Part shown: in pieces, positions 1-64,000 of the stretch
How positions within the stretch are numbered: position 1 is the first letter of the stretch
How the letters are laid out: every line of letters starts with the position of its first letter
Source of the DNA: Microcoleus sp.
GTDB lineage: Bacteria > Cyanobacteriota > Cyanobacteriia > Cyanobacteriales > Microcoleaceae
NCBI GenBank assembly: GCA_042408215.1
Contig: JAYFMW010000007.1
Coordinates: forward strand, 128,001-192,000
Reading direction: 5' to 3'
DNA: 64,000 bases
Translations under genes and position numbers: made by a program
The notes under the pieces: generated by a model
Database searches by the model: none
Told to the model about the DNA's origin: nothing
The model's input: only the letters and a program-made list of their open reading frames with translations

Positions 1-2994
1 AATTACCGTGCCGTTTACTGGACCCTGGACGCTAATTGTCAGAGGGTCGCCTTCTACATCTGTGGCAAGATTGTCTAATGAAATAGTTGTCTCTAATTCT
101 GTGTAAGTCCGAGCGTTTGTCGGTAAAACAACGGGCGGATTGTTGTCAGAATTCGGGGGATTGGCTTCGGCGAGCAATTGTTGTCCTAGGGGAGTATTGC
201 GCCACTCTCTGTCAGGATTGATGACTGTATCTAGCAGCGGTGCGTTTCCTGTTGCGCCACTAATTTTAAAGATTAGGTCATTGTAGTCGCTGTCAGAGTT
301 AGGAGGCGACATATCTTCCAGGGCAAAGGTGTTGCCGCTGCCGGTAATGTCGGCTATTTGTAGCAGATGAGCGGTATCGTTGGGATTGGCTGTGGCGATA
401 CTGAATAAGGGGCGGTTTTCGGGGAACAAATTTCCCGAATATGAGGATTGGAAGGATGATTGTATTGTAGCGTTGGGGACTAACATGACGGCAAAGGTGT
501 CGCCTGGTAGCATGGAGAAAGTTTTGATACCCTGATATTCGCCGCTGCCCCAATCCCCGTCGAAGGGCATCGCACCGGTGAATTTTGCTCCTTCTGTACT
601 GTCGCTGATGACAATATGTCCGTCGGTGGAATTGCTTAAAACTCTACGGGATGCTTCGGCGATAAATTCTGGAGTTCCGGGTGTGAATGCGGACATTCCC
701 GCAAGGCTGAAAATGCCGACTTCGCCTTGAAAGTAGCCGCCGTCAAACTGATAGTCAAATTTGACTTGTCCTTGGTCATCTACAAGGAAAGTGCCACTGG
801 GTGAATTGGCTGCTGCTGTTATTGAGAGATTTGTTGGGGAATTGGTATTGGTTTGGAAGTCGCCTGTACGCTGTGTTGAATTGGGTTGAGTGTCTGCAAT
901 ATTGTCTGAAAATTGAGCAGAGTTTTCGGTCGCTGATGGCTGCAAACCGCTTGTTATATCTGCGGATTTTGGCGCAATTTCGGTATCGGAATACGCGGGT
1001 AGGACGGCGACAGTTTCTGTGGGATTTGAATGGCTATTATGATTTTTTGAATTGGGTTCTGGTTCGAGAGAATTAACAGCAACTGGCAGGGTTTTCTCGG
1101 TTTCTAATTCGGCTGCTGTGAAGGAAACAACGATGTCCCGTTCGATTGTATCAGCAGTGAATTCTGCTGGTTTTAGCAAATCGGTTTTTGTTGGCAATTG
1201 TTCGGTTTCAAGTTCTCCTGTTATTTCAGCGACCGGGATGTCCAGAACCACCGTGCCAGAATTGATTTCTGCGGTAATAATCGACTCGTTTTTTGTGGGC
1301 AATTCTTCGGCTGTGGTAGAAACATTGGAGTGGGTTTCTTTTGGTGATTGTTCGCCCACATTAGAGCTGAGTAAGTCTGTTTTTGCAGGAGAATTTTCTG
1401 CAAGTGGAGCGATAATTGACTCTGTTTCTGCGGGAGGTTTAGAAATGCTTGCAGTTACAGTTGTGTCGGTTTTGATTAATTCAGCATCTGCTGATAGACT
1501 GACAATAGATTCTGTTTTAACTGGCTGTTTAATTTCCGAAAGTGAGTCAGTATTGTTCGGAGTTTTTTCTGGGGTTTTAACTGCTGCTGTTGCTGTCGTC
1601 ACCGCTACATTTTCACTGGCTGCTGTTTTTGGTGTTGCAGCAGGTTCGGTTTTTAATGGGTCTATTTTTCCTGAATCATTCGGTTTGTCAGTTAAAGATT
1701 GAGTAGCGGTTTGTACTGGATTTTTTAAATCTGTTGATTTGACTTCTTCTCTGATATTAACGTCAGGTGAAACTGGGTTAGATGTGGCCAGAATTAATGG
1801 GGCTGTTGCGGGCTGTGTTGTTGGTTGTTGAGAATTTGAAGTGGGTTTTTCGGTCGCTATTGCATCGACTGTTGGCGATTGTTTTTCGGAATCTATCTTG
1901 TCATCAGTTTTGGTAACTGGCGACTGTTTGTCTGTAGAGGTTTTATCAGTCGAGGGTATGTTTGGGCTAGCTGCAACTGTTTGGGTTGAATTTGTTACTG
2001 CAATTTTATCGGATTCTTCTGATGAATTTGTACTGCGCTCTGGTATTATGGTTGATACAGTTGCAGGTGCTGTTTTGTTCGGTTCTAATTTATCAGTCGG
2101 TGATACAGTTGCGGGTGCTGTTTTATTTGGTTCTAATTTATCAGTCGGTGATACAGTTACAGGTACTGTTTTATTTGGTTCTAATTTATCAGTCGGTGAT
2201 ACAGTTACAGGTACTGTTTTATTTGGTTCTAATTTATCAGTCGGTGATACAGTTACAGGTACTGTTTTATTTGGTTCTAGTTTATCAGTCGGTGATACAG
2301 TTGCGGGTACTGTTTTGTTCGGTTCTAGTTTATCAGTCGGTGATACAGTTGCGGGTACTGTTTTGTTCGGTTCTAGTTTATCAGTCGGTAATACAGTTGC
2401 AGGTGCTGTTTTGTTCGGTTCTAGTTTATCAGTCGGTAATACAGTTGCAGGTGCTGTTTTGTTGGGTTCTGACTCGCTTTTTAGTGTAGCCTCTGAGGAT
2501 AAGGGTGTTTTTTTATCTTCGGGTTTTGAACTCGTTTCAGCGGTTGCGGGTAATGGTGTTTTGGGAGCAGCTTTTTCGCTTGTTGTGGATGTAGTTACAA
2601 CGGGTGAGATTATTCGATTCGGGTTGGTCAGGGGGTCTCCTAAATCCGAGTCGAGTTTACCAATTAGGGGGTCAATTTCAGAAGTTGTTGCATCCCTGGA
2701 GTAGCTGTTAGTTTTGGGATCGCTGGTTTGAGCAGAAGGTATGCTGTTAAAAGCGGAGGCTTTATTAATAATCAAAGCATCAGCCTTTGCTGCACTAAAT
2801 TCGTCTTTGGGCTGCGAAGCGGTTTCTATTAAGTTAGGTTGTTGGGAGTTTTCGGATTCGCCCGGAGTTTGATATAAGAAAGGTTTTGAGGTTTTAATTC
2901 CCGGCAGGAGCGCGGGCTTTGTCGGGGCTAGTCCGGGAATTAAGGATTCCAGTTCTTCTATTAAAGGTTCTCCAATCGGGTCTGTTAAAGGCAC
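1..2994 (-). CDS. Large surface/extracellular protein (partial, runs off window start): long Thr/Pro/Ser-rich N-terminus, DUF4114-like domain, start of cadherin/Ig-like repeats
   Basis: Absent from the ORF track. Segments translated by hand are all in one minus frame: GTG at 2994 after AGGAG, NSDSDYNDLIFKISGATG near 241-300, DVEGDPLTISVQGPVNGTVI at 1-60. Confidence 0.8.
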   Translation of the reverse strand, partial: MPLTDPIGEPLIEELESLIPGLAPTKPALLPGIKTSKPFLYQTPGESENSQQPNLIETASQPKDEFSAAKADALIINKASAFNSIPSAQTSDPKTNSYSRDATTSEIDPLIGKLDSDLGDPLTNPNRIISPVVTTSTTSEKAAPKTPLPATAETSSKPEDKKTPLSSEATLKSESEPNKTAPATVLPTDKLEPNKTAPATVLPTDKLEPNKTVPATVSPTDKLEPNKTVPATVSPTDKLEPNKTVPVTVSPTDKLEPNKTVPVTVSPTDKLEPNKTVPVTVSPTDKLEPNKTAPATVSPTDKLEPNKTAPATVSTIIPERSTNSSEESDKIAVTNSTQTVAASPNIPSTDKTSTDKQSPVTKTDDKIDSEKQSPTVDAIATEKPTSNSQQPTTQPATAPLILATSNPVSPDVNIREEVKSTDLKNPVQTATQSLTDKPNDSGKIDPLKTEPAATPKTAASENVAVTTATAAVKTPEKTPNNTDSLSEIKQPVKTESIVSLSADAELIKTDTTVTASISKPPAETESIIAPLAENSPAKTDLLSSNVGEQSPKETHSNVSTTAEELPTKNESIITAEINSGTVVLDIPVAEITGELETEQLPTKTDLLKPAEFTADTIERDIVVSFTAAELETEKTLPVAVNSLEPEPNSKNHNSHSNPTETVAVLPAYSDTEIAPKSADITSGLQPSATENSAQFSDNIADTQPNSTQRTGDFQTNTNSPTNLSITAAANSPSGTFLVDDQGQVKFDYQFDGGYFQGEVGIFSLAGMSAFTPGTPEFIAEASRRVLSNSTDGHIVISDSTEGAKFTGAMPFDGDWGSGEYQGIKTFSMLPGDTFAVMLVPNATIQSSFQSSYSGNLFPENRPLFSIATANPNDTAHLLQIADITGSGNTFALEDMSPPNSDSDYNDLIFKISGATGNAPLLDTVINPDREWRNTPLGQQLLAEANPPNSDNNPPVVLPTNARTYTELETTISLDNLATDVEGDPLTISVQGPVNGTVI
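2050..2470 (-). repeat. 48-bp coding tandem repeat, about 9 copies (DKLEPNKTAPATVSPT)
   Basis: Recurrent tcagtcggtgatacagtt..ggt.ctgtttt.tt.ggttcta.tt unit. Confidence 0.95.
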
Positions 2995-3471
2995 TCTTGG
3001 CACTCCTGATTTGAGGGTTAATTTATTTTTAATTCATTATCTAGCGGTTAATAATTTTTATTATAGGTTGAATTCGATTTTAAACAAATTAGTGAAAGTA
3101 CAGAATTTTTGAGTTTTTTAGACTGTTGCTAGTCAGTTAAATCTATGTATATTTACTGAGAGTTCTTTAATTTCTGCTAAATCTTTATGAAAATAACTGT
3201 TTTCACGTAGGAAAATACTTCAATCATGTTGGAAAATACTTAAATTAACTCATCCACCGCCACGTCGCTTCCCGATCGCCCGTTTCCTCTAGCTCTGGAA
3301 TTCCTTCGATGTCGAAATGAGTTAGCTGTTACGCATTTAAACCACTAACGAAGTCTGTAGGGTGCCACGGGTCGTAGGCGTAAGCCGGGGCGCAGCCATC
3401 GCTTATTATACAAGGGAAACGCTGGGGGCTGACGCACCCTACAATTTTAAAGGTGCGATCGCCCATTCAAA

Positions 3472-5208
3472 CTAAAACCCCAGATCCATCTTAGCAGCTT
3501 CAGCCTCTGCAAATACATCTGCGTCGGGCATTTCTTGCCAATCAATATCACCAATTTCCCTATAAAATTGTTCATCATAAGGGCGAGTTTGCACAACCAC
3601 CGGCATCGGTACCGCGTGCCCCAAAACTAATGCTTGCTGTTTGGAATCTAGTTTAGCCAAAACCGATCGCAAACTTTGGCCTCCCGAAACACCAGTAAAG
3701 ATAGCATCAATGTCCTTATCGTCGTTGAGTAAAGCCGTGATGCGAGTGCCCACTTGCGACATGACTTCGCCGTCGATACCGGAGGGGCGTTGGTCTACAA
3801 TTAACAGGGTTACGAAGTATTTTCGCATTTCTCTGGCGATCGTACCGAAAATGGTCGATCGCACGATCGCCGGATCGAGAAAACGGTGAGCTTCCTCAAT
3901 GGTAATCACTAAGGGTTGCGGGCGATCGCAGGGATTTTTACTCTGCAAAAAATTCTCAGCTTTCCGCACATAAGCTTGGTGAATGCGGCGAGTAATCACG
4001 TTGGCTGCTAACATATAAGACAGCAAATCCGAGTGCGAACCAAACTCAATTACCACATTTTTGCCACCATCCAAACACTGCAAAACTTCAGTTACATAAT
4101 TTTTGGGACAGCGTTTGCGAATGTATTTTAAATCGTTTAATCGCTCTAGTTTTCGCTGCAAAGCCATAATCGAAGACTTATTTCCCCGCTTCTCTTCGCA
4201 AAACATTGAAATATCTTCATTGCTCATTTCCAGCAACTTATTGATCCAACCACTGCCCAACTCGTTTCGCAAAATAATCGCATTTTCGATACTAGCTTCC
4301 GACAGATTTAACTCCCGCTGGACCAGTGCTATGTCTTCCACTTCTATTTGGTCAAAACTCAGAAACAATTCTTGAGCGTCGCGGACACCTCGGCGTTTTG
4401 TCGATGCTGGATCGAGGGTATAAATCTGAATTTGACTGGGAAATAACTGCCGTAAACCTTTAACAGTGCTAAATTGTTTCCCTTCCGAAACCGCTTCCCA
4501 GCCGTACTCCGAGTGCATATCAAAAATTAAATTAACCGCAGCTTGTTTGCGAATAATTCCCGACAATAACAACCGCGTGAGAAAAGATTTTCCGGTTCCA
4601 GATTTGCCAAAAATTCCGTTGCTGCGTTCGACAAATCTATCTAAATCTAAGCATACAGGAACGTCCATGTCAATAGGTTTGCCGATCGCAAAATTGCGGC
4701 GGTACGGGTCATCTTCCCAGCCAAAAACTGCCCGAAAGTCGGTTTCTTTGGCATCAAATACCTGGGAAAAGTGGCTGGGAATGGTTTTAACTGGCAATAG
4801 TTCAATGTCAGCGCTGCTTTGTGGTTGTAGAGAAGCTAAGTTTTCGGCGCTGGATTTTTTACCGTTAGTTTTGTTGGAGTTGGGAGCGAAAATTGCCTGT
4901 TGTTTTTCTCGTTCCGCAGTCAGCATCAACATCGGCGCTAGTTCAATTGTACCGTAGGTGCTGCTACCTGCGAGCACTGCAATCATAAAATCGTCGTTGG
5001 GGTTGGGAGGATTTGATAAAATGCGATCGCTAGAGGTTCCTAGAGACACGTCGGTGAGCATACAGAAAAAGTGCGATCGGACCCCGCGCACTACTAAAAA
5101 TTTCCCTACTCTCATATCTTCTACCGAAACGTCGGCGTGCAGTCGCACTTCTAATCCCTTGCTGAGGGAACCTTGAATAACAGAGCCTAAAGGTTTGTCA
5201 GTTGTCAT
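3472..5208 (-). CDS. HerA-like ATPase (HAS-barrel plus DUF87 P-loop domain)
   Basis: GKSGTGKS Walker A, IFDMHSEYG, IEEAHRF, AREMRKY, DQRPS motifs. Confidence 0.9.
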   Translation of the reverse strand: MTTDKPLGSVIQGSLSKGLEVRLHADVSVEDMRVGKFLVVRGVRSHFFCMLTDVSLGTSSDRILSNPPNPNDDFMIAVLAGSSTYGTIELAPMLMLTAEREKQQAIFAPNSNKTNGKKSSAENLASLQPQSSADIELLPVKTIPSHFSQVFDAKETDFRAVFGWEDDPYRRNFAIGKPIDMDVPVCLDLDRFVERSNGIFGKSGTGKSFLTRLLLSGIIRKQAAVNLIFDMHSEYGWEAVSEGKQFSTVKGLRQLFPSQIQIYTLDPASTKRRGVRDAQELFLSFDQIEVEDIALVQRELNLSEASIENAIILRNELGSGWINKLLEMSNEDISMFCEEKRGNKSSIMALQRKLERLNDLKYIRKRCPKNYVTEVLQCLDGGKNVVIEFGSHSDLLSYMLAANVITRRIHQAYVRKAENFLQSKNPCDRPQPLVITIEEAHRFLDPAIVRSTIFGTIAREMRKYFVTLLIVDQRPSGIDGEVMSQVGTRITALLNDDKDIDAIFTGVSGGQSLRSVLAKLDSKQQALVLGHAVPMPVVVQTRPYDEQFYREIGDIDWQEMPDADVFAEAEAAKMDLGF

Positions 5209-5273
5209 TTTTTAGATGTTGAACGAAGAGGGAAGTTCGGCAACGGATTTTGTAACGGATTTAACGGATGTAA

Positions 5274-5405
5274 CTCACATCTTGCATCATTCTCAAGAAT
5301 TTGTAGGGGCGGGTTCACCAATAGCCTTAAAGGCTGGAAACAGCTTAAATAAACCCGCCCCCACCCACGAAAAAGCCCCTTATTGACATTGGTGCAAGAT
5401 GTGAG
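5274..5405. mobile_element. 132-bp MITE with TIR CTCACATCTTGCA and 6-bp TSD ATGTAA
   Basis: atgtaa|ctcacatcttgcatca ... tggtgcaagatgtgag|atgtaa; internal gtaggggcgggtt..aacccgcccc pair. Confidence 0.8.
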
Positions 5406-5445
5406 ATGTAACGGATTTTAGTCAGAAGGAAGTTCGGCAATGCCC

Positions 5446-5652
5446 TTCTTTGTGTCAAATTAACGCCAAACCTTGAGTCTATCTTGTTTGTATCAAAATC
5501 TAGATCCCCCCTAACCCCCCTTAATCAGGGGAGTAGGGGGTGGGACAAGAAATATGCTCAAAGTCCCCCTTATTAAGGGGGATTTAGGGGGATCTAGACT
5601 TCGCCTAAAAGCGACATTTATTATGGGTTTCAGTCTTAAGTTGACACCAATG
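5446..5652. mobile_element. MITE of the GTGTCAACTTAAG family (degenerate left end)
   Basis: tgtgtcaaattaacg ... cttaagttgacaccaatg around a cccccct..aggggg core. Confidence 0.7.
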
Positions 5653-5770
5653 CTATAAGGCCCGATGCCCGATGCTATAAGGCCCGATGCCCAATGCTAT
5701 AAGGCCCAAATGCTATAAGGCCCAAATGCTATAAGGCCCGATTACCAATTACCCATTACCAATTACCCAT
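5652..5770. repeat. Short tandem repeats (gctataaggccc-containing units; attaccc/attacca heptamers)
   Basis: Direct reading. Confidence 0.85.
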
Positions 5771-7209
5771 TACCATTCCGATTCCAGTGGCATTTCAAAG
5801 AAACTCGGACTCAGCTCTAGATCGGTCAAATCCGTTTCGCTCAAATAAGCATCAGTCAAAAAAACTAGCTTAAAATTTGCCCCTTTCAGGTTGGCACCTT
5901 TAAGATTAGCACCTCTAAGATTAACTCGAAATAAATGAGCATCGCTCAAATCTACCTCAGTCAAATCCGCTCCTTCTAAATTGACCCTCATTAAATCTGC
6001 TTTTCTGAGGTCGGCTGCGTTTAACTTAGCACCGCTGAGGTCAGCTTTTGTTAAGTCTACACCTCTCAAGTCGGCTCCGCTTAAATTAGCTAACAACAAA
6101 GTAGCCCCGGTTAAATCAGTCCCTCTCAAATCGGCCTCGCTCAAATTAGCGCCGCTGAGGTCAGCCCTTGTTAAGTCTACACCCCGGAGGTCGGCAGAGC
6201 TCAAGTTTACTTGGTGTAAAATTGCGCCACTTAAATCCGCTCCTCTCAAATCTGTTCCCTCCAAGTTTGCACCTTTGAGGTAAGCTTTTTTTAAGCTGGC
6301 TCTGCTGAGGTCTACATTTTTTAAGTTGACCGAACTTAAGTTAGAACCGCTCAAATTAGCTCCGCTTAAATCCGATCCGTTCAAGTCGGCTCCGGTTAAG
6401 TTTACCCCTTGCAGCGATACATTGGGAGCAATTAAATAAGCTCCGGCTAGGCTGGGGTCAATGCCTTCTGAAAATAATGTTTTGTTGCTGTAAACAGCTT
6501 TTTCTAAGATGGTGCCGCTCAAACTGGCTTCCCTCAAATCCGTGCCGCTGAGGTTGGCTCCTGCTAGGTTGGCCCGATCGAGTTTTGCTCCAAATAGAAT
6601 GGCTTTACATAAGTTTGTCCGCCGTAGGTCAGCTCCTTTTAAATCGGCTCCTGTTAAATCTACCATCATCAGATTTAATCCTGGGAGCGACGCATTGGGA
6701 GCTAGTAAAATTGCTCCCATTGCAGCGGGGTCAATACGATCGGGAAAGACTGTTCGGTTGTTGTAAACAGCTTTGTCTAAAATGACCCCGGTCAACTGGG
6801 AACCCCGCAAATCTGCCCCGCTCAGGTTGGCTCTGGTTAAGTTGGCTTCAGCTAGATTTGCTCCCACTAAATTGGCCTTGATCAAACTTGCTTGTTTGAG
6901 GTTGGCTTCTGTGAGTTCTGCTCCTACGAGAGTAGCTTCTCTAAGCACTGCGCCGGTCAAATCGGCTCTGGTGAGGTTGGCTAAATTGAGAAATGACTCG
7001 GCTAAATCCGCTCCGCACAGATTGGCTCCGGTGAGGTCTGCTTCTATGAGGTCTGCATACCTGAGAATAGCGTCACTGAGGTTGGTTTCTCTGAGGTCGC
7101 TGCCTCTGAGGTTGGCTCCCCTGAGTTCCGCACCGCTGAGGTTGGCGCCTTTGAGGGCCTGTCCCCTGAGGTCGAGCCTGTGGAGAAAGTCACCAACGTT
7201 CATTTCCAT
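5770..7209 (-). CDS. Pentapeptide repeat protein
   Basis: A(D/N)LxG repeats throughout, with two AVYxNxTxFxxxIDP linkers. Confidence 0.95.
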   Translation of the reverse strand: MEMNVGDFLHRLDLRGQALKGANLSGAELRGANLRGSDLRETNLSDAILRYADLIEADLTGANLCGADLAESFLNLANLTRADLTGAVLREATLVGAELTEANLKQASLIKANLVGANLAEANLTRANLSGADLRGSQLTGVILDKAVYNNRTVFPDRIDPAAMGAILLAPNASLPGLNLMMVDLTGADLKGADLRRTNLCKAILFGAKLDRANLAGANLSGTDLREASLSGTILEKAVYSNKTLFSEGIDPSLAGAYLIAPNVSLQGVNLTGADLNGSDLSGANLSGSNLSSVNLKNVDLSRASLKKAYLKGANLEGTDLRGADLSGAILHQVNLSSADLRGVDLTRADLSGANLSEADLRGTDLTGATLLLANLSGADLRGVDLTKADLSGAKLNAADLRKADLMRVNLEGADLTEVDLSDAHLFRVNLRGANLKGANLKGANFKLVFLTDAYLSETDLTDLELSPSFFEMPLESEW

Positions 7210-7255
7210 GTGAATTCGCCCTCTATTCCTGAACCTAGCTTGACATTTCGATGGC

Positions 7256-9046
7256 TTAATCGGGAATAGGTGTAAAACTGTAGATTTTTTGAGGTTCGAG
7301 CCGATCGCAAATTCCGACTAATTCCGACCAAGGGAATGGATCGCGATCGAGCTGCACTTGCAGGATTTTGAGCGGATCGGCACCGGAGGAAACCATTAAT
7401 TCTAATTTTTGTAAATCCGGCCAGGTGCCGATTTCGCCGAGAATTTGGGCGATCGCCTTGACATAAGGATGGTTTGGTTCTTTGTACCAGTCGGGGGCTG
7501 CAAGTCCAGCTTGGTCGAAGCCGAGGTGAACGATTAAGGAGTTTTGTCCGAACAGAGCTATTCCCACCGGCCTCGCTTCTTCTTGCAGTAATAAATGTTG
7601 GCTTGCAGCCAAATGCCGCAGTTTTTCCAAGTGTTCGTACCGATTGGCAATTCGAGATTGCAGTCCCGGAATTAAAACCTCTTCTGCTTCTTCCTTCTTC
7701 CCTGTTTGTCCCCTGAGCGTATTCGAAGGGCCTTCTTCCTTCTTCCCTCTGGATTCTTCCTTCGTTTCGTCCCATTGAATCGCCACTGTTACTAAATAAG
7801 TTTGCAGCAGCATATGACCGAGTTTTGCAGCTTTTGTTGCCAGATAGATAGAGTTATCATCTGTGGCTTCAATTAATAAGGGGACGCGATCGACTACTTC
7901 AATTCCGTAACCTTTCAACCCGGCGATTTTGCGCGGGTTATTGGTAATTAATCGGATTTTTTGCACTCCCAAATCGTTGAGCATTTGCGCTCCGACGCCG
8001 TAGTTCCGCAAGTCGGCGGGAAAGCCCAAGCGCTCGTTTGCTTCTACGGTATCGAATCCGATATCTTGCAGGGAGTAAGCTTTGAGTTTATTAACCAGTC
8101 CAATTCCCCGACCTTCTTGGCGCAAGTAAACTATGATGCCAGAACCGACATTTTCGATCATTTTCAGTGCTGCTTGCAGTTGCATCCGACAGTCGCAGCG
8201 CAGGGAACCCAAAGCATCGCCCGTCAAGCATTCGGAATGCACCCGCACCATGACGGGTTTGTCTTTAAATTCTGCTGGATCGCCCTTGACAACGGCAACG
8301 TGTTCGGAGTTGTCTTGAGTGTCGCGGTAGGCGTAAATCATAAACTCGCCGAATTGAGTTGGCAATTTGGCGACGGTTTCGCGGCGGACAAATCGATCGT
8401 GCTTCAGTCGGTAGCTAATTAAATCAGCAATGCTGATGATTTTGAGGTTGTGAGTTTTAGCGTACTCGATTAATTGCGGCAACCTCGCCATTGAACCGTC
8501 GGGGTTTTGAATTTCGCAGATGACACCGCTGGGATACAGCCCCGCGAGTCTAGCGAGGTCAACTGACGCTTCGGTGTGGCCGGCGCGTTTGAGGACGCCG
8601 CCATCGATCGCCCGCAAGGGAAAAATGTGACCGGGGCGGCGCAAGTCTTGAGGTTTGGTGTCCGGGTGGATGGAAACTTGGATGGTGCGGGCCCGGTCTT
8701 CGGCGGAGATACCGGTGCTGACACCGTTGACAGCATCGATGCTGACGGTGAAGGCGGTTTGATTGTTGTCAGTATTTTTACTTACCATGAGGGGTAATTC
8801 GAGTCGATCGAGCCGATCGCCCGTCAAGGCCAGACAAATCAAACCCCGCGCGTTCACGGCCATAAAATTGATGTTGTCCGGCGTGGCGAATTGGGCGGCA
8901 CAAATGACGTCGCCTTCGTTTTCGCGGTTTTCGTCATCGACTACTACCAGGATGCGACCTGCTTTGAGGTCTGCGAGGGCGCTGTCGATCGAGTCAAATT
9001 GAAAGGATTGTGTTGAGGTGTTGTTATTGGGCACTGAGAAGTTCAA
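7256..9046 (-). CDS. ribBA: Bifunctional DHBP synthase / GTP cyclohydrolase II
   Basis: VVVDDENRENEGD, RPGHIFPL, RAGHTEA, VRVHSECLTGD, CDCRMQL, RQEGRGIGL. Confidence 0.97.
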   Translation of the reverse strand: MNFSVPNNNTSTQSFQFDSIDSALADLKAGRILVVVDDENRENEGDVICAAQFATPDNINFMAVNARGLICLALTGDRLDRLELPLMVSKNTDNNQTAFTVSIDAVNGVSTGISAEDRARTIQVSIHPDTKPQDLRRPGHIFPLRAIDGGVLKRAGHTEASVDLARLAGLYPSGVICEIQNPDGSMARLPQLIEYAKTHNLKIISIADLISYRLKHDRFVRRETVAKLPTQFGEFMIYAYRDTQDNSEHVAVVKGDPAEFKDKPVMVRVHSECLTGDALGSLRCDCRMQLQAALKMIENVGSGIIVYLRQEGRGIGLVNKLKAYSLQDIGFDTVEANERLGFPADLRNYGVGAQMLNDLGVQKIRLITNNPRKIAGLKGYGIEVVDRVPLLIEATDDNSIYLATKAAKLGHMLLQTYLVTVAIQWDETKEESRGKKEEGPSNTLRGQTGKKEEAEEVLIPGLQSRIANRYEHLEKLRHLAASQHLLLQEEARPVGIALFGQNSLIVHLGFDQAGLAAPDWYKEPNHPYVKAIAQILGEIGTWPDLQKLELMVSSGADPLKILQVQLDRDPFPWSELVGICDRLEPQKIYSFTPIPD

Positions 9047-9438
9047 GCTATAAACAGTATTGTTATGGAAATAGAATCTATTTTTAATTGTAACCTTTTG
9101 TTTCGGGCACGGACCTGCGATCGAGATCGGTTTGTCACTATTTCTGACCTTGCCTACTATAAATATTGCAATTTGTCAACCTAAAATTACCCGAATATTT
9201 AATGAGCTTAGCTGATATTACAAAGATTTTAGGCAAACTGTACAATCAAGATTCTAATTAAACAATCATAATCTTGATTGTTTGCAGACCATGTGCGATC
9301 GGGCCAAAGCAATTTTGAAATTAGGGCGGATTAGTGCGAGATTGCGACTAATCGAGTAGATGATTTTTTGAGTCAGGCTGACATTTAAAAGCTCCGCCCG
9401 GTGGGACAATATTAATATCCCCTCAAATTATCCCAACC

Positions 9439-10791
9439 ATGAATAAATGGCCGAAATTCCTCCCCCATCCTACATCATGGGCGAGGGGGTTTGCCTTAAG
9501 CATTAGTTTTTGGTTGATTGTTTCTGTACTGTCGCCCAATGCTTACTACTACTACTATGGATTTAGCAGGACCTATTGGTACATCATCAGGAACTCTGAC
9601 TTTGAAGCCATAATGACATTTGCTTGGTTATCCCAAATCTGGTTATTTGCTTTCTATCACTGGGGAGTAACTAAGGTTGCCGAGTGGGTGGAAATACGGA
9701 GGAACAATCAGCAACCACCTGAAATATCTGCGTGGCAACACGGTCGGGAAGGTATGATCGCATTTCTGACGCTACCTGCTGCGATTTTGATGGGAATTCC
9801 GGCGATCGCAATTTTTATGCTACCTGTCAGAAGCTCTTCGGGCGCGCTGATTGCTTTAATTCTAGGAACTGCGATCGCATCTAGTTACCTCTATTATTTC
9901 CGCTTTGGACAACTGCTTAAAAATATCCTTCAGCCTCTCTGGAATTTTGTTGTAAACCTTCTCAAAATATTTGAACTGTTGTTAGTTCCAGTAGTAACTG
10001 GGACTCCATTTTTTATGCTCACTATTGCGACGGCCCAAATCATACCGCAACAGTTATTACCACTAACAACCTTCTGCTTAGTTGTTTGCATATTTCTGAG
10101 CGGAATAGTCGGATATGCAGCCTTGCAATATTGGTCAGCGCATCTAGTTAATTGGGCCGCGACTTGGTGGCCGGCCCAATCTCCTGGTTACAGCCACCTC
10201 CAAGCTAGAAAAGCTTGGAAACACAACAAAACAGTAACTAAGCAATCTTTTATTCGACACTCAACCAGTTGGCATTTAGCAGCTAACGACGCTACCAACC
10301 TGATCTATTTAAACCTGATATCGCTCATGCTCGGTTTTTTCGGTTATTTGCTGTTTGGAGATTCATCGAAGTGGACACAAATAGAAGAAGAGATTTTAGG
10401 ATTGGTGGCGGTGCTAGCTTGGATTGCGCCGTGGTATTTCTGGGGGTGGCCTCGCGAAGTAGAAATTGCCATCGGTAAGCGGGAGGCTAAGAAAACGCGA
10501 TCGCCCAATTCTAACTCACCGGCTCCAAACCCCATAGAACAAGAGCTAAATCAACTCAAAGCCGCAAGTGGAATGACTCGGATGAGGCCTGTGAGGCGAT
10601 CGACCCAGCCAACTCCTGAAGTGCCGGAATGGTATGTGTTTCGCAGCGGTGAAGCCAAGGGGCCTTACACTAAATTACAATTGTGGGAGATTCAGGAAAT
10701 CACAGCCCGAACGAAAGTGCGGCGCGGGGAAGCCGAGTGGCTGCGCGCGGGTGAAATTCCAGAATTGGCGGCGTACCTCACTCAAAAATAA
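9439..10791 (+). CDS. Multi-pass membrane protein with C-terminal GYF_2 (DUF4339)-like domain
   Basis: Many hydrophobic segments; WYVFRSGEAKGPYT..L....I...TKVRR...W.RAGEIPEL. Confidence 0.8.
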   Translation: MNKWPKFLPHPTSWARGFALSISFWLIVSVLSPNAYYYYYGFSRTYWYIIRNSDFEAIMTFAWLSQIWLFAFYHWGVTKVAEWVEIRRNNQQPPEISAWQHGREGMIAFLTLPAAILMGIPAIAIFMLPVRSSSGALIALILGTAIASSYLYYFRFGQLLKNILQPLWNFVVNLLKIFELLLVPVVTGTPFFMLTIATAQIIPQQLLPLTTFCLVVCIFLSGIVGYAALQYWSAHLVNWAATWWPAQSPGYSHLQARKAWKHNKTVTKQSFIRHSTSWHLAANDATNLIYLNLISLMLGFFGYLLFGDSSKWTQIEEEILGLVAVLAWIAPWYFWGWPREVEIAIGKREAKKTRSPNSNSPAPNPIEQELNQLKAASGMTRMRPVRRSTQPTPEVPEWYVFRSGEAKGPYTKLQLWEIQEITARTKVRRGEAEWLRAGEIPELAAYLTQK

Positions 10792-10818
10792 AAAAAACCC
10801 TCAACTTGTGAGGGTTTT
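10790..10818. terminator. Probable bidirectional intrinsic terminator
   Basis: aaaaaaaccctca-act-tgtgagggtttt hairpin between convergent genes. Confidence 0.75.
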
Positions 10819-10822
10819 GCGA

Positions 10823-10895
10823 TGCCAGGAACGAGACTTGAACTCGTGACACATGGATTTTCAGTCCATTGCTCTACCAACTGAGCTATCCCGGC
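10823..10895 (-). tRNA. trnF: tRNA-Phe (GAA), CCA not encoded
   Basis: Minus strand GCCGGGATAGCTCAGTTGGTAGAGCAATGGACTGAAAATCCATGTGTCACGAGTTCAAGTCTCGTTCCTGGCA folds as a cloverleaf. Confidence 0.97.
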
Positions 10896-11029
10896 TTGTT
10901 TTTTCACGCTTAACTACCTTAGCAGACAAGTATGGATTTTAGCAAGTGGTTTTGCAAATTAATTTTTCGATCGCGCGATCGCCCCCCGCCTGTAAGCTAA
11001 AAGCTGCACGCCTAAAACCCAAAATCGCA

Positions 11030-13801
11030 ATGGCACACCAACATCGAGGTAATGGGGACAAGAGTCTGCTTGTCCTCGGCACAATTTGGCTGCTGGGGGC
11101 AATTAGCGATCGCCTCTGGTTTGCGTTCGATCGATCCGTACCCGCCTGGGATCAAGCAGAATACCTGACTGGAACCCTGAATTACTGGCAGGTGCTCCAA
11201 CATCCGCAGTGGTTATCCGGGGAATGGTGGACAAACTTCTGGCTGCTTTCGACTAAAATTCCGCCCTTAATTTTTATTGCTACAGTGCCGTTTTTGCGTG
11301 TATTTGGCACCGCGCCCGATCGGGCTACCCTAGTTCATTTATTATTTAGTGCGATTCTCCTCGCTTCAGTTTACAGTCTGAGCGTCCAATTATTTAATCG
11401 GCAAGTCGGTTTGTGGGCCGCTGCAATTTGTGTAGTTTTGCCGGGACTTTATCGGTTCCGCTTGCAATTTTTACTCGACTATCCCCTGACTGCTGCGATT
11501 ACTTTGACTTTCTTTTGTCTGACAATGTGGAATCAGGAATCAGGAAGGCACGACACTGATGTTGACACGGATACACGGATTAATTATCCACAAGGGAGAG
11601 AAATAAGGAAGAAGGAAGAGGGAAGGTGTGACACGGATTTTGACGCGGATACAGGGATGAATTATCGAAAAGAGGGAGAAATTATTTCTCTTTCTCTATC
11701 GTCTTACTTTTGGGCGATCGCCTTTGGCATCTCTCTCGGTTTATCAATCCTAGTCAAACACACTACCGTATTATTTCTATTTACCCCAATTGTCTGGTTG
11801 GCTGTCGGTACTTTTCGACAAAAAGCTTGGGGAAGATTAGCTCAATTAGCAGGTGCTTTGTTGCTGTCGGTGGCGGTATTTGGCCCTTGGGCAAAAACGA
11901 ATTGGCTGTTAATTTTGACAGGGGGAAAACGGGCAACTTTCGATTCTGCGATCGCCGAAGGAGATCCCGCCCTCAATACAATCAATGCTTGGATTTACTA
12001 CGCTCAGCACTTACCAGAACAGGTTTCTTGGCCGCTGTTACTCATTCCCTTAGTAGGATTGTTACTTTATTATTGGCGCAATCGGCAAGATAGTTTATCA
12101 AAATTGCATTTCAAATCCTGTCGGTGGCTGGCCGTTTTTTGGGTTGGAGCTTATCTAATTAATTCGCTGAATCTTAATAAAGATGACCGATATGTTGTGC
12201 CTTATTTGCCAGTAGTAGCAATTTTTTTGGCATACTGTTTGACGCTGTGGCCCCGCCAGTGGGGACAACAAATTCGCTGGGGTACAATGGGCTTAGCAAT
12301 TGCCGCGATGCTGTTCCATATGTGGCCGCTGGGAGGTGCTTTGGGAGATAATTTAGTCCAAATTGTTAGTCCCGGTAATTCTAGTTATCCTTACTTGGGG
12401 AAAGAGTGGCCGCACCGAGAAGTAATTGCAGAAATTATTGATACAGAACCTTATTTGCAATCTACTTTAGGCGTGTTACCTTCGACACCGGAAATTAATC
12501 AGCATAATTTGAATTATTATGGTGCTTTGGCGAATTTTCAGGTTTACGGGCGACAGGTGGGGACAAGTTTAAAAGAAGTGCCGCAAGATGTGCGATCGCT
12601 CTCTTGGTTTGTCACAAAAACAGGGCCCCAAGGTTCGATTCGCGAAGGGATTAAAAAGGCTCAAAATGCAGCGGTGGCGGCTATCGAAAAAGGCGACAAA
12701 TTTCAGTTGCAAAAAAGTTGGATTTTGCCCGATAATACTAATTTGAATCTTTATCGGAAGCGCTGGCGGGCTGTGGAAATCCAGCCTTTGAATGAAGTGC
12801 GATCGCAAGTACAATTAGAGCAAGTTACTTTGCCGGCAAAAGCTGTTCCTGGAGTTCCGATTCCGGTAACATATATTTGGTCTGGGCCTTGGCAGCAGTT
12901 GCAGTCGGGTTTGGTTTTGCTGACGTGGAAAAATCGCCTAGGTAGCGATCTTCAAACGGGCCAGACTTATCGGATTTTACACGATCGCGCGATCGCCCAG
13001 GCAACTTTGCATCCGGGGATTCTGGAAGCTGATAAATTTGCAGTCGGGTTTCGAGTAGTCGATCGCACGGCGATGCTTCCTCCTGCTAATATTGCACCGG
13101 GAAGTTACAATCTGGAAGCTACTTATCTGAATCGGAAAACCGGCGAAACCTATCCGATAAATGTGGCGGCAGTTAGTGTTAAAATCGAGTCAGAGCCTCT
13201 GAATCTGCGTTCCCAGACCCTGCCGGGGAACGAAAATGATAAAAAGTTTAAAATTAAGGCAAAGCCTCTAGATCTACCTTCCAAGGCTCTTCCTGGGAAC
13301 GAGGATAATGCTAATATCCCTGAGTTAGATTTGGTGACTCAGTTGCGGGTGATGGCTGCTAATTTACCGAAAGGATTGCCCGGTTTAGAACCAGTGTTCG
13401 AGCAGATTGGACGCATCAATCAGTACGATCCAATTCAAGATTATACCATACAAGCGGAACAAGCATTTGAATATCGGTTGAAGCAAGAACCAAACAATCT
13501 AGAATTAGCCTATGGGTTAGCATTTTCTAGGGCATTGCAACAAAATGTAAAAGGTGCGATCGCAGCTTTAGAAAAAGTCACTCAACTCGACTCAAAAAAC
13601 CCCTACGCCTATGCTTATCTAGCTTTTGTTAACCTTTATGGTTGGCATCCCAAAGCCGCTGAAACAGCCTTAAAACCTGCTCTCGCTCTCAACCCCAATC
13701 TACCAGAAATTAGAGTCTTAAATGGTGTAGCTGGACTCTTGCAAGGCAATCTCATCCAAGCATGGCAAGATTTACAATACTTGAAAAAACTCAAAATTTA
13801 A
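11030..13801 (+). CDS. GT-C (PMT_2/ArnT-like) membrane glycosyltransferase with C-terminal TPRs
   Basis: PAWDQAEYL, KIPPL, FLLDYP, many TM helices, TPR-like C-terminus; ATG at 11030 preferred over GTG at 10946. Confidence 0.85.
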   Translation: MAHQHRGNGDKSLLVLGTIWLLGAISDRLWFAFDRSVPAWDQAEYLTGTLNYWQVLQHPQWLSGEWWTNFWLLSTKIPPLIFIATVPFLRVFGTAPDRATLVHLLFSAILLASVYSLSVQLFNRQVGLWAAAICVVLPGLYRFRLQFLLDYPLTAAITLTFFCLTMWNQESGRHDTDVDTDTRINYPQGREIRKKEEGRCDTDFDADTGMNYRKEGEIISLSLSSYFWAIAFGISLGLSILVKHTTVLFLFTPIVWLAVGTFRQKAWGRLAQLAGALLLSVAVFGPWAKTNWLLILTGGKRATFDSAIAEGDPALNTINAWIYYAQHLPEQVSWPLLLIPLVGLLLYYWRNRQDSLSKLHFKSCRWLAVFWVGAYLINSLNLNKDDRYVVPYLPVVAIFLAYCLTLWPRQWGQQIRWGTMGLAIAAMLFHMWPLGGALGDNLVQIVSPGNSSYPYLGKEWPHREVIAEIIDTEPYLQSTLGVLPSTPEINQHNLNYYGALANFQVYGRQVGTSLKEVPQDVRSLSWFVTKTGPQGSIREGIKKAQNAAVAAIEKGDKFQLQKSWILPDNTNLNLYRKRWRAVEIQPLNEVRSQVQLEQVTLPAKAVPGVPIPVTYIWSGPWQQLQSGLVLLTWKNRLGSDLQTGQTYRILHDRAIAQATLHPGILEADKFAVGFRVVDRTAMLPPANIAPGSYNLEATYLNRKTGETYPINVAAVSVKIESEPLNLRSQTLPGNENDKKFKIKAKPLDLPSKALPGNEDNANIPELDLVTQLRVMAANLPKGLPGLEPVFEQIGRINQYDPIQDYTIQAEQAFEYRLKQEPNNLELAYGLAFSRALQQNVKGAIAALEKVTQLDSKNPYAYAYLAFVNLYGWHPKAAETALKPALALNPNLPEIRVLNGVAGLLQGNLIQAWQDLQYLKKLKI

Positions 13802-13900
13802 CAATCCCTTTTATTGTGGCACGGGCGTCCCGCCTGTGCTTCATGTCAATTCTGGTTGCATCGGAATTAATATAACCCGAAATCAGGACACAACATTGTT

Positions 13901-14098
13901 CATTGGTGTCAACTTAAGCTTGAAAGCCTTGATAAATCTCGTTTTTACCTAAGTCGAGATCCCCCTAAATCCCCCTGATTGTTGGGGGACTTGGAGAAGA
14001 ATCTTGTCCCCCCCGACTATCCGGGGGCTAGGGGGGAGCGAAATCTAAGAGTCAAACAGTAGACTGGTACTACGTTTTACGTTAAGTTGACACTAATG
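13901..14098. mobile_element. 198-bp MITE, TIR CATTGGTGTCAACTTAA, about 9-bp TSD
   Basis: aacattgtt|cattggtgtcaacttaag ... gttaagttgacactaatg|aacaatgtt. Confidence 0.85.
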
Positions 14099-14149
14099 AA
14101 CAATGTTGTGTCCCTACGAAATATCTGTTGTGTACCATTTTGTACCATA

Positions 14150-14365
14150 AAAATAAGGACACAACAATGTTGTGTCCCTACAGGAGATCTGTATTTCACC
14201 TGATATCAGATTAGATCTGTAGGGAAACGGCACTGTCGTGTCCGGGGCTTCGCGTTCATTGCCAGAAAAATCAGGACACAACAATGTTGTGTCCCTACAG
14301 GAGATCTGTATTTCACCTGATATCAGATTAGATCTGTAGGGAAACGGCACTGTCGTGTCCGGGGT
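14150..14365. repeat. Two tandem about 117-bp REP-like doublets
   Basis: aggacacaacaatgttgtgtccctac ... gtagggaaacggcactgtcgtgtcc repeated twice. Confidence 0.85.
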
Positions 14366-14376
14366 TTCTGCTATTC

Positions 14377-14985
14377 CTACTTGGCATCCGCCGGAATCAA
14401 AACCTTATCAATTACGTGAATCACGCCGTTGCTAGCTTTGATATCAGCTTTCACAACATTAGCACCCTCTACTGTCACCTTGCCACCGCTAACTACTACC
14501 TTCAGCGGGGTTTTTTCCACAGTTGGAACATCACCAGATTTCAGGCTAGTAGAGAGAACTGAACCAGACACAACGTGGTAAGTCAAAATCTTAACAAGTT
14601 TGGCTTTGTTTGCGGGTTTCAGCAAATCATCCAAAGTGCCTTTTGGTAAAGCTGCGAATGCGGCATCTGTCGGCGCGAAAACAGTGAAGGGGCCTTTTCC
14701 TTGTAAAGTTGGAACTAATCCTGCGACTGTCAAAGCCTTCGTCAGTGTCTTGAATTGAGCGTCGCCAGATGCAATAGCAACAATATCCTTAGCAGCGGCC
14801 ATTGGTGCCGGTGAAGCAGCGGTTTTCACATTTCCTGCAACTTGTTGAGTTTGAGTTGCACTAGCAACAGTGGTGTTGGAATTGATGTGAGCCCAAGCTG
14901 GGAAACCGATTAGGGCACTTGCGCCGATTACTCCTGCGAAACCTGTCAGTTGTTTCATCCAGCTAGGTAAATTTTGATTTTTCAT
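14377..14985 (-). CDS. Fasciclin (FAS1) domain protein with signal peptide
   Basis: [29 protein letters not shown]. Confidence 0.95.
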
Positions 14986-15135
14986 TACGCTTGTATTTCC
15001 TTATGACAATAAAACAATGGACTTGAATGCTGATGTTAGGGAAGTCTCAACAAAAAAATGTAAAGGGTAAATCCTTTTGTATTCTCTATCGACCTAAAAC
15101 TCTCTTACTATAGCGCAAGCTGGCGGATAACAAGC

Positions 15136-15918
15136 TCAACCTCTAAATTTGTAACTCAAAATCTCAATCACCGAACCGCTTTGTGGCAAATCGGTCGATC
15201 GCACCAAAAGTGTATCATTATTCAATCGACGCACCGGCGTGCCATCCATCAGCGCCAGAAATTCATCTAGTGTTACCAAATCGCAAGCAGCAGCATCAGC
15301 GGCTTGGGTTTTGAAATGTGTGGGAATCACCATCTTTGGTTTGAGAAGTTGCAAAGTTTGCTTCGCTTCCGCAGGAGTATAAGCTTTCGGGCCACCACCC
15401 ACGGGAATCAACACCACATCCGGGCGTCCGATTAAGATTTGTTCTTCAATGCCGATCGGGCCTGCAACTCCACCCAGATGTAAAATCTTAACACCAGCTT
15501 GCTGCCACAGCCAAGCCACATTGACCCCAAATCGCCGTCCTCCCTCACGGTCTTTTTGCGTCCGAATTCCTTGGAGCCGCAGCCCATTTGACTGATAAGA
15601 CCCCGGTTCGTACAAAAGACCCGGATTGCCCAAAAATCCATCTATCGCCCCTTCATCGAGCAACCGGCTGCTAATCAGAATCAAATCAGTAGCGACTTTA
15701 GGAGCTCTATAGCCCGCCGTACAGCCGATCGGGCGAAAAGGATTCACCAGCACCCTCGCACCGCCTCCTGTAAACAAAAAGCAAGTGTGCCCCAACCACT
15801 GAACCGACAAAGAATCAGCAGTTTGAGCAAGATAGCTTTCCCATCCAGATGACAAACCAGTTGCTAAAGCTGCCAATAAACTTGTCTGTGCGTAACGCAT
15901 TAATTGTCGCCGTTTCAT
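15136..15918 (-). CDS. Metallo-beta-lactamase-fold protein with twin-arginine-like leader
   Basis: MKRRQL, WLGHTCF, LIPVGG, IPTHF; canonical metal ligands partly lost. Confidence 0.85.
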   Translation of the reverse strand: MKRRQLMRYAQTSLLAALATGLSSGWESYLAQTADSLSVQWLGHTCFLFTGGGARVLVNPFRPIGCTAGYRAPKVATDLILISSRLLDEGAIDGFLGNPGLLYEPGSYQSNGLRLQGIRTQKDREGGRRFGVNVAWLWQQAGVKILHLGGVAGPIGIEEQILIGRPDVVLIPVGGGPKAYTPAEAKQTLQLLKPKMVIPTHFKTQAADAAACDLVTLDEFLALMDGTPVRRLNNDTLLVRSTDLPQSGSVIEILSYKFRG

Positions 15919-15989
15919 CTTGAGGTTCTGTTATCGGGTGTTAGTCGTATGTTGTTATAGCATAAATTCATCAAAAAACAATATTAAAC

Positions 15990-16619
15990 CAAGATCTAGA
16001 ATCCTGAGAAATCAGAATGATTCATGTATCACCCTCTTGACTCTGTGTTCTCTGCGCCCTCTGCGGTTAAAACATTGCAGTAAAATAGGAATTGAGCAAA
16101 GATCTAGAATCCTGAGAAATCAGAATGATTCATGTATCACCCTCTTGACTCTGTGTTCTCTGCGCCCTCTGCGGTTAAAACATTCCGGTAAAATAGGAAT
16201 CGATCAAAATATAGAATCCTGAGAAATCAGAATGATTCATGTATCACCCTCTTGACTCTGTGTTCTCTGCGCCCTCTGCGGTTAAAACATTGCAGTAAAA
16301 TAGGAATCGATCAAAATATAGAATCCTGAGAAATCAGAATGATTCATGTATCACCCTCTTGACTCTGTGTTCTCTGCGCCCTCTGCGGTTAAAACATTCC
16401 AGTAAAATAGGAATCGATCAAAATATAGAATCCTGAGAAATCAGAATGATTCATGTATCACCCTCTTGACTCTGTGTTCTCTGCGCCCTCTGCGGTTAAA
16501 ACATTCCAGTAAAATAGGAATCGATCAAAATATAGAATCCTGAGAAATCAGAATGATTCATGTATCACCCTCTTGACTCTGTGTTCTCTGCGCCCTCTGC
16601 GGTTAAAACATTCCGGTAC
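15990..16619. repeat. 107/108-bp tandem array, about 6 copies
   Basis: agaatcctgagaaatcag starts at 15998, 16106, 16213, 16320, 16427, 16534. Confidence 0.97.
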
Positions 16620-16748
16620 AAATCGGTTTCTCGTAATTCTGGAATTTGAGGCGAAGATGAGAACAAAAAACCGGGTTTTTCAGATTAATTCCTTAGCCAA
16701 AAACCCGGTTTCTCATGGTAATTGCTTTTTTTTCCTGACCAACAAACT

Positions 16749-17336
16749 CTAAAGCAGTTCCAAGAAATTGCGTAATAATTGTTTCCCCGAAGTCGTTAAA
16801 ATACTTTCCGGGTGAAACTGTACACCTTCAATATGCGGATATTCCCGATGTCGCACGCCCATAATCGTGCCATCCTCAACCCAAGCCGTAACTTCCAAAA
16901 CTTCTGGACAACTCTGCTTTTCAATTACCAAACTGTGATAGCGAGTTGCAATCATCGGCGATTCCACACCCCTAAAAACTCCGACTCCACTATGTTCAAC
17001 CTGAGAAGTTTTGCCGTGCATTAATATCGGTGCAGAAACAATTTTGCCACCGAATACTTGGCCGATGCTTTGATGTCCGAGACACACGCCTAAAATTGGC
17101 ATAGTCGGCCCCAATTCTTTGATTAATTCCAGAGAAATTCCCGCATCTTCCGGCCGCCCTGGGCCTGGAGAAATCACAACTGCTGCCGGCTGCAATCGGC
17201 GAATTTCTGCTAGGGAAATTTGGTCGTTGCGGTAGACTTGCACCTCTTTTGCTACTGGCAACTCAGCACCTAGTTCTCCTAGATACTGCACCAAATTGTA
17301 TGTAAAACTGTCGTAGTTATCGATGACTATAATCAC
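16749..17336 (-). CDS. trpG: Anthranilate synthase component II / PabA glutamine amidotransferase
   Basis: IDNYDSFTYNL, SPGPG, GVCLGHQ, RYHSL, QFHPES. Confidence 0.95.
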   Translation of the reverse strand: MIIVIDNYDSFTYNLVQYLGELGAELPVAKEVQVYRNDQISLAEIRRLQPAAVVISPGPGRPEDAGISLELIKELGPTMPILGVCLGHQSIGQVFGGKIVSAPILMHGKTSQVEHSGVGVFRGVESPMIATRYHSLVIEKQSCPEVLEVTAWVEDGTIMGVRHREYPHIEGVQFHPESILTTSGKQLLRNFLELL

Positions 17337-17516
17337 GGGTTAATTTTGATTTTAGGTTTGAGATTTTAGATTTTAGATTGACTCGCTGTCTGAAAGCAAG
17401 GGTTTGAAGATTTTAGATAGATGCCCAAGATAGAAATAGCTGTCATGTTTAATAATAGAACTAACAACCTCAAATTTACCATCTAAAACCTAAAATTTGC
17501 CTGCTGAATAATATAG

Positions 17517-17975
17517 CTAATTGGGGATGGCTAGTTGAACTGCTGTCAGCAAAGGAGGGAGCAAAAGTGCCACTGCGACGATCGCAGCCGCCATTGCTGA
17601 TACCAGCACCGCCCCAGCAGCGCAGTCCTTGGCAATTTTCGCGAGTTCGTGGTAAGATTGGCCCACAGTCAAGTCTACTAGGGATTCGATCGCCGTATTC
17701 AACAATTCCATTGCCAAAACTATGCCAATGGTAACGCCAATCACGGATATTTCCACAGGCTTCAGGTGCAAAAATATTGCCAAGCCGATCGCCAAAGCGC
17801 CAATAGCAGTGTGAATCCGAAAATTTCGCTGAGTTTCAAAGGCGTAAGTTATGCCCGCCCAAGCATATTTAAAACTGGTAGCTAAGCTAGATGCGATTTT
17901 CCATGACAGTTCTCGATTGTATTTTAAGGCTTTTTTCGACCCGTTGACTGTCTGATTGGAAGAGTCTTGCGGCAT
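17517..17975 (-). CDS. dgkA: Diacylglycerol/undecaprenol kinase family protein
   Basis: QRNFRIH, ELLNTAIESLVD, AKIAKDCAAGAV; start uncertain (ORF open to 18032). Confidence 0.9.
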   Translation of the reverse strand: MPQDSSNQTVNGSKKALKYNRELSWKIASSLATSFKYAWAGITYAFETQRNFRIHTAIGALAIGLAIFLHLKPVEISVIGVTIGIVLAMELLNTAIESLVDLTVGQSYHELAKIAKDCAAGAVLVSAMAAAIVAVALLLPPLLTAVQLAIPN

Positions 17976-18211
17976 GGGTAGAAGCTGTGCAATATTTGAT
18001 ATTTTTGAGTATTGATCTAGTGTCATATACAACCAACTTTAAGTGATAAAGACGAGTACATTTGAAGCATGAAAGATTGACTTCATTAAGTCTCGATAAC
18101 TTTCCTAGGTTTTTACCCAACTCTTACTGTAATTTCAGAAAATTATGTTTGACTTCCCATGATTTGTCAACTTACTCTCTACCCAGTCTATCCAATCTAA
18201 AATCCCTGTCA

Positions 18212-18745
18212 TCATGTCTGGATCACAATCCCTATTGCTTGCAGCAATGTTTCTTGTCGATCGAGCATTTGAGTTAGACTGTCTTCATCCGGGTGATCCC
18301 ACCCCAAAAGATGCAGGAAACCGTGGGCTGCAAGCCAAGCTAGTTCAGTCTTCAGGGGATGTCCTTGCTGCTGGGCTTGTCGGTGAGCTGTATCGATGGA
18401 AATCACGATATCACCCAAGTATAGAGGCTGAGATAACAGCATTTCATCTGGCTGAGGACAGTCTACCTCCAAAGCTGCAAAAGCTAGTACATCGGTCGAT
18501 CGATCCTGGTGGCGATACTGAGAATTCAGGGATTGCATCTCGTCATCCCCTGTGAGACGGAGACTGACTTCATAGCCAGGGGCCTCCGGCACATCCGCCG
18601 CCTGGTTTTCCAGCCAAACATTGAACCAAGTTTCCCAGTTTTCGGGTGAAATCTCCCCGCTGGCTGCACTCAGAGGTTGGTTGGAATCGTCAGCCGACTG
18701 TTGGGCTAGCCCGTAACAGTCTTCCACGTTCACCTCGATTAGCAT
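18212..18745 (-). CDS. ybeY: rRNA maturation endoribonuclease YbeY
   Basis: TDVLAF, LGDIVIS, HGFLHLLGWDH. Confidence 0.95.
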   Translation of the reverse strand: MLIEVNVEDCYGLAQQSADDSNQPLSAASGEISPENWETWFNVWLENQAADVPEAPGYEVSLRLTGDDEMQSLNSQYRHQDRSTDVLAFAALEVDCPQPDEMLLSQPLYLGDIVISIDTAHRQAQQQGHPLKTELAWLAAHGFLHLLGWDHPDEDSLTQMLDRQETLLQAIGIVIQT

Positions 18746-19039
18746 TTTTTGATTCTCCTGTCAAGCATTTTTATATGTAATTTTTTGTACAATCTCAAAT
18801 TGGGCGATCGAGCTAACAGACTGGTTGCTTTTAGCAGGAACCATACAACAATCTGTTAAACATTGCAAGATGCCGGGACAACAATCAGCTTAACTCCCGA
18901 TTTGTGAAAAATCAAAATAGAAGCTAAAAAACCCGGTTTCTGGCGATCGTCCTCAACCTAAAATGACGCAATCACTACCAGAAACCGGGTTTTTGCGTCC
19001 AGGAATATGGAAATTATAAGCTGATTGTGGGAATCCCGA

Positions 19040-19258
19040 TTACGAATTGAAATAGCGATCGAGAAAAGCCAAACCAACGAGTACGCCCAAAAGTCCAGCA
19101 GCAGTCAAAGCAAAATGAAACAGAGAAGTCGCCCGCTTCCGCACCATATTCCGCATCGCTAGCTTGACATAACTCGGTGGAGGTGCATTGTTTGTCGGCG
19201 CTGTCGGGGTTTCGGCGACGGGTTCTTCGGATGTTGGGGCTGAGGGAGGTTGAGTCAT
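19040..19258 (-). CDS. Small cyanobacterial membrane protein (DUF3285-like)
   Basis: PSYVKLAMRNMVRK...SLFHFALT..GLLG. Confidence 0.8.
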   Translation of the reverse strand: MTQPPSAPTSEEPVAETPTAPTNNAPPPSYVKLAMRNMVRKRATSLFHFALTAAGLLGVLVGLAFLDRYFNS

Positions 19259-19395
19259 ATTCGTTATTTTAGAAGGTTGACAGAGCACGCCACGATGTTA
19301 ACAAAAATGTAATATTTTGTGTAGGATTTTTTAGCTTTCACAGGACTTAAGCATGAGGCCCCAGCCCGCCCATAAAACGCCGAAATATCCCTCAA

Positions 19396-19647
19396 TCATT
19401 CCATCAATCCCCTCTCCCGCAACAAAGCATCCGCCCAAACAGCATCGGTTTCCGACGGCGCAGGTAGTAACTCAGCCGTATAATCGAGGGTAAAATCATA
19501 GGCGGCGCGATCGTACACAACTCGATATTTGGGTACCAGTTGGGGAACTAAAGCATCTGCGATCGCCACTATCAACCGATTATGAACTTCTGGCAAAAAA
19601 TCAGGACTTTCTCAATAGGGATTCATCCCCGGAAATGGATTAGTCAT
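19396..19647 (-). pseudogene. DUF4058-family pseudogene (internal stop and large internal deletion)
   Basis: MTNPFPGMNPY*ESPDF.PEVHNRLIVAIAD joined directly to the C-terminal VYDRAAYD..LDY....W...LL. Confidence 0.8.
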
Positions 19648-19863
19648 TGATTTAACTCCTATTAATTTACCTACTTCTACCAATTTTTTAGGCGGCTGCA
19701 TAGAATCTGATCCCCCCTAACCCCCCTTGGGAGAGGGGTGAGAGGGGGGGACAAGAGTTATTCTTTGCGATCGATCGGGAGCGTCATCAAAATCGGGGCG
19801 CAGATTAACAAAATTTTTGATTTTTTATGTAAAAGTTTTAATATCAGTTATCAACTTATTTTC

Positions 19864-21232
19864 CTAAAAATTACTCTTAATATGTGCTTTAAAAATAGAA
19901 TTTAGCTGAAATTTTGCTGGCTCTTTTCTGGGAACTTTTTCTACTAAACCGCGTCTGGTTAAAGATTGTAGAATGTGCAGAAATTTAGCTTGAGATACTT
20001 CCATATTAGCAGGTTTTTGGGAAATATCTATCGGTTCATCTTGATGGGCTAACCAGTCTATCACATTTGTTTCTAATTCTGATAACCGCTCTAACTGCGA
20101 TTCTAAATATAATTCTATATCACCTAAAAATAAGTCATCTTCATCTGTCAGAAAAAGGGAAACCCTCCCGTTAAATAACTCTATAATTGTTGAAGCAATA
20201 ATATTTAACCAAGCTGGATGACTTTGATATAGTGTTATTAATTCATCCCATTTTTCCTCATCTTGTAAATCTTTTTGTCTCAAGATTTCTTTGGCTTCTT
20301 CTCCTAATCCTTGAAGTTGTAATACTCTTGTGTGTTTGTTTTCTTTTTCTAAAGTCTCTATTTCTCCAGGTTTTTCCCAACTAATTAAAATTAAACAACT
20401 TTGATGAGATAAGGTAGCAATTTGCTGAAAAAATTTACAATAATCTTTATAGTCTGTTAAATACTGACCCGCAAAGTTACCAGTTTTAAAAATATTCTGC
20501 ACGTCATCAAGGATTACTAAACAACGAGATGAGCGAAAATAATCTATTATTTCTGGTAATGGAGTTGCGTGGGATTGAGAAAAAAACTGTTTAAGTTCAT
20601 CTTTAAGGTCGATCAGTTTAGGTAAATGCTCAAGACTGCGATAAATAATATAATCGAATTGTGTGTTAATTTCTGAGATTAATTTCAGGGTTAAAGCCGT
20701 TTTTCCTATGCCACTCAATCCATAAATTGTGATTAATCTAGTCTTATCTTCTAAAATCCATTCTTTAAGAGTATAAATTTCTGAATTACGCCCGTAATTA
20801 TAGTTCAATTCTGGTGCTGTTGTTAGCTCAATTACTGGGGATTTATTTTCGTCTTGGGGAGAGCGCGTTTCTATATCCTCTAAAGATTGAGGATTTTCCC
20901 TACAAATATTAACATGACTATTAATATAATTACTAATAGTGTGTGAAGCATTACCGAAATTATTGATAGTAGAACCAGCTTTATTTTCTAAAATAGAACG
21001 AACATTCTTTTGTTCAATCTCTTTTGAAAAAACATCGGAGAGAAGTTTCCATAATTTTGCTCCCTCTCTTTTAACATGATCGTAACTATAACCATTATTT
21101 CCTCGCAATTTTATGAAAATTTTGACGTTGTAAAACACTTTCTAATATAGATTTGTGTAAAGAATCAAGATGTTGTCCTGTTTTAGCGAATACCTGTTCA
21201 TCAGTCCATTTTGACAATTCTTGAATGTCCAT
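19864..21232 (-). CDS. HTH plus NB-ARC/STAND ATPase protein, +1 frameshift near 21100
   Basis: MDIQELSKWTDEQVFAKTGQHLDSLHKSIL in one frame continues as NNGYSYDHVKREGAKLWKLLS in another; GLSGIGKT, LVILDDV. Confidence 0.8.
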
Positions 21233-21523
21233 ATATTTTTAACCTCACTCAATCTTTTTAGTTTAGCCACTAAAACCCACTTTTTGCCACTAAAAGTTAA
21301 GTTTTGTAAAAGATTACTAAAGATTAGCACCCAATGACACTATATCACACCAAATCCCACTATATCAATTTTGCTAGAAGATGCCACTCCAGTCTAAAAA
21401 TTAGAAAGTAAAATGTGAGATATTAAGTGAACAAGCATGAATTTGCTTGTTGGCTTGAGTAGTCATTATGATACCGCATTTTGCGGTGGAATTATCAAAG
21501 GATTATTCTTGGGAGGTTTTCTC

Positions 21524-21742
21524 ATGGCTGAATCATCTGAATCATACGGTAAAGAACTGGCGAAAGACATAGGAAAGACAGCCGCTAGATCCGTCACCCA
21601 AGCAGTGGTAGGCTCGGCTGTAGTCGGATTGATTGGCCTTGTCCTAACAGGTGGTAATCCGGCAGGGGCAGTCGCTGGTGCTAAGATGGAGGTGCTAGGG
21701 CATTGGGGCTGGATTCGGCGGAGCGGAGGATTTTCCTCTTAG
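21524..21742 (+). CDS. Small Gly/Ala-rich hydrophobic peptide
   Basis: GGAGG RBS before ATG; VVGSAVVGLIGLVLTGGNPAGAVAGAK. Confidence 0.6.
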   Translation: MAESSESYGKELAKDIGKTAARSVTQAVVGSAVVGLIGLVLTGGNPAGAVAGAKMEVLGHWGWIRRSGGFSS

Positions 21743-21964
21743 TGAATTGTAAAGTGGGTAAAATGGCTAAAAATCTTATTCAAAAATCTGATAGAGATTA
21801 ATTCCGTTTTACCCATTTTGTATTTCTTGTTCAATTAAAGCAAGAAGTTGTAAAATATTCCTTGACTCACTAGCTTGAACAATTAACTCATCTCCGACAT
21901 GAACATGATGGGGAAAATTCGGTAAATCGGGAAAATGTTCTACATTATCCCAGCGTTTTTTTAA

Positions 21965-22064
21965 TCCTTACGCAAAGAAACCGGGTTTCTATGAAAAATC
22001 GTCGGTTTGAAACTAAATATCTACGCAGAAACCCGGTTTCGAGTCTCCTCGTGCGTAAGTCCTG
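21965..22064. repeat. MITE-like element with CTTACGCA/TGCGTAAG ends around an agaaaccgggttt doublet
   Basis: ccttacgcaaagaaaccgggtttc ... gaaacccggtttc ... tgcgtaagtcctg. Confidence 0.55.
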
Positions 22065-22223
22065 AACTCAATTATGATACCGCAAAATGCGGTGGAATCA
22101 TAGGTTAAGCATTAACATTAGGAAAAAAATTCTATACTTTGCATCGTCCTTATTTTAGCAATGGTGGGATTCTTTGGTTTGTCTATAGTAGCAGGCATGA
22201 TTGTATTAGCCTCAATGCTACTA

Positions 22224-22300
22224 ATTAGCAAGTGATGTACTTGAGGCCAAAAGTCAGGACTTTCTAAATAAGGATTCATCCCCGGAAATGGATTAGGCAT
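22224..22300 (-). pseudogene. Second DUF4058 5' fragment
   Basis: MPNPFPGMNPYLESPDFWPQVHHLLI followed by unrelated sequence. Confidence 0.75.
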
Positions 22301-22416
22301 TGATTTAACTCCTGTTAATTTACCTACTTCTACTTTAGCCGATCGATTAGAAAAACGCAGACAATATCAAACTATAATCTGCGTTAATCCCCGTGCATCT
22401 GCGGTTAAAAAATCTC

Positions 22417-24261
22417 CTAAAAATCCCCGTAACTACTAATAGCCCCCTGCAACCTCCGAATAACTTCATCAACCGAAATCGCCCCCAACTCGCCAGAAGC
22501 ACGAGTCCGAATATTCAAACTATTAGACTCAACCTCCTTCGCACCCACAACACCCATCACCGGAATTTTATCCTTCTCAGCATTGCGAATCAACTTACCC
22601 AAACGCTCGCTACTCTCATCAGCTTCCGCACGCATTCCTAGAGCCTTCATCTTCGCCGCCACATCCTTCGCAAACGGCAAAAACTCATTGCTAACAGGCA
22701 ACAAACGCACTTGAATCGGCGCTAACCACAGCGGAAAATCGCCTGCATACTGCTCGATCAAAATTCCGATCAAACGCTCCAAAGAACCGAAAGGAGCGCG
22801 GTGAATCATCACTGGGCGCTTGCGAGTGCCATCTTCGGCGACGTATTCCAGGTCAAAACGTTCGGGCAAATTATAGTCAACTTGAACAGTTCCTAATTGC
22901 CATTCCCTATCCAAGACATCTTGGAAAATGAAATCGAGTTTTGGCCCGTAAAAAGCCGCTTCCCCAATTCCTTCAAAATAATTCATTCCCAAAGTTTCCA
23001 CCGCGCGACGAATCGCACCCTGAGCTTTTTCCCAAGCTTCATCGGAACCGATATATTTATCTAAATTATCTGGATCGCGGAAACTTAAACGCGCTTTAAA
23101 ATTCTTGAGTTGCAAACTCTTGAATACTGACAGAATCAAATCCACCACACTCAAAAATTCTGCATCCAATTGTTCCGGTGTCACAAATAAGTGGGAATCA
23201 TCCACAGTAAAGCCGCGAACTCTGGTTAAACCGCCCAATTCTCCCGATTGTTCGTAGCGGTAAACTGTGCCGAATTCCGCTAAGCGCATGGGCAATTCTC
23301 GATAGGAACGTAGTTCGCTTTTGTAAATTTGAATGTGGAAAGGGCAATTCATGGGTTTCATCACAAAACCCTGTTCGTTTGCTGCGGCTTCGGCATCTTC
23401 TGCCATCAGCGGAAACATATCTTCTTTGTATTTCTGCCAATGTCCTGAGATTTTGAATAAATCGACTCTGGCGATGTGGGGAGTGACTACTTGCAAATAG
23501 CCGCGTTTGATTTGTTCTTGTTTCAAGAAATCTTCTAAAATACTTCTCAAAATCGTGCCTTTTGGTGTCCACAAAGGCAAACCTGGCCCAACTGCATCGG
23601 CGAAAATAAACAAGCCTAATTCTTTGCCTAATTTGCGGTGATCGCGTCTTAGGGCTTCTTCTTTGCGGTGTTTGTATGCTGCTAATTGTTCGGGGGTTTC
23701 CCAAGCGGTGCCGTAAATTCGCTGTAGCTGGGCTTTGGTTTCGTCGCCGCGCCAATAGGCTCCTGCTAGGCTTTCTAGTTCGATCGCCTTTGGATTCAAT
23801 TCACTGGTATTGTCTAAGTGAGGCCCAGCGCACAAATCCCACCATTCGTCGCCCAAATGGTAAAGAGTAATGGGTTCGATCAAACCTGCTAAAATTTCTA
23901 ATTTGTAAGGTTCGTTAATTGCCTGAATGCGTTGCTGAGCTTCCTCGCGGCTAACTTCTTCGCGAATTACAGGTAATTTGCGGTTGATGATTTTGATCAT
24001 CTCTTTTTTAATGGCTTTTAAATCCTGTTCCGTAAATGGTTCGGGAGTGTCAAAGTCATAGTAGAAACCGTTTTCAATCCAAGGGCCAATTGTGACTTGG
24101 GCCTTGGGGAATAACTTCTGTACCGCCATCGCCATGACGTGGGAGGTGGTGTGGCGAATTTTTTTGAGTGGCTCCGACTCGCTGGTGCGGGGTAACTCTA
24201 TTTTAGCGGGCTGTTCTGGAGCGGAAAGGGGTTCTGAGCTAGACATCGGTTGATTTAGCAA
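22417..24261 (-). CDS. thrS: Threonine--tRNA ligase
   Basis: IRHTTSHVMA, DLCAGPH, RDHRKLG, KPMNCP, LTRVRGFT, AFYGPK. Confidence 0.98.
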   Translation of the reverse strand: MLNQPMSSSEPLSAPEQPAKIELPRTSESEPLKKIRHTTSHVMAMAVQKLFPKAQVTIGPWIENGFYYDFDTPEPFTEQDLKAIKKEMIKIINRKLPVIREEVSREEAQQRIQAINEPYKLEILAGLIEPITLYHLGDEWWDLCAGPHLDNTSELNPKAIELESLAGAYWRGDETKAQLQRIYGTAWETPEQLAAYKHRKEEALRRDHRKLGKELGLFIFADAVGPGLPLWTPKGTILRSILEDFLKQEQIKRGYLQVVTPHIARVDLFKISGHWQKYKEDMFPLMAEDAEAAANEQGFVMKPMNCPFHIQIYKSELRSYRELPMRLAEFGTVYRYEQSGELGGLTRVRGFTVDDSHLFVTPEQLDAEFLSVVDLILSVFKSLQLKNFKARLSFRDPDNLDKYIGSDEAWEKAQGAIRRAVETLGMNYFEGIGEAAFYGPKLDFIFQDVLDREWQLGTVQVDYNLPERFDLEYVAEDGTRKRPVMIHRAPFGSLERLIGILIEQYAGDFPLWLAPIQVRLLPVSNEFLPFAKDVAAKMKALGMRAEADESSERLGKLIRNAEKDKIPVMGVVGAKEVESNSLNIRTRASGELGAISVDEVIRRLQGAISSYGDF

Positions 24262-24589
24262 TTAATTTAGTTGCACTGGCTTCTATCTTACTCAGTCCTG
24301 GGCACACCATAAACAGTCCTGGACGCAAGTGTCACAATTGGTAAGGTGCGTCAGATCCCAAACCCTCGATAATCCGTTCATAATCAAAGTCTGACGCACC
24401 CTACAAGTTGATTGGAATGTGCCAGTTGCGTCCAGGACTGTCTTCAATCCAAAATCCCAAATCTCAAATCTCAAATCGGTCGATCGCCCCAGCCAATTTT
24501 TGTAAATAAATTGAATTTTTGTTAAAAGAATGTTACAATTTGTAAATAGCGTCTAAGATTAAAATAAATAAATAACCCGATTTTGATCC

Positions 24590-24919
24590 ATGCTTAATCC
24601 CAACTTGCCTGAAGCCGAATTGCTCAAATCCATACTGCAACCGCTGTTAGAGGATTTTCATTACTGGTTCGAGCGATCGGCCAACCTTTTAGAAACTGAG
24701 GAAATTGGCTTCATCAGCGCCGAAGAGCAAGCAGATTTACTGGCGCGAGTCAAACAGGCTCAGCAAGAAGTAAGTGCTGCGAGCGCTTTATTTCATGCAA
24801 CGGGAGGTCAAGTTGGGATTGAAACCGCAGCACTGATGCCGTGGCACAGACTGCTCGCTGAATGCTGGCAAGTATCGGCGCGATTTCGCTCATTACAGTC
24901 GGCGAAGCCTGGAAAATAG
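24590..24919 (+). CDS. Conserved cyanobacterial protein (DUF2605-like)
   Basis: LL..IL.PLLEDF.YWF.RS, GGQVG, MPWH.L..ECW. Confidence 0.8.
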   Translation: MLNPNLPEAELLKSILQPLLEDFHYWFERSANLLETEEIGFISAEEQADLLARVKQAQQEVSAASALFHATGGQVGIETAALMPWHRLLAECWQVSARFRSLQSAKPGK

Positions 24920-25077
24920 TCAGGTGATTTCAAATTCAACCCGTCGTCAAATCCCAAACCAAGGAAATATCGGCGACAGAATTGACAACATCAAAAAGAT
25001 TTCCAGTTAATAATTTATTAATTGCTGAAACACATTTGTAAATTGCTGTGTGGCTGTTTAGCCCGGAGGAAAATATC

Positions 25078-25389
25078 ATGTTACACCTGCTTTATATCCT
25101 AGCTTTTACCGTTCTTGCCTTTCTGGCCGTCGGTAACTTAATCCGCAGCTTAGTCACGGTAGGTATGGAGTCCCAGCGCCCTCAACAATTTAGACCAAAT
25201 AATCGCTACGCATCCTATCCAGGCTCTCTTGCTGTACCGCATCCAGAACTTTTAGACGAATACGGAAATATTGTCAACGAGCCGCTGTTAGTGATGCGTT
25301 CGCTGACTGTACAAGATGCCCGCGAACAATTAGATGCTCTCTACAAATCATCTCCGGGCGGCAGCGACGAAGGTGGCGAGCTAGTCTGA
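25078..25389 (+). CDS. Conserved cyanobacterial protein (DUF2973-like)
   Basis: GGAGG RBS; MLHLLYILAF, PHPELLD..G....EPLLVMRS. Confidence 0.8.
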   Translation: MLHLLYILAFTVLAFLAVGNLIRSLVTVGMESQRPQQFRPNNRYASYPGSLAVPHPELLDEYGNIVNEPLLVMRSLTVQDAREQLDALYKSSPGGSDEGGELV

Positions 25390-25570
25390 GTTTGGGAAAC
25401 GCAGAGTATTTATACTTACGGGCGATCGCCTGAAAAAAATAATTGGCCGTTAGTTTCTCACTAACGGCCAATTAATAGTGACTTTTGAGAGATACTAAGA
25501 AGGGATCGATCTAAACTTATTGTCGATCGCTCCCGTTTTGTCATCGGCAAAAATGCTCGCTTAAGGCTAG

Positions 25571-27559
25571 ATGATCGTTCCTATTTCGTTACTCGCAGAA
25601 CTTCTGCAAGCTTTGCCCCAACTGCGGGCACAAATTTATTTCAAATCTTCCATGACAGCGCTGTCTCACGCGATGGAAGACTTGGTTTTGGCGGGTTCTG
25701 ATGAACCTTTAGTCATTGCTAGCTTTCAGCGAGAGCGTTTCTACCGCCAGGAAGCTCACCGCTACCAGCGCATTTCCGATCGCTCATCTCAGGTATATGT
25801 GCTAGCAGCACCGGAAACTGAGTTTAAAAACTCTTCGGAGTGTCACGAAACTGTGGCGTTTGCACCGGAAGATGGGTTAAGCCAAGAGTGGCATTTAGTG
25901 GTGATCGGAGAAAACTACTCAACTTGTCTGATTTGTCACGAAAAAATTGTGCCCCTGGAAAATCAGGATGAGCGCGAGCCGCTGTTGATGGATCAAGCTC
26001 GTAGATTTGAGGGAATTTGGACTTTCGATCGGGAGGTAAGCTGCAAAGCCGCTGCATTGCTGCTCGATCGAATTGTCAAGTATCGGCCGGAATTGGCCGA
26101 AAAGATCGATCGAGCGCGAACAACTTACAAATTGGTCGCCGCACCGAAAAAACAGAGGAAATCGGCTAATTCCAAATCCGCACAGCCAGACAAAAATATA
26201 GGGAAACCCCCAAACATTCCCAATCCCAAATTGAACGACGCTTTTGCCGAACGCTTAGTGACATACTTGCAAGCAGGGCAGCACAAACTGCTGAAAGCAT
26301 ACGCTGCGATCGCCGCCCAAGAACGCAAAGAACGCCTCGTAAACTTAATTACAACGGCAATGCGGCAGTCTCTCAATCCCCAAGAAATCGTCGAAGTCGC
26401 AGTGCAAGAACTGGGAACTGCCCTTTCGGCTTGTCGCTGTTTGATTTATCGGTGCAAAGCCACAGATGCGACGGTGAAAATCGATCGCGAGTTTTTGTGC
26501 CGGGGCGCTAATTCCCTGCTAAATAAGACTTGGCCCTTGCAGGAAAATCCGATATTTCGTGATGCGGTGGTAAAGCAAGAGCGAGTTTACATCCAAGATA
26601 CAGCACAAGAGCCGCAGATTGTCAATACAAAATCGCTACAAGGGACTGTAAAACAGTGGCAAATTGTCTCCTGGTTAATGGTGCCTGTGCTTTATCAGGG
26701 GCGGGTTTTGGGTATGGTGGAAATGCACCAGTGTCGATCGACCTTGCCTTGGGAAGAAGACGAACTGGCTCTAGTTGAGGCGATCGCCACCCAACTCGGA
26801 GCAGCCTTAATTCAAGCAGAAACCTACGCACATTTAGAAGAGCTAAATCAACAATTAGAAGCCTTAGACCGCACTCGCAGCAATCTAATAGCCATCACAG
26901 GCCACGAACTCCGAACTCCCCTTTCCACTATTCAAGTGTGTCTAGAAAGTTTGAATACCGAACCAGATATGCCACCTGAATTGCGGAAAATCATGTTAGA
27001 AACTGCCCTGGGCGATGCCGATAGAATGCGGAAACTTGTGCAGGATTTCCTAACTCTTTCCCACTTAGAAAGCGGACGAGTTGCATGGAATGTAGAATCG
27101 CTAACCCTGCAAGAATGCGTGGATTTAGCCCTCAGCAGCGTTCGAGCTCGTGGTTACGACAAAAAGTTGCCGGAAATTATCGCCGAAGTATCCGCAGAAT
27201 TGCCTTTAGTACAAGCCGACGGCGAGTGGTTGGTAGAATTGCTTTCCAAACTACTAGACAACGCTTGCAAATTCACCAAACCCCAAGGAAGCGTGACTGT
27301 TCGAGCTAAATGTAATGGTTATAGGATGGTGGAAGTGCTTGTAGCGGACACGGGGAGAGGAATAGAGGCGAATAGTTTAAAAGTAGTGTTCGATCGATTT
27401 TATCAAGAAGAAGGAGCTTTGCGGCGCAGTGCCGGCGGTACGGGTTTAGGATTAGCAATTTGCAAACAGATTGTGGCTGGCTGGGGAGGCAAAATTTGGG
27501 TAGATTCCCCAGGAAAAGACAAAGGAAGTGAATTTCATTTCACTATTCCTACTCTATAG
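25571..27559 (+). CDS. DICT-GAF sensor histidine kinase
   Basis: ALSHAMED, FQRERFY, EWHLVV (DICT); GHELRTPL H-box; DTGRGI, GGTGLGL. Confidence 0.92.
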   Translation: MIVPISLLAELLQALPQLRAQIYFKSSMTALSHAMEDLVLAGSDEPLVIASFQRERFYRQEAHRYQRISDRSSQVYVLAAPETEFKNSSECHETVAFAPEDGLSQEWHLVVIGENYSTCLICHEKIVPLENQDEREPLLMDQARRFEGIWTFDREVSCKAAALLLDRIVKYRPELAEKIDRARTTYKLVAAPKKQRKSANSKSAQPDKNIGKPPNIPNPKLNDAFAERLVTYLQAGQHKLLKAYAAIAAQERKERLVNLITTAMRQSLNPQEIVEVAVQELGTALSACRCLIYRCKATDATVKIDREFLCRGANSLLNKTWPLQENPIFRDAVVKQERVYIQDTAQEPQIVNTKSLQGTVKQWQIVSWLMVPVLYQGRVLGMVEMHQCRSTLPWEEDELALVEAIATQLGAALIQAETYAHLEELNQQLEALDRTRSNLIAITGHELRTPLSTIQVCLESLNTEPDMPPELRKIMLETALGDADRMRKLVQDFLTLSHLESGRVAWNVESLTLQECVDLALSSVRARGYDKKLPEIIAEVSAELPLVQADGEWLVELLSKLLDNACKFTKPQGSVTVRAKCNGYRMVEVLVADTGRGIEANSLKVVFDRFYQEEGALRRSAGGTGLGLAICKQIVAGWGGKIWVDSPGKDKGSEFHFTIPTL

Positions 27560-27655
27560 AATCCATTTGAGATCTTGAGGGCAATCCCTCACAGCAGTCT
27601 ATCGGCCCCAAAAGCTCTTTTTTGAGATCGTTCTGTTTAAACAAGGAGAGAACTA

Positions 27656-27946
27656 ATGAAAATTCGGCAAATATTGCAAGAAAAACGAGCAGAAATTCTT
27701 CAACTTGCAGCCAAGCATGGCGCATTCAACGTGCGGATTTTTGGTTCCGTTGCGCGGGGAGAAGAACGGGAAGACAGCGACGTAGATTTTCTGGTAGAAA
27801 TGGAAACAGAAAGGAGTTTATTAGACCGTATCGGACTGATCCAAGATTTAGAAGATTTCCTAGGTAAAAAAGTCGATGTTGCTAACGTTAAAGGATTGCG
27901 GGAAGCTTTTCGAGAACGTATACTCCGAGAGGCAATTTTCCTATGA
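27656..27946 (+). CDS. MNT minimal nucleotidyltransferase antitoxin
   Basis: [17 protein letters not shown]. Confidence 0.92.
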
Positions 27947-28296
27947 CCGACGACCTGATTTATTTAGCCGATATCCTTGAAAGGATAGAACGCATTGAAA
28001 ACTACACTCAAGGGGGGAAAGTAGATTTTTTTCAATCTCCTTTGATTCAAGATGGAGTTATTCGCAGTTTTGAAGTCATCGGAGAAGCTGTTAAGAGACT
28101 TTCTCCTGAACTAAGACAAACATACTCCGAAATCCCCTGGCGTAAAATAGCTGGTTTCCGAGATGTCCTCATTCACGATTACATCGGAGTCGATTTAACA
28201 GAAGTTTGGAACGCAGTAGAACGAAACTTGCCTGAATTAAAACAACAAATTTTAACAATTTCCCAGGATTTCCGATCGTCAAGACATGAGAATTAA
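27943..28296 (+). CDS. HepT-like (DUF86) HEPN RNase toxin
   Basis: [15 protein letters not shown] (Rx4HxY); ATGA overlap with the MNT gene. Confidence 0.92.
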
Positions 28297-28356
28297 ATAA
28301 TTACGTCAAAATTCATATTACCCACCGCCACGACGCGGCTTGAGAAACACCATACA

Positions 28357-31300
28357 CTAAATAGGAATACTAATTACAAACTCTGTTCCTTTCCCTAGGG
28401 ATGAAAAACATTCCAAAGTCCCCCCATGTTTTTCAGTTACTATCTGATGACAAATTGACAATCCCAATCCCGTCCCGTCGCCTTCTGCTTTCGTTGTAAA
28501 AAATGGAGTAAACAATTTTTCGATCACACTTTCCGGCATTCCCTGCCCGTTGTCAGCGATCCGAATCACCAGGGTGTCCATTATTTGCTGTTCTTTCTGG
28601 CAAACACCCAAAGTAGAAATTGTAATTGTATTGGGATTTTTATCAATTTTTGCATAAGTTTTGCCCGCATTAAATTCATCCAAAGCATCGATCGCATTAG
28701 CAATCAAGTTCATAAATACTTGATTCATTTGTCCCGGATAGCAGCGTAATTTTGGTAACTCACCGTAATATTTAATGATTTTAATTGCCGGTCGAGCCTG
28801 ATTTGCTTTGAGTCGGTGAGACAAAATCATCAAAGTAGTTTCAATTCCTTCGTGAATATCAACTGCTCTTTTTTCAGCAGTGTCGGTGCGGGAGTAGTTG
28901 CGGAGGGATTGCATGATATCGCGAATGCGATCGATTCCCAATTTCATTGATGCAGTTGTTTTGGGCAAATCTTCTAATAAGAATTCTAGTTCGATCGACT
29001 CAATTTCATCTTCAATTTTTTGTCCGGGTTCGGGAAAGTTTTCTTGATAAAGATTGAGCAAATTAATCAAATCACCAACATATTCTTGAACATGGTGCAA
29101 ATTCCCAGAAATGAAACCAACGGGATTGTTCACTTCGTGAGCAACTCCAGCAACCAGTTGTCCGAGTTGAGATATTTTTTCAGTTTGAACTAATTGTGCT
29201 TGAGTTTGTTGCAGTTCAATCACTGCGGCTTCTAACTGACGAGATTTTTCTTGTTCGCCAGCGTAGAGACGGGCATTTTCAATGGCAATTGCTGCCTGTG
29301 CTGTCAATATTTGCAACAGTTTCAATCGTTCGCTAGTAAACGCCCCCGCCACCAGATTATTTTCTAAATAAACTACACCCATCGACTTTCCTTGATAGAG
29401 AATAGGGGCGCACAAAATCGACTTTGGTTGAGTATTTTGAATGTAGAGATCCGATTGATAAATTGTTTGTTTGGCTGCATCTGTCAAGATCAGCGGTTGC
29501 TGAGTCATCGCTACATATTGAATTACAGAAATAGGAAGATCTGAACTATTTGTTAGCAAAGTTGATGGTTGAAATATGCTTGAATTGTGCTTGTTAGTAT
29601 CCAGCACTTCAATGCACAGTTGCCCATCTTGTTCTAGAATAATAGAGCCTTTTTGGGCCCCGGCATTTTCTAAAATAATATAGAGCAGTTTTTTTAACAA
29701 TTTTTCTAAGACAATTTCACTAGAAATTGTCTGGGAGGCTTTCATTACTGTTCCTAAATCCAAAATGTTGGCATCGGCGGAGGTACTCGCAGTTGTAGTC
29801 ACGGTTATTTGACGATCGCAGATTTTTTGAAACCAATCTGGATGAGATTGTTCTAATTGATTAACTTTGGCGGTTGCACCCCATTGGAGATAGCAAAAAC
29901 GGGCATCATTGAGATATATTTTGGCTGAATTGTACCGATTTTGTGCTAAATAAAATCGAGTAGCTAGTTCGTTTGCTAGGGCAGCATTTTGGATAAAGCC
30001 ATTTTCGATCGCAGAGGCGATTGACTGGTCATAATATTCTGCTGCTGCATAGTTATTTCCTGACAACCGCGCTATTTCTGCCTGAATTAATAAATATTTG
30101 TGCTGATAGTTAGCAGGGGAATGTTTCGCCAAATCTCGAAATTCTTCCAGGCTGATGTTGAGTTTTTCTCGGTATAGTTTACGATCGCTATCGCTGGCAT
30201 TTGTAAAAGCAGAAGCTAGGGCGATAGCGTGATGGAAACGAAAAACCGGATTGACAAAATGACCGGCACCACCTTTCAAAAACTCCGCGCCAGCTAGAGC
30301 ATATTCTAACGCTAGATTGACCTCACCAAACCAGTTAGCAACAGTCAGTCTGTAAAGATAAATTACAAAAATGGTAGTCAGATCTGCCGAGGATTCAGCA
30401 GATTTTAAAAGCGCTTCATCATCAATAAAAGTTTGAGGTATCTGGGCGGCTTCTAAGGTGCAGGTAAGTTGGGCGATCGCATTTTTGTTCAGCAAGTGAT
30501 AGGCTAACATATTGCGATCTATTTTTGACAACACAGGGATAAATTTATCAGCAATTTCTGTAGATTTTTGTAGCGATTCGTTGCCAAAAAAGCTGACCCA
30601 TAAATAATTAATGGAAGCATAACCAGACCACTGGTAAGCACCTGTTTCTATGCCGCTGTTAAAGGCTTTCAGCATAAAAGACTTGCACTCATCTATATAT
30701 TGAATGTAATGCAAGGTTAAAGCCCCCCACATATGGAAAATACAAGGGCCTAACTCTTTAATATTCCAACGTTCGTAGAGATTTAGCGATAGTTGTCCCG
30801 CTGCACAGCCAGCCTCTATTTCGCGATATTTTGTGATTAAAGTAAAGGCATACAAAGTGTAACCAAATGCGGAAATTCGGCAATTGCCGTACTCAATACT
30901 CGCTTGCACAAACTTCATGGCGCAGAGAAATTGAGCGTTGGGATTGGTAAAATAGGCAATGGGGAAAAGTTCTTTCAAAATCCGGTGGGCTGCGAGTAGC
31001 AGCGGATCGGTGAGTGTGGGTAAATCTGCCAAATCGGCGATCGATCCACCAATCATCGCTTTTGTCTTTGCTAATTCACTCGCTAAAAAATCATCATCCG
31101 GGTACGCTTCAAACTCCATACCCAAAGATTGTAATGTTTCAACACCCAGGTTATAAGCGGCAGATAAATCATTTTTCATCCGCAGACAAGTCATTTTTAA
31201 TTCATTAACTAAGCACTGTTCCAACAGAGTATGAGTCTTAGGAATAATCCTGTCAAAAATTGCTAAAGCTTCATCATTATTGCCATTCAAATATTCCGCT

Positions 31301-33783
31301 TCACCCAGATTTAAAGAGAGCGCAAAACTCAAGGGATAATTCTCCTCCCAACTTGGGGCTGGTAAAGTGTTGCACCCAGTTTGAAAAAAAGTCTTTGCAG
31401 CTTCAAAAGCCGAAGCTGCTTTAGCCATTTTACCTGCTTGTAAATTTAATTTTGCTAACTCATAAAGTTCTTCATAATTAGCAATCAACCCGCGAGCCAA
31501 GTTCAAATGATTGACAATATCAAAGATTTTTTCTTGGCGTTCAGCTTCATTGGTACTCTGCAACAACAAACGTCCTAACTTCAAATGAACTGGTTTTTTC
31601 TGGGCATCAGGAATCATGAGGTAAGCGGCTTGTTGCACTCGATCGTGCAAGAACTTGTAGCGCACTTTTCCGGCTATTTTGCCCAATTTTTCCAATTCCT
31701 GCGGCTCCAATACTTGCGGTAGTCGATAGGTGTTATCTACAGGCAAAATCAACCCTACTTGCAGTGCTTCCCACAAATCTTGTGCTGTTTCAGTCAAAGA
31801 TTCTTCGCTGGCGATCGACAAAATATCCAAAGTAAATTGATGGTCTATGCAAGCGGCTAATTGTAAAACTCTTTGAGTTGCAATTGACAATTTTTGAATT
31901 TTTTTCACCATCAAAACAACAACATTTTCGGAAATTTTCTGCTGCTGAATTTGTTGAATATTCCACTGCCATTCATCCGATTCTGGATGAAATTTTAGGA
32001 AGTTTTCTTGATACAAAGACCTCAATAATTGTTTGAGAAAAAAAGGATTTCCGGCGGTTTTGTCTAACAATAATTTTCCGAGAATTGCAGCTTTATTGAC
32101 TGAACAATTCAGAGTTTCAGACACTAATTGATTGACCTCAGAAATTGCTAAGGGTTTCACTGCTATTTCTGTCATCGGAATTCCTGTTGTCCGAATTGCC
32201 TCATTTGCTAGCATCAAGGGATGCGTTGGACTGACTTCATTATCCCGATAGGCGTTAATCACTAGGAAATAAGGGTTTTTTGCCATGCAATTGTGTTGAT
32301 ACATATTGACTGTTCCAGCATCTATCCACTGACAGTCGTCGAGAAATAGTACCAAGGGATGTTCGGCAGTTGCTATGGCGTGGATTAAATTTTGCATGAC
32401 TCGGTTGAAGCGGTTTTGAGATTCAATAGCACCGAGTTCGGGTACGGGAGGTTGCGGGCCTAAAATTAACTCTAATTCGGGGATGGCATCGATCGCAATT
32501 TGAGCATTTACATCCAAAGCGTTTAGGAGTGTTGCTCGCCATTGTGCTAACTGAGTTGGGCTTGACATTAAAATTTGATTTACCAAACTCCTCATGGCTT
32601 GATTGAAAGAAGCGTAGGGAATATTGCGCTTAAATTGGTCAAATTTACCAGAGATAAAATAGCCGCGCTGTCTGGTTAAATCGCGAATAATTTCATGGAC
32701 TAATGCTGATTTGCCAATGCCTGAATATCCCGATACTAGGACTATTTCACTGCCGCCTTTGCTAACTCGATCGAATATTTGTAATAGTTGTTCTACTTGT
32801 TTTTCACGTCCGTAAAGTCTTTGGGGAATCGACAACTGGCTCATGGCATCGAGTTGGCCGGGGATCAAGTCGGAAATTAGACCCTGACTTTGAATTTGAT
32901 TTTGGCACTGTTCTAAATCTGCTAACAATCCTGTGGCGCTTTGATACCGATCTTCGGCATTTTTTGCCATGAGTTTTTCGACAATTTGTGCTATAATGGG
33001 GGGGATTTTAGGGTTTAATTCAAGAATTGGCACGGGTTGTTTGGCAATGTGACAGTGTACCAGTTCTAAGGGTTCGCTGCTCTGAAATGGTAATTGTTTT
33101 GTCAGCAGTTCGTAAAAGGTGACACCTAGAGAATAGAAATCGCTGCGGTAGTCTAGGTCTCGATTCATGCGCCCAGTTTGTTCTGGGGACATATAGGCGA
33201 GGGTTCCTTCTAGTCGATCGGGATTTTTTAAGTTTTGCTGTTCTTGATTTAACCGCGAAGCGATGCTAAAGTCCGTGAGTTTTACTTGCTCAGTTTCAGG
33301 ATTGATGATAATATTTGCAGGTTTGATATCTTTGTGAATAATTTGCTGTTGGTGAAGGGATATTAAAGCTTTTGCCAAGGACACGGCAATATTGAGAAAC
33401 TGGGTGATTGAGAATTCGCAATCCTTGGCTGGTAATGCTATGTTTGCGATTTTTTGACGTTCAGGATTTGAGGGATATCCTAGGCTTGTCATCCATTTTC
33501 TCAGCGATCGCCCTCCAAGATCTTCTAAGATTAATAATAAGCAATTTTGATGATTTTCGATTCCATAGACTTTGATGATATACTGAGAGTCGAGATGTTG
33601 AGTAATTTGATATTCGTGCTTGAGTCTGGCGATCTGGTCTAGGGTGGGACAGTCGGTGTTTAAAACTTTGAGAATGACAAACTGTCTGTCGGCTGTCGAT
33701 ACTGCCCGATAGATAACTGTGTGAGCTCCTTGGTGGATGAGTTCTTGCAGCTCATAACCAGAAAATCCTGCAACTGGCAGCAT
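28357..33783 (-). CDS. Hybrid Ser/Thr kinase - AAA ATPase - GAF - histidine kinase
   Basis: HKDIKPAN, YMSPEQTGR, GYSGIGKS, GNPFF, FLHDRVQQAAY, AHEVNNP, GTGLGL. Confidence 0.95.
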   Translation of the reverse strand: MLPVAGFSGYELQELIHQGAHTVIYRAVSTADRQFVILKVLNTDCPTLDQIARLKHEYQITQHLDSQYIIKVYGIENHQNCLLLILEDLGGRSLRKWMTSLGYPSNPERQKIANIALPAKDCEFSITQFLNIAVSLAKALISLHQQQIIHKDIKPANIIINPETEQVKLTDFSIASRLNQEQQNLKNPDRLEGTLAYMSPEQTGRMNRDLDYRSDFYSLGVTFYELLTKQLPFQSSEPLELVHCHIAKQPVPILELNPKIPPIIAQIVEKLMAKNAEDRYQSATGLLADLEQCQNQIQSQGLISDLIPGQLDAMSQLSIPQRLYGREKQVEQLLQIFDRVSKGGSEIVLVSGYSGIGKSALVHEIIRDLTRQRGYFISGKFDQFKRNIPYASFNQAMRSLVNQILMSSPTQLAQWRATLLNALDVNAQIAIDAIPELELILGPQPPVPELGAIESQNRFNRVMQNLIHAIATAEHPLVLFLDDCQWIDAGTVNMYQHNCMAKNPYFLVINAYRDNEVSPTHPLMLANEAIRTTGIPMTEIAVKPLAISEVNQLVSETLNCSVNKAAILGKLLLDKTAGNPFFLKQLLRSLYQENFLKFHPESDEWQWNIQQIQQQKISENVVVLMVKKIQKLSIATQRVLQLAACIDHQFTLDILSIASEESLTETAQDLWEALQVGLILPVDNTYRLPQVLEPQELEKLGKIAGKVRYKFLHDRVQQAAYLMIPDAQKKPVHLKLGRLLLQSTNEAERQEKIFDIVNHLNLARGLIANYEELYELAKLNLQAGKMAKAASAFEAAKTFFQTGCNTLPAPSWEENYPLSFALSLNLGEAEYLNGNNDEALAIFDRIIPKTHTLLEQCLVNELKMTCLRMKNDLSAAYNLGVETLQSLGMEFEAYPDDDFLASELAKTKAMIGGSIADLADLPTLTDPLLLAAHRILKELFPIAYFTNPNAQFLCAMKFVQASIEYGNCRISAFGYTLYAFTLITKYREIEAGCAAGQLSLNLYERWNIKELGPCIFHMWGALTLHYIQYIDECKSFMLKAFNSGIETGAYQWSGYASINYLWVSFFGNESLQKSTEIADKFIPVLSKIDRNMLAYHLLNKNAIAQLTCTLEAAQIPQTFIDDEALLKSAESSADLTTIFVIYLYRLTVANWFGEVNLALEYALAGAEFLKGGAGHFVNPVFRFHHAIALASAFTNASDSDRKLYREKLNISLEEFRDLAKHSPANYQHKYLLIQAEIARLSGNNYAAAEYYDQSIASAIENGFIQNAALANELATRFYLAQNRYNSAKIYLNDARFCYLQWGATAKVNQLEQSHPDWFQKICDRQITVTTTASTSADANILDLGTVMKASQTISSEIVLEKLLKKLLYIILENAGAQKGSIILEQDGQLCIEVLDTNKHNSSIFQPSTLLTNSSDLPISVIQYVAMTQQPLILTDAAKQTIYQSDLYIQNTQPKSILCAPILYQGKSMGVVYLENNLVAGAFTSERLKLLQILTAQAAIAIENARLYAGEQEKSRQLEAAVIELQQTQAQLVQTEKISQLGQLVAGVAHEVNNPVGFISGNLHHVQEYVGDLINLLNLYQENFPEPGQKIEDEIESIELEFLLEDLPKTTASMKLGIDRIRDIMQSLRNYSRTDTAEKRAVDIHEGIETTLMILSHRLKANQARPAIKIIKYYGELPKLRCYPGQMNQVFMNLIANAIDALDEFNAGKTYAKIDKNPNTITISTLGVCQKEQQIMDTLVIRIADNGQGMPESVIEKLFTPFFTTKAEGDGTGLGLSICHQIVTEKHGGTLECFSSLGKGTEFVISIPI

Positions 33784-34026
33784 GGGTTGTCCTTTTCAAG
33801 TTGATAAATCACGTCCTTATTCTAGGATGCCACATATTCAGCAAAGTTGAATGAGGGGCGATCGGCTGGTCAATCGATTTGAGATTTGAGATTTGAGATG
33901 GGAAATGGCAAATTACAAATTATCAGAAAATGTCGATCGCCAAAAAACTGTTAACTTTCCTTACAATTTCGACAGTAGGGTAACAGTCAGGTGATAGGAT
34001 GCCTGAAAAATCCTTTGGATATATCT

Positions 34027-34452
34027 ATGGCAGAAGAACTCACTGGACAACCCCCTATTTTCGGCGGCAGCACCGGCGGCTTGCTGACTAAGGCCCTAGT
34101 TGAAGAGAAATACGCGATCACTTGGACTAGCCCCAAGGAACAGGTGTTTGAAATGCCGACTGGCGGCGCTGCAATCATGCGTCAAGGCGACAACCTGCTG
34201 TATCTGCCCCGGAAGGAGCAGTGTATCGCTTTGGGCGGCCAACAACTGCGGTCTAAGTTCAAAATCACGAACTACAAGATTTACCGTGTATTTCCCGACG
34301 GTTCTAATGAGTACCTGCATCCCAAGGATGGCGTGTTCCCTGAGAAGGTGAACGAAGGTCGTGCGTACAACGGTAAGATTGACCGCAATATTGGCAGCAA
34401 TCCTAATCCGATCAAGGTGAAGTTCACCGGTAAAAAGACCTACGAAGTTTAG
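34027..34452 (+). CDS. psaD: Photosystem I subunit II
   Basis: [38 protein letters not shown]. Confidence 0.98.
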
Positions 34453-34612
34453 GTTTCGATCTAATTGCTGGGCTGGTTCGGGGAGTATTTCCTGAAAAGC
34501 TCAGCTTGCATTTTCTGGTTTGTAGTAGCGCTTGGGCGGGGGAGGGTCAACCTACAGCGCCCAAGCGCAACTGCAAACTTCCCATCTAATTAAAAATTAA
34601 TAATTATCAAAA

Positions 34613-35473
34613 ATGAAGGTGGAAATCAGGCGAGCAACTCCTGCGGATGTTGATGCTTGTGCTCGGATTAATTATGAAGCTTTTAAGGGTGTTTCCGATC
34701 GCCATCAGTTCCCTACAGATTTTCCGACGCTGGATTTGGCAACAGAAATCACCGATATTTTAATCAACAGCCCGTCGTATTTTGACATTGTAGCTGAAAG
34801 CGAAGGCTCGGTTGTGGGCTGCGGTTTTATGGACGAACAGAACCCGATTCGCGGCATTGGGCCAGTTAGTGTCGATCGCACTTTTCAAGGAAAAGGAACC
34901 GGAAGAGAAATCATGAAAGCCTTACTGGAACAGGGACAGGAGGCTGTCGGCATTCGCCTAGTTCAGGAATCTTTTAACTTGGCATCCCTGTCACTATACA
35001 TTTCTCTGGGTTTTGAGGTGAAGGAACCTTTGGTATTGATGGAGGGGAAATTTCGCAGTCAGCCCCAGTATGGGTTTGAGGTGCGGCCGCTCAGGAGTGA
35101 AGATGTTGACGAATGTCAGGCTTTGTGTAATAGAGTGTATGGGTGCGATCGCACTTCCGAGATAGAATACGCCCTGAATAACCTTTCTCCCTTAGTTGCC
35201 ACCAAACAAGGTCGGATTGTGGCCTATACTTGTGCGGTGTCTGCTTTCGGCCACAGCGTCGCCGAAACTGAAGCGGCTATGCAGGCTTTACTGTTGGGTG
35301 CTGCTGCGTATAGTCCCGGAGAAGTGCTTTGTTTCCACTTACCGGTGCGTTATGCAAGCTTGTTTCGCTGGTGTTTGCAAGAGGGGCTGCGCGGGCTCAA
35401 GCCCCTGGCGGTGATGGCAGTTGGCGAGTATCAGCAGCCTGCGGGATGTTGCTTTCCGTCCTATCTTTATTGA
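34613..35473 (+). CDS. GNAT family N-acetyltransferase
   Basis: VSVDRTFQGKGTG acetyl-CoA motif, SLYISLGF. Confidence 0.88.
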   Translation: MKVEIRRATPADVDACARINYEAFKGVSDRHQFPTDFPTLDLATEITDILINSPSYFDIVAESEGSVVGCGFMDEQNPIRGIGPVSVDRTFQGKGTGREIMKALLEQGQEAVGIRLVQESFNLASLSLYISLGFEVKEPLVLMEGKFRSQPQYGFEVRPLRSEDVDECQALCNRVYGCDRTSEIEYALNNLSPLVATKQGRIVAYTCAVSAFGHSVAETEAAMQALLLGAAAYSPGEVLCFHLPVRYASLFRWCLQEGLRGLKPLAVMAVGEYQQPAGCCFPSYLY

Positions 35474-35494
35474 TTGTATAGCTAAGTTATATAT

Positions 35495-37049
35495 ATGATA
35501 TTTCCAGATTTCTCACAATTCTCCGAACTGGCGAAACAAGGCAATTTTGTGCCGGTGTATCAAGAATGGGTGGCTGATTTAGATACGCCAGTTTCTGCGT
35601 GGTATCGGGTATGTGCCGATCAACCTTACAATTTTCTGCTGGAGTCGGTGGAAGGTGGGGAGAAAGTTGGGCGTTATAGTTTGTTAGGGTGCGATCCGCT
35701 GTGGATTTTGGAGGCTAAGGGCGATCGAACAACTCAAGTTTACCGCGACGGTTCCCAAAAAGTATTTACGGGCGATCCATTTGCGGCTTTGACTGAGTGT
35801 TTGGAACCTTACAAACCGGTGAAATTGCCACAGTTACCGCCGGGAATTGGCGGGTTATTTGGTTTTTGGGGTTATGAGTTAATTAAGTGGATTGAGCCGC
35901 GTGTTCCTGTGTATCCGGCGGGGGAAAAAGATTTGCCCGATGGGTTGTGGATGCAGGTTGATAATTTGCTGATTTTCGACCAGGTGAAGCGGAAAATTTG
36001 GGCGGTGGCTTATGCGGATTTGCGGGATGTTGGGGTTGATTTAGCTGAGGCTTATCAGCAAGCGTGCGATCGGGTTTCTCACTTAGTCGATCGGCTGAAA
36101 TCGCCACTTTCTGCGGCAATCTACTCTCATAGAATGGACTCCTCCCAATAACTGGCAAGGTGCCCGTTCCACAACCGGAAATACAGAAACAGAATTGGCT
36201 TATACCAGCAATACTACTCCAGAAAAGTATTGTGCCAATGTCATAAAAGCTAAGGATTATATCAAAGCAGGAGATATTTTTCAAGTAGTTATTTCCCAGC
36301 GTTTGGAATCTGAATACAGCGGCGATCCTTTTGCACTTTATCGCTCTTTGCGTTTGATTAATCCTTCTCCGTACATGGCTTATTTCAATTTCGGAGATTG
36401 GCAGATTATCGGTTCGAGTCCAGAGATTATGGTGAAGGCGGAAAACACGCCAGATGGCAAGAGAATCGCAACTTTGCGCCCGATCGCCGGGACTCGCCGC
36501 CGGGGTAAAACTCCCCAAGAAGATGATGCTTTGGCGGCTGAATTGTTGCAAGATCCGAAGGAAATTGCCGAACACGTCATGTTAGTTGATTTGGGCAGAA
36601 ATGACTTAGGCAGAGTTTGCCGCAGCGGTACGGTAAAAGTTGATGAATTAATGGGAATTGAGCGTTATTCTCATGTAATGCACATTGTGAGCAATGTGGT
36701 GGGAGAATTGGCTGAGGATAAGACGGCTTGGGATTTGTTGAAAGCTGGTTTTCCTGCGGGTACGGTTAGCGGTGCTCCGAAGATTCGGGCGATGGAAATT
36801 GTGCACGAGTTGGAAGGTTGCCGCCGGGGCCCGTATTCTGGGGTTTATGGGTATTATGATTTTGAGGGACAATTGAATAGTGCGATCGCAATTCGGACTA
36901 TGGTTGTTCGTTCTTTAGGTGATGATAAACATTCGGTTTCTGTGCAAGCCGGTGCTGGTTTGGTGGCTGATTCTAACCCGGAAATGGAATATGAGGAAAC
37001 TCTTAATAAAGCGAGGGGGATGTTGGAGGCCATTCGCTGTTTGAAATAG
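35495..37049 (+). CDS. trpE: Anthranilate synthase component I, split by +1 frameshift near 36118
   Basis: [56 protein letters not shown]; second frame is open from about 36120. Confidence 0.93.
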
Positions 37050-37164
37050 GGAATTAGGGCATTGGGCATTGGGCATTGGGCATTGGCGAGGCGGAGCCTC
37101 TGGATCTGCGTTACTAGGCAGAGCCTGGTAACGAGAAAACGACAAATCAGGAGACGGCAGTGCC

Positions 37165-37362
37165 CATAGGTGTCAACTTAAGGCTGAAACTCTTGAGAAA
37201 TCTGGGTTTTATCCCAAGTCTAGATCCCCCTAAATCCCCCTTAAGAAGGGGGACTTTGAGAAGACTCCTGTCCCCCCCTTTTTAAGGGGGGCTAGGGGGG
37301 ATCTAGATTTAATCGTCAAACAGCAGTCTCTGATTGGGTTTGACCTTAAGTTGACACTAATG
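37165..37362. mobile_element. 198-bp MITE of the GTGTCAACTTAAG family
   Basis: cataggtgtcaacttaagg ... ccttaagttgacactaatg; same length as the 13901-14098 copy. Confidence 0.85.
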
Positions 37363-37454
37363 GGCTCTTGGCAGTGTCCCTACAAGATTATTTGGGAGTA
37401 GGGAAACGGCATTGCCGTGTCCGACTTTGCTGACCATTTACCAAAAACATAATT

Positions 37455-38339
37455 ATGAATTTTTACATAGTTGACGTGTTTGCCGAGTCAAAATATGCTG
37501 GCAACCAGCTAGCCGTATTTTGCGGTGCGGGAGTTGCTGAGCTATCTGAGGCCCAAATGCTGATGATAGCAAGGGAAATCAATTATTCGGAAACCACATT
37601 TGTGCGATCGGCCGAAATGCAAAACGGCGGCTACGACGTGCGGATATTCACCCCCAAAAAGGAATTACCCTTTGCCGGTCATCCCACATTAGGAACAGCA
37701 TTCGTTTTGCAACAAGAAATTATCAAAAAACTTGTAGAACAAGTTATTTTAAATCTAGCAGTCGGTCAAATTCCAGTTACTTTCAACTATCACAATGAAG
37801 CCGCAGATATTTTATGGATGCGACAAAATCCGCCTAAATTTGGTCAAGTTTTATCAGCCGAAAGTCTCGCAAACGTGCTGAATTTAGAAGTCGATGAAAT
37901 TGATTCTAGATTCCCAATTCAAGAAGTTTCTACGGGAGTACCGTTTATCATTGTACCATTAAAAACTCTCGCATCCCTCAAAAAAGCTCAAGTCAACTTA
38001 GATAAATATTTTGAGCTGATTGAGACAACAGAAGCCAAAGAAATTTTGATATTTTGTCCAGAGACTTACAATGATATTAATGACTTGAGCGTGCGAGTCT
38101 TTGCCCATTCTTTAGGAATTCCCGAAGATCCGGCCACCGGGAGTGCAAATGGCTGTTTGGCTGGATATTTGGTAGAATATGCTGATTATGGCGCAGAAAA
38201 GATTGATGTGAGAGTCGAGCAGGGTTATGAGATTAATAGACCTTCTTTGCTGTTGTTGCAAGCTCAAAGAAATCAAGGTAAAATAGAAGTGTTGGTAGGC
38301 GGAAAAGTGGTGATGGTTGCTAAGGGGGAATTTGTGTAG
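37455..38339 (+). CDS. PhzF family epimerase/isomerase
   Basis: VDVF...GNQLAV, NYSETTF, ELPFAGHPT, EDPATGSA. Confidence 0.93.
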   Translation: MNFYIVDVFAESKYAGNQLAVFCGAGVAELSEAQMLMIAREINYSETTFVRSAEMQNGGYDVRIFTPKKELPFAGHPTLGTAFVLQQEIIKKLVEQVILNLAVGQIPVTFNYHNEAADILWMRQNPPKFGQVLSAESLANVLNLEVDEIDSRFPIQEVSTGVPFIIVPLKTLASLKKAQVNLDKYFELIETTEAKEILIFCPETYNDINDLSVRVFAHSLGIPEDPATGSANGCLAGYLVEYADYGAEKIDVRVEQGYEINRPSLLLLQAQRNQGKIEVLVGGKVVMVAKGEFV

Positions 38340-38533
38340 AATCCGCAAATCAAATAATCGTAAATACCTGTAGGGGCGGGTTTTACCAACCATAATGGTC
38401 AAAAACCAACAATCTTGTAAACCCGCCCCGGCCGCAACTTCTGTGCATAACTTCTGTTAATATGAGCTAGCTCATATTCATTAATCCGCGTTAGTGGGAT
38501 AATGAAAGTGTCATCTTTACCAGATACTTTCCG

Positions 38534-39010
38534 ATGCTAGAAACATTTTCTCGGTGTTTAAATTTATCCCCTGAAGCTTCAGAAGCCCTGCTTTCACTTC
38601 CATTAACCACTGTGCTCGATTCACCGGAGCTCAGTCAACTGTTGGGAAGTCTCGATACTAATTTACTCAAAGAAAGCTTACCTACTGCTGGGGCAGTTTT
38701 AGCCCAACATCTCCCACCTTTTTACGACTGGTTGCAAACTGAACTAGGCATTGAAAAAGTCCCTGACAGTCCCGATCATACTACTAAATGGGTAGTCGGT
38801 TTTTTGAGAAATCAAGAAAGTTTAACTCGTTTAGTTGAGTTGCACAAATCGATTCCTAGACCGGCATTAGAACGATCGATTCCTCGTTTGGTTGGTATAT
38901 TTAAGGATGTGACACCCCTTGAACTTAAGCAAGAATGGGAAAAAGCGGTTGCAGCACTTTGTTTGGTACTCGCCGTAGCAGCCCGCGAAAATCAGCCATC
39001 GGCGGTATGA
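38534..39010 (+). CDS. Hypothetical helical protein
   Basis: 158-aa ATG ORF with natural composition. Confidence 0.7.
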   Translation: MLETFSRCLNLSPEASEALLSLPLTTVLDSPELSQLLGSLDTNLLKESLPTAGAVLAQHLPPFYDWLQTELGIEKVPDSPDHTTKWVVGFLRNQESLTRLVELHKSIPRPALERSIPRLVGIFKDVTPLELKQEWEKAVAALCLVLAVAARENQPSAV

Positions 39011-39027
39011 AGGGATTTGGTGCGAGT

Positions 39028-39876
39028 TTAGGTAAAGCGGTTTTTTCGGAAAATTTGTAATTGAGTGCGATCGATCTGAACTACCACTGGTTTTCGCTTG
39101 TTTAGGACGATCGCATTATGTCTATTTAGCAAAATAAATTGAGCCAATAGTACCACCAATACTCGCCGTTTCCGAAACTTTCCTTCAAATCTGGCCCTTC
39201 GGACGATCGCCTCTTCTATTTTATACCACCAGTTTTCACCTTTCTCGGAAATTACAAAAATTGTTCCGGGGATATAATCGCCTCCATTTGCCCAGAAAGC
39301 ATACCTTTCGCCTAAAGTAAAGTAATGAAAAACATTAGTAGCTGTAGAAGTCTTCGCTAACTTTTCACAAACGCCCAAAGCATTAAAAGTGACAGTCGAT
39401 CGAATATAATCTGGGTATTTTGCTACTATTTGTTGAGCGACTTTCCCGCCCAAACTTTCTCCGATGACATCCGCCGGATTCCCCCTGGCCAATTGCTGCT
39501 TAATCCAATCAATAGCACCCACAGTTTCCGCCGATTTCAACTGCCGCCTGAAACTGGCAATAAACACATCTGGCGTATCTTCCAAAACGCGATCGAAAGG
39601 ATACCACGAACCGTACCCGCGAATCACCAAAACCGGTGGATGATTAATAGAAACAGGAACTCTACCTTCAGCATAAAAACCCGTATCAGGACGTTCAAAC
39701 ACTTTTTCTACTAGATAATCATGTATAATTTCCCCCTCTTTGTGCCGAATATAAATTGAAGGATTACTGGGTTTGAAAGTATCGTGCAGTTGAGGTTTAG
39801 CAAACTTTTCGTAGATGGCATCTAACGAATGTCTTCCCGTTTGAGAATCGACAAAATCCGATTTGGTTGTTTTCAT
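39028..39876 (-). CDS. Alpha/beta hydrolase (lipase-like)
   Basis: TGFYA, LVIRG, GESLGG nucleophile elbow, TVTFNA. Confidence 0.75.
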   Translation of the reverse strand: MKTTKSDFVDSQTGRHSLDAIYEKFAKPQLHDTFKPSNPSIYIRHKEGEIIHDYLVEKVFERPDTGFYAEGRVPVSINHPPVLVIRGYGSWYPFDRVLEDTPDVFIASFRRQLKSAETVGAIDWIKQQLARGNPADVIGESLGGKVAQQIVAKYPDYIRSTVTFNALGVCEKLAKTSTATNVFHYFTLGERYAFWANGGDYIPGTIFVISEKGENWWYKIEEAIVRRARFEGKFRKRRVLVVLLAQFILLNRHNAIVLNKRKPVVVQIDRTQLQIFRKNRFT

Positions 39877-40106
39877 TATTTGCTAGGGGCGGGTTTTACC
39901 AACAATATTTAATGAATACAAACAATCTACATCAACCAGCCCCCACACAACGAATAATCTCAATCAACTTTTACTTAGATCAAATGCGAAAAATGTACGC
40001 AGGGATTTACCCTTGGGCGAGGGCGGGTTTTAGAGATTGTCAATTATTGGCAAATATTGTAGGTAAAACCCGCCCCTACTATGCGAAAACAGTGCCCGAT
40101 CGACTT

Positions 40107-41405
40107 TTACAGAACTCGCAGAATGCTCGCAATACTATGGATTGATTCCATCGCCCTAATTTCATCAATAGCCTGTTGGAAATCACCTTCGCTAACATCA
40201 TAAGTCACGACCACAATTTCTGCTAAATCGCCGTGAATTCCCGTCTGCACAACAGATTCTAAACTAACTTTGCGATCGCCGAAACAAGTGCCGAGTTTAC
40301 CAATTACGCCCGGATGATCCAGCGTCAGAAACCGAGCGTAAAATCGCGTTACAAGTGCCTGCATTTCTGCAATTTTGCAGTAGTGTTGGTGAGTGCAACT
40401 CAGCAAAGGATGGGGAATAGGAACAGTTTCGGTTTTCAGAATAGCCGCAATATTCATTATGTCCGATACTACCGCGCTAGCTGTGGGCCCCGCACCGGCA
40501 CCGCGCCCGTACAACATCAATTGTCCGATCGGCTCTCCTTCTACTAAAATTGCATTGTAAACACCATTGACACTCGCCAGCGGATGAGTTTTCGGGACCA
40601 AGGTAGGATGCACTCTAATTGAAAGCATTTCTGTATCAAGTGTTGACTTGATATCTTGAGCAATAGCTAGCAATTTAATCACAAATCCCAGCTTGTCTGC
40701 ATAGTCAATATCAGCCGCACTAACTTGTCTGATACCTTCGCAGTAAACATCTTTTAAATTGATGCGTCCGCCAAAAGCTAGGGAAGCTAAAATAGCTATT
40801 TTATCCGCAGCATCTAATCCATCTACATCGGCTGTGGGGTCAGCTTCAGCATAACCTAATTCCTGTGCGTCGGCGAGCACTTCGGCAAAGTCTGCACCTT
40901 CTGTTTGCATCCGCGTCAGGATGTAATTAGTTGTGCCATTAACGATGCCGATGACTGTTTGAATGCGGTTTGCACCCAAGGATTGTTTGAGAGTTTGGAT
41001 GACTGGAATGCCGCCGCCGACAGCAGCTTCTAACATTACATAAACGCCTTTTTCGTTGGCGGCATCGAAGATTTCGTTGCTGTAGCGGGCAATAACTGCT
41101 TTGTTGGCGGTGACAACGTGCTTGCCGCTAGCAATAGCTTGCAGAATGAGCGATCGCGCCGGTTCCAATCCCCCGATCAATTCTACTACAATATCAACTT
41201 CCGGGTCAGTGACGATCGCTTCCAGGTCAGTTGTCAGCACATTTTCTGGCAATTGTAAAGACCGAGTTCGAGAAATATCGCGCACACCCACCCGATAGAT
41301 TTCCAATTCCTGCAACAGCGGATGACGGCCATCTGGGGAGAGCAAAATCTCTGCCGTTCCCGCGCCCACAGTACCTAAACCTAGCAAACCAATTTTGAAA
41401 GCCAC
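40107..41405 (-). CDS. hom: Homoserine dehydrogenase with ACT domain
   Basis: GLGTVG, VVTANKA, EAAVGGGIP, NGTTNYIL, GYAEADP, GAGAGPTASAV. Confidence 0.97.
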   Translation of the reverse strand: MAFKIGLLGLGTVGAGTAEILLSPDGRHPLLQELEIYRVGVRDISRTRSLQLPENVLTTDLEAIVTDPEVDIVVELIGGLEPARSLILQAIASGKHVVTANKAVIARYSNEIFDAANEKGVYVMLEAAVGGGIPVIQTLKQSLGANRIQTVIGIVNGTTNYILTRMQTEGADFAEVLADAQELGYAEADPTADVDGLDAADKIAILASLAFGGRINLKDVYCEGIRQVSAADIDYADKLGFVIKLLAIAQDIKSTLDTEMLSIRVHPTLVPKTHPLASVNGVYNAILVEGEPIGQLMLYGRGAGAGPTASAVVSDIMNIAAILKTETVPIPHPLLSCTHQHYCKIAEMQALVTRFYARFLTLDHPGVIGKLGTCFGDRKVSLESVVQTGIHGDLAEIVVVTYDVSEGDFQQAIDEIRAMESIHSIASILRVL

Positions 41406-41511
41406 GACTTTGACCCGTAAAAACTCAATTAACCTACAATCATTGTAAAATATTTTGGACTCAAGTATCTTAATTACTAGATATCTGTTGGAAAAATGCC
41501 GACAGTTACTA

Positions 41512-42249
41512 TCACTTAATCAGTGAAATTAACAAAACCCACACTGAGACTATCACAATTGCCAGTTTTCCTTGCCTGATCAATTGCTGTTGATCTTGCT
41601 CCATTTTTTTTAACAACCGCTTCTGGTTTTCTTGGTGATGATATCTCTCAAGTTTAAACGCCACCTCGCGCCCTTCCTGAAGCTCGCGGCGCAGCTCTTT
41701 TAAACCCGCAGATCCCCCTATTTCCTTGATTAAAGACTCAAATAATGTATAAAGCTCATTTAACTCTAGTTTTTCTTGCAAAAATTTATTGTATGTACTC
41801 TCATTCTGTTCAGTTAGCTCACGAATTTCTTCCAATTGCGTCAGAGCTTCACTTTTCGCACGGGATATCCCCACCTCTATAACTTCTACGATTTCTGCTT
41901 TCGCCGTTTCTACACGGGATATCTCCACCTCAATAACTTCTGCGATTTCTGCTTTCGCTGTTTCCGCACGGGATATCTCTGGTTGAACTTCACTTGTCGC
42001 ACGGGATATCTCTAGCTCAAATTCGCTTTTCGCACGGGATATCTCTAGCTCAAATTCGCTTTTCGCACGGGATATCTCTACCTCAATAACTTCTGCTATT
42101 TCCGCTTTCGCCTTTTCCGCACTGGATACATCTAGATCAACTTTTCTTACTTGCTCAAGCACCTTATTAGCTGCTGTGATACCCTCACTAATCTTTTTCG
42201 AGAGAAGATCGAGTTGACCGGCTATTTCAACATCACTTTGCATTTTCAC
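41512..42249 (-). CDS. Coiled-coil protein with EISRA repeats and C-terminal TM anchor
   Basis: EISRAKSEFEL repeats; LAIVIVSVWVLLISLI at the C-terminus; GGAGG RBS. Confidence 0.8.
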   Translation of the reverse strand: MKMQSDVEIAGQLDLLSKKISEGITAANKVLEQVRKVDLDVSSAEKAKAEIAEVIEVEISRAKSEFELEISRAKSEFELEISRATSEVQPEISRAETAKAEIAEVIEVEISRVETAKAEIVEVIEVGISRAKSEALTQLEEIRELTEQNESTYNKFLQEKLELNELYTLFESLIKEIGGSAGLKELRRELQEGREVAFKLERYHHQENQKRLLKKMEQDQQQLIRQGKLAIVIVSVWVLLISLIK

Positions 42250-42292
42250 AACTTACCTCCATTACAGTGACTTCATAATAAATTATTTCAGT

Positions 42293-44668
42293 CTATTTGT
42301 CTAACGCATCTGGAAAAGGGCGATCGAGCATAGCCTGACAGAGTAAAGATACCAAAGAGCCAGAACGATTGGCTATTTTATCAGAAAAAGGAAAATGTTT
42401 TGGTATAGGTTTCCCTATTTTCTCACGGACTCGCGCTGCTTCATAGACTAAATTTTTGTGTTCTAAATCTTTGGCGATACTTTCAACTAAACGTTTATAT
42501 TCCTTCTCATTAGTATTTTGAAAACCAGACGCTTCCTCAACTGCTTGCCAAGAACAGTTCATTGCCCGTAACAGCAAACAGCGTAGAGAAATATTCTCAG
42601 ACGTAACATTTTCTAACTCCTCTTTTAAAGAGTTAATGTAATTAGTATTATTTTCTAATTTCTTTGGCAAATTATTGTAATGCTTCTGCAATCTCTTGAT
42701 TGCTTCTTGCTCCCATTTGTAAAGACTTTCAATTTTAACTTTAGCTAAAGTTAAAACAAAATAAGTATCTAAGTATGGATGCCCATTGTCACAGCCTTTC
42801 AGCAACTTTTCTTGAGTTTCTTGACGGTTATCTTTGAGCAGGCTTACGTCAACACCACTCGCAAATTCAGCGATCCAACTAGCAGCTTGTTCCGCATCAA
42901 TAGTTTGGCAACATTCAAAGTAGTTCCTACCAATTCTCTCTAATTCTTCTGTAGTTGCTACCACTAATAAGCGATAACGAGGGCGCGTTAGCAATGTGTA
43001 CCATTGAAAACTCTCTTCTAACCGAGATGTCCCATTATTCTCAAATATCCGAAAAGCTACGCAAGCATCAAACTCGCGTCCTTTAGCTTTTTCTGCATTC
43101 AAAATTTCTATACTACTGAATTCGTATTGATTCTCATCTGGATTAGTCCACAGAACTTTCACCTGGTTTGCTGACTGCTGAAGAAAATACCTTTCACCCT
43201 GTCCCTCTCCAGATGAGTTTACTCGCGAATTTAAAAGCCCTAAAAATTTTAAAGCTAACTCCGATGAAGGGTATTCTAGTAAGCGCACTTGCTCACCTTC
43301 TTCAACAGCATATTTAGGATCGCTTGGTTCGGGAAAATGTCGGCCACCATGCCTAGCATTATTGGCAAATTCTAAAAACTGATTGGCAAACTTTAAGATA
43401 TGGCGTGAATTTCGATAATTGTACTTAAGTTCAATGGGCCGGCCTAACTGTAGTTGCCCCCAGTGAAAGTCTACGGGTTGAATTCTCTGATTTAAGTCTC
43501 CCAACAAGCAGAGAGAAGTTGAAGGTCTCTGGTTTTCCCAAGCTTCTCTTACAGCAATTAGAGCTTTTAACTGAGCTAACAAAAAATCTTGGGCTTCATC
43601 GACAATTAAAATAGTAGGCCGGTTTTGGTAAGGAGGGCGAGGCGGAGGAGATATAAGTTGAGTCGCAACATCAAAGTTACAGAGGCGATTCCCTAACCTC
43701 TCTAACCTTCTTGTCCACAATTCTGGTCTAATATTCTCAAGAATTTCAATACGTTCTCTATTTTCTTGGTAGATGGCATTTTTATCGTTGTTACCATTTT
43801 CCCGATCCAGAACAAAAGCTTGATATAGCAAAACATCTCGCGAACTAATATTTCCTAAATTGGGTGCTAAACCCTCGAATCTCACTAATTCTCGCAGAGC
43901 CGTTAATTCTTCCTCTGAAGTTGCTAGGCGAGCGCCCAATTCTGGATCTACTTCACGCACCCAATCAGGAAAGGTTCCAAGCCAAAAACCTTCGGGATTT
44001 TGCTCTTTTATCTTTTTGATCTCTGAGTAATTTTCCAAATCTTCACGCACTGCTGGAGGAACAATAAGCATTGTGTTCCACCCTCTATCGCGATGAAGTT
44101 CACAAGCTAGAAGAGCCGCACATACAGTTTTGCCTGTTCCGGGCGCACTCTGAACTAACCAATCTTTTGTAGACGGTATCCCATCCTGTCTCAACTCATC
44201 AAATGGCTGTTTTTGGTAACGGGTTGGCACCGGCGAGTAGCGATAATAGTTGGCATAAATAAATTTGTACCAAGGATCTCCTTCTTGGTTCCACTTAGGC
44301 TCTTTCAGTGGAATTTCATAAGCTGGATGATCTACTAGCGCGGTTCCTTGAGGTTTATTCAATTCTTCTATTGCCTCTATTTCCTCTATTTCCAGCGGAT
44401 CTGTGCGATTGCGACTGTCAAACACCCTATCATAAACATCTCCTCGCAAACCAGCTTTAATCACTACAATATTGCCAGAATCTCGTTCCCAGATCACACG
44501 CAGTTGACCTTGACGAGTTCGCCACAGGTTTTCATATCCCTGTAAACTTCTAACATCTTGATGGCTGCCTTGGCTCAAACCACTGATAATCTGGTAAACT
44601 ATCTTAAAATTGTCATAGGATAGTCTTTGTATCTCGCGAAAGGCTGCCCGAATAATTTTTACTGACAT
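42293..44668 (-). CDS. RelE/ParE-like toxin domain fused to SF1 (UvrD-like) helicase
   Basis: N-terminal LQGYENLWRTRQGQLRVIW...IVVIKAGLRGDVY; APGTGKT, IVDEAQD, GDLNQ, NYRNS, AKGREFD, YTLLTRPR. Confidence 0.85.
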   Translation of the reverse strand: MSVKIIRAAFREIQRLSYDNFKIVYQIISGLSQGSHQDVRSLQGYENLWRTRQGQLRVIWERDSGNIVVIKAGLRGDVYDRVFDSRNRTDPLEIEEIEAIEELNKPQGTALVDHPAYEIPLKEPKWNQEGDPWYKFIYANYYRYSPVPTRYQKQPFDELRQDGIPSTKDWLVQSAPGTGKTVCAALLACELHRDRGWNTMLIVPPAVREDLENYSEIKKIKEQNPEGFWLGTFPDWVREVDPELGARLATSEEELTALRELVRFEGLAPNLGNISSRDVLLYQAFVLDRENGNNDKNAIYQENRERIEILENIRPELWTRRLERLGNRLCNFDVATQLISPPPRPPYQNRPTILIVDEAQDFLLAQLKALIAVREAWENQRPSTSLCLLGDLNQRIQPVDFHWGQLQLGRPIELKYNYRNSRHILKFANQFLEFANNARHGGRHFPEPSDPKYAVEEGEQVRLLEYPSSELALKFLGLLNSRVNSSGEGQGERYFLQQSANQVKVLWTNPDENQYEFSSIEILNAEKAKGREFDACVAFRIFENNGTSRLEESFQWYTLLTRPRYRLLVVATTEELERIGRNYFECCQTIDAEQAASWIAEFASGVDVSLLKDNRQETQEKLLKGCDNGHPYLDTYFVLTLAKVKIESLYKWEQEAIKRLQKHYNNLPKKLENNTNYINSLKEELENVTSENISLRCLLLRAMNCSWQAVEEASGFQNTNEKEYKRLVESIAKDLEHKNLVYEAARVREKIGKPIPKHFPFSDKIANRSGSLVSLLCQAMLDRPFPDALDK

Positions 44669-44925
44669 AGGCTACTTTCTGACCCTCGTATCCAGAATCT
44701 TGCATATCCTTATTATTTACTTATCATATAAATTTTGAGATTTATACTTTTGTAAGTAAACTTAATAAAACCTAGCAAACCAATTTTGAAAGCCACGACT
44801 TTGACCCGTAGAAACTCTAATCTACAATCATTGTATGCTAATCAAGCAATTTGTCATTTAACTAAACTCAATATACAGATCCCCGACTTCTTAAAGAAGT
44901 CGGGGATCTAACTTGGTATGACAAT

Positions 44926-45618
44926 TCAAACTTCTGTATCGATATCTACCCCCATTTCTCGGAGTCGCTGGGCTAATCTTTCGACTTGCTGTTCTAGCTG
45001 CTGTCGCTGTGCTTGTTCTTCTCGAATTAAATCTTCTACTAGCGGCCCAGAGAGCACTTCATTCACCGATAAAATAAATTCAGCGAACTGTACAGACTGA
45101 ACCTGCTGTCCCGGCAAAAATTCCTGGTGAGAATAACTGCCTTCATTGTCGGGACGGCTACACACTCGTATTTTGAGTAGATTGGGGTCTACAATCCAAT
45201 ATTCAGGGATATCAATCAAGTCATATTCTGCCCGTTTGCGAATGTAGTCGTCCCGCCAATTTTGACTGGTAACTTCTATCACTAACAGCGGTTTTTCTTC
45301 AAAGTCCAGGACTGCGGAACCAGATTGCGCGCAGACTTGTTCCCAAAGACTCTGAGTGCAAATCACCACATCAGGAACACGGGAAGAGTTTTCCTCGGTT
45401 CGGACTGCGGTAGTAACAACTGCAACTAGCGGTAGGTTGTGTGCTGCAAAGAAGCGCCGGAACTGGTAAACCAAAAATTCAATTATTTTGATATGTATGG
45501 CTGTGGGTGTTGGCATTTCGATGATATGTCCCCGATATAATTCATAACAAACACCTGATTCTCCCTGATAGTTCAGATACTCTTCAAAGGTCAGTTTTTG
45601 GGTAGAAATTAGGGTCAT
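44926..45618 (-). CDS. Uma2 family putative endonuclease
   Basis: TFEEYL, RVPDV, LVIEVTS, D...KRAEY...IPEYWIVDP. Confidence 0.92.
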   Translation of the reverse strand: MTLISTQKLTFEEYLNYQGESGVCYELYRGHIIEMPTPTAIHIKIIEFLVYQFRRFFAAHNLPLVAVVTTAVRTEENSSRVPDVVICTQSLWEQVCAQSGSAVLDFEEKPLLVIEVTSQNWRDDYIRKRAEYDLIDIPEYWIVDPNLLKIRVCSRPDNEGSYSHQEFLPGQQVQSVQFAEFILSVNEVLSGPLVEDLIREEQAQRQQLEQQVERLAQRLREMGVDIDTEV

Positions 45619-45830
45619 GTAAATTATCTCCCTTTTTCGGTGAGCTTGCTTTATATTTTACACTTTATTTCTTAGTCCCTCTCGGCTGGGACGAAAGTTT
45701 GTATAGTAGCGGTTTCAACCGCCGAATGAGCCAAGGGGGTAATGAACCAAAATTTAGTCTTACACCTCTTTAAAACAATTATAGGGCGAGCCATGCCCAC
45801 CCTACAACTCAGATTAAATCACCCTACACA

Positions 45831-47063
<1,233 letters not shown>

Positions 47064-47449
47064 TTATCAAGATAGAGAATGTGACCGTAGACTCAATTTA
47101 CTTTTTTCTTAAGGTCATCTGGACTAATTGGTCGCGTTAGTCTTTCACCCTCGCCTAGGGGCGGGCGTGTTAAGTTTTGGTCGATCGCGTCTCCAATTCC
47201 CAATTAGCCGAACACAACGCGAACCTCGCCCGGCTGCGTTCAGGTGTTGACCTATAGCTATTGTTGTCTGCGTACTGCGACTATTTTACCCGATCGAGGG
47301 TGCAGCCCCGATAAGTCGTTTTGATTGGCGGCCGGTGATGGAGTAAGGCATCGGGCCAAAAAGATCTCCTATTGACGTTGAGCTTGTAGTGGGCGATCGC
47401 ATTCTGGTAAGATTAACCACTAAAGTTGGTCTTATAAAACTTTATTAAG

Positions 47450-47710
47450 TTTATAAGCATTAGTTAGCACTGGTAGTATCCTGTAATTAAGAGGCCAAAT
47501 GAAACTACCTGACTACTGGTTTGTTAATTAATGCCGATGTCAATGGGTCTTACAAGATCATGAGAAAAGCAATCCCAAATGCCTTGTGCGATGGGATAGG
47601 GAGCTGCGTAGTTCAGCCCAGGCGGGTCAATCCGCTCGAAGTAAAAAAGAAAGGGGAGGGACTTCAAGCCTCCCATGTCATGCAATAGATGACTATACTT
47701 TTACAAGCTA
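47450..47710 (+). mobile_element. Internally deleted TnpB (IS200/IS605- or IS607-type) element
   Basis: 47512-47688 translates as TTGLLINADVNGSYKIMRKAIPNALCDGIGSCVVQPRRVNPLEVKKKGEGLQASHVMQ*; GAGG-ATGAAACTA just upstream; element limits approximate. Confidence 0.75.
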
Positions 47711-47898
47711 TTAATTACTTGCCTTGAAGATTGCTTGGGTCTTTCAGAGCAGGCAGTCAACGGACTGCTGTATGCTGGTTTTGCTAGATCCGATCGGGTA
47801 GCAAAGCCACATCAAGCCCGCTGGTAGCTACCTGTGGGCTGAAATTTTGTGGAATCTACACTTGAGTTAGTAAACAGTGATTTTTTTAGAGGGAAACT

Positions 47899-48903
47899 AT
47901 GACCAGTAAGCCGGATCGCGTGGTTTTAATTGGCGTTGCTGGAGACTCCGGGTGCGGAAAATCTACCTTTTTGCGCCGATTGACAGATTTGTTCGGGGAA
48001 GATTTCGTTACCGTCATCTGCCTTGACGACTATCATTGTCTCGATCGCAAACAGCGCAAAGAAACAGGAATTACCGCCCTTGACCCCAGAGCGAACAATT
48101 TCGACCTGATGTACGAGCAGATGAAAGCCCTCAAAGAAGGTCGGGGAATAGACAAGCCGATTTACAACCACGAAACCGGTCTGCTCGATCCTCCTGAGCG
48201 GGTAGAGCCGAATCATGTGATTGTGATTGAGGGATTGCACCCCCTTTACGACGAGCGAGTGCGATCGCTCCTCGACTTCAGCGTCTACCTAGACATCAGC
48301 GACGAAGTAAAAATTGCTTGGAAAATCCAGCGCGACATGGCGGAACGGGGCCACCGTTACGAAGACGTGCTGTTTGCGATCAACGCTCGCAAACCAGACT
48401 TTACGGCTTACATCGACCCGCAAAAGCAATATGCTGATGTGGTAATTCAAGTATTGCCGACCAATTTAATTAAGGATGACAAAGAGCGGAAGGTTCTGCG
48501 CGTGCAGATGATCCAGCGCGAAGGCATCGCCAACTTTGAGCCCGCATATTTGTTTGACGAAGGTTCAACAATCAACTGGGTGCCTTGCGGCCGCAAACTG
48601 ACTTGTTCCTATCCAGGAATTAAGATGTATTACGGGCCTGACGCTTTCTACGGCCACGAAGTCTCGATTTTGGAAGTAGACGGCCAGTTTGAAAATCTCG
48701 AAGAAGTTATTTACATTGAAAACCATTTGAGCAAGACTTCTGCGAAGTATCAAGGCGAGTTGACTCACCTATTGCTTCAGCACCGTGAATATCCTGGTTC
48801 TAATAATGGAACTGGTTTGTTCCAAGTGTTAGTCGGATTGAAGATGCGGGCGACTTACGAGAAGTTGACTGCAAAAGAAGCGAAAGTGGCTGTTAGTGTT
48901 TAG
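47899..48903 (+). CDS. prk: Phosphoribulokinase
   Basis: GDSGCGKST, ICLDDYH, KIQRDMAERGH, PCGRKLTCSYPG. Confidence 0.98.
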   Translation: MTSKPDRVVLIGVAGDSGCGKSTFLRRLTDLFGEDFVTVICLDDYHCLDRKQRKETGITALDPRANNFDLMYEQMKALKEGRGIDKPIYNHETGLLDPPERVEPNHVIVIEGLHPLYDERVRSLLDFSVYLDISDEVKIAWKIQRDMAERGHRYEDVLFAINARKPDFTAYIDPQKQYADVVIQVLPTNLIKDDKERKVLRVQMIQREGIANFEPAYLFDEGSTINWVPCGRKLTCSYPGIKMYYGPDAFYGHEVSILEVDGQFENLEEVIYIENHLSKTSAKYQGELTHLLLQHREYPGSNNGTGLFQVLVGLKMRATYEKLTAKEAKVAVSV

Positions 48904-48924
48904 AACGCAGACATGAAAGATTTG

Positions 48925-48952
48925 GGAGGCGCAATTGCGCCTCTTTTTTTTT
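48925..48952 (+). terminator. Intrinsic terminator of prk
   Basis: gaggcgc-aatt-gcgcctc followed by a T-run. Confidence 0.85.
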
Positions 48953-49182
48953 GGAGAAATGAACCGCTCCAGCGCCAGAGGGCGCAGAGAAGAGTTATAC
49001 CAATTTAATGGGTCGTTGCATATATCTCGATCCCCCTCGCATCCCCCTTAATAAGGGAGTAGGGTGTGAGTAGGGGGTGACGAAAGAGCAGAATCTTGTT
49101 CCACACCCCCTACTCCCCTACTCCCCTTATTAAGGGGGGTTAGGGGGGATCAGATTCTATGCAGCCTCATAAAAAACTGGTA

Positions 49183-50379
49183 TTAGGAGAGGATGTTTGA
49201 AGGTAGAGAGGTTAAGAAGGTTTTTCCGGCTTGATTTAGGTCGCTATTTAGGGAAAAGGTTAGACTGCGAACTTGGATATCGTCATTTTTTATGTTGAGT
49301 GGCTGTTGGAGGTTTTGCGGGTAGATGAGAATTGCATTTTGGCAGTTTAACGCATTGGCGTAGGCGACTATTTGATGAATGTCATTATTGGCTACTTTAT
49401 CGGGAGCTTTGTATTTTGTATCGAGGACATAGTGGACTTTTTTTGTTGCAATATCGCAGAGGAGTAAGTCAATCCGATCGGAATAATTTTGGTCATGTCT
49501 GACTCGGTGTTGTTGTTTGACAAAAAAGCCTTTTGGTGTATTTGCGTTGAGCCATTCAGCGACAAATTGTTCATATAAATTGGCCATGTTTATCAGAAAA
49601 GGGAGCATTTCGCGATCGCCTGTTTCGTGACTTGGCCCTGTATTCTCCAGAAAGAAGCGACATAAGGCGTGTAAAAGTTGATAATCTTGATTTAAACGGT
49701 GATAATTTCTATCAATACAAGCTTGTGCTGTAAAAGATTTTATGGTAACAACTCCTTGGAGTGTGTGAAAGGCTTTTCGCACCGTCGATGAGACTGATTC
49801 GCCACACAAACCGCTACGGCCAATTATGAATAGTGTCCAAGCCAGAATTTGATTATCTTCGATATCGCCTGTTTGTTCGTTGTAGTGACATTTTAGTTTA
49901 ACATCCCAAGGTTTTTGAAGAGCCGACCGCAAATCGACGCGGCCGCGAATGTAGGCGAGTCTTTCTGTTTTGGATAAGTAATCGCGATATAATCCTTTGC
50001 GACAGCGTTCGAGAATTTTTTGGGCAAGAATGTTAGCTAATCTTTCATAGGCTTGTTCTAAAAATTGGCACTGAATCTGTCCTTGGGGAAATTTTATCTT
50101 AAGTTTGTAGGCATATTCAAGCATTCCGAAGAAGTTGTTTATGGGAACCTTTGGGCGGATGAAAATGTGAAATTCTGGAGTAATTGGAATCTTGCCAACT
50201 ATGCCTTTAGATGTTAATTTCCATTTATTGTTTGTGGTAAAATCGGGACGTTTTATCTCTATTTCTTTGGCATAATTTTGGTGTATTTTCTGTCCTACTG
50301 ATTCGGGAATAAAATCTCGATCAAAGGTTGCTGATTGATATTCGATGAGTTTGATAATTCGGGGTGATTCTGGTTTCAT
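49183..50379 (-). CDS. mcrC: McrC-family restriction endonuclease subunit
   Basis: IRPKVP, IRGRVD, NMANLYEQFV, RID...VLDTKYK, DIHQIVAYA. Confidence 0.9.
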   Translation of the reverse strand: MKPESPRIIKLIEYQSATFDRDFIPESVGQKIHQNYAKEIEIKRPDFTTNNKWKLTSKGIVGKIPITPEFHIFIRPKVPINNFFGMLEYAYKLKIKFPQGQIQCQFLEQAYERLANILAQKILERCRKGLYRDYLSKTERLAYIRGRVDLRSALQKPWDVKLKCHYNEQTGDIEDNQILAWTLFIIGRSGLCGESVSSTVRKAFHTLQGVVTIKSFTAQACIDRNYHRLNQDYQLLHALCRFFLENTGPSHETGDREMLPFLINMANLYEQFVAEWLNANTPKGFFVKQQHRVRHDQNYSDRIDLLLCDIATKKVHYVLDTKYKAPDKVANNDIHQIVAYANALNCQNAILIYPQNLQQPLNIKNDDIQVRSLTFSLNSDLNQAGKTFLTSLPSNILS

Positions 50380-50386
50380 AAGATGA

Positions 50387-52033
50387 TCACTTGCTCAATT
50401 CGTCTTTGATTTTATCCCAGAGAAAATCATCCATTTTTTCCTGATTATCAAAGAAGTATTCTTCGAGGTATGGCTCAATTTCCATTTGCCAAATATCTTG
50501 GATATCTTCAACTAAGGTTTTTGTCAAAAAGAAGGAGATGCCTAGTTCATAGTGTTTGTTGTTAATTGCCCGATTGACATCTTCTAGAATACCAATTAAT
50601 TTATCAACTAGAAAACCTGTTTCCTCTCTCTGGTGATACTGTCGCAGGACTTCATAGTTGGGATAGATGGGGATGAATGCGAAGCGGCGACGGAGTGCGT
50701 TATCGACTAAGGCAATAGAGCGGTCTGCGGTGTTCATTGTGCCGATGATGCGGACATTTGTAGGGATTCTGAATCGTTTGCCGCTGGCTAGTGTAATAAA
50801 GCGTTCAGTGTCTTGTCGGTCATCTAGGAGATACATTAACTCGCCAAAGACTTGAGAGAGATTGGCGCGATTAATTTCATCAATAATGAGAACGCAAGTA
50901 TCTTGACAAGACTCAGCTTTTGTGCAAAAATCGAGGAATCTACCGGGAACTATGGGATAGGTCAATTGGTCATTTTGACTCTGCGGCCGGATGCCTTGAA
51001 TAAAGTCTTCATAAGTATAAGCTGGGTGAAATTGGATTATGTCTGAGAAACCGTCACCGCCACCGATTAAGTGTTTGGCTAGTTTTTGAGCAAGGAAGGT
51101 TTTTCCGGTTCCGGGTGGGCCTTGGATGATGGTTTGGCCTTTGCGGTTAATGGTGCGTATCCAGCCGTTAATTTCAGATGTTTGAAAACCTGTTATTTCA
51201 GAAATTTCTTTGATATCATACTCTCGATTAAATTCTTTCTCATAGATTGAAAAGTATTGCGCGATCAGAGGTGAATCCTTATCCTCCAGATAGGAACACA
51301 AAAAAAATAATGGAAATACTTTTTTAAATGTTTGTGTTATCATGTGAATTAACTGTTGAGCAGAATATCCTAATACTTTTTCTGCTTCAAGCGATCTAGC
51401 AACCTGAATATTAGTAATTTTATATTTTTCAAGTTCTGGTGTTTGTTCGCCAACCAAAGAGATAATACTTTCTAATAATTCATAAATACATTTTTGAGAT
51501 TTCATTATTATCATACGATATTCATGCACAGGGGAAGTAGAACGAATTATTTGCTGAGTTAAATAGCAATGATATTGATTGGGAAGGTTATAACGTTTAA
51601 GGCTATCGATTGCCAATGGGTTATTTATATAATTGCTTTCATAATTATCTATAATACAATCAATATCGTTAAATTCTGCACAGAAACCAAAAGTTAAGTC
51701 TTGGTTGTCAAATCTTAGCATTAAGTAAGCATTCTCTCTATAATTGATATCTTCACAACCAAAAGATATACTGTAAGCTATTGATTGTAAACCTTTTGTT
51801 TCAACGATCGAGCCAAGTTGCTCCCACTTGATATTTATATATTTTTTGATAAAATCAGGTAACAGATATTCCACCTGGATTAAAATATCCTTTAATGGAT
51901 TTTCAACATATTTTAAGAAATCTTTTTTGTGTGCCATGTAAAAATCTGAGCTTGGGTTTTCATAAAATTGTGCCAATAACCTAAATGTGTCTGCTGAAAA
52001 AGGACAGTCAGGATGTACAAAAACTTTTTCCAT
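50387..52033 (-). CDS. mcrB: McrB-family AAA+ GTPase
   Basis: GPPGTGKT, QFHPAYTYEDF, IIDEINRAN, GTMNTADRS, ALRRRF. Confidence 0.93.
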   Translation of the reverse strand: MEKVFVHPDCPFSADTFRLLAQFYENPSSDFYMAHKKDFLKYVENPLKDILIQVEYLLPDFIKKYINIKWEQLGSIVETKGLQSIAYSISFGCEDINYRENAYLMLRFDNQDLTFGFCAEFNDIDCIIDNYESNYINNPLAIDSLKRYNLPNQYHCYLTQQIIRSTSPVHEYRMIIMKSQKCIYELLESIISLVGEQTPELEKYKITNIQVARSLEAEKVLGYSAQQLIHMITQTFKKVFPLFFLCSYLEDKDSPLIAQYFSIYEKEFNREYDIKEISEITGFQTSEINGWIRTINRKGQTIIQGPPGTGKTFLAQKLAKHLIGGGDGFSDIIQFHPAYTYEDFIQGIRPQSQNDQLTYPIVPGRFLDFCTKAESCQDTCVLIIDEINRANLSQVFGELMYLLDDRQDTERFITLASGKRFRIPTNVRIIGTMNTADRSIALVDNALRRRFAFIPIYPNYEVLRQYHQREETGFLVDKLIGILEDVNRAINNKHYELGISFFLTKTLVEDIQDIWQMEIEPYLEEYFFDNQEKMDDFLWDKIKDELSK

Positions 52034-52276
52034 TTTTTCTGTATCTTTAAGATGACTTAATTGATGTTCTTAACTTATTGTAGCCGATCGCCCTTACTGC
52101 ACAGACATCAAAAATGTGTAGATATAGCAAGCCTTAGACATCTCACCCATCAGATAGCACACTAACAGCAAAAAAGCAAGTACCACCCCGAAAGTCGAAA
52201 CTATCCGAAGCGCAGCACAATTCACAAATCCCCGAAAACATCCTTAAATCAACTTCGATCGCCGAGTGACTAAGAT

Positions 52277-52425
52277 TTACCAAATTGTGTCTATACTCGA
52301 TAATTGAATCCGGCGATCGCGACTAATAACAGGTACATTAAGATACAAACCAGTAGCAGCAATAATGCGATCGGGCAAATCGGGAATTTGCGATCGGTCA
52401 ACTTGCCTTAAACATTGTAGCATTA
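52277..52425 (-). pseudogene. C-terminal fragment of a PIN-domain (VapC-like) toxin
   Basis: IPDLPDRIIAATGLYLNVPVISRDRRI...TIW; N-terminal half missing. Confidence 0.75.
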
Positions 52426-52656
52426 AACTGCTTGGAGGTTCCAGTAATTTACTTCTTCCCAGTAGAGATGATCTACTTCTTCCCACTTCTTCCTACTTCT
52501 TCCTTCGTGTCCTTCGCGTCTTCGCGGTTCAATAATACTAATCCCAACCGTGCCCGGAAAAATCAAACTTGTGTCAAAAGCACCTAAACGTGCTATATTC
52601 CCGTAAACCCTGAACAGCACTTTCAGGTATTGCAAATTTATCAACGAGTCAACTAA

Positions 52657-54309
52657 ATGCCCCCTACTTTCAAGAAACTAGCTGCCATTGCCATCTTTTT
52701 TGTAGCCATAAAAGTTTTAGTTGACTCCCCGTATTTCAAAGAAGCAAAGGATTCGATCGCACACCGAAACCAAGCAAGTGCCACCTTAGACACCGAAAGT
52801 CTGCGCCAAACAGCCACACACCAGCCCCCAGCAGCGCCTCAAACACCACCAGAACGCAACTTTGATATAGTAGTCTATGGCGACGAAGTACCGGGCATAT
52901 GTGCAGCTATTTGGGCCAAGAAAACCCTAGGCGCAAACGGAAAAGTAGCCGTAGTGCGATCGAACCATGAAAGCGCACCTTTAGGCGGCGTACTCACCCG
53001 TGGCGGTTTAGGTTACGTCGATTTAGATAAAATACCCGATTGGTATCGCCAACCCTACGCCCAATGCTTCCGGGAATTCCTAGACAAAGCGAAAGTTCCC
53101 GAATCTTGCTTAGAACCAAAAACGGCAGATAAAGCTCTCAAAGAGATGCTGTCAGAAGCCGATGTTAAAGTTATTTCTAACTCAACACTCACTCCTCACG
53201 TAGTCGATCGTAAAATTGAATATGCCGAAGTAAAAGACAGCAATGTCAAAATTAAAGCTAACTCTTACATTGACGTAACTCAAGACGCCGAACTAGCAAG
53301 AAAAGCCGGATTATCCTATTATACAGGATATGAATCGCAAAATATCAAATCTAAAAATGAAACCTTAGCGATATCTATAGTCCCGACAATTACCGGCCTC
53401 ACGATGTCCGACCTCCGCAGAATAGAAGATGAGATTCTTTCCAACACACCTTTAGTAGAAAAGATTAAATATAGCATTGCCAAATATAAAGATGATGCGA
53501 GTGCAGAATTCTGGATGAGGAATTTCTGGAGCACGATTTATCAAGCCTACAGAGACGGCTACAATATCAGAAGTGTAGCCCTAGGAGCAGCCTATCATGT
53601 AGACAGAAATCTGCCCTTTACTCAAGACAAAGGCTTCTTTTTTGACAAGGCCAATATTTGCGTTCATCAAGATAATTCTCTGTCGTGGAACGGCTTTTTG
53701 TTTAAATATCAAGTTGACCAACTAATGAAGATGGAAGCTAACGACAGAAAGCCGACTCCTGAGATGCTGAAAGAAATGTCATTTCTGCAAGAGTGGCTGC
53801 AAAAAAAATCGGGTAAAGATGTGAGACTATTTATCCCGGATGAGGTTTATATCAGGCAAACTTTGAATATTCGCGATGTCGTAGAACCGCTGACTGGGAA
53901 GGAAATTATTAAAGGAGGAACAGTGCCCGAAAAGTCGATCGGCAGTTTTTCCTATGACTTTGATTTACGAGGCGGAGTCAAGGATTTGTCATCGAGAATT
54001 CCAGGATTGCCCGTGTATAATTTTGGCATAGAAAGTGCATTGGCTAGCAAAGTGAATAATTTGGCGATCGTCGGGCGATCCTCTGGATATGTCGGTATGG
54101 CTGTATCAGTCGGGCGAATTGCGACGGTGAATATTTATCAAGGACAAGGTGTGGGTGTGGCGGCCGGTTTGGCTAGCAAATTGGGAGTACCGCTGAATAC
54201 AATTACTTCGAGTAAAACGAGAGAAACTTTGGAGACTTTGACGGGGAAAACTACTTATTTATCTGGGAGAGATACGAGTTATGGGGTGGATTATCAGGAG
54301 GTGAAATAG
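52657..54309 (+). CDS. Secreted/anchored FAD-dependent oxidoreductase
   Basis: N-terminal hydrophobic helix; DIVVYG...GICAA, LGG.LT.GG, IDVTQDAELA..AG, NLAIVGR. Confidence 0.8.
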   Translation: MPPTFKKLAAIAIFFVAIKVLVDSPYFKEAKDSIAHRNQASATLDTESLRQTATHQPPAAPQTPPERNFDIVVYGDEVPGICAAIWAKKTLGANGKVAVVRSNHESAPLGGVLTRGGLGYVDLDKIPDWYRQPYAQCFREFLDKAKVPESCLEPKTADKALKEMLSEADVKVISNSTLTPHVVDRKIEYAEVKDSNVKIKANSYIDVTQDAELARKAGLSYYTGYESQNIKSKNETLAISIVPTITGLTMSDLRRIEDEILSNTPLVEKIKYSIAKYKDDASAEFWMRNFWSTIYQAYRDGYNIRSVALGAAYHVDRNLPFTQDKGFFFDKANICVHQDNSLSWNGFLFKYQVDQLMKMEANDRKPTPEMLKEMSFLQEWLQKKSGKDVRLFIPDEVYIRQTLNIRDVVEPLTGKEIIKGGTVPEKSIGSFSYDFDLRGGVKDLSSRIPGLPVYNFGIESALASKVNNLAIVGRSSGYVGMAVSVGRIATVNIYQGQGVGVAAGLASKLGVPLNTITSSKTRETLETLTGKTTYLSGRDTSYGVDYQEVK

Positions 54310-55404
54310 ATCTTAAGAGGATTTTACCGCAGAGAGCGCAGAGGGCGCAGAGAGGGGAGGGATGAAAGGTTTTTTTTACGACATCAAAAACCCTCCCAAA
54401 GCTCTTCCCTCTGCGTCCTCTGGCGCTGGAGCGGTTCAAAACTCTTCTCTTTATGAAGTGGATTATAAAGAAGTGAAATAGATCTTAAGAGGATTTTACC
54501 ACAGAGAGCGCAGAGAGCGCAGAGAGGGGAGGATTGAGAGGGTTTTTTACGACATCAAAAACCCTCCCAAAGCTCTTCCCTCTGCGTCCTCTGGCGCTGG
54601 AGCGGTTCAAAACTCTTCTCTTTATGAAGTGGATGATAAAGAAGTGAAATAGATCTTAAGAGGATTTTACCACAGAGAGCGCAGAGGGCGCAGAGAGGGG
54701 AGGGATGAAAGGTTTTTTTTACGACATCAAAAACCCTCCCAAAACTCTTCCCTCTGCGTCCTCTGGCGCTGGAGCGGTTCAAAACTCTTCTCTTTATGAA
54801 GTGGATTATAAAGAAGTGAAATAGATCTTAAGAGGATTTTACCGCAGAGAGCGCAGAGGGCGCAGAGAGGGGAGGGATGAAAGGTTTTTTTTACGACATC
54901 AAAAACCCTCCCAAAGCTCTTCCCTCTGCGTCCTCTGGCGCTGGAGCGGTTCAAAACTCTTCTCTTTATGAAGTGGATTATAAAGAAGTGAAATAGATCT
55001 TAAGAGGATTTTACCACAGAGAGCGCAGAGAGCGCAGAGAGGGGAGGATTGAGAGGGTTTTTTACGACATCAAAAACCCTCCCAAAGCTCTTCCCTCTGC
55101 GTCCTCTGGCGCTGGAGCGGTTCAAAACTCTTCTCTTTATGAAGTGGATTATAAAGAAGTGAAATAGATCTTAAGAGGATTTTACCACAGAGAGCGCAGA
55201 GGGCGCAGAGAGGGGAGGGATGAAAGGTTTTTTTTACGACATCAAAAACCCTCCCAAAACTCTTCCCTCTGCGTCCTCTGGCGCTGGAGCGGTTCAAAAC
55301 TCTTCTCTTTATGAAGTGGATTATAAAGAAGTGAAATAGATCTTAAGAGGATTTTACCACAGAGAGCGCAGAGGGCGCAGAGAGGGGAGGGTTGAGAGGG
55401 TTTG
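54279..55404. repeat. 171/172-bp tandem array, six full copies plus a partial seventh, ABC-ABC higher-order structure
   Basis: gtggat anchors at 54286, 54458, 54629, 54801, 54973, 55144, 55316. Confidence 0.97.
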
Positions 55405-55782
55405 TTAGGAGAGGATGAGGCGGCGGATTCCTTCTCTTAAAAAGCGGACATTAAAGTTGATGAGAAGGGCTAGAGGATAACCAGTCATTTTGAGGTAGGA
55501 GATAACTTGAGCTTCATGGATAGGAAGTAGAGTTTGCACTGACTTTAATTCAACAACGAGAGTCTTGGCAACCAGCATATCGTATCTGCCTTCCCCAACC
55601 AAAACACCTTTGTAAAGGACATTCACCGTAGGCTGAGGGTCAAAAGGAATTCCCCGGCGCGAGAGTTCTTCACGCAACGAATTCTCGTATACCGCTTCCA
55701 AAAACCCCGGCCCCAACTCCTTGTGAACCTCCATCGCCGCGCCAATCACAGCGTAACTCAATTCATTAAGATTCTCTGCCAA
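55405..55782 (-). CDS. GxxExxY protein (PD-(D/E)XK nuclease superfamily)
   Basis: VHKELGPGFLEAVYE, D.LV....VVELK, HEAQVISYLK, LLINF. Confidence 0.93.
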   Translation of the reverse strand: MAENLNELSYAVIGAAMEVHKELGPGFLEAVYENSLREELSRRGIPFDPQPTVNVLYKGVLVGEGRYDMLVAKTLVVELKSVQTLLPIHEAQVISYLKMTGYPLALLINFNVRFLREGIRRLILS

Positions 55783-55940
55783 CTCTCTTCTCTCCTTTTC
55801 TCAAACCAATAATCACAATCATAATCCAAAACCCTCCGAACACTCTTCCCTCTGCGCCCTCTGCGCCCTCTGCGGTTCAAACCTCTTCTCTTCCCTCACC
55901 TATGGCACAATCTTAATATAAAACCTCCACCCTCTCGCCA

Positions 55941-58718
55941 ATGACCGCAAACCTACCCCCCCAATACGACCCCAAAGCCACCGAAGCCAAATGGCAAAAA
56001 TACTGGGAAGATAACCAAACCTTCAAAGCTGACCCAGAACAAGGCGGCGAACCTTACTGTATCATCATCCCACCTCCCAACGTCACCGGCAGCCTCCACA
56101 TGGGCCACGCTTTCAACAACTCCCTCGTTGACGCACTCATCCGCTATCACCGCATGATTGGTGACAATACCCTCTGTCTCCCCGGAACTGACCACGCTAG
56201 CATCGCAGTTCAAACTATTCTCGAAAAGCAACTCAAAGCTGAAGGTAAAACTCGCGATGATTTAGGAAGAGAAAAGTTCTTGGAACGGGCCTGGAATTGG
56301 AAAGCTGAATCGGGCGGTGCTATTGTTAATCAATTGCAGCGTTTGGGTTTGTCTGCGGATTGGTCGCGGGAACGTTTTACGATGGATGAAGGTTTGTCTA
56401 AATCTGTTTTAGCTGCTTTTGTTCGACTCTACGAAGAAGGGATGATTTATCGTGGCAATTATTTAGTTAATTGGTGTCCAGCTAGTCAGTCTGCTGTCTC
56501 TGATTTGGAAGTAGAAAGTAAGGAAGTTGATGGGAATTTGTGGCACTTTCGCTATCCTTTATCTGACGGTAGCGGTTTTGTGGAGGTGGCGACTACTCGA
56601 CCGGAAACGATGTTGGGTGATACTGGGGTGGCGGTGAATCCCAATGACGATCGCTACAAGCATCTTATCGGTAAAACTCTGACTCTGCCAATTATGAATC
56701 GGGAAATTCCGATTTTTGCTGATGAATTAGTCGATCCAACTTTCGGAACTGGTTGTGTGAAAGTGACTCCAGCCCATGACCCGAATGATTTTGAGATGGG
56801 TAAGCGTCATAATTTGCCGTTTATCAATATCATGAATAAGGACGGCACTTTAAATGAAAATGCGGGTGAGTTTCAAGGACAAGACCGGTTTGTTGCTCGC
56901 AAAAATGTAATTAAGCGGCTAGATTCTGACGGGTTTTTGGTGAAAATAGAGGATTATAAACATACTGTTCCTTTTAGCGATCGCGGAAAAGTTCCGGTAG
57001 AACCCCTATTATCCACTCAGTGGTTTGTCAAAACTCGCCCGATGGCTGACAAGGCTTTGGAATTTCTCGACCAACACAATCAGCCGCAGTTTGTACCTTC
57101 TCGCTGGACTAAGGTTTATCGCGATTGGTTGGTGAAAATTAAAGATTGGTGCATTTCGCGGCAGTTGTGGTGGGGACATCAAATCCCGGCTTGGTATGCT
57201 GTTAGCGAAACCGGTGGCGAAATTACAGATCATACTCCTTTTGTGGTGGCCACAAATGAGGCGGCTGCTAGGGAAAAAGCTTTATCACAATTTGGAGAAA
57301 ATGTCAAGTTAGAACAAGACCCGGATGTTTTGGATACTTGGTTTTCGTCGGGACTTTGGCCGTTTTCGACGATGGGATGGCCGGAGGAAACTGCGGATTT
57401 GGCAAGGTATTATCCTAACAGTACGCTATCGACTGGTTTTGATATCATCTTTTTCTGGGTTGCTAGAATGACGATGATGGCGGGATATTTTACGGATAAA
57501 ATGCCGTTTGAAACTGTGTATATTCACGGTTTGATCTTGGATGAAAATGGTAAAAAACAATCTAAGTCGGCGGGAAATGGTATCGATCCGTTAGTTTTGA
57601 TTGATAAGTATGGTACTGATGCTTTGCGTTATTCGCTGATGCGGGAAACTGCTGGTGCGGGCCAAGATGTCCGTTTGGATTACAACCGGCAATCCCATGA
57701 GTCGGCGACGGTGGAAGCTTCCCGGAATTTCACTAATAAGTTGTGGAATGCTGCGCGGTTTGTGATGATGAATTTGGCGGGACAAACTCCGCAGCAATTG
57801 GGGAATCCTTACCCCCCCCAGCCCCCCGTAGGGGCGGTGCCCCCGTGCCCGCCCTCTAAGAGGGGGAGTGAAGAGGGGTTGGAATTGTGCGATCGCTGGA
57901 TTCTTTCTCGCTATTATCAAGTTGTACAGCAAAGTCGTAATGATTTTGAAAGTTACGCTTTGGGGGAAGCGGCGAAGGGACTTTATGAGTTTATCTGGGG
58001 CGATTTTTGTGACTGGTATATTGAGTTAGTCAAGTCTCGCTTACAACAGGATGCTGAACCTAATTCTAAGAAAGCGGCACAGCAAACTTTTGCTTTTGTT
58101 TTGGAAGGTATTCTGAAACTTTTGCATCCTTTTATGCCGCACATTACTGAGGAAATTTGGCACACTCTGACTCAAAAAGGTGAGGATGAATGTCTGGCTT
58201 TGCAAGCTTATCCTGAAGCGGATATATCGCTGATTGCTCCTGATTTAGAACAGCAGTTTGAGTTGTTATTTGGCACGATTCGGACTATTCGCAATTTGCG
58301 GGCTGATACTGATATTAAGCCGGGAGTTAAGGTGACGGCGTTTTTGCAAAGCGAAAGCGCAAAAGAACGCGAAATTATCTCAAATGGAGCCATTTACATT
58401 AAAGATTTGGCTAGGGTGGAAAATCTGACGATTACTGCTAGTTTGGATGCAGATTTAGGACAGACAATTGCTGGGGTTGTGGGTACTGTGCAAGTATTGA
58501 TTCCTCTGGCTGGGGTGGTTGATCTGGTGGCTTTGCGTGCTAAATTGGAGAAAAAATTGGGCAAGGTTGAAGGGGAAATTAAGCATACTTCGGCGCGTTT
58601 GGCGAATCAGAAGTTTGTGGAAAAAGCTGACCCGGAAGTTGTTCAGGTGGCGCGGGATGGTTTGGCGGAGGCGGAGAAACAGGCGGAAATTTTGCGCGAT
58701 CGACTAAAGTTGTTTTAA
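55941..58718 (+). CDS. valS: Valine--tRNA ligase
   Basis: [37 protein letters not shown]. Confidence 0.98.
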
Positions 58719-58984
58719 GGAGTCATTAGTCCTTAGTCATTTGTCATTAGTCAGTCAAGCTGTAGGGTGCGTGAGGGCGAAAAATCTGGGAATCCCAATC
58801 AAAATATTGGCTCTCACGCACCGCAGGCGCGATCGACTAAAGTTGTTTTAAGGAGTCATTAGTCCTTAGTCATTTGTCATTAGTCAGTCAAGCTGTAGGG
58901 TGCGTGAGGGCGAAAAATCTGGGAATCCCAATGAAGATATGGACTCTCACGCACCGCAGGCGCGATCGACTAAAGTTGTTTTAA
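58694..58984. repeat. About 133-bp tandem duplication containing the valS 3' end
   Basis: gcgcgatcgactaaagttgttttaa occurs three times (near 58694, 58827, 58960). Confidence 0.9.
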
Positions 58985-59291
58985 TAGTTGATTGTTGACG
59001 GTTGACTGGGGCCGGGGCGGGTTTTCGAGATAGTTAGTTTTGGGCATAGATTGTTTGTAAAACCCGCCCCTACGAGTTCGTAAATCAAACAAATAACCAA
59101 TAACTAATAACTAATCGATGCCCCCTAACCCCCCTTTATTAAGGGGAGTAGGGGAGTAGGGGGTGTGGGACAAGAGCGCTCAAAGTCAACCCCTACTCCC
59201 CTTCTTAAGGGGGATTTAGGGGGATCGAGTCTCGGCTACAAGCAAGATATACAAATAACCAATAACTAATAACTCATAACTAATAACCCTT

Positions 59292-59786
59292 ATGCTATAT
59301 CTAGCTCAGGTACAAAATCAGGAAGTTTTAGACGATCGCGCCCTGGAATTGCTGGCTTGTCAAAATGCTGATGATACTTGGGCGATTCTTGTTGAAAAAA
59401 AAGTCTTGACATTCCCGACAGATTGTGGTATACAGCTAAATAACTTCCCAACTAATGTCTTAAATGAAGGCGTTTTAGTATTAGCTGATATTGGGGAAAA
59501 TGGCGAAGTTTTGAAGATGCGATCGGCTACAAACTGGGTACTCGAATTAGTCGATCGGTATTTGACAACAGGTATTACACCAGATTTTTTGCAGCTAGAA
59601 GCTGAGAAAGCAGAAGAGTGGCGGCAATCTCTCACTTTGCAAAGTCAAGCATTATCTCGTCGTTTCATTGAAGTAGAAGCCCGCCGAGAACAAATTCAAA
59701 CTTTAGAAGCAAAACTTCAGCAGGAAAAGCAATTGCTGGAAAGTACGATCGCCCAATTGACAACAAAATTTGAACCCGCCGCATAG
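59292..59786 (+). CDS. Conserved cyanobacterial coiled-coil hypothetical protein
   Basis: MLYLAQV, L.LLACQ, EEWRQSLTLQSQ.L.RR..E.EAR. Confidence 0.8.
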   Translation: MLYLAQVQNQEVLDDRALELLACQNADDTWAILVEKKVLTFPTDCGIQLNNFPTNVLNEGVLVLADIGENGEVLKMRSATNWVLELVDRYLTTGITPDFLQLEAEKAEEWRQSLTLQSQALSRRFIEVEARREQIQTLEAKLQQEKQLLESTIAQLTTKFEPAA

Positions 59787-59854
59787 AATTCCGATCCTCC
59801 ACAAACAAAGTCCCAGCAGAGTGGGACTAAGATAATAGAAGCAATATCATTGGG

Positions 59855-60784
59855 CTAAAGAATTTTGGATTTCAGCCAAGCGGCGGGGAGACACTGCAAT
59901 TTCTGAGAATTGGTAACGTAGGCCCGCTTCTGGAACACGTCGTACTGATTCCGTTCGATCGCATTTAAGATTCTGCTATAAAGCATGGTAGCAGCCCACA
60001 CAGTCCAGCGGATATCGGGACTCAGCACTTTGATTCCCGGTTCGGCGCTAGTATATAATTTGCGAGCTCGCTGAATTTGAAAGCGCATCAATTCCCGCCA
60101 GCGGTTGTCAATTACACCATTGAATAAATCTGCTTCGGTATAGTTAAACAGCGCTAAGTCTTCTAAGGGAATGTAAATGCGGCCGCGGCGGGCGTCTTCT
60201 CCGACATCGCGCAGAATGTTAGTCAACTGTTTGGCGATACCAAGGGAGATGGCCTCTTCTTTGGGAATTTTATTACCCCAATGCCAATTCCAGTTAGCAG
60301 CGGAGTTCGATTCGTCCACGCCCATGACAGACATCGACATCATCCCGACAGTACCGGCTACCCGATAACAATAAAGATTGAGCTCTTCAAAAGTTTCGTA
60401 GCGACTGCGGTACAAGTCCATTTGCTGGCCCGCAATCATCTCTCGAAACGGCTGAATGTCGATCGGGAAGCGAGAAAGCGTATCCACCAAAGCTACGTCT
60501 AAATCGTCGTGGGGGTGGCCGGCAAACAGCGATTCTAGGCGTTTTTCCCACAAATTGAGGGTTTCAGGGGTTGTGGCATCAGAACCCGGCCCGTCTACAA
60601 GTTCGTCGGTGCGGCGGCACCAGACGTAAATCGCCCAAATCGCCCGACGCTTGGCTTCGGGCATGAGTTGAGTGCCTAAATAAAAATTTTTGGCATAACT
60701 CGCGGTGACTTGGCGACAGAGTTCGTAGGATTCATCCAAAGAAGCCAGAGTTCTCATGCACTGGAGTTTTGACAGTTGCAGCAT
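59855..60784 (-). CDS. crtB: Phytoene synthase
   Basis: AIYVWCRRTDELVD, YCYRVAGTVG, QLTNILRDVGEDARRGRIY. Confidence 0.97.
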   Translation of the reverse strand: MLQLSKLQCMRTLASLDESYELCRQVTASYAKNFYLGTQLMPEAKRRAIWAIYVWCRRTDELVDGPGSDATTPETLNLWEKRLESLFAGHPHDDLDVALVDTLSRFPIDIQPFREMIAGQQMDLYRSRYETFEELNLYCYRVAGTVGMMSMSVMGVDESNSAANWNWHWGNKIPKEEAISLGIAKQLTNILRDVGEDARRGRIYIPLEDLALFNYTEADLFNGVIDNRWRELMRFQIQRARKLYTSAEPGIKVLSPDIRWTVWAATMLYSRILNAIERNQYDVFQKRAYVTNSQKLQCLPAAWLKSKIL

Positions 60785-60813
60785 CCGAGAATAAGAAATT
60801 TAAAGATTAGAAT

Positions 60814-61252
60814 TGACACTCCCCCGTTTAGAAAACGGGAGATTCTTTTACGTCTTTGTCAGGAACCTCAGCCTAAAGGCGTGAGGCTTGAAAGAGAAAT
60901 CTAGCAAGCCGTTCTGACCAGCCTCAGTCTTCATTGACTACGTTTTTTGAGTCACGACACCCTGTGGATGCGAAGCTAGTCCCCTGCTCTGTCGCTAGTG
61001 GTTAAACAGTCTTAAGGTCACTGAGACGGTGCTGCTAGCCGTGCGCAAGCTCTTAAAACTTTGGCGAAGCTAACATTACCCCAGTAATGGGAGGCTCTGT
61101 AAGGAGCGAAACACTATGCGTACAGGGTTGCAAAATTTGAAACGGTAACTGTCCCGTTGAAAGTGCATTACAAAAGTACACCAAATTAAACAACCCCAAG
61201 GCGGTAGTGATAAATGTAAAGCCGTCCTAAAAGGACGGGGTTTCAAACCCAT
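60814..61252 (+). mobile_element. Non-autonomous IS200/IS605-superfamily remnant(s)
   Basis: Subterminal-type hairpins ctcccccgtttagaaaacgggag (about 60819) and ccgtcctaaaaggacgg (about 61222). Confidence 0.7.
60858..61110 (+). ncRNA. HEARO/omegaRNA-like scaffold of an IscB-type element, without the iscB ORF
   Basis: gtcaggaacctcagcctaaaggcgtgaggcttg, gaccagcctcag, ctacgtt, acacc, ggatgc..ctagtcc, ctctg, ggttaaacag, tggcgaag, ttac in the order recalled for this RNA family. Confidence 0.75.
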
Positions 61253-61278
61253 TTTTCTGATGAAAAATTCTTAATTTT

Positions 61279-62659
<1,381 letters not shown>

Positions 62660-62764
62660 TTACTTGGCCTCTGTGTTCGCTTCGGTTTAATTATACTTTA
62701 CAACTCGTTACATTTTTTTAGGGAAATCTGTAGGGAAACGGCACTGCCGTGTCCGGTGCGGGGA

Positions 62765-64000
62765 GGACTCAAGCGCGGGGTACTCAGAAACCGGGTTTTT
62801 GCGACAAAACTTCGTTACACCGTGCAGAAACCCAAAAAAACCCGGTTTCTCGACTCAAGCGCGAGGTACTCAGAAACCGGGTTTTTGCCAGAAAACTTCG
62901 TTACACCGTGCAGAAACCCAAAAAAACCCGGTTTCTTGACTCACCCGCGAGGTATCCAGAAACCGATCCCCCTAAATCCCCCTTAAGAAGGGGAGTAGGG
63001 GTTGACTTTGATCGGAATCTTGTCCCCACCCTTATTAAGGGGGGTTAGGGGGGATCAGATTCTATGCAGCCTCATAAAAACTGCGTTACACCGTGCAGAA
63101 ACGCGAAAAAACCCGGTTTCTTGACTCACGCGCGAGGTACTCAGAAACCGGGTTTTTGCCAGAAAACTTGTTACACCGTGCAGAAACCCAAAAAAACCCG
63201 GTTTCTCGACTCAAGCGCGGGGTACTCAGAAACCGGGTTTTTGCGAGAAAACTGCGTTACACCATGCAGAAACGCGAAAAAACCCGGTTTCTTGACTCAA
63301 GCGCGGGGTATCCAGAAACCGATCCCCCTAAATCCCCCTTAAGAAGGGGGACTTTGATCGGAATCTTGTCCCACCCCCTACTCCCCTTATTAAGGGGGGT
63401 TAGGGGGGATCAGATTCTATGCAGCCTCATAAAAACTTCGTTACACCGTGCAGAAACCCCAAAAAAACCCGGTTTCTTGACTCACCCACGAGGTATCCAG
63501 AAACCGGGTTTTTGCCAGAAAACTTCGTTACACCGTGCAGAAACCCAAAAAAACCCGGTTTCTTGACTCACCCGCGAGGTATCCAGAAACCGATCCCCCT
63601 AAATCCCCCTTAAGAAGGGGGACTTTGATCGGAATCTTGTCCCACACCCCCTACTCCCCTACTCCCCTTATTAAGGGGGGTTAGGGGGGATCAGATTCTA
63701 TGCAGCCTCATAAAAACTTCGTTACACCGTGCAGAAACCCAAAAAAACCCGGTTTCTCGACTCAAGCGCGGGGTACTCAGAAACCGGGTTTTTGCGAGAA
63801 AACTGCGTTACACAATGCAGAAACCCAAAAAAACCCGGTTTCTCGACTCACCCGCGAGGTATCCAGAAACCGATCCCCCTAAATCCCCCTTAAGAAGGGG
63901 TTGACTTTGATCGGAATCTTGTCCCACACCCCCTACTCCCCTACTCCCCTTATTAAGGGGGGTTAGGGGGGATCAGATTCTATGCAGCCTCATAAAAACT
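62765..64000. repeat. Composite tandem array of about 78-bp agaaaccgggttt doublets and ccccctaaatcccccttaag elements; runs off window end
   Basis: Repeated cagaaaccgggtttttg..aaaacccggtttct units; four gatccccctaaat...ggggatcagattctatgcagcctcat blocks. Confidence 0.95.

Follow-up and report, generated by a model that had tools for sequence, protein, structure and literature searches.

A GxxExxY nuclease gene and its inverted arms in Microcoleus: a candidate RAYT/REP-like partnership from unrelated parts

Known gene-repeat systems and the Microcoleus locus

REPtrons are described as units in which a RAYT gene, encoding an HUH Y1 enzyme, is single-copy, inherited mainly vertically and flanked by abundant REP, REPIN or BIME repeats (PMC3116915, PMC5581495, PMC3733652). 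The GxxExxY gene of Microcoleus sp. resembles a REPtron in being a small, single-copy, mainly vertically inherited gene with a genome-wide repeat as its flank, in having repeat clusters beside it, and in that each GxxExxY paralogue has its own repeat class. Furthermore, its flanking 16-mer is abundant (172 copies in the genome), and the flanking repeats, here called arms, are extragenic, with 302 of 330 lying outside called open reading frames (ORFs) although ORFs cover 78%. The GxxExxY protein is a PD-(D/E)XK and not an HUH Y1 enzyme, and its locus was absent from the 20 Y1_Tnp matches of this genome. The arm consists of three 9-mers, is not palindromic and has no GTAG, whereas a REP is a short, usually GTAG-tagged palindrome, and arms are mostly single (228 of 330 isolated), whereas REPs occur mainly as the inverted doublets known as REPINs. 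TIRtrons likewise place a gene between terminal inverted repeats, which belong to moderately abundant families and form dimers or clusters, but their TIRYT proteins are Y1 transposases, which the GxxExxY protein is not (PMC3733652). In MITEs with an autonomous parent, such as Nezha/ISNpu3, internal-deletion derivatives retain the inverted termini of a parent that carries a gene, as at this locus; here, in contrast, no target duplication was seen, the parent was not multi-copy and the derivatives stood in tandem beside it instead of being scattered (PMC3184786).

The window, that is, the whole stretch of 64,000 nucleotides analysed, contains the GxxExxY gene on the minus strand at 55405-55782. 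It lies between a FAD-dependent oxidoreductase gene (PF12831; 52657-54309, plus strand) and its divergent neighbour valS (55941-58718, plus strand), which adjoins this GxxExxY clade across cyanobacterial genera. Small ORFs within inverted arms that can pair into a stem also occur in the ORF-bearing 23S rRNA intervening sequences and in four-helix-bundle (Avd-like) cassettes; unlike these, the GxxExxY gene sits in the oxidoreductase-valS interval and not in rRNA, encodes another fold and has dispersed arms. In filamentous cyanobacteria, the small dispersed repeats (SDR) and the STRR heptamers of Nostoc were reportedly described by Elhai et al. in 2008 as very short, mobile-looking and mutually nested intergenic repeats; the present arm may be among their families, and we know of no link between them and GxxExxY.

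The encoded protein of 125 amino acids was placed in the GxxExxY family by TIGR04256 (137 bits against a cut-off of 35) and PF13366 (138 against 22), with PDDEXK_3 as its sole Pfam match and GFLEAVY as its form of the family motif. It has a minimal PD-(D/E)XK fold in which D68, E78-x-K80 and Q92-x3-Y96 are intact. The catalytic residues were retained in all 26 orthologues, and a dN/dS of 0.15 indicated purifying selection. The core fold and the D..ExK..QxxxY residues are common to nucleases of the Cas4, lambda exonuclease and Hjc type (Foldseek E about 1e-3; VIA Z up to 7.7, rmsd 2.8-4.4, 92-101 residues aligned), but the GxxExxY protein has no accessory domain. The closest folds were mostly DNases, in lists where no match stands out and which exclude nothing; a search for solved structures related by sequence returned none. 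Similarly, a search with this single protein confirmed no viral homologues, PADLOC gave no match at the locus, and a promoter and terminator scan stayed at chance level. Grouped at 50% identity, the family forms at least 5,385 clusters, and in the literature covered, mostly open texts without supplements, no description of repeats flanking GxxExxY was found.

Arms across the genome and the GxxExxY family

The arm on the 3' (downstream) side of the gene was located at 55356-55382 on the plus strand, and that on the 5' (upstream) side, inverted relative to it, at 55850-55876 on the minus strand; the surrounding flanks (55345-55403 and 55829-55887) were 81% complementary over 59 nt. The core arm motif had 587 matches in the genome and 0-1 in three local shuffles, so its abundance is not due to chance. 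Most arm clusters were singlets (213 of 238), and empty inverted doublets were rare genome-wide; because 228 of the 330 arm copies were isolated, the unit that is scattered is not the empty doublet. Of 282 AGAG arms, 54 were embedded in a distinct TIR carrier in which REPs and heptamers also occur, and this carrier is a second route of arm spread. In the same genome 46 GAAG arms persist though the GAAG paralogue is broken. Two other gene families of this genome, encoding four-helix-bundle and DUF559 proteins, were bracketed likewise by other abundant repeats in three of four cases each.

An inverted-arm call required a local score of at least 30 within 150 nt on each side of the gene, with shifted windows as controls. 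Inverted arms were found at 103 of 110 cyanobacterial GxxExxY homologues, and also at many in other phyla, against 0-2% of controls, the strong enrichment that the original prediction had led one to expect from a flank survey. The cyanobacterial figure comprised 76 of 80 close homologues (controls 3/309) and 27 of 30 sampled phylum-wide (controls 0/118). Arms were also called at 17 of 25 homologues in the phylum of genome G271 (controls 2/99), at three of seven plasmid records of mixed phyla (controls 0/28) and at 23 of 66 metagenome loci (controls 3/173); the pattern is weaker outside cyanobacteria and the phylum of G271. The two arms of a locus change sequence together across homologues, and 100 of the 117 typed loci had two arms of one flavour, including 75 of 86 cyanobacterial ones (permutation mean 24) and 14 of 17 metagenomic ones (permutation mean 10). 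Paralogues within one genome, up to five in number, bear different arm types, as do the four in G041. Nearly the same arm sequence brackets GxxExxY in Microcoleus, in Bacteroides (L180) and in L187.

The abundance of arms tracked the presence of the gene, in comparisons whose genomes are kin and whose search patterns were drawn from gene flanks. Of the family f5 genome-type cells that have the cognate gene, 45 of 47 reach at least ten arm copies; of those that lack it, 20 of 83 do. Across 201 genomes, at least ten ACC-type arms occurred in 27 of 41 with GxxExxY and in 7 of 160 without. Far from being equally common in genomes lacking GxxExxY, the outcome that would have spoken against a partnership, the repeat was much rarer where the gene or the cognate paralogue was missing. 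Exceptions were G005, G062 and G171, in which 69, 147 and 48 arms were counted where no GxxExxY gene was found. In a quick version of the protein tree the arm labels clustered, but kin share labels, and no co-evolution is claimed.

The array of gene-less units

A tandem array with a period of 172, 6.6 copies and 95% matches was detected by TRF at 54279-55403. It contains six empty cassettes of 171/172 bp at 54279-55308 (starts at 54279, 54450, 54622, 54794, 54965 and 55137), while the seventh, partial copy is the left flank of the GxxExxY gene itself. The six units read originally from the letters alone were therefore confirmed by TRF, by the unit starts and by the flank complementarity. Each unit corresponds to the GxxExxY cassette minus its reading frame. 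The proposal that the units are gene-less derivatives was thus borne out, also by ORF-end remnants at the junctions, but two details needed correction. The supposed 45-bp oxidoreductase copy does carry the end of that gene, yet only its last 31 coding bases are copied into each unit, the other 16 being intergenic. The supposed 10-bp joint does link the flanks, but it is not foreign: its TTACGACA, read on the opposite strand, gives the final codons and stop codon of GxxExxY in the form that other Microcoleus alleles have (L007, L009, L010, L018 and L022) and the resident allele does not. In unit 1, the left arm (54326-54352, plus strand; ACC and three 9-base units, then a purine tail) is followed by the joint (54376-54383, minus strand) and by a right arm (54409-54435, minus strand) of a rare variant form found at five further sites, hence six separate sites in the genome; the two arms give a hairpin with z -5.3.

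The same unit junction was present in 10 of 26 orthologous loci, including five times in the complete-genome record L010. Empty copies that keep ORF ends around other junctions were seen at the valS locus (L006 and L017) and at a second paralogue (L078, L080 and L082), and such differing junctions at two paralogues indicate that empty copies arose more than once. An automated search recovered ORF-end remnants at 5 of 169 loci but misses cases seen by eye, so the remnants rest on manual inspection. Unit 2 is identical to unit 5, and unit 3 differs from unit 6 by one base, giving a 515-bp super-period. Word depth of the unit contig reached 43.6 and 36.9 in two short-read runs, compared with 7-11 for the flanking sequence, a rise that fits several copies, perhaps six, with no single piece spanning the array. 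Tandem arrays number 328 in this genome and draw on many repeat families, so six-fold local amplification is ordinary here, and the array is of little interest except as an illustration of empty-copy formation.

Candidate roles of the protein and its arms

The reading we favour, at about even odds, is that GxxExxY and its arms form a RAYT/REP-like partnership from unrelated parts, in which the protein probably binds its own arm type and nicks DNA at it, and repair would copy the arms to further sites. Different gene versions each have their own scattered repeat version, which points to the enzyme as likely maintaining or spreading those repeats. The same reading is favoured by the rare arm variant at six separate sites, by 7 of 31 syntenic rows, drawn from two relatives, in which this genome is without the arm, and by a valS-side arm that was intact in 22 of 26 carriers and in none of 33 non-carriers, whose decayed arm may reflect one event. 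The protein would bind and cut arms of its own type, and host repair from other arm-bearing sites would then spread and homogenise them, much like the role proposed for RAYT with REPs. The gene itself would be inherited mostly vertically, with frequent loss and rare relocation. The empty units may go back to an ancestor or donor carrying another allele, in which the cassette with short flanks was duplicated and, on a single occasion, lost its interior. Ordinary unequal recombination could afterwards have changed the copy number and moved a unit to either side of the gene.

A less likely alternative is that the nuclease has an unrelated job and is cargo rather than motor, one of several small genes in repeat-bracketed cassettes whose arms are spread and homogenised by host slippage, gene conversion between inverted arms and carrier MITEs. 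The DUF559 genes of this genome and its four-helix-bundle genes, whose products are not known to be nucleases, have the same layout with other repeats, so the layout does not require this nuclease, which weakens its role as motor. The generic TIR carrier around 54 of 282 arms, the 328 arrays, the repeats persisting without a cognate gene in 20 of 83 cells, and a RelE-like pair that, in 24 of 33 non-carriers, stands in place of GxxExxY next to the remnant of an arm also agree with cargo. However, a passenger gene hardly accounts for the near-identical arms at GxxExxY in Microcoleus, Bacteroides and L187, for the arm type kept by each paralogue, or for abundance that follows the cognate gene type by type.

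It is improbable that the arms act as RNA, with a long stem closing the gene transcript in the manner of ORF-bearing rRNA intervening sequences, a protein that binds or cuts arm RNA and dispersed arms serving as regulatory tags. Although the gene-spanning stem (z -5.1) and the unit hairpin (z -5.3) do fold, such folding is expected of any inverted repeat, and a single arm, the form in which most of them occur, hardly folds at about -5 kcal/mol. One metatranscriptome contig, from the single RNA run covered, runs from arm to arm (55376-55877), by itself no proof of transcription, and the extragenic position of 302 of 330 arms would suit tags; but no Rfam family reached its gathering score, only sub-threshold miRNA hairpins being seen, and the closest folds of the protein are mostly DNases.

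More improbable still is an active insertion-sequence-like or homing element with the units as its MITEs, a reading already weakened. Terminal inverted arms with internal-deletion derivatives would suit it, as would a patchy gene (present at full length in 30 of the 79 genomes of the genus), insertions inside conserved operons elsewhere (fabD-fabG in L182) and an arm-free empty site in L367, which measures 111 bp where cassette-bearing sites have 601-607 bp. The sought empty site thus exists, but it came without target-site duplication or a clean boundary: duplication was seen neither at arm-free sites nor in six aligned polymorphic alleles (L131, L148, L149, L158, L163 and L166, with L137 and L147 outside the set), and empty alleles were highly diverged or rewritten by other repeats. 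An apparent sign of homing or co-conversion was rejected as evidence: GxxExxY looked less divergent than the genes around it, but the gradient that runs into valS and the oxidoreductase gene is equal in 37 non-carriers. Of the two marks of a free-standing homing endonuclease, the gene therefore shows patchiness but not carrier-specific co-conversion of its flanks. Empty doublets, moreover, are rare, and each genome has one copy per type. Current mobility of the cassette is not supported, because it is single-copy in this genome, keeps its valS neighbour across genera (51 of 80 homologous loci) and showed neither target-site duplication nor a homing signal where these were sought; the original comparison with RAYT/REP holds for the architecture and is not supported as to a cassette mobile at present. 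That the array is an assembly artefact is hardly credible despite its super-period with identical units and the missing spanning piece, as its units differ by up to 14 bases, its depth was raised in two runs and its junction recurs in 10 of 26 orthologous loci.

A bolder form of the partnership, which we regard as doubtful, would make GxxExxY proteins dedicated sequence-specific engines of their own 9-base repeats, an independently evolved RAYT/REP-like system with a restriction-enzyme fold, with four-helix-bundle/heptamer and DUF559/CCCCTT as parallel pairs. For a very large protein family of unknown function, the arms provide a defined candidate substrate, and genomes with up to five paralogues, each with its own arm, offer natural cognate and non-cognate pairs that ease a direct test of specificity. 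A 125-residue putative nuclease whose candidate 27-bp targets vary naturally might likewise be of interest to developers of tools. The findings suggest that gene-repeat partnerships of the RAYT/REP type evolved more than once, with unrelated enzymes, and the heptamer and CCCCTT repeats bracketing their own small genes bear on the origin of cyanobacterial short repeats. If the bolder form holds, a large part of the intergenic repeats in filamentous cyanobacteria that still lack an explanation would have a cognate single-copy gene.

Empty cassettes between the oxidoreductase and GxxExxY genes

The GxxExxY gene (55405-55782, minus strand, 125 codons) is divergent from valS and is bracketed by two inverted arms, its flanks being 81% complementary across 59 nt. 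The source of the window resembles Microcoleus, the nearest named homologues being from Microcoleaceae, with 98% protein identity. An array of six 171/172-bp units and a partial seventh (54279-55403) separates it from an FAD oxidoreductase gene. Each unit starts with 31 bases of the oxidoreductase end and 16 intergenic bases, so that the oxidoreductase copy of about 45 bp originally proposed is coding only in its first part. Next comes a left arm, made of ACC and three 9-base units, that runs into a purine tail; a joint of 8 bases then leads to the right flank, which contains a variant arm. The hairpin fold of the unit (z -5.3) is expected of any inverted pair. The rare arm variant of the units was present at five other sites in the window's own genome; a single copy lies at 48964, after an ORF at 47899-48903. 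In addition, a GAAG-type single arm (52500-52530) was found before the oxidoreductase gene, and McrC-like (PF10117) and McrB-like AAA_5 genes (49183-52033) lie directly upstream of the latter.

An assembly artefact can practically be dismissed, since the same unit junction recurred at 10 of the 26 orthologous loci, with five occurrences in L010 (a record titled as a complete genome) and two in L391, and the unit contig was 4-5x deeper than its flanks in two short-read runs, a depth that gives no exact copy number and in which one run may represent the source sample. The array of empty cassettes originally described before the gene is biological, with a copy number of about six. The joint, TTACGACA, equals the GxxExxY stop codon and last codons as in L007, L009, L010, L018 and L022, and differs from the resident allele. 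On this sequence comparison, the unit is therefore a cassette with its interior deleted, descended from an allele other than the resident one, which bears out the proposal that the gene flanks were joined with the gene removed. A second junction type, retaining ~25 bases of each ORF end, was found at L006 and L017. Another Microcoleus paralogue, next to an amt-like gene, has one or two empty copies after it that retain its own first and last codons (L078, L080, L082). Depending on the strain, the unit is found either beside the oxidoreductase or beside valS, a switch that would fit unequal recombination between repeated flanks.

Amplification as such is ordinary in this genome, which contains 328 tandem arrays of period 60-400; at least five copies are present in 90 of these, and arms in only 22. 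Despite this, extra arms were enriched next to the GxxExxY gene: at least three arms occurred within 800 nt in 20/25 Microcoleus, 28/79 other cyanobacterial, 11/25 Chloroflexota (phylum according to L054), 20/33 metagenome and 0/7 plasmid loci, whereas 482 of 3000 random windows of the genome held even one arm. A second array in the window (15990-16623, 107 bp x 5.9) has a single arm in each unit and lacks a gene. Elsewhere in the genome, ten inward-facing arm doublets (C8:273134-274513) and an outward-facing doublet array (C30:252157-252780) have no GxxExxY nearby. Tandem arrays at 62766-64000, 58694-58984 and 14145-14368 derive from other repeat families (the 86-bp AAACCCGGTTT family and GTAGG-bearing units).

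Arms within the genome and across the GxxExxY family

The arm core motif had 587 matches in the genome compared with 0-1 in shuffled sequences. Among 330 full arms (282 AGAG and 46 GAAG flavour), 302 were located outside simple ORF calls, which cover 78% of the genome; 228 stood alone, and an arm by itself forms no palindrome. Sixty arm loci drawn from two relatives yielded 31 syntenic rows, in which this genome held the arm in 23, lacked it in 7 and had a variant in 1. No clean boundary or target duplication was readable in the arm-polymorphic gaps because they had been rewritten by other repeats. Furthermore, 54 of the 282 AGAG arms are nested in a distinct TIR carrier, in which REPs and heptamers also occur; this speaks against a single dedicated route of spread. 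This carrier (~100 bp, ATCAA.TCCGGTT..ATCGGAAT ... inverse; 158 left ends; for example C10:62079-62407) has interchangeable cargo, namely nonamer arms, GTAG REPs or heptamer runs.

Gene and arm are associated across the family. Inverted arms surrounded the gene in 76/80 close and 27/30 phylum-wide cyanobacterial homologues, giving 103/110, the enrichment that the original prediction anticipated. They were also found at 17/25 usable Chloroflexota loci (of 31), in 3/7 usable plasmid records (of 8) and at 23/66 usable metagenome loci (of 80). Across these groups, control windows shifted by 600-800 nt gave 0-2%. Both arms shared a flavour at 100 of 117 loci with both typed (cyanobacteria, 75/86 versus a permutation mean of 24; metagenomes, 14/17 versus a mean of only 10). 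Arm types differ between paralogues in one genome, and the arms of L180 (Bacteroides) and L187 are almost that of Microcoleus. The repeat was not equally common without the gene: at least 10 ACC-type arms occurred in 27 of 41 genomes with a strong GxxExxY match versus 7 of 160 without (201 genomes), the genomes being kin rather than independent and the search patterns drawn from flanks. Within family f5 (26 genomes, five arm types), at least 10 copies were found in 45/47 genome-type cells with the cognate gene versus 20/83 without, with the same caveats on kinship and search patterns. Four of the cognate genes in this tally are broken (L353, L354, L298, L313), and another, L341, lies at the edge of its contig and was typed by protein score. 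Arms outlast the gene in G005, G062 and G171. In the window's genome, a second paralogue with GAAG arms (C17, about 9350-9740) is interrupted by insertions, and the 46 GAAG arms persist; the insertion follows ~20 codons and is succeeded by putative TnpB-like and IS110-like ORFs labelled by eye. The remainder of this paralogue was not found.

Conservation of the gene and its site

The gene showed a dN/dS of 0.15, and D68, E78-x-K80 and Q92-x3-Y96 were intact in 26/26 orthologues. The predicted structure (pLDDT 97) is a minimal PD-(D/E)XK fold; its nearest structural neighbours are lambda exonuclease, Cas4 and Hjc, and none of the matches stands out. The family comprises 5,385 clusters at 50% identity (E up to 1e-10). 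Tandem double-GxxExxY proteins of 240-295 aa are common among its representatives (P0001-P0004 and similar). In many homologues (P0010, P0020, P0034, P0035, P0130; loci L030-L083) the upstream arm shares the reading frame of the gene and has been annotated as the protein's N-terminus (MNRQDAK.., MNRRGAE..), and annotated starts may therefore be repeat artefacts.

Presence within the genus is patchy (full-length gene in 30/79). The suggested search for empty oxidoreductase-valS sites recovered arm-free examples (L367). Of 33 readable non-carriers (38 fetched), 24 had a RelE-like pair or its remnant beside a decayed arm. The arm at this site was intact in 22/26 carriers versus 0/33 non-carriers, a decay that may represent one single event. 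The replacing RelE/ParE-like toxin gene and small upstream gene are seen at L114:680-1382 and in most of L359-L388.

Readings of the gene-repeat pairing

A domesticated nuclease-repeat pair is the favoured explanation, held at about even odds. An enzymatic step is suggested by the modelled fold and the type-specific abundance of arms: the protein would recognise its own triple 9-mer and probably nick DNA there, and host repair templated by other arm-bearing sites would both spread and homogenise the arms.

The main rival, appreciably less probable, holds that the protein is cargo rather than motor. Other genes of the genome are bracketed likewise by other abundant repeats, so this nuclease is not needed for such a layout. 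Inverted copies of very abundant heptamers bracket three of four four-helix-bundle genes (TIGR02436; C8:179298, C6:1006991, C30:90869, C29:27784), two of these heptamers being the commonest of the genome (594 and 1079 copies of a 16-mer), and three of four DUF559 genes (C17:656263, C29:138494, C29:139291, C8:184418) exceeded the threshold for bracketing by the inverted CCCCTT-AAGGGG family (482 copies of a 16-mer). The heptamer differs at each four-helix-bundle gene; the fourth gene is flanked on either side by its heptamer as direct repeats.

An RNA role for the arms or protein is rather unlikely. Still less probable is an active IS or homing element. The mobility originally proposed for the cassette was not supported: the genome has no other intact copy of the gene bracketed by arms, valS adjoins 51/80 homologous loci from Microcoleus through Chamaesiphon, Scytonema and Nostoc, and a hint of homing (the gene being less diverged) failed its control. 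The gene is conserved, not hopping.

The RAYT/REP analogy was upheld in part. PMC3116915 and PMC5581495 describe RAYTs as single-copy genes with mainly vertical inheritance, every RAYT having a repeat class of its own and a repeat cluster next to it; PMC3733652 describes TIRtrons as Y1 genes with TIR families. The GxxExxY cassette would work similarly to a REPtron; however, it is not a member because it differs in enzyme class, palindrome and doublet. In the accessible parts of the literature, PF13366 is tabulated as of unknown function with many transfers (PMC3424549), GxxExxY is mentioned only in passing by one preprint (10.1101/2021.01.26.428298), and the arm repeat is not described in the corresponding parts of PMC3184786, PMC3542288 and PMC7015867. 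No description of a GxxExxY-repeat link was found in main texts, and Elhai 2008 may name the arm. The association of this nuclease family with its repeats is real, and the mechanism by which they would act as a gene-repeat system is a prediction.
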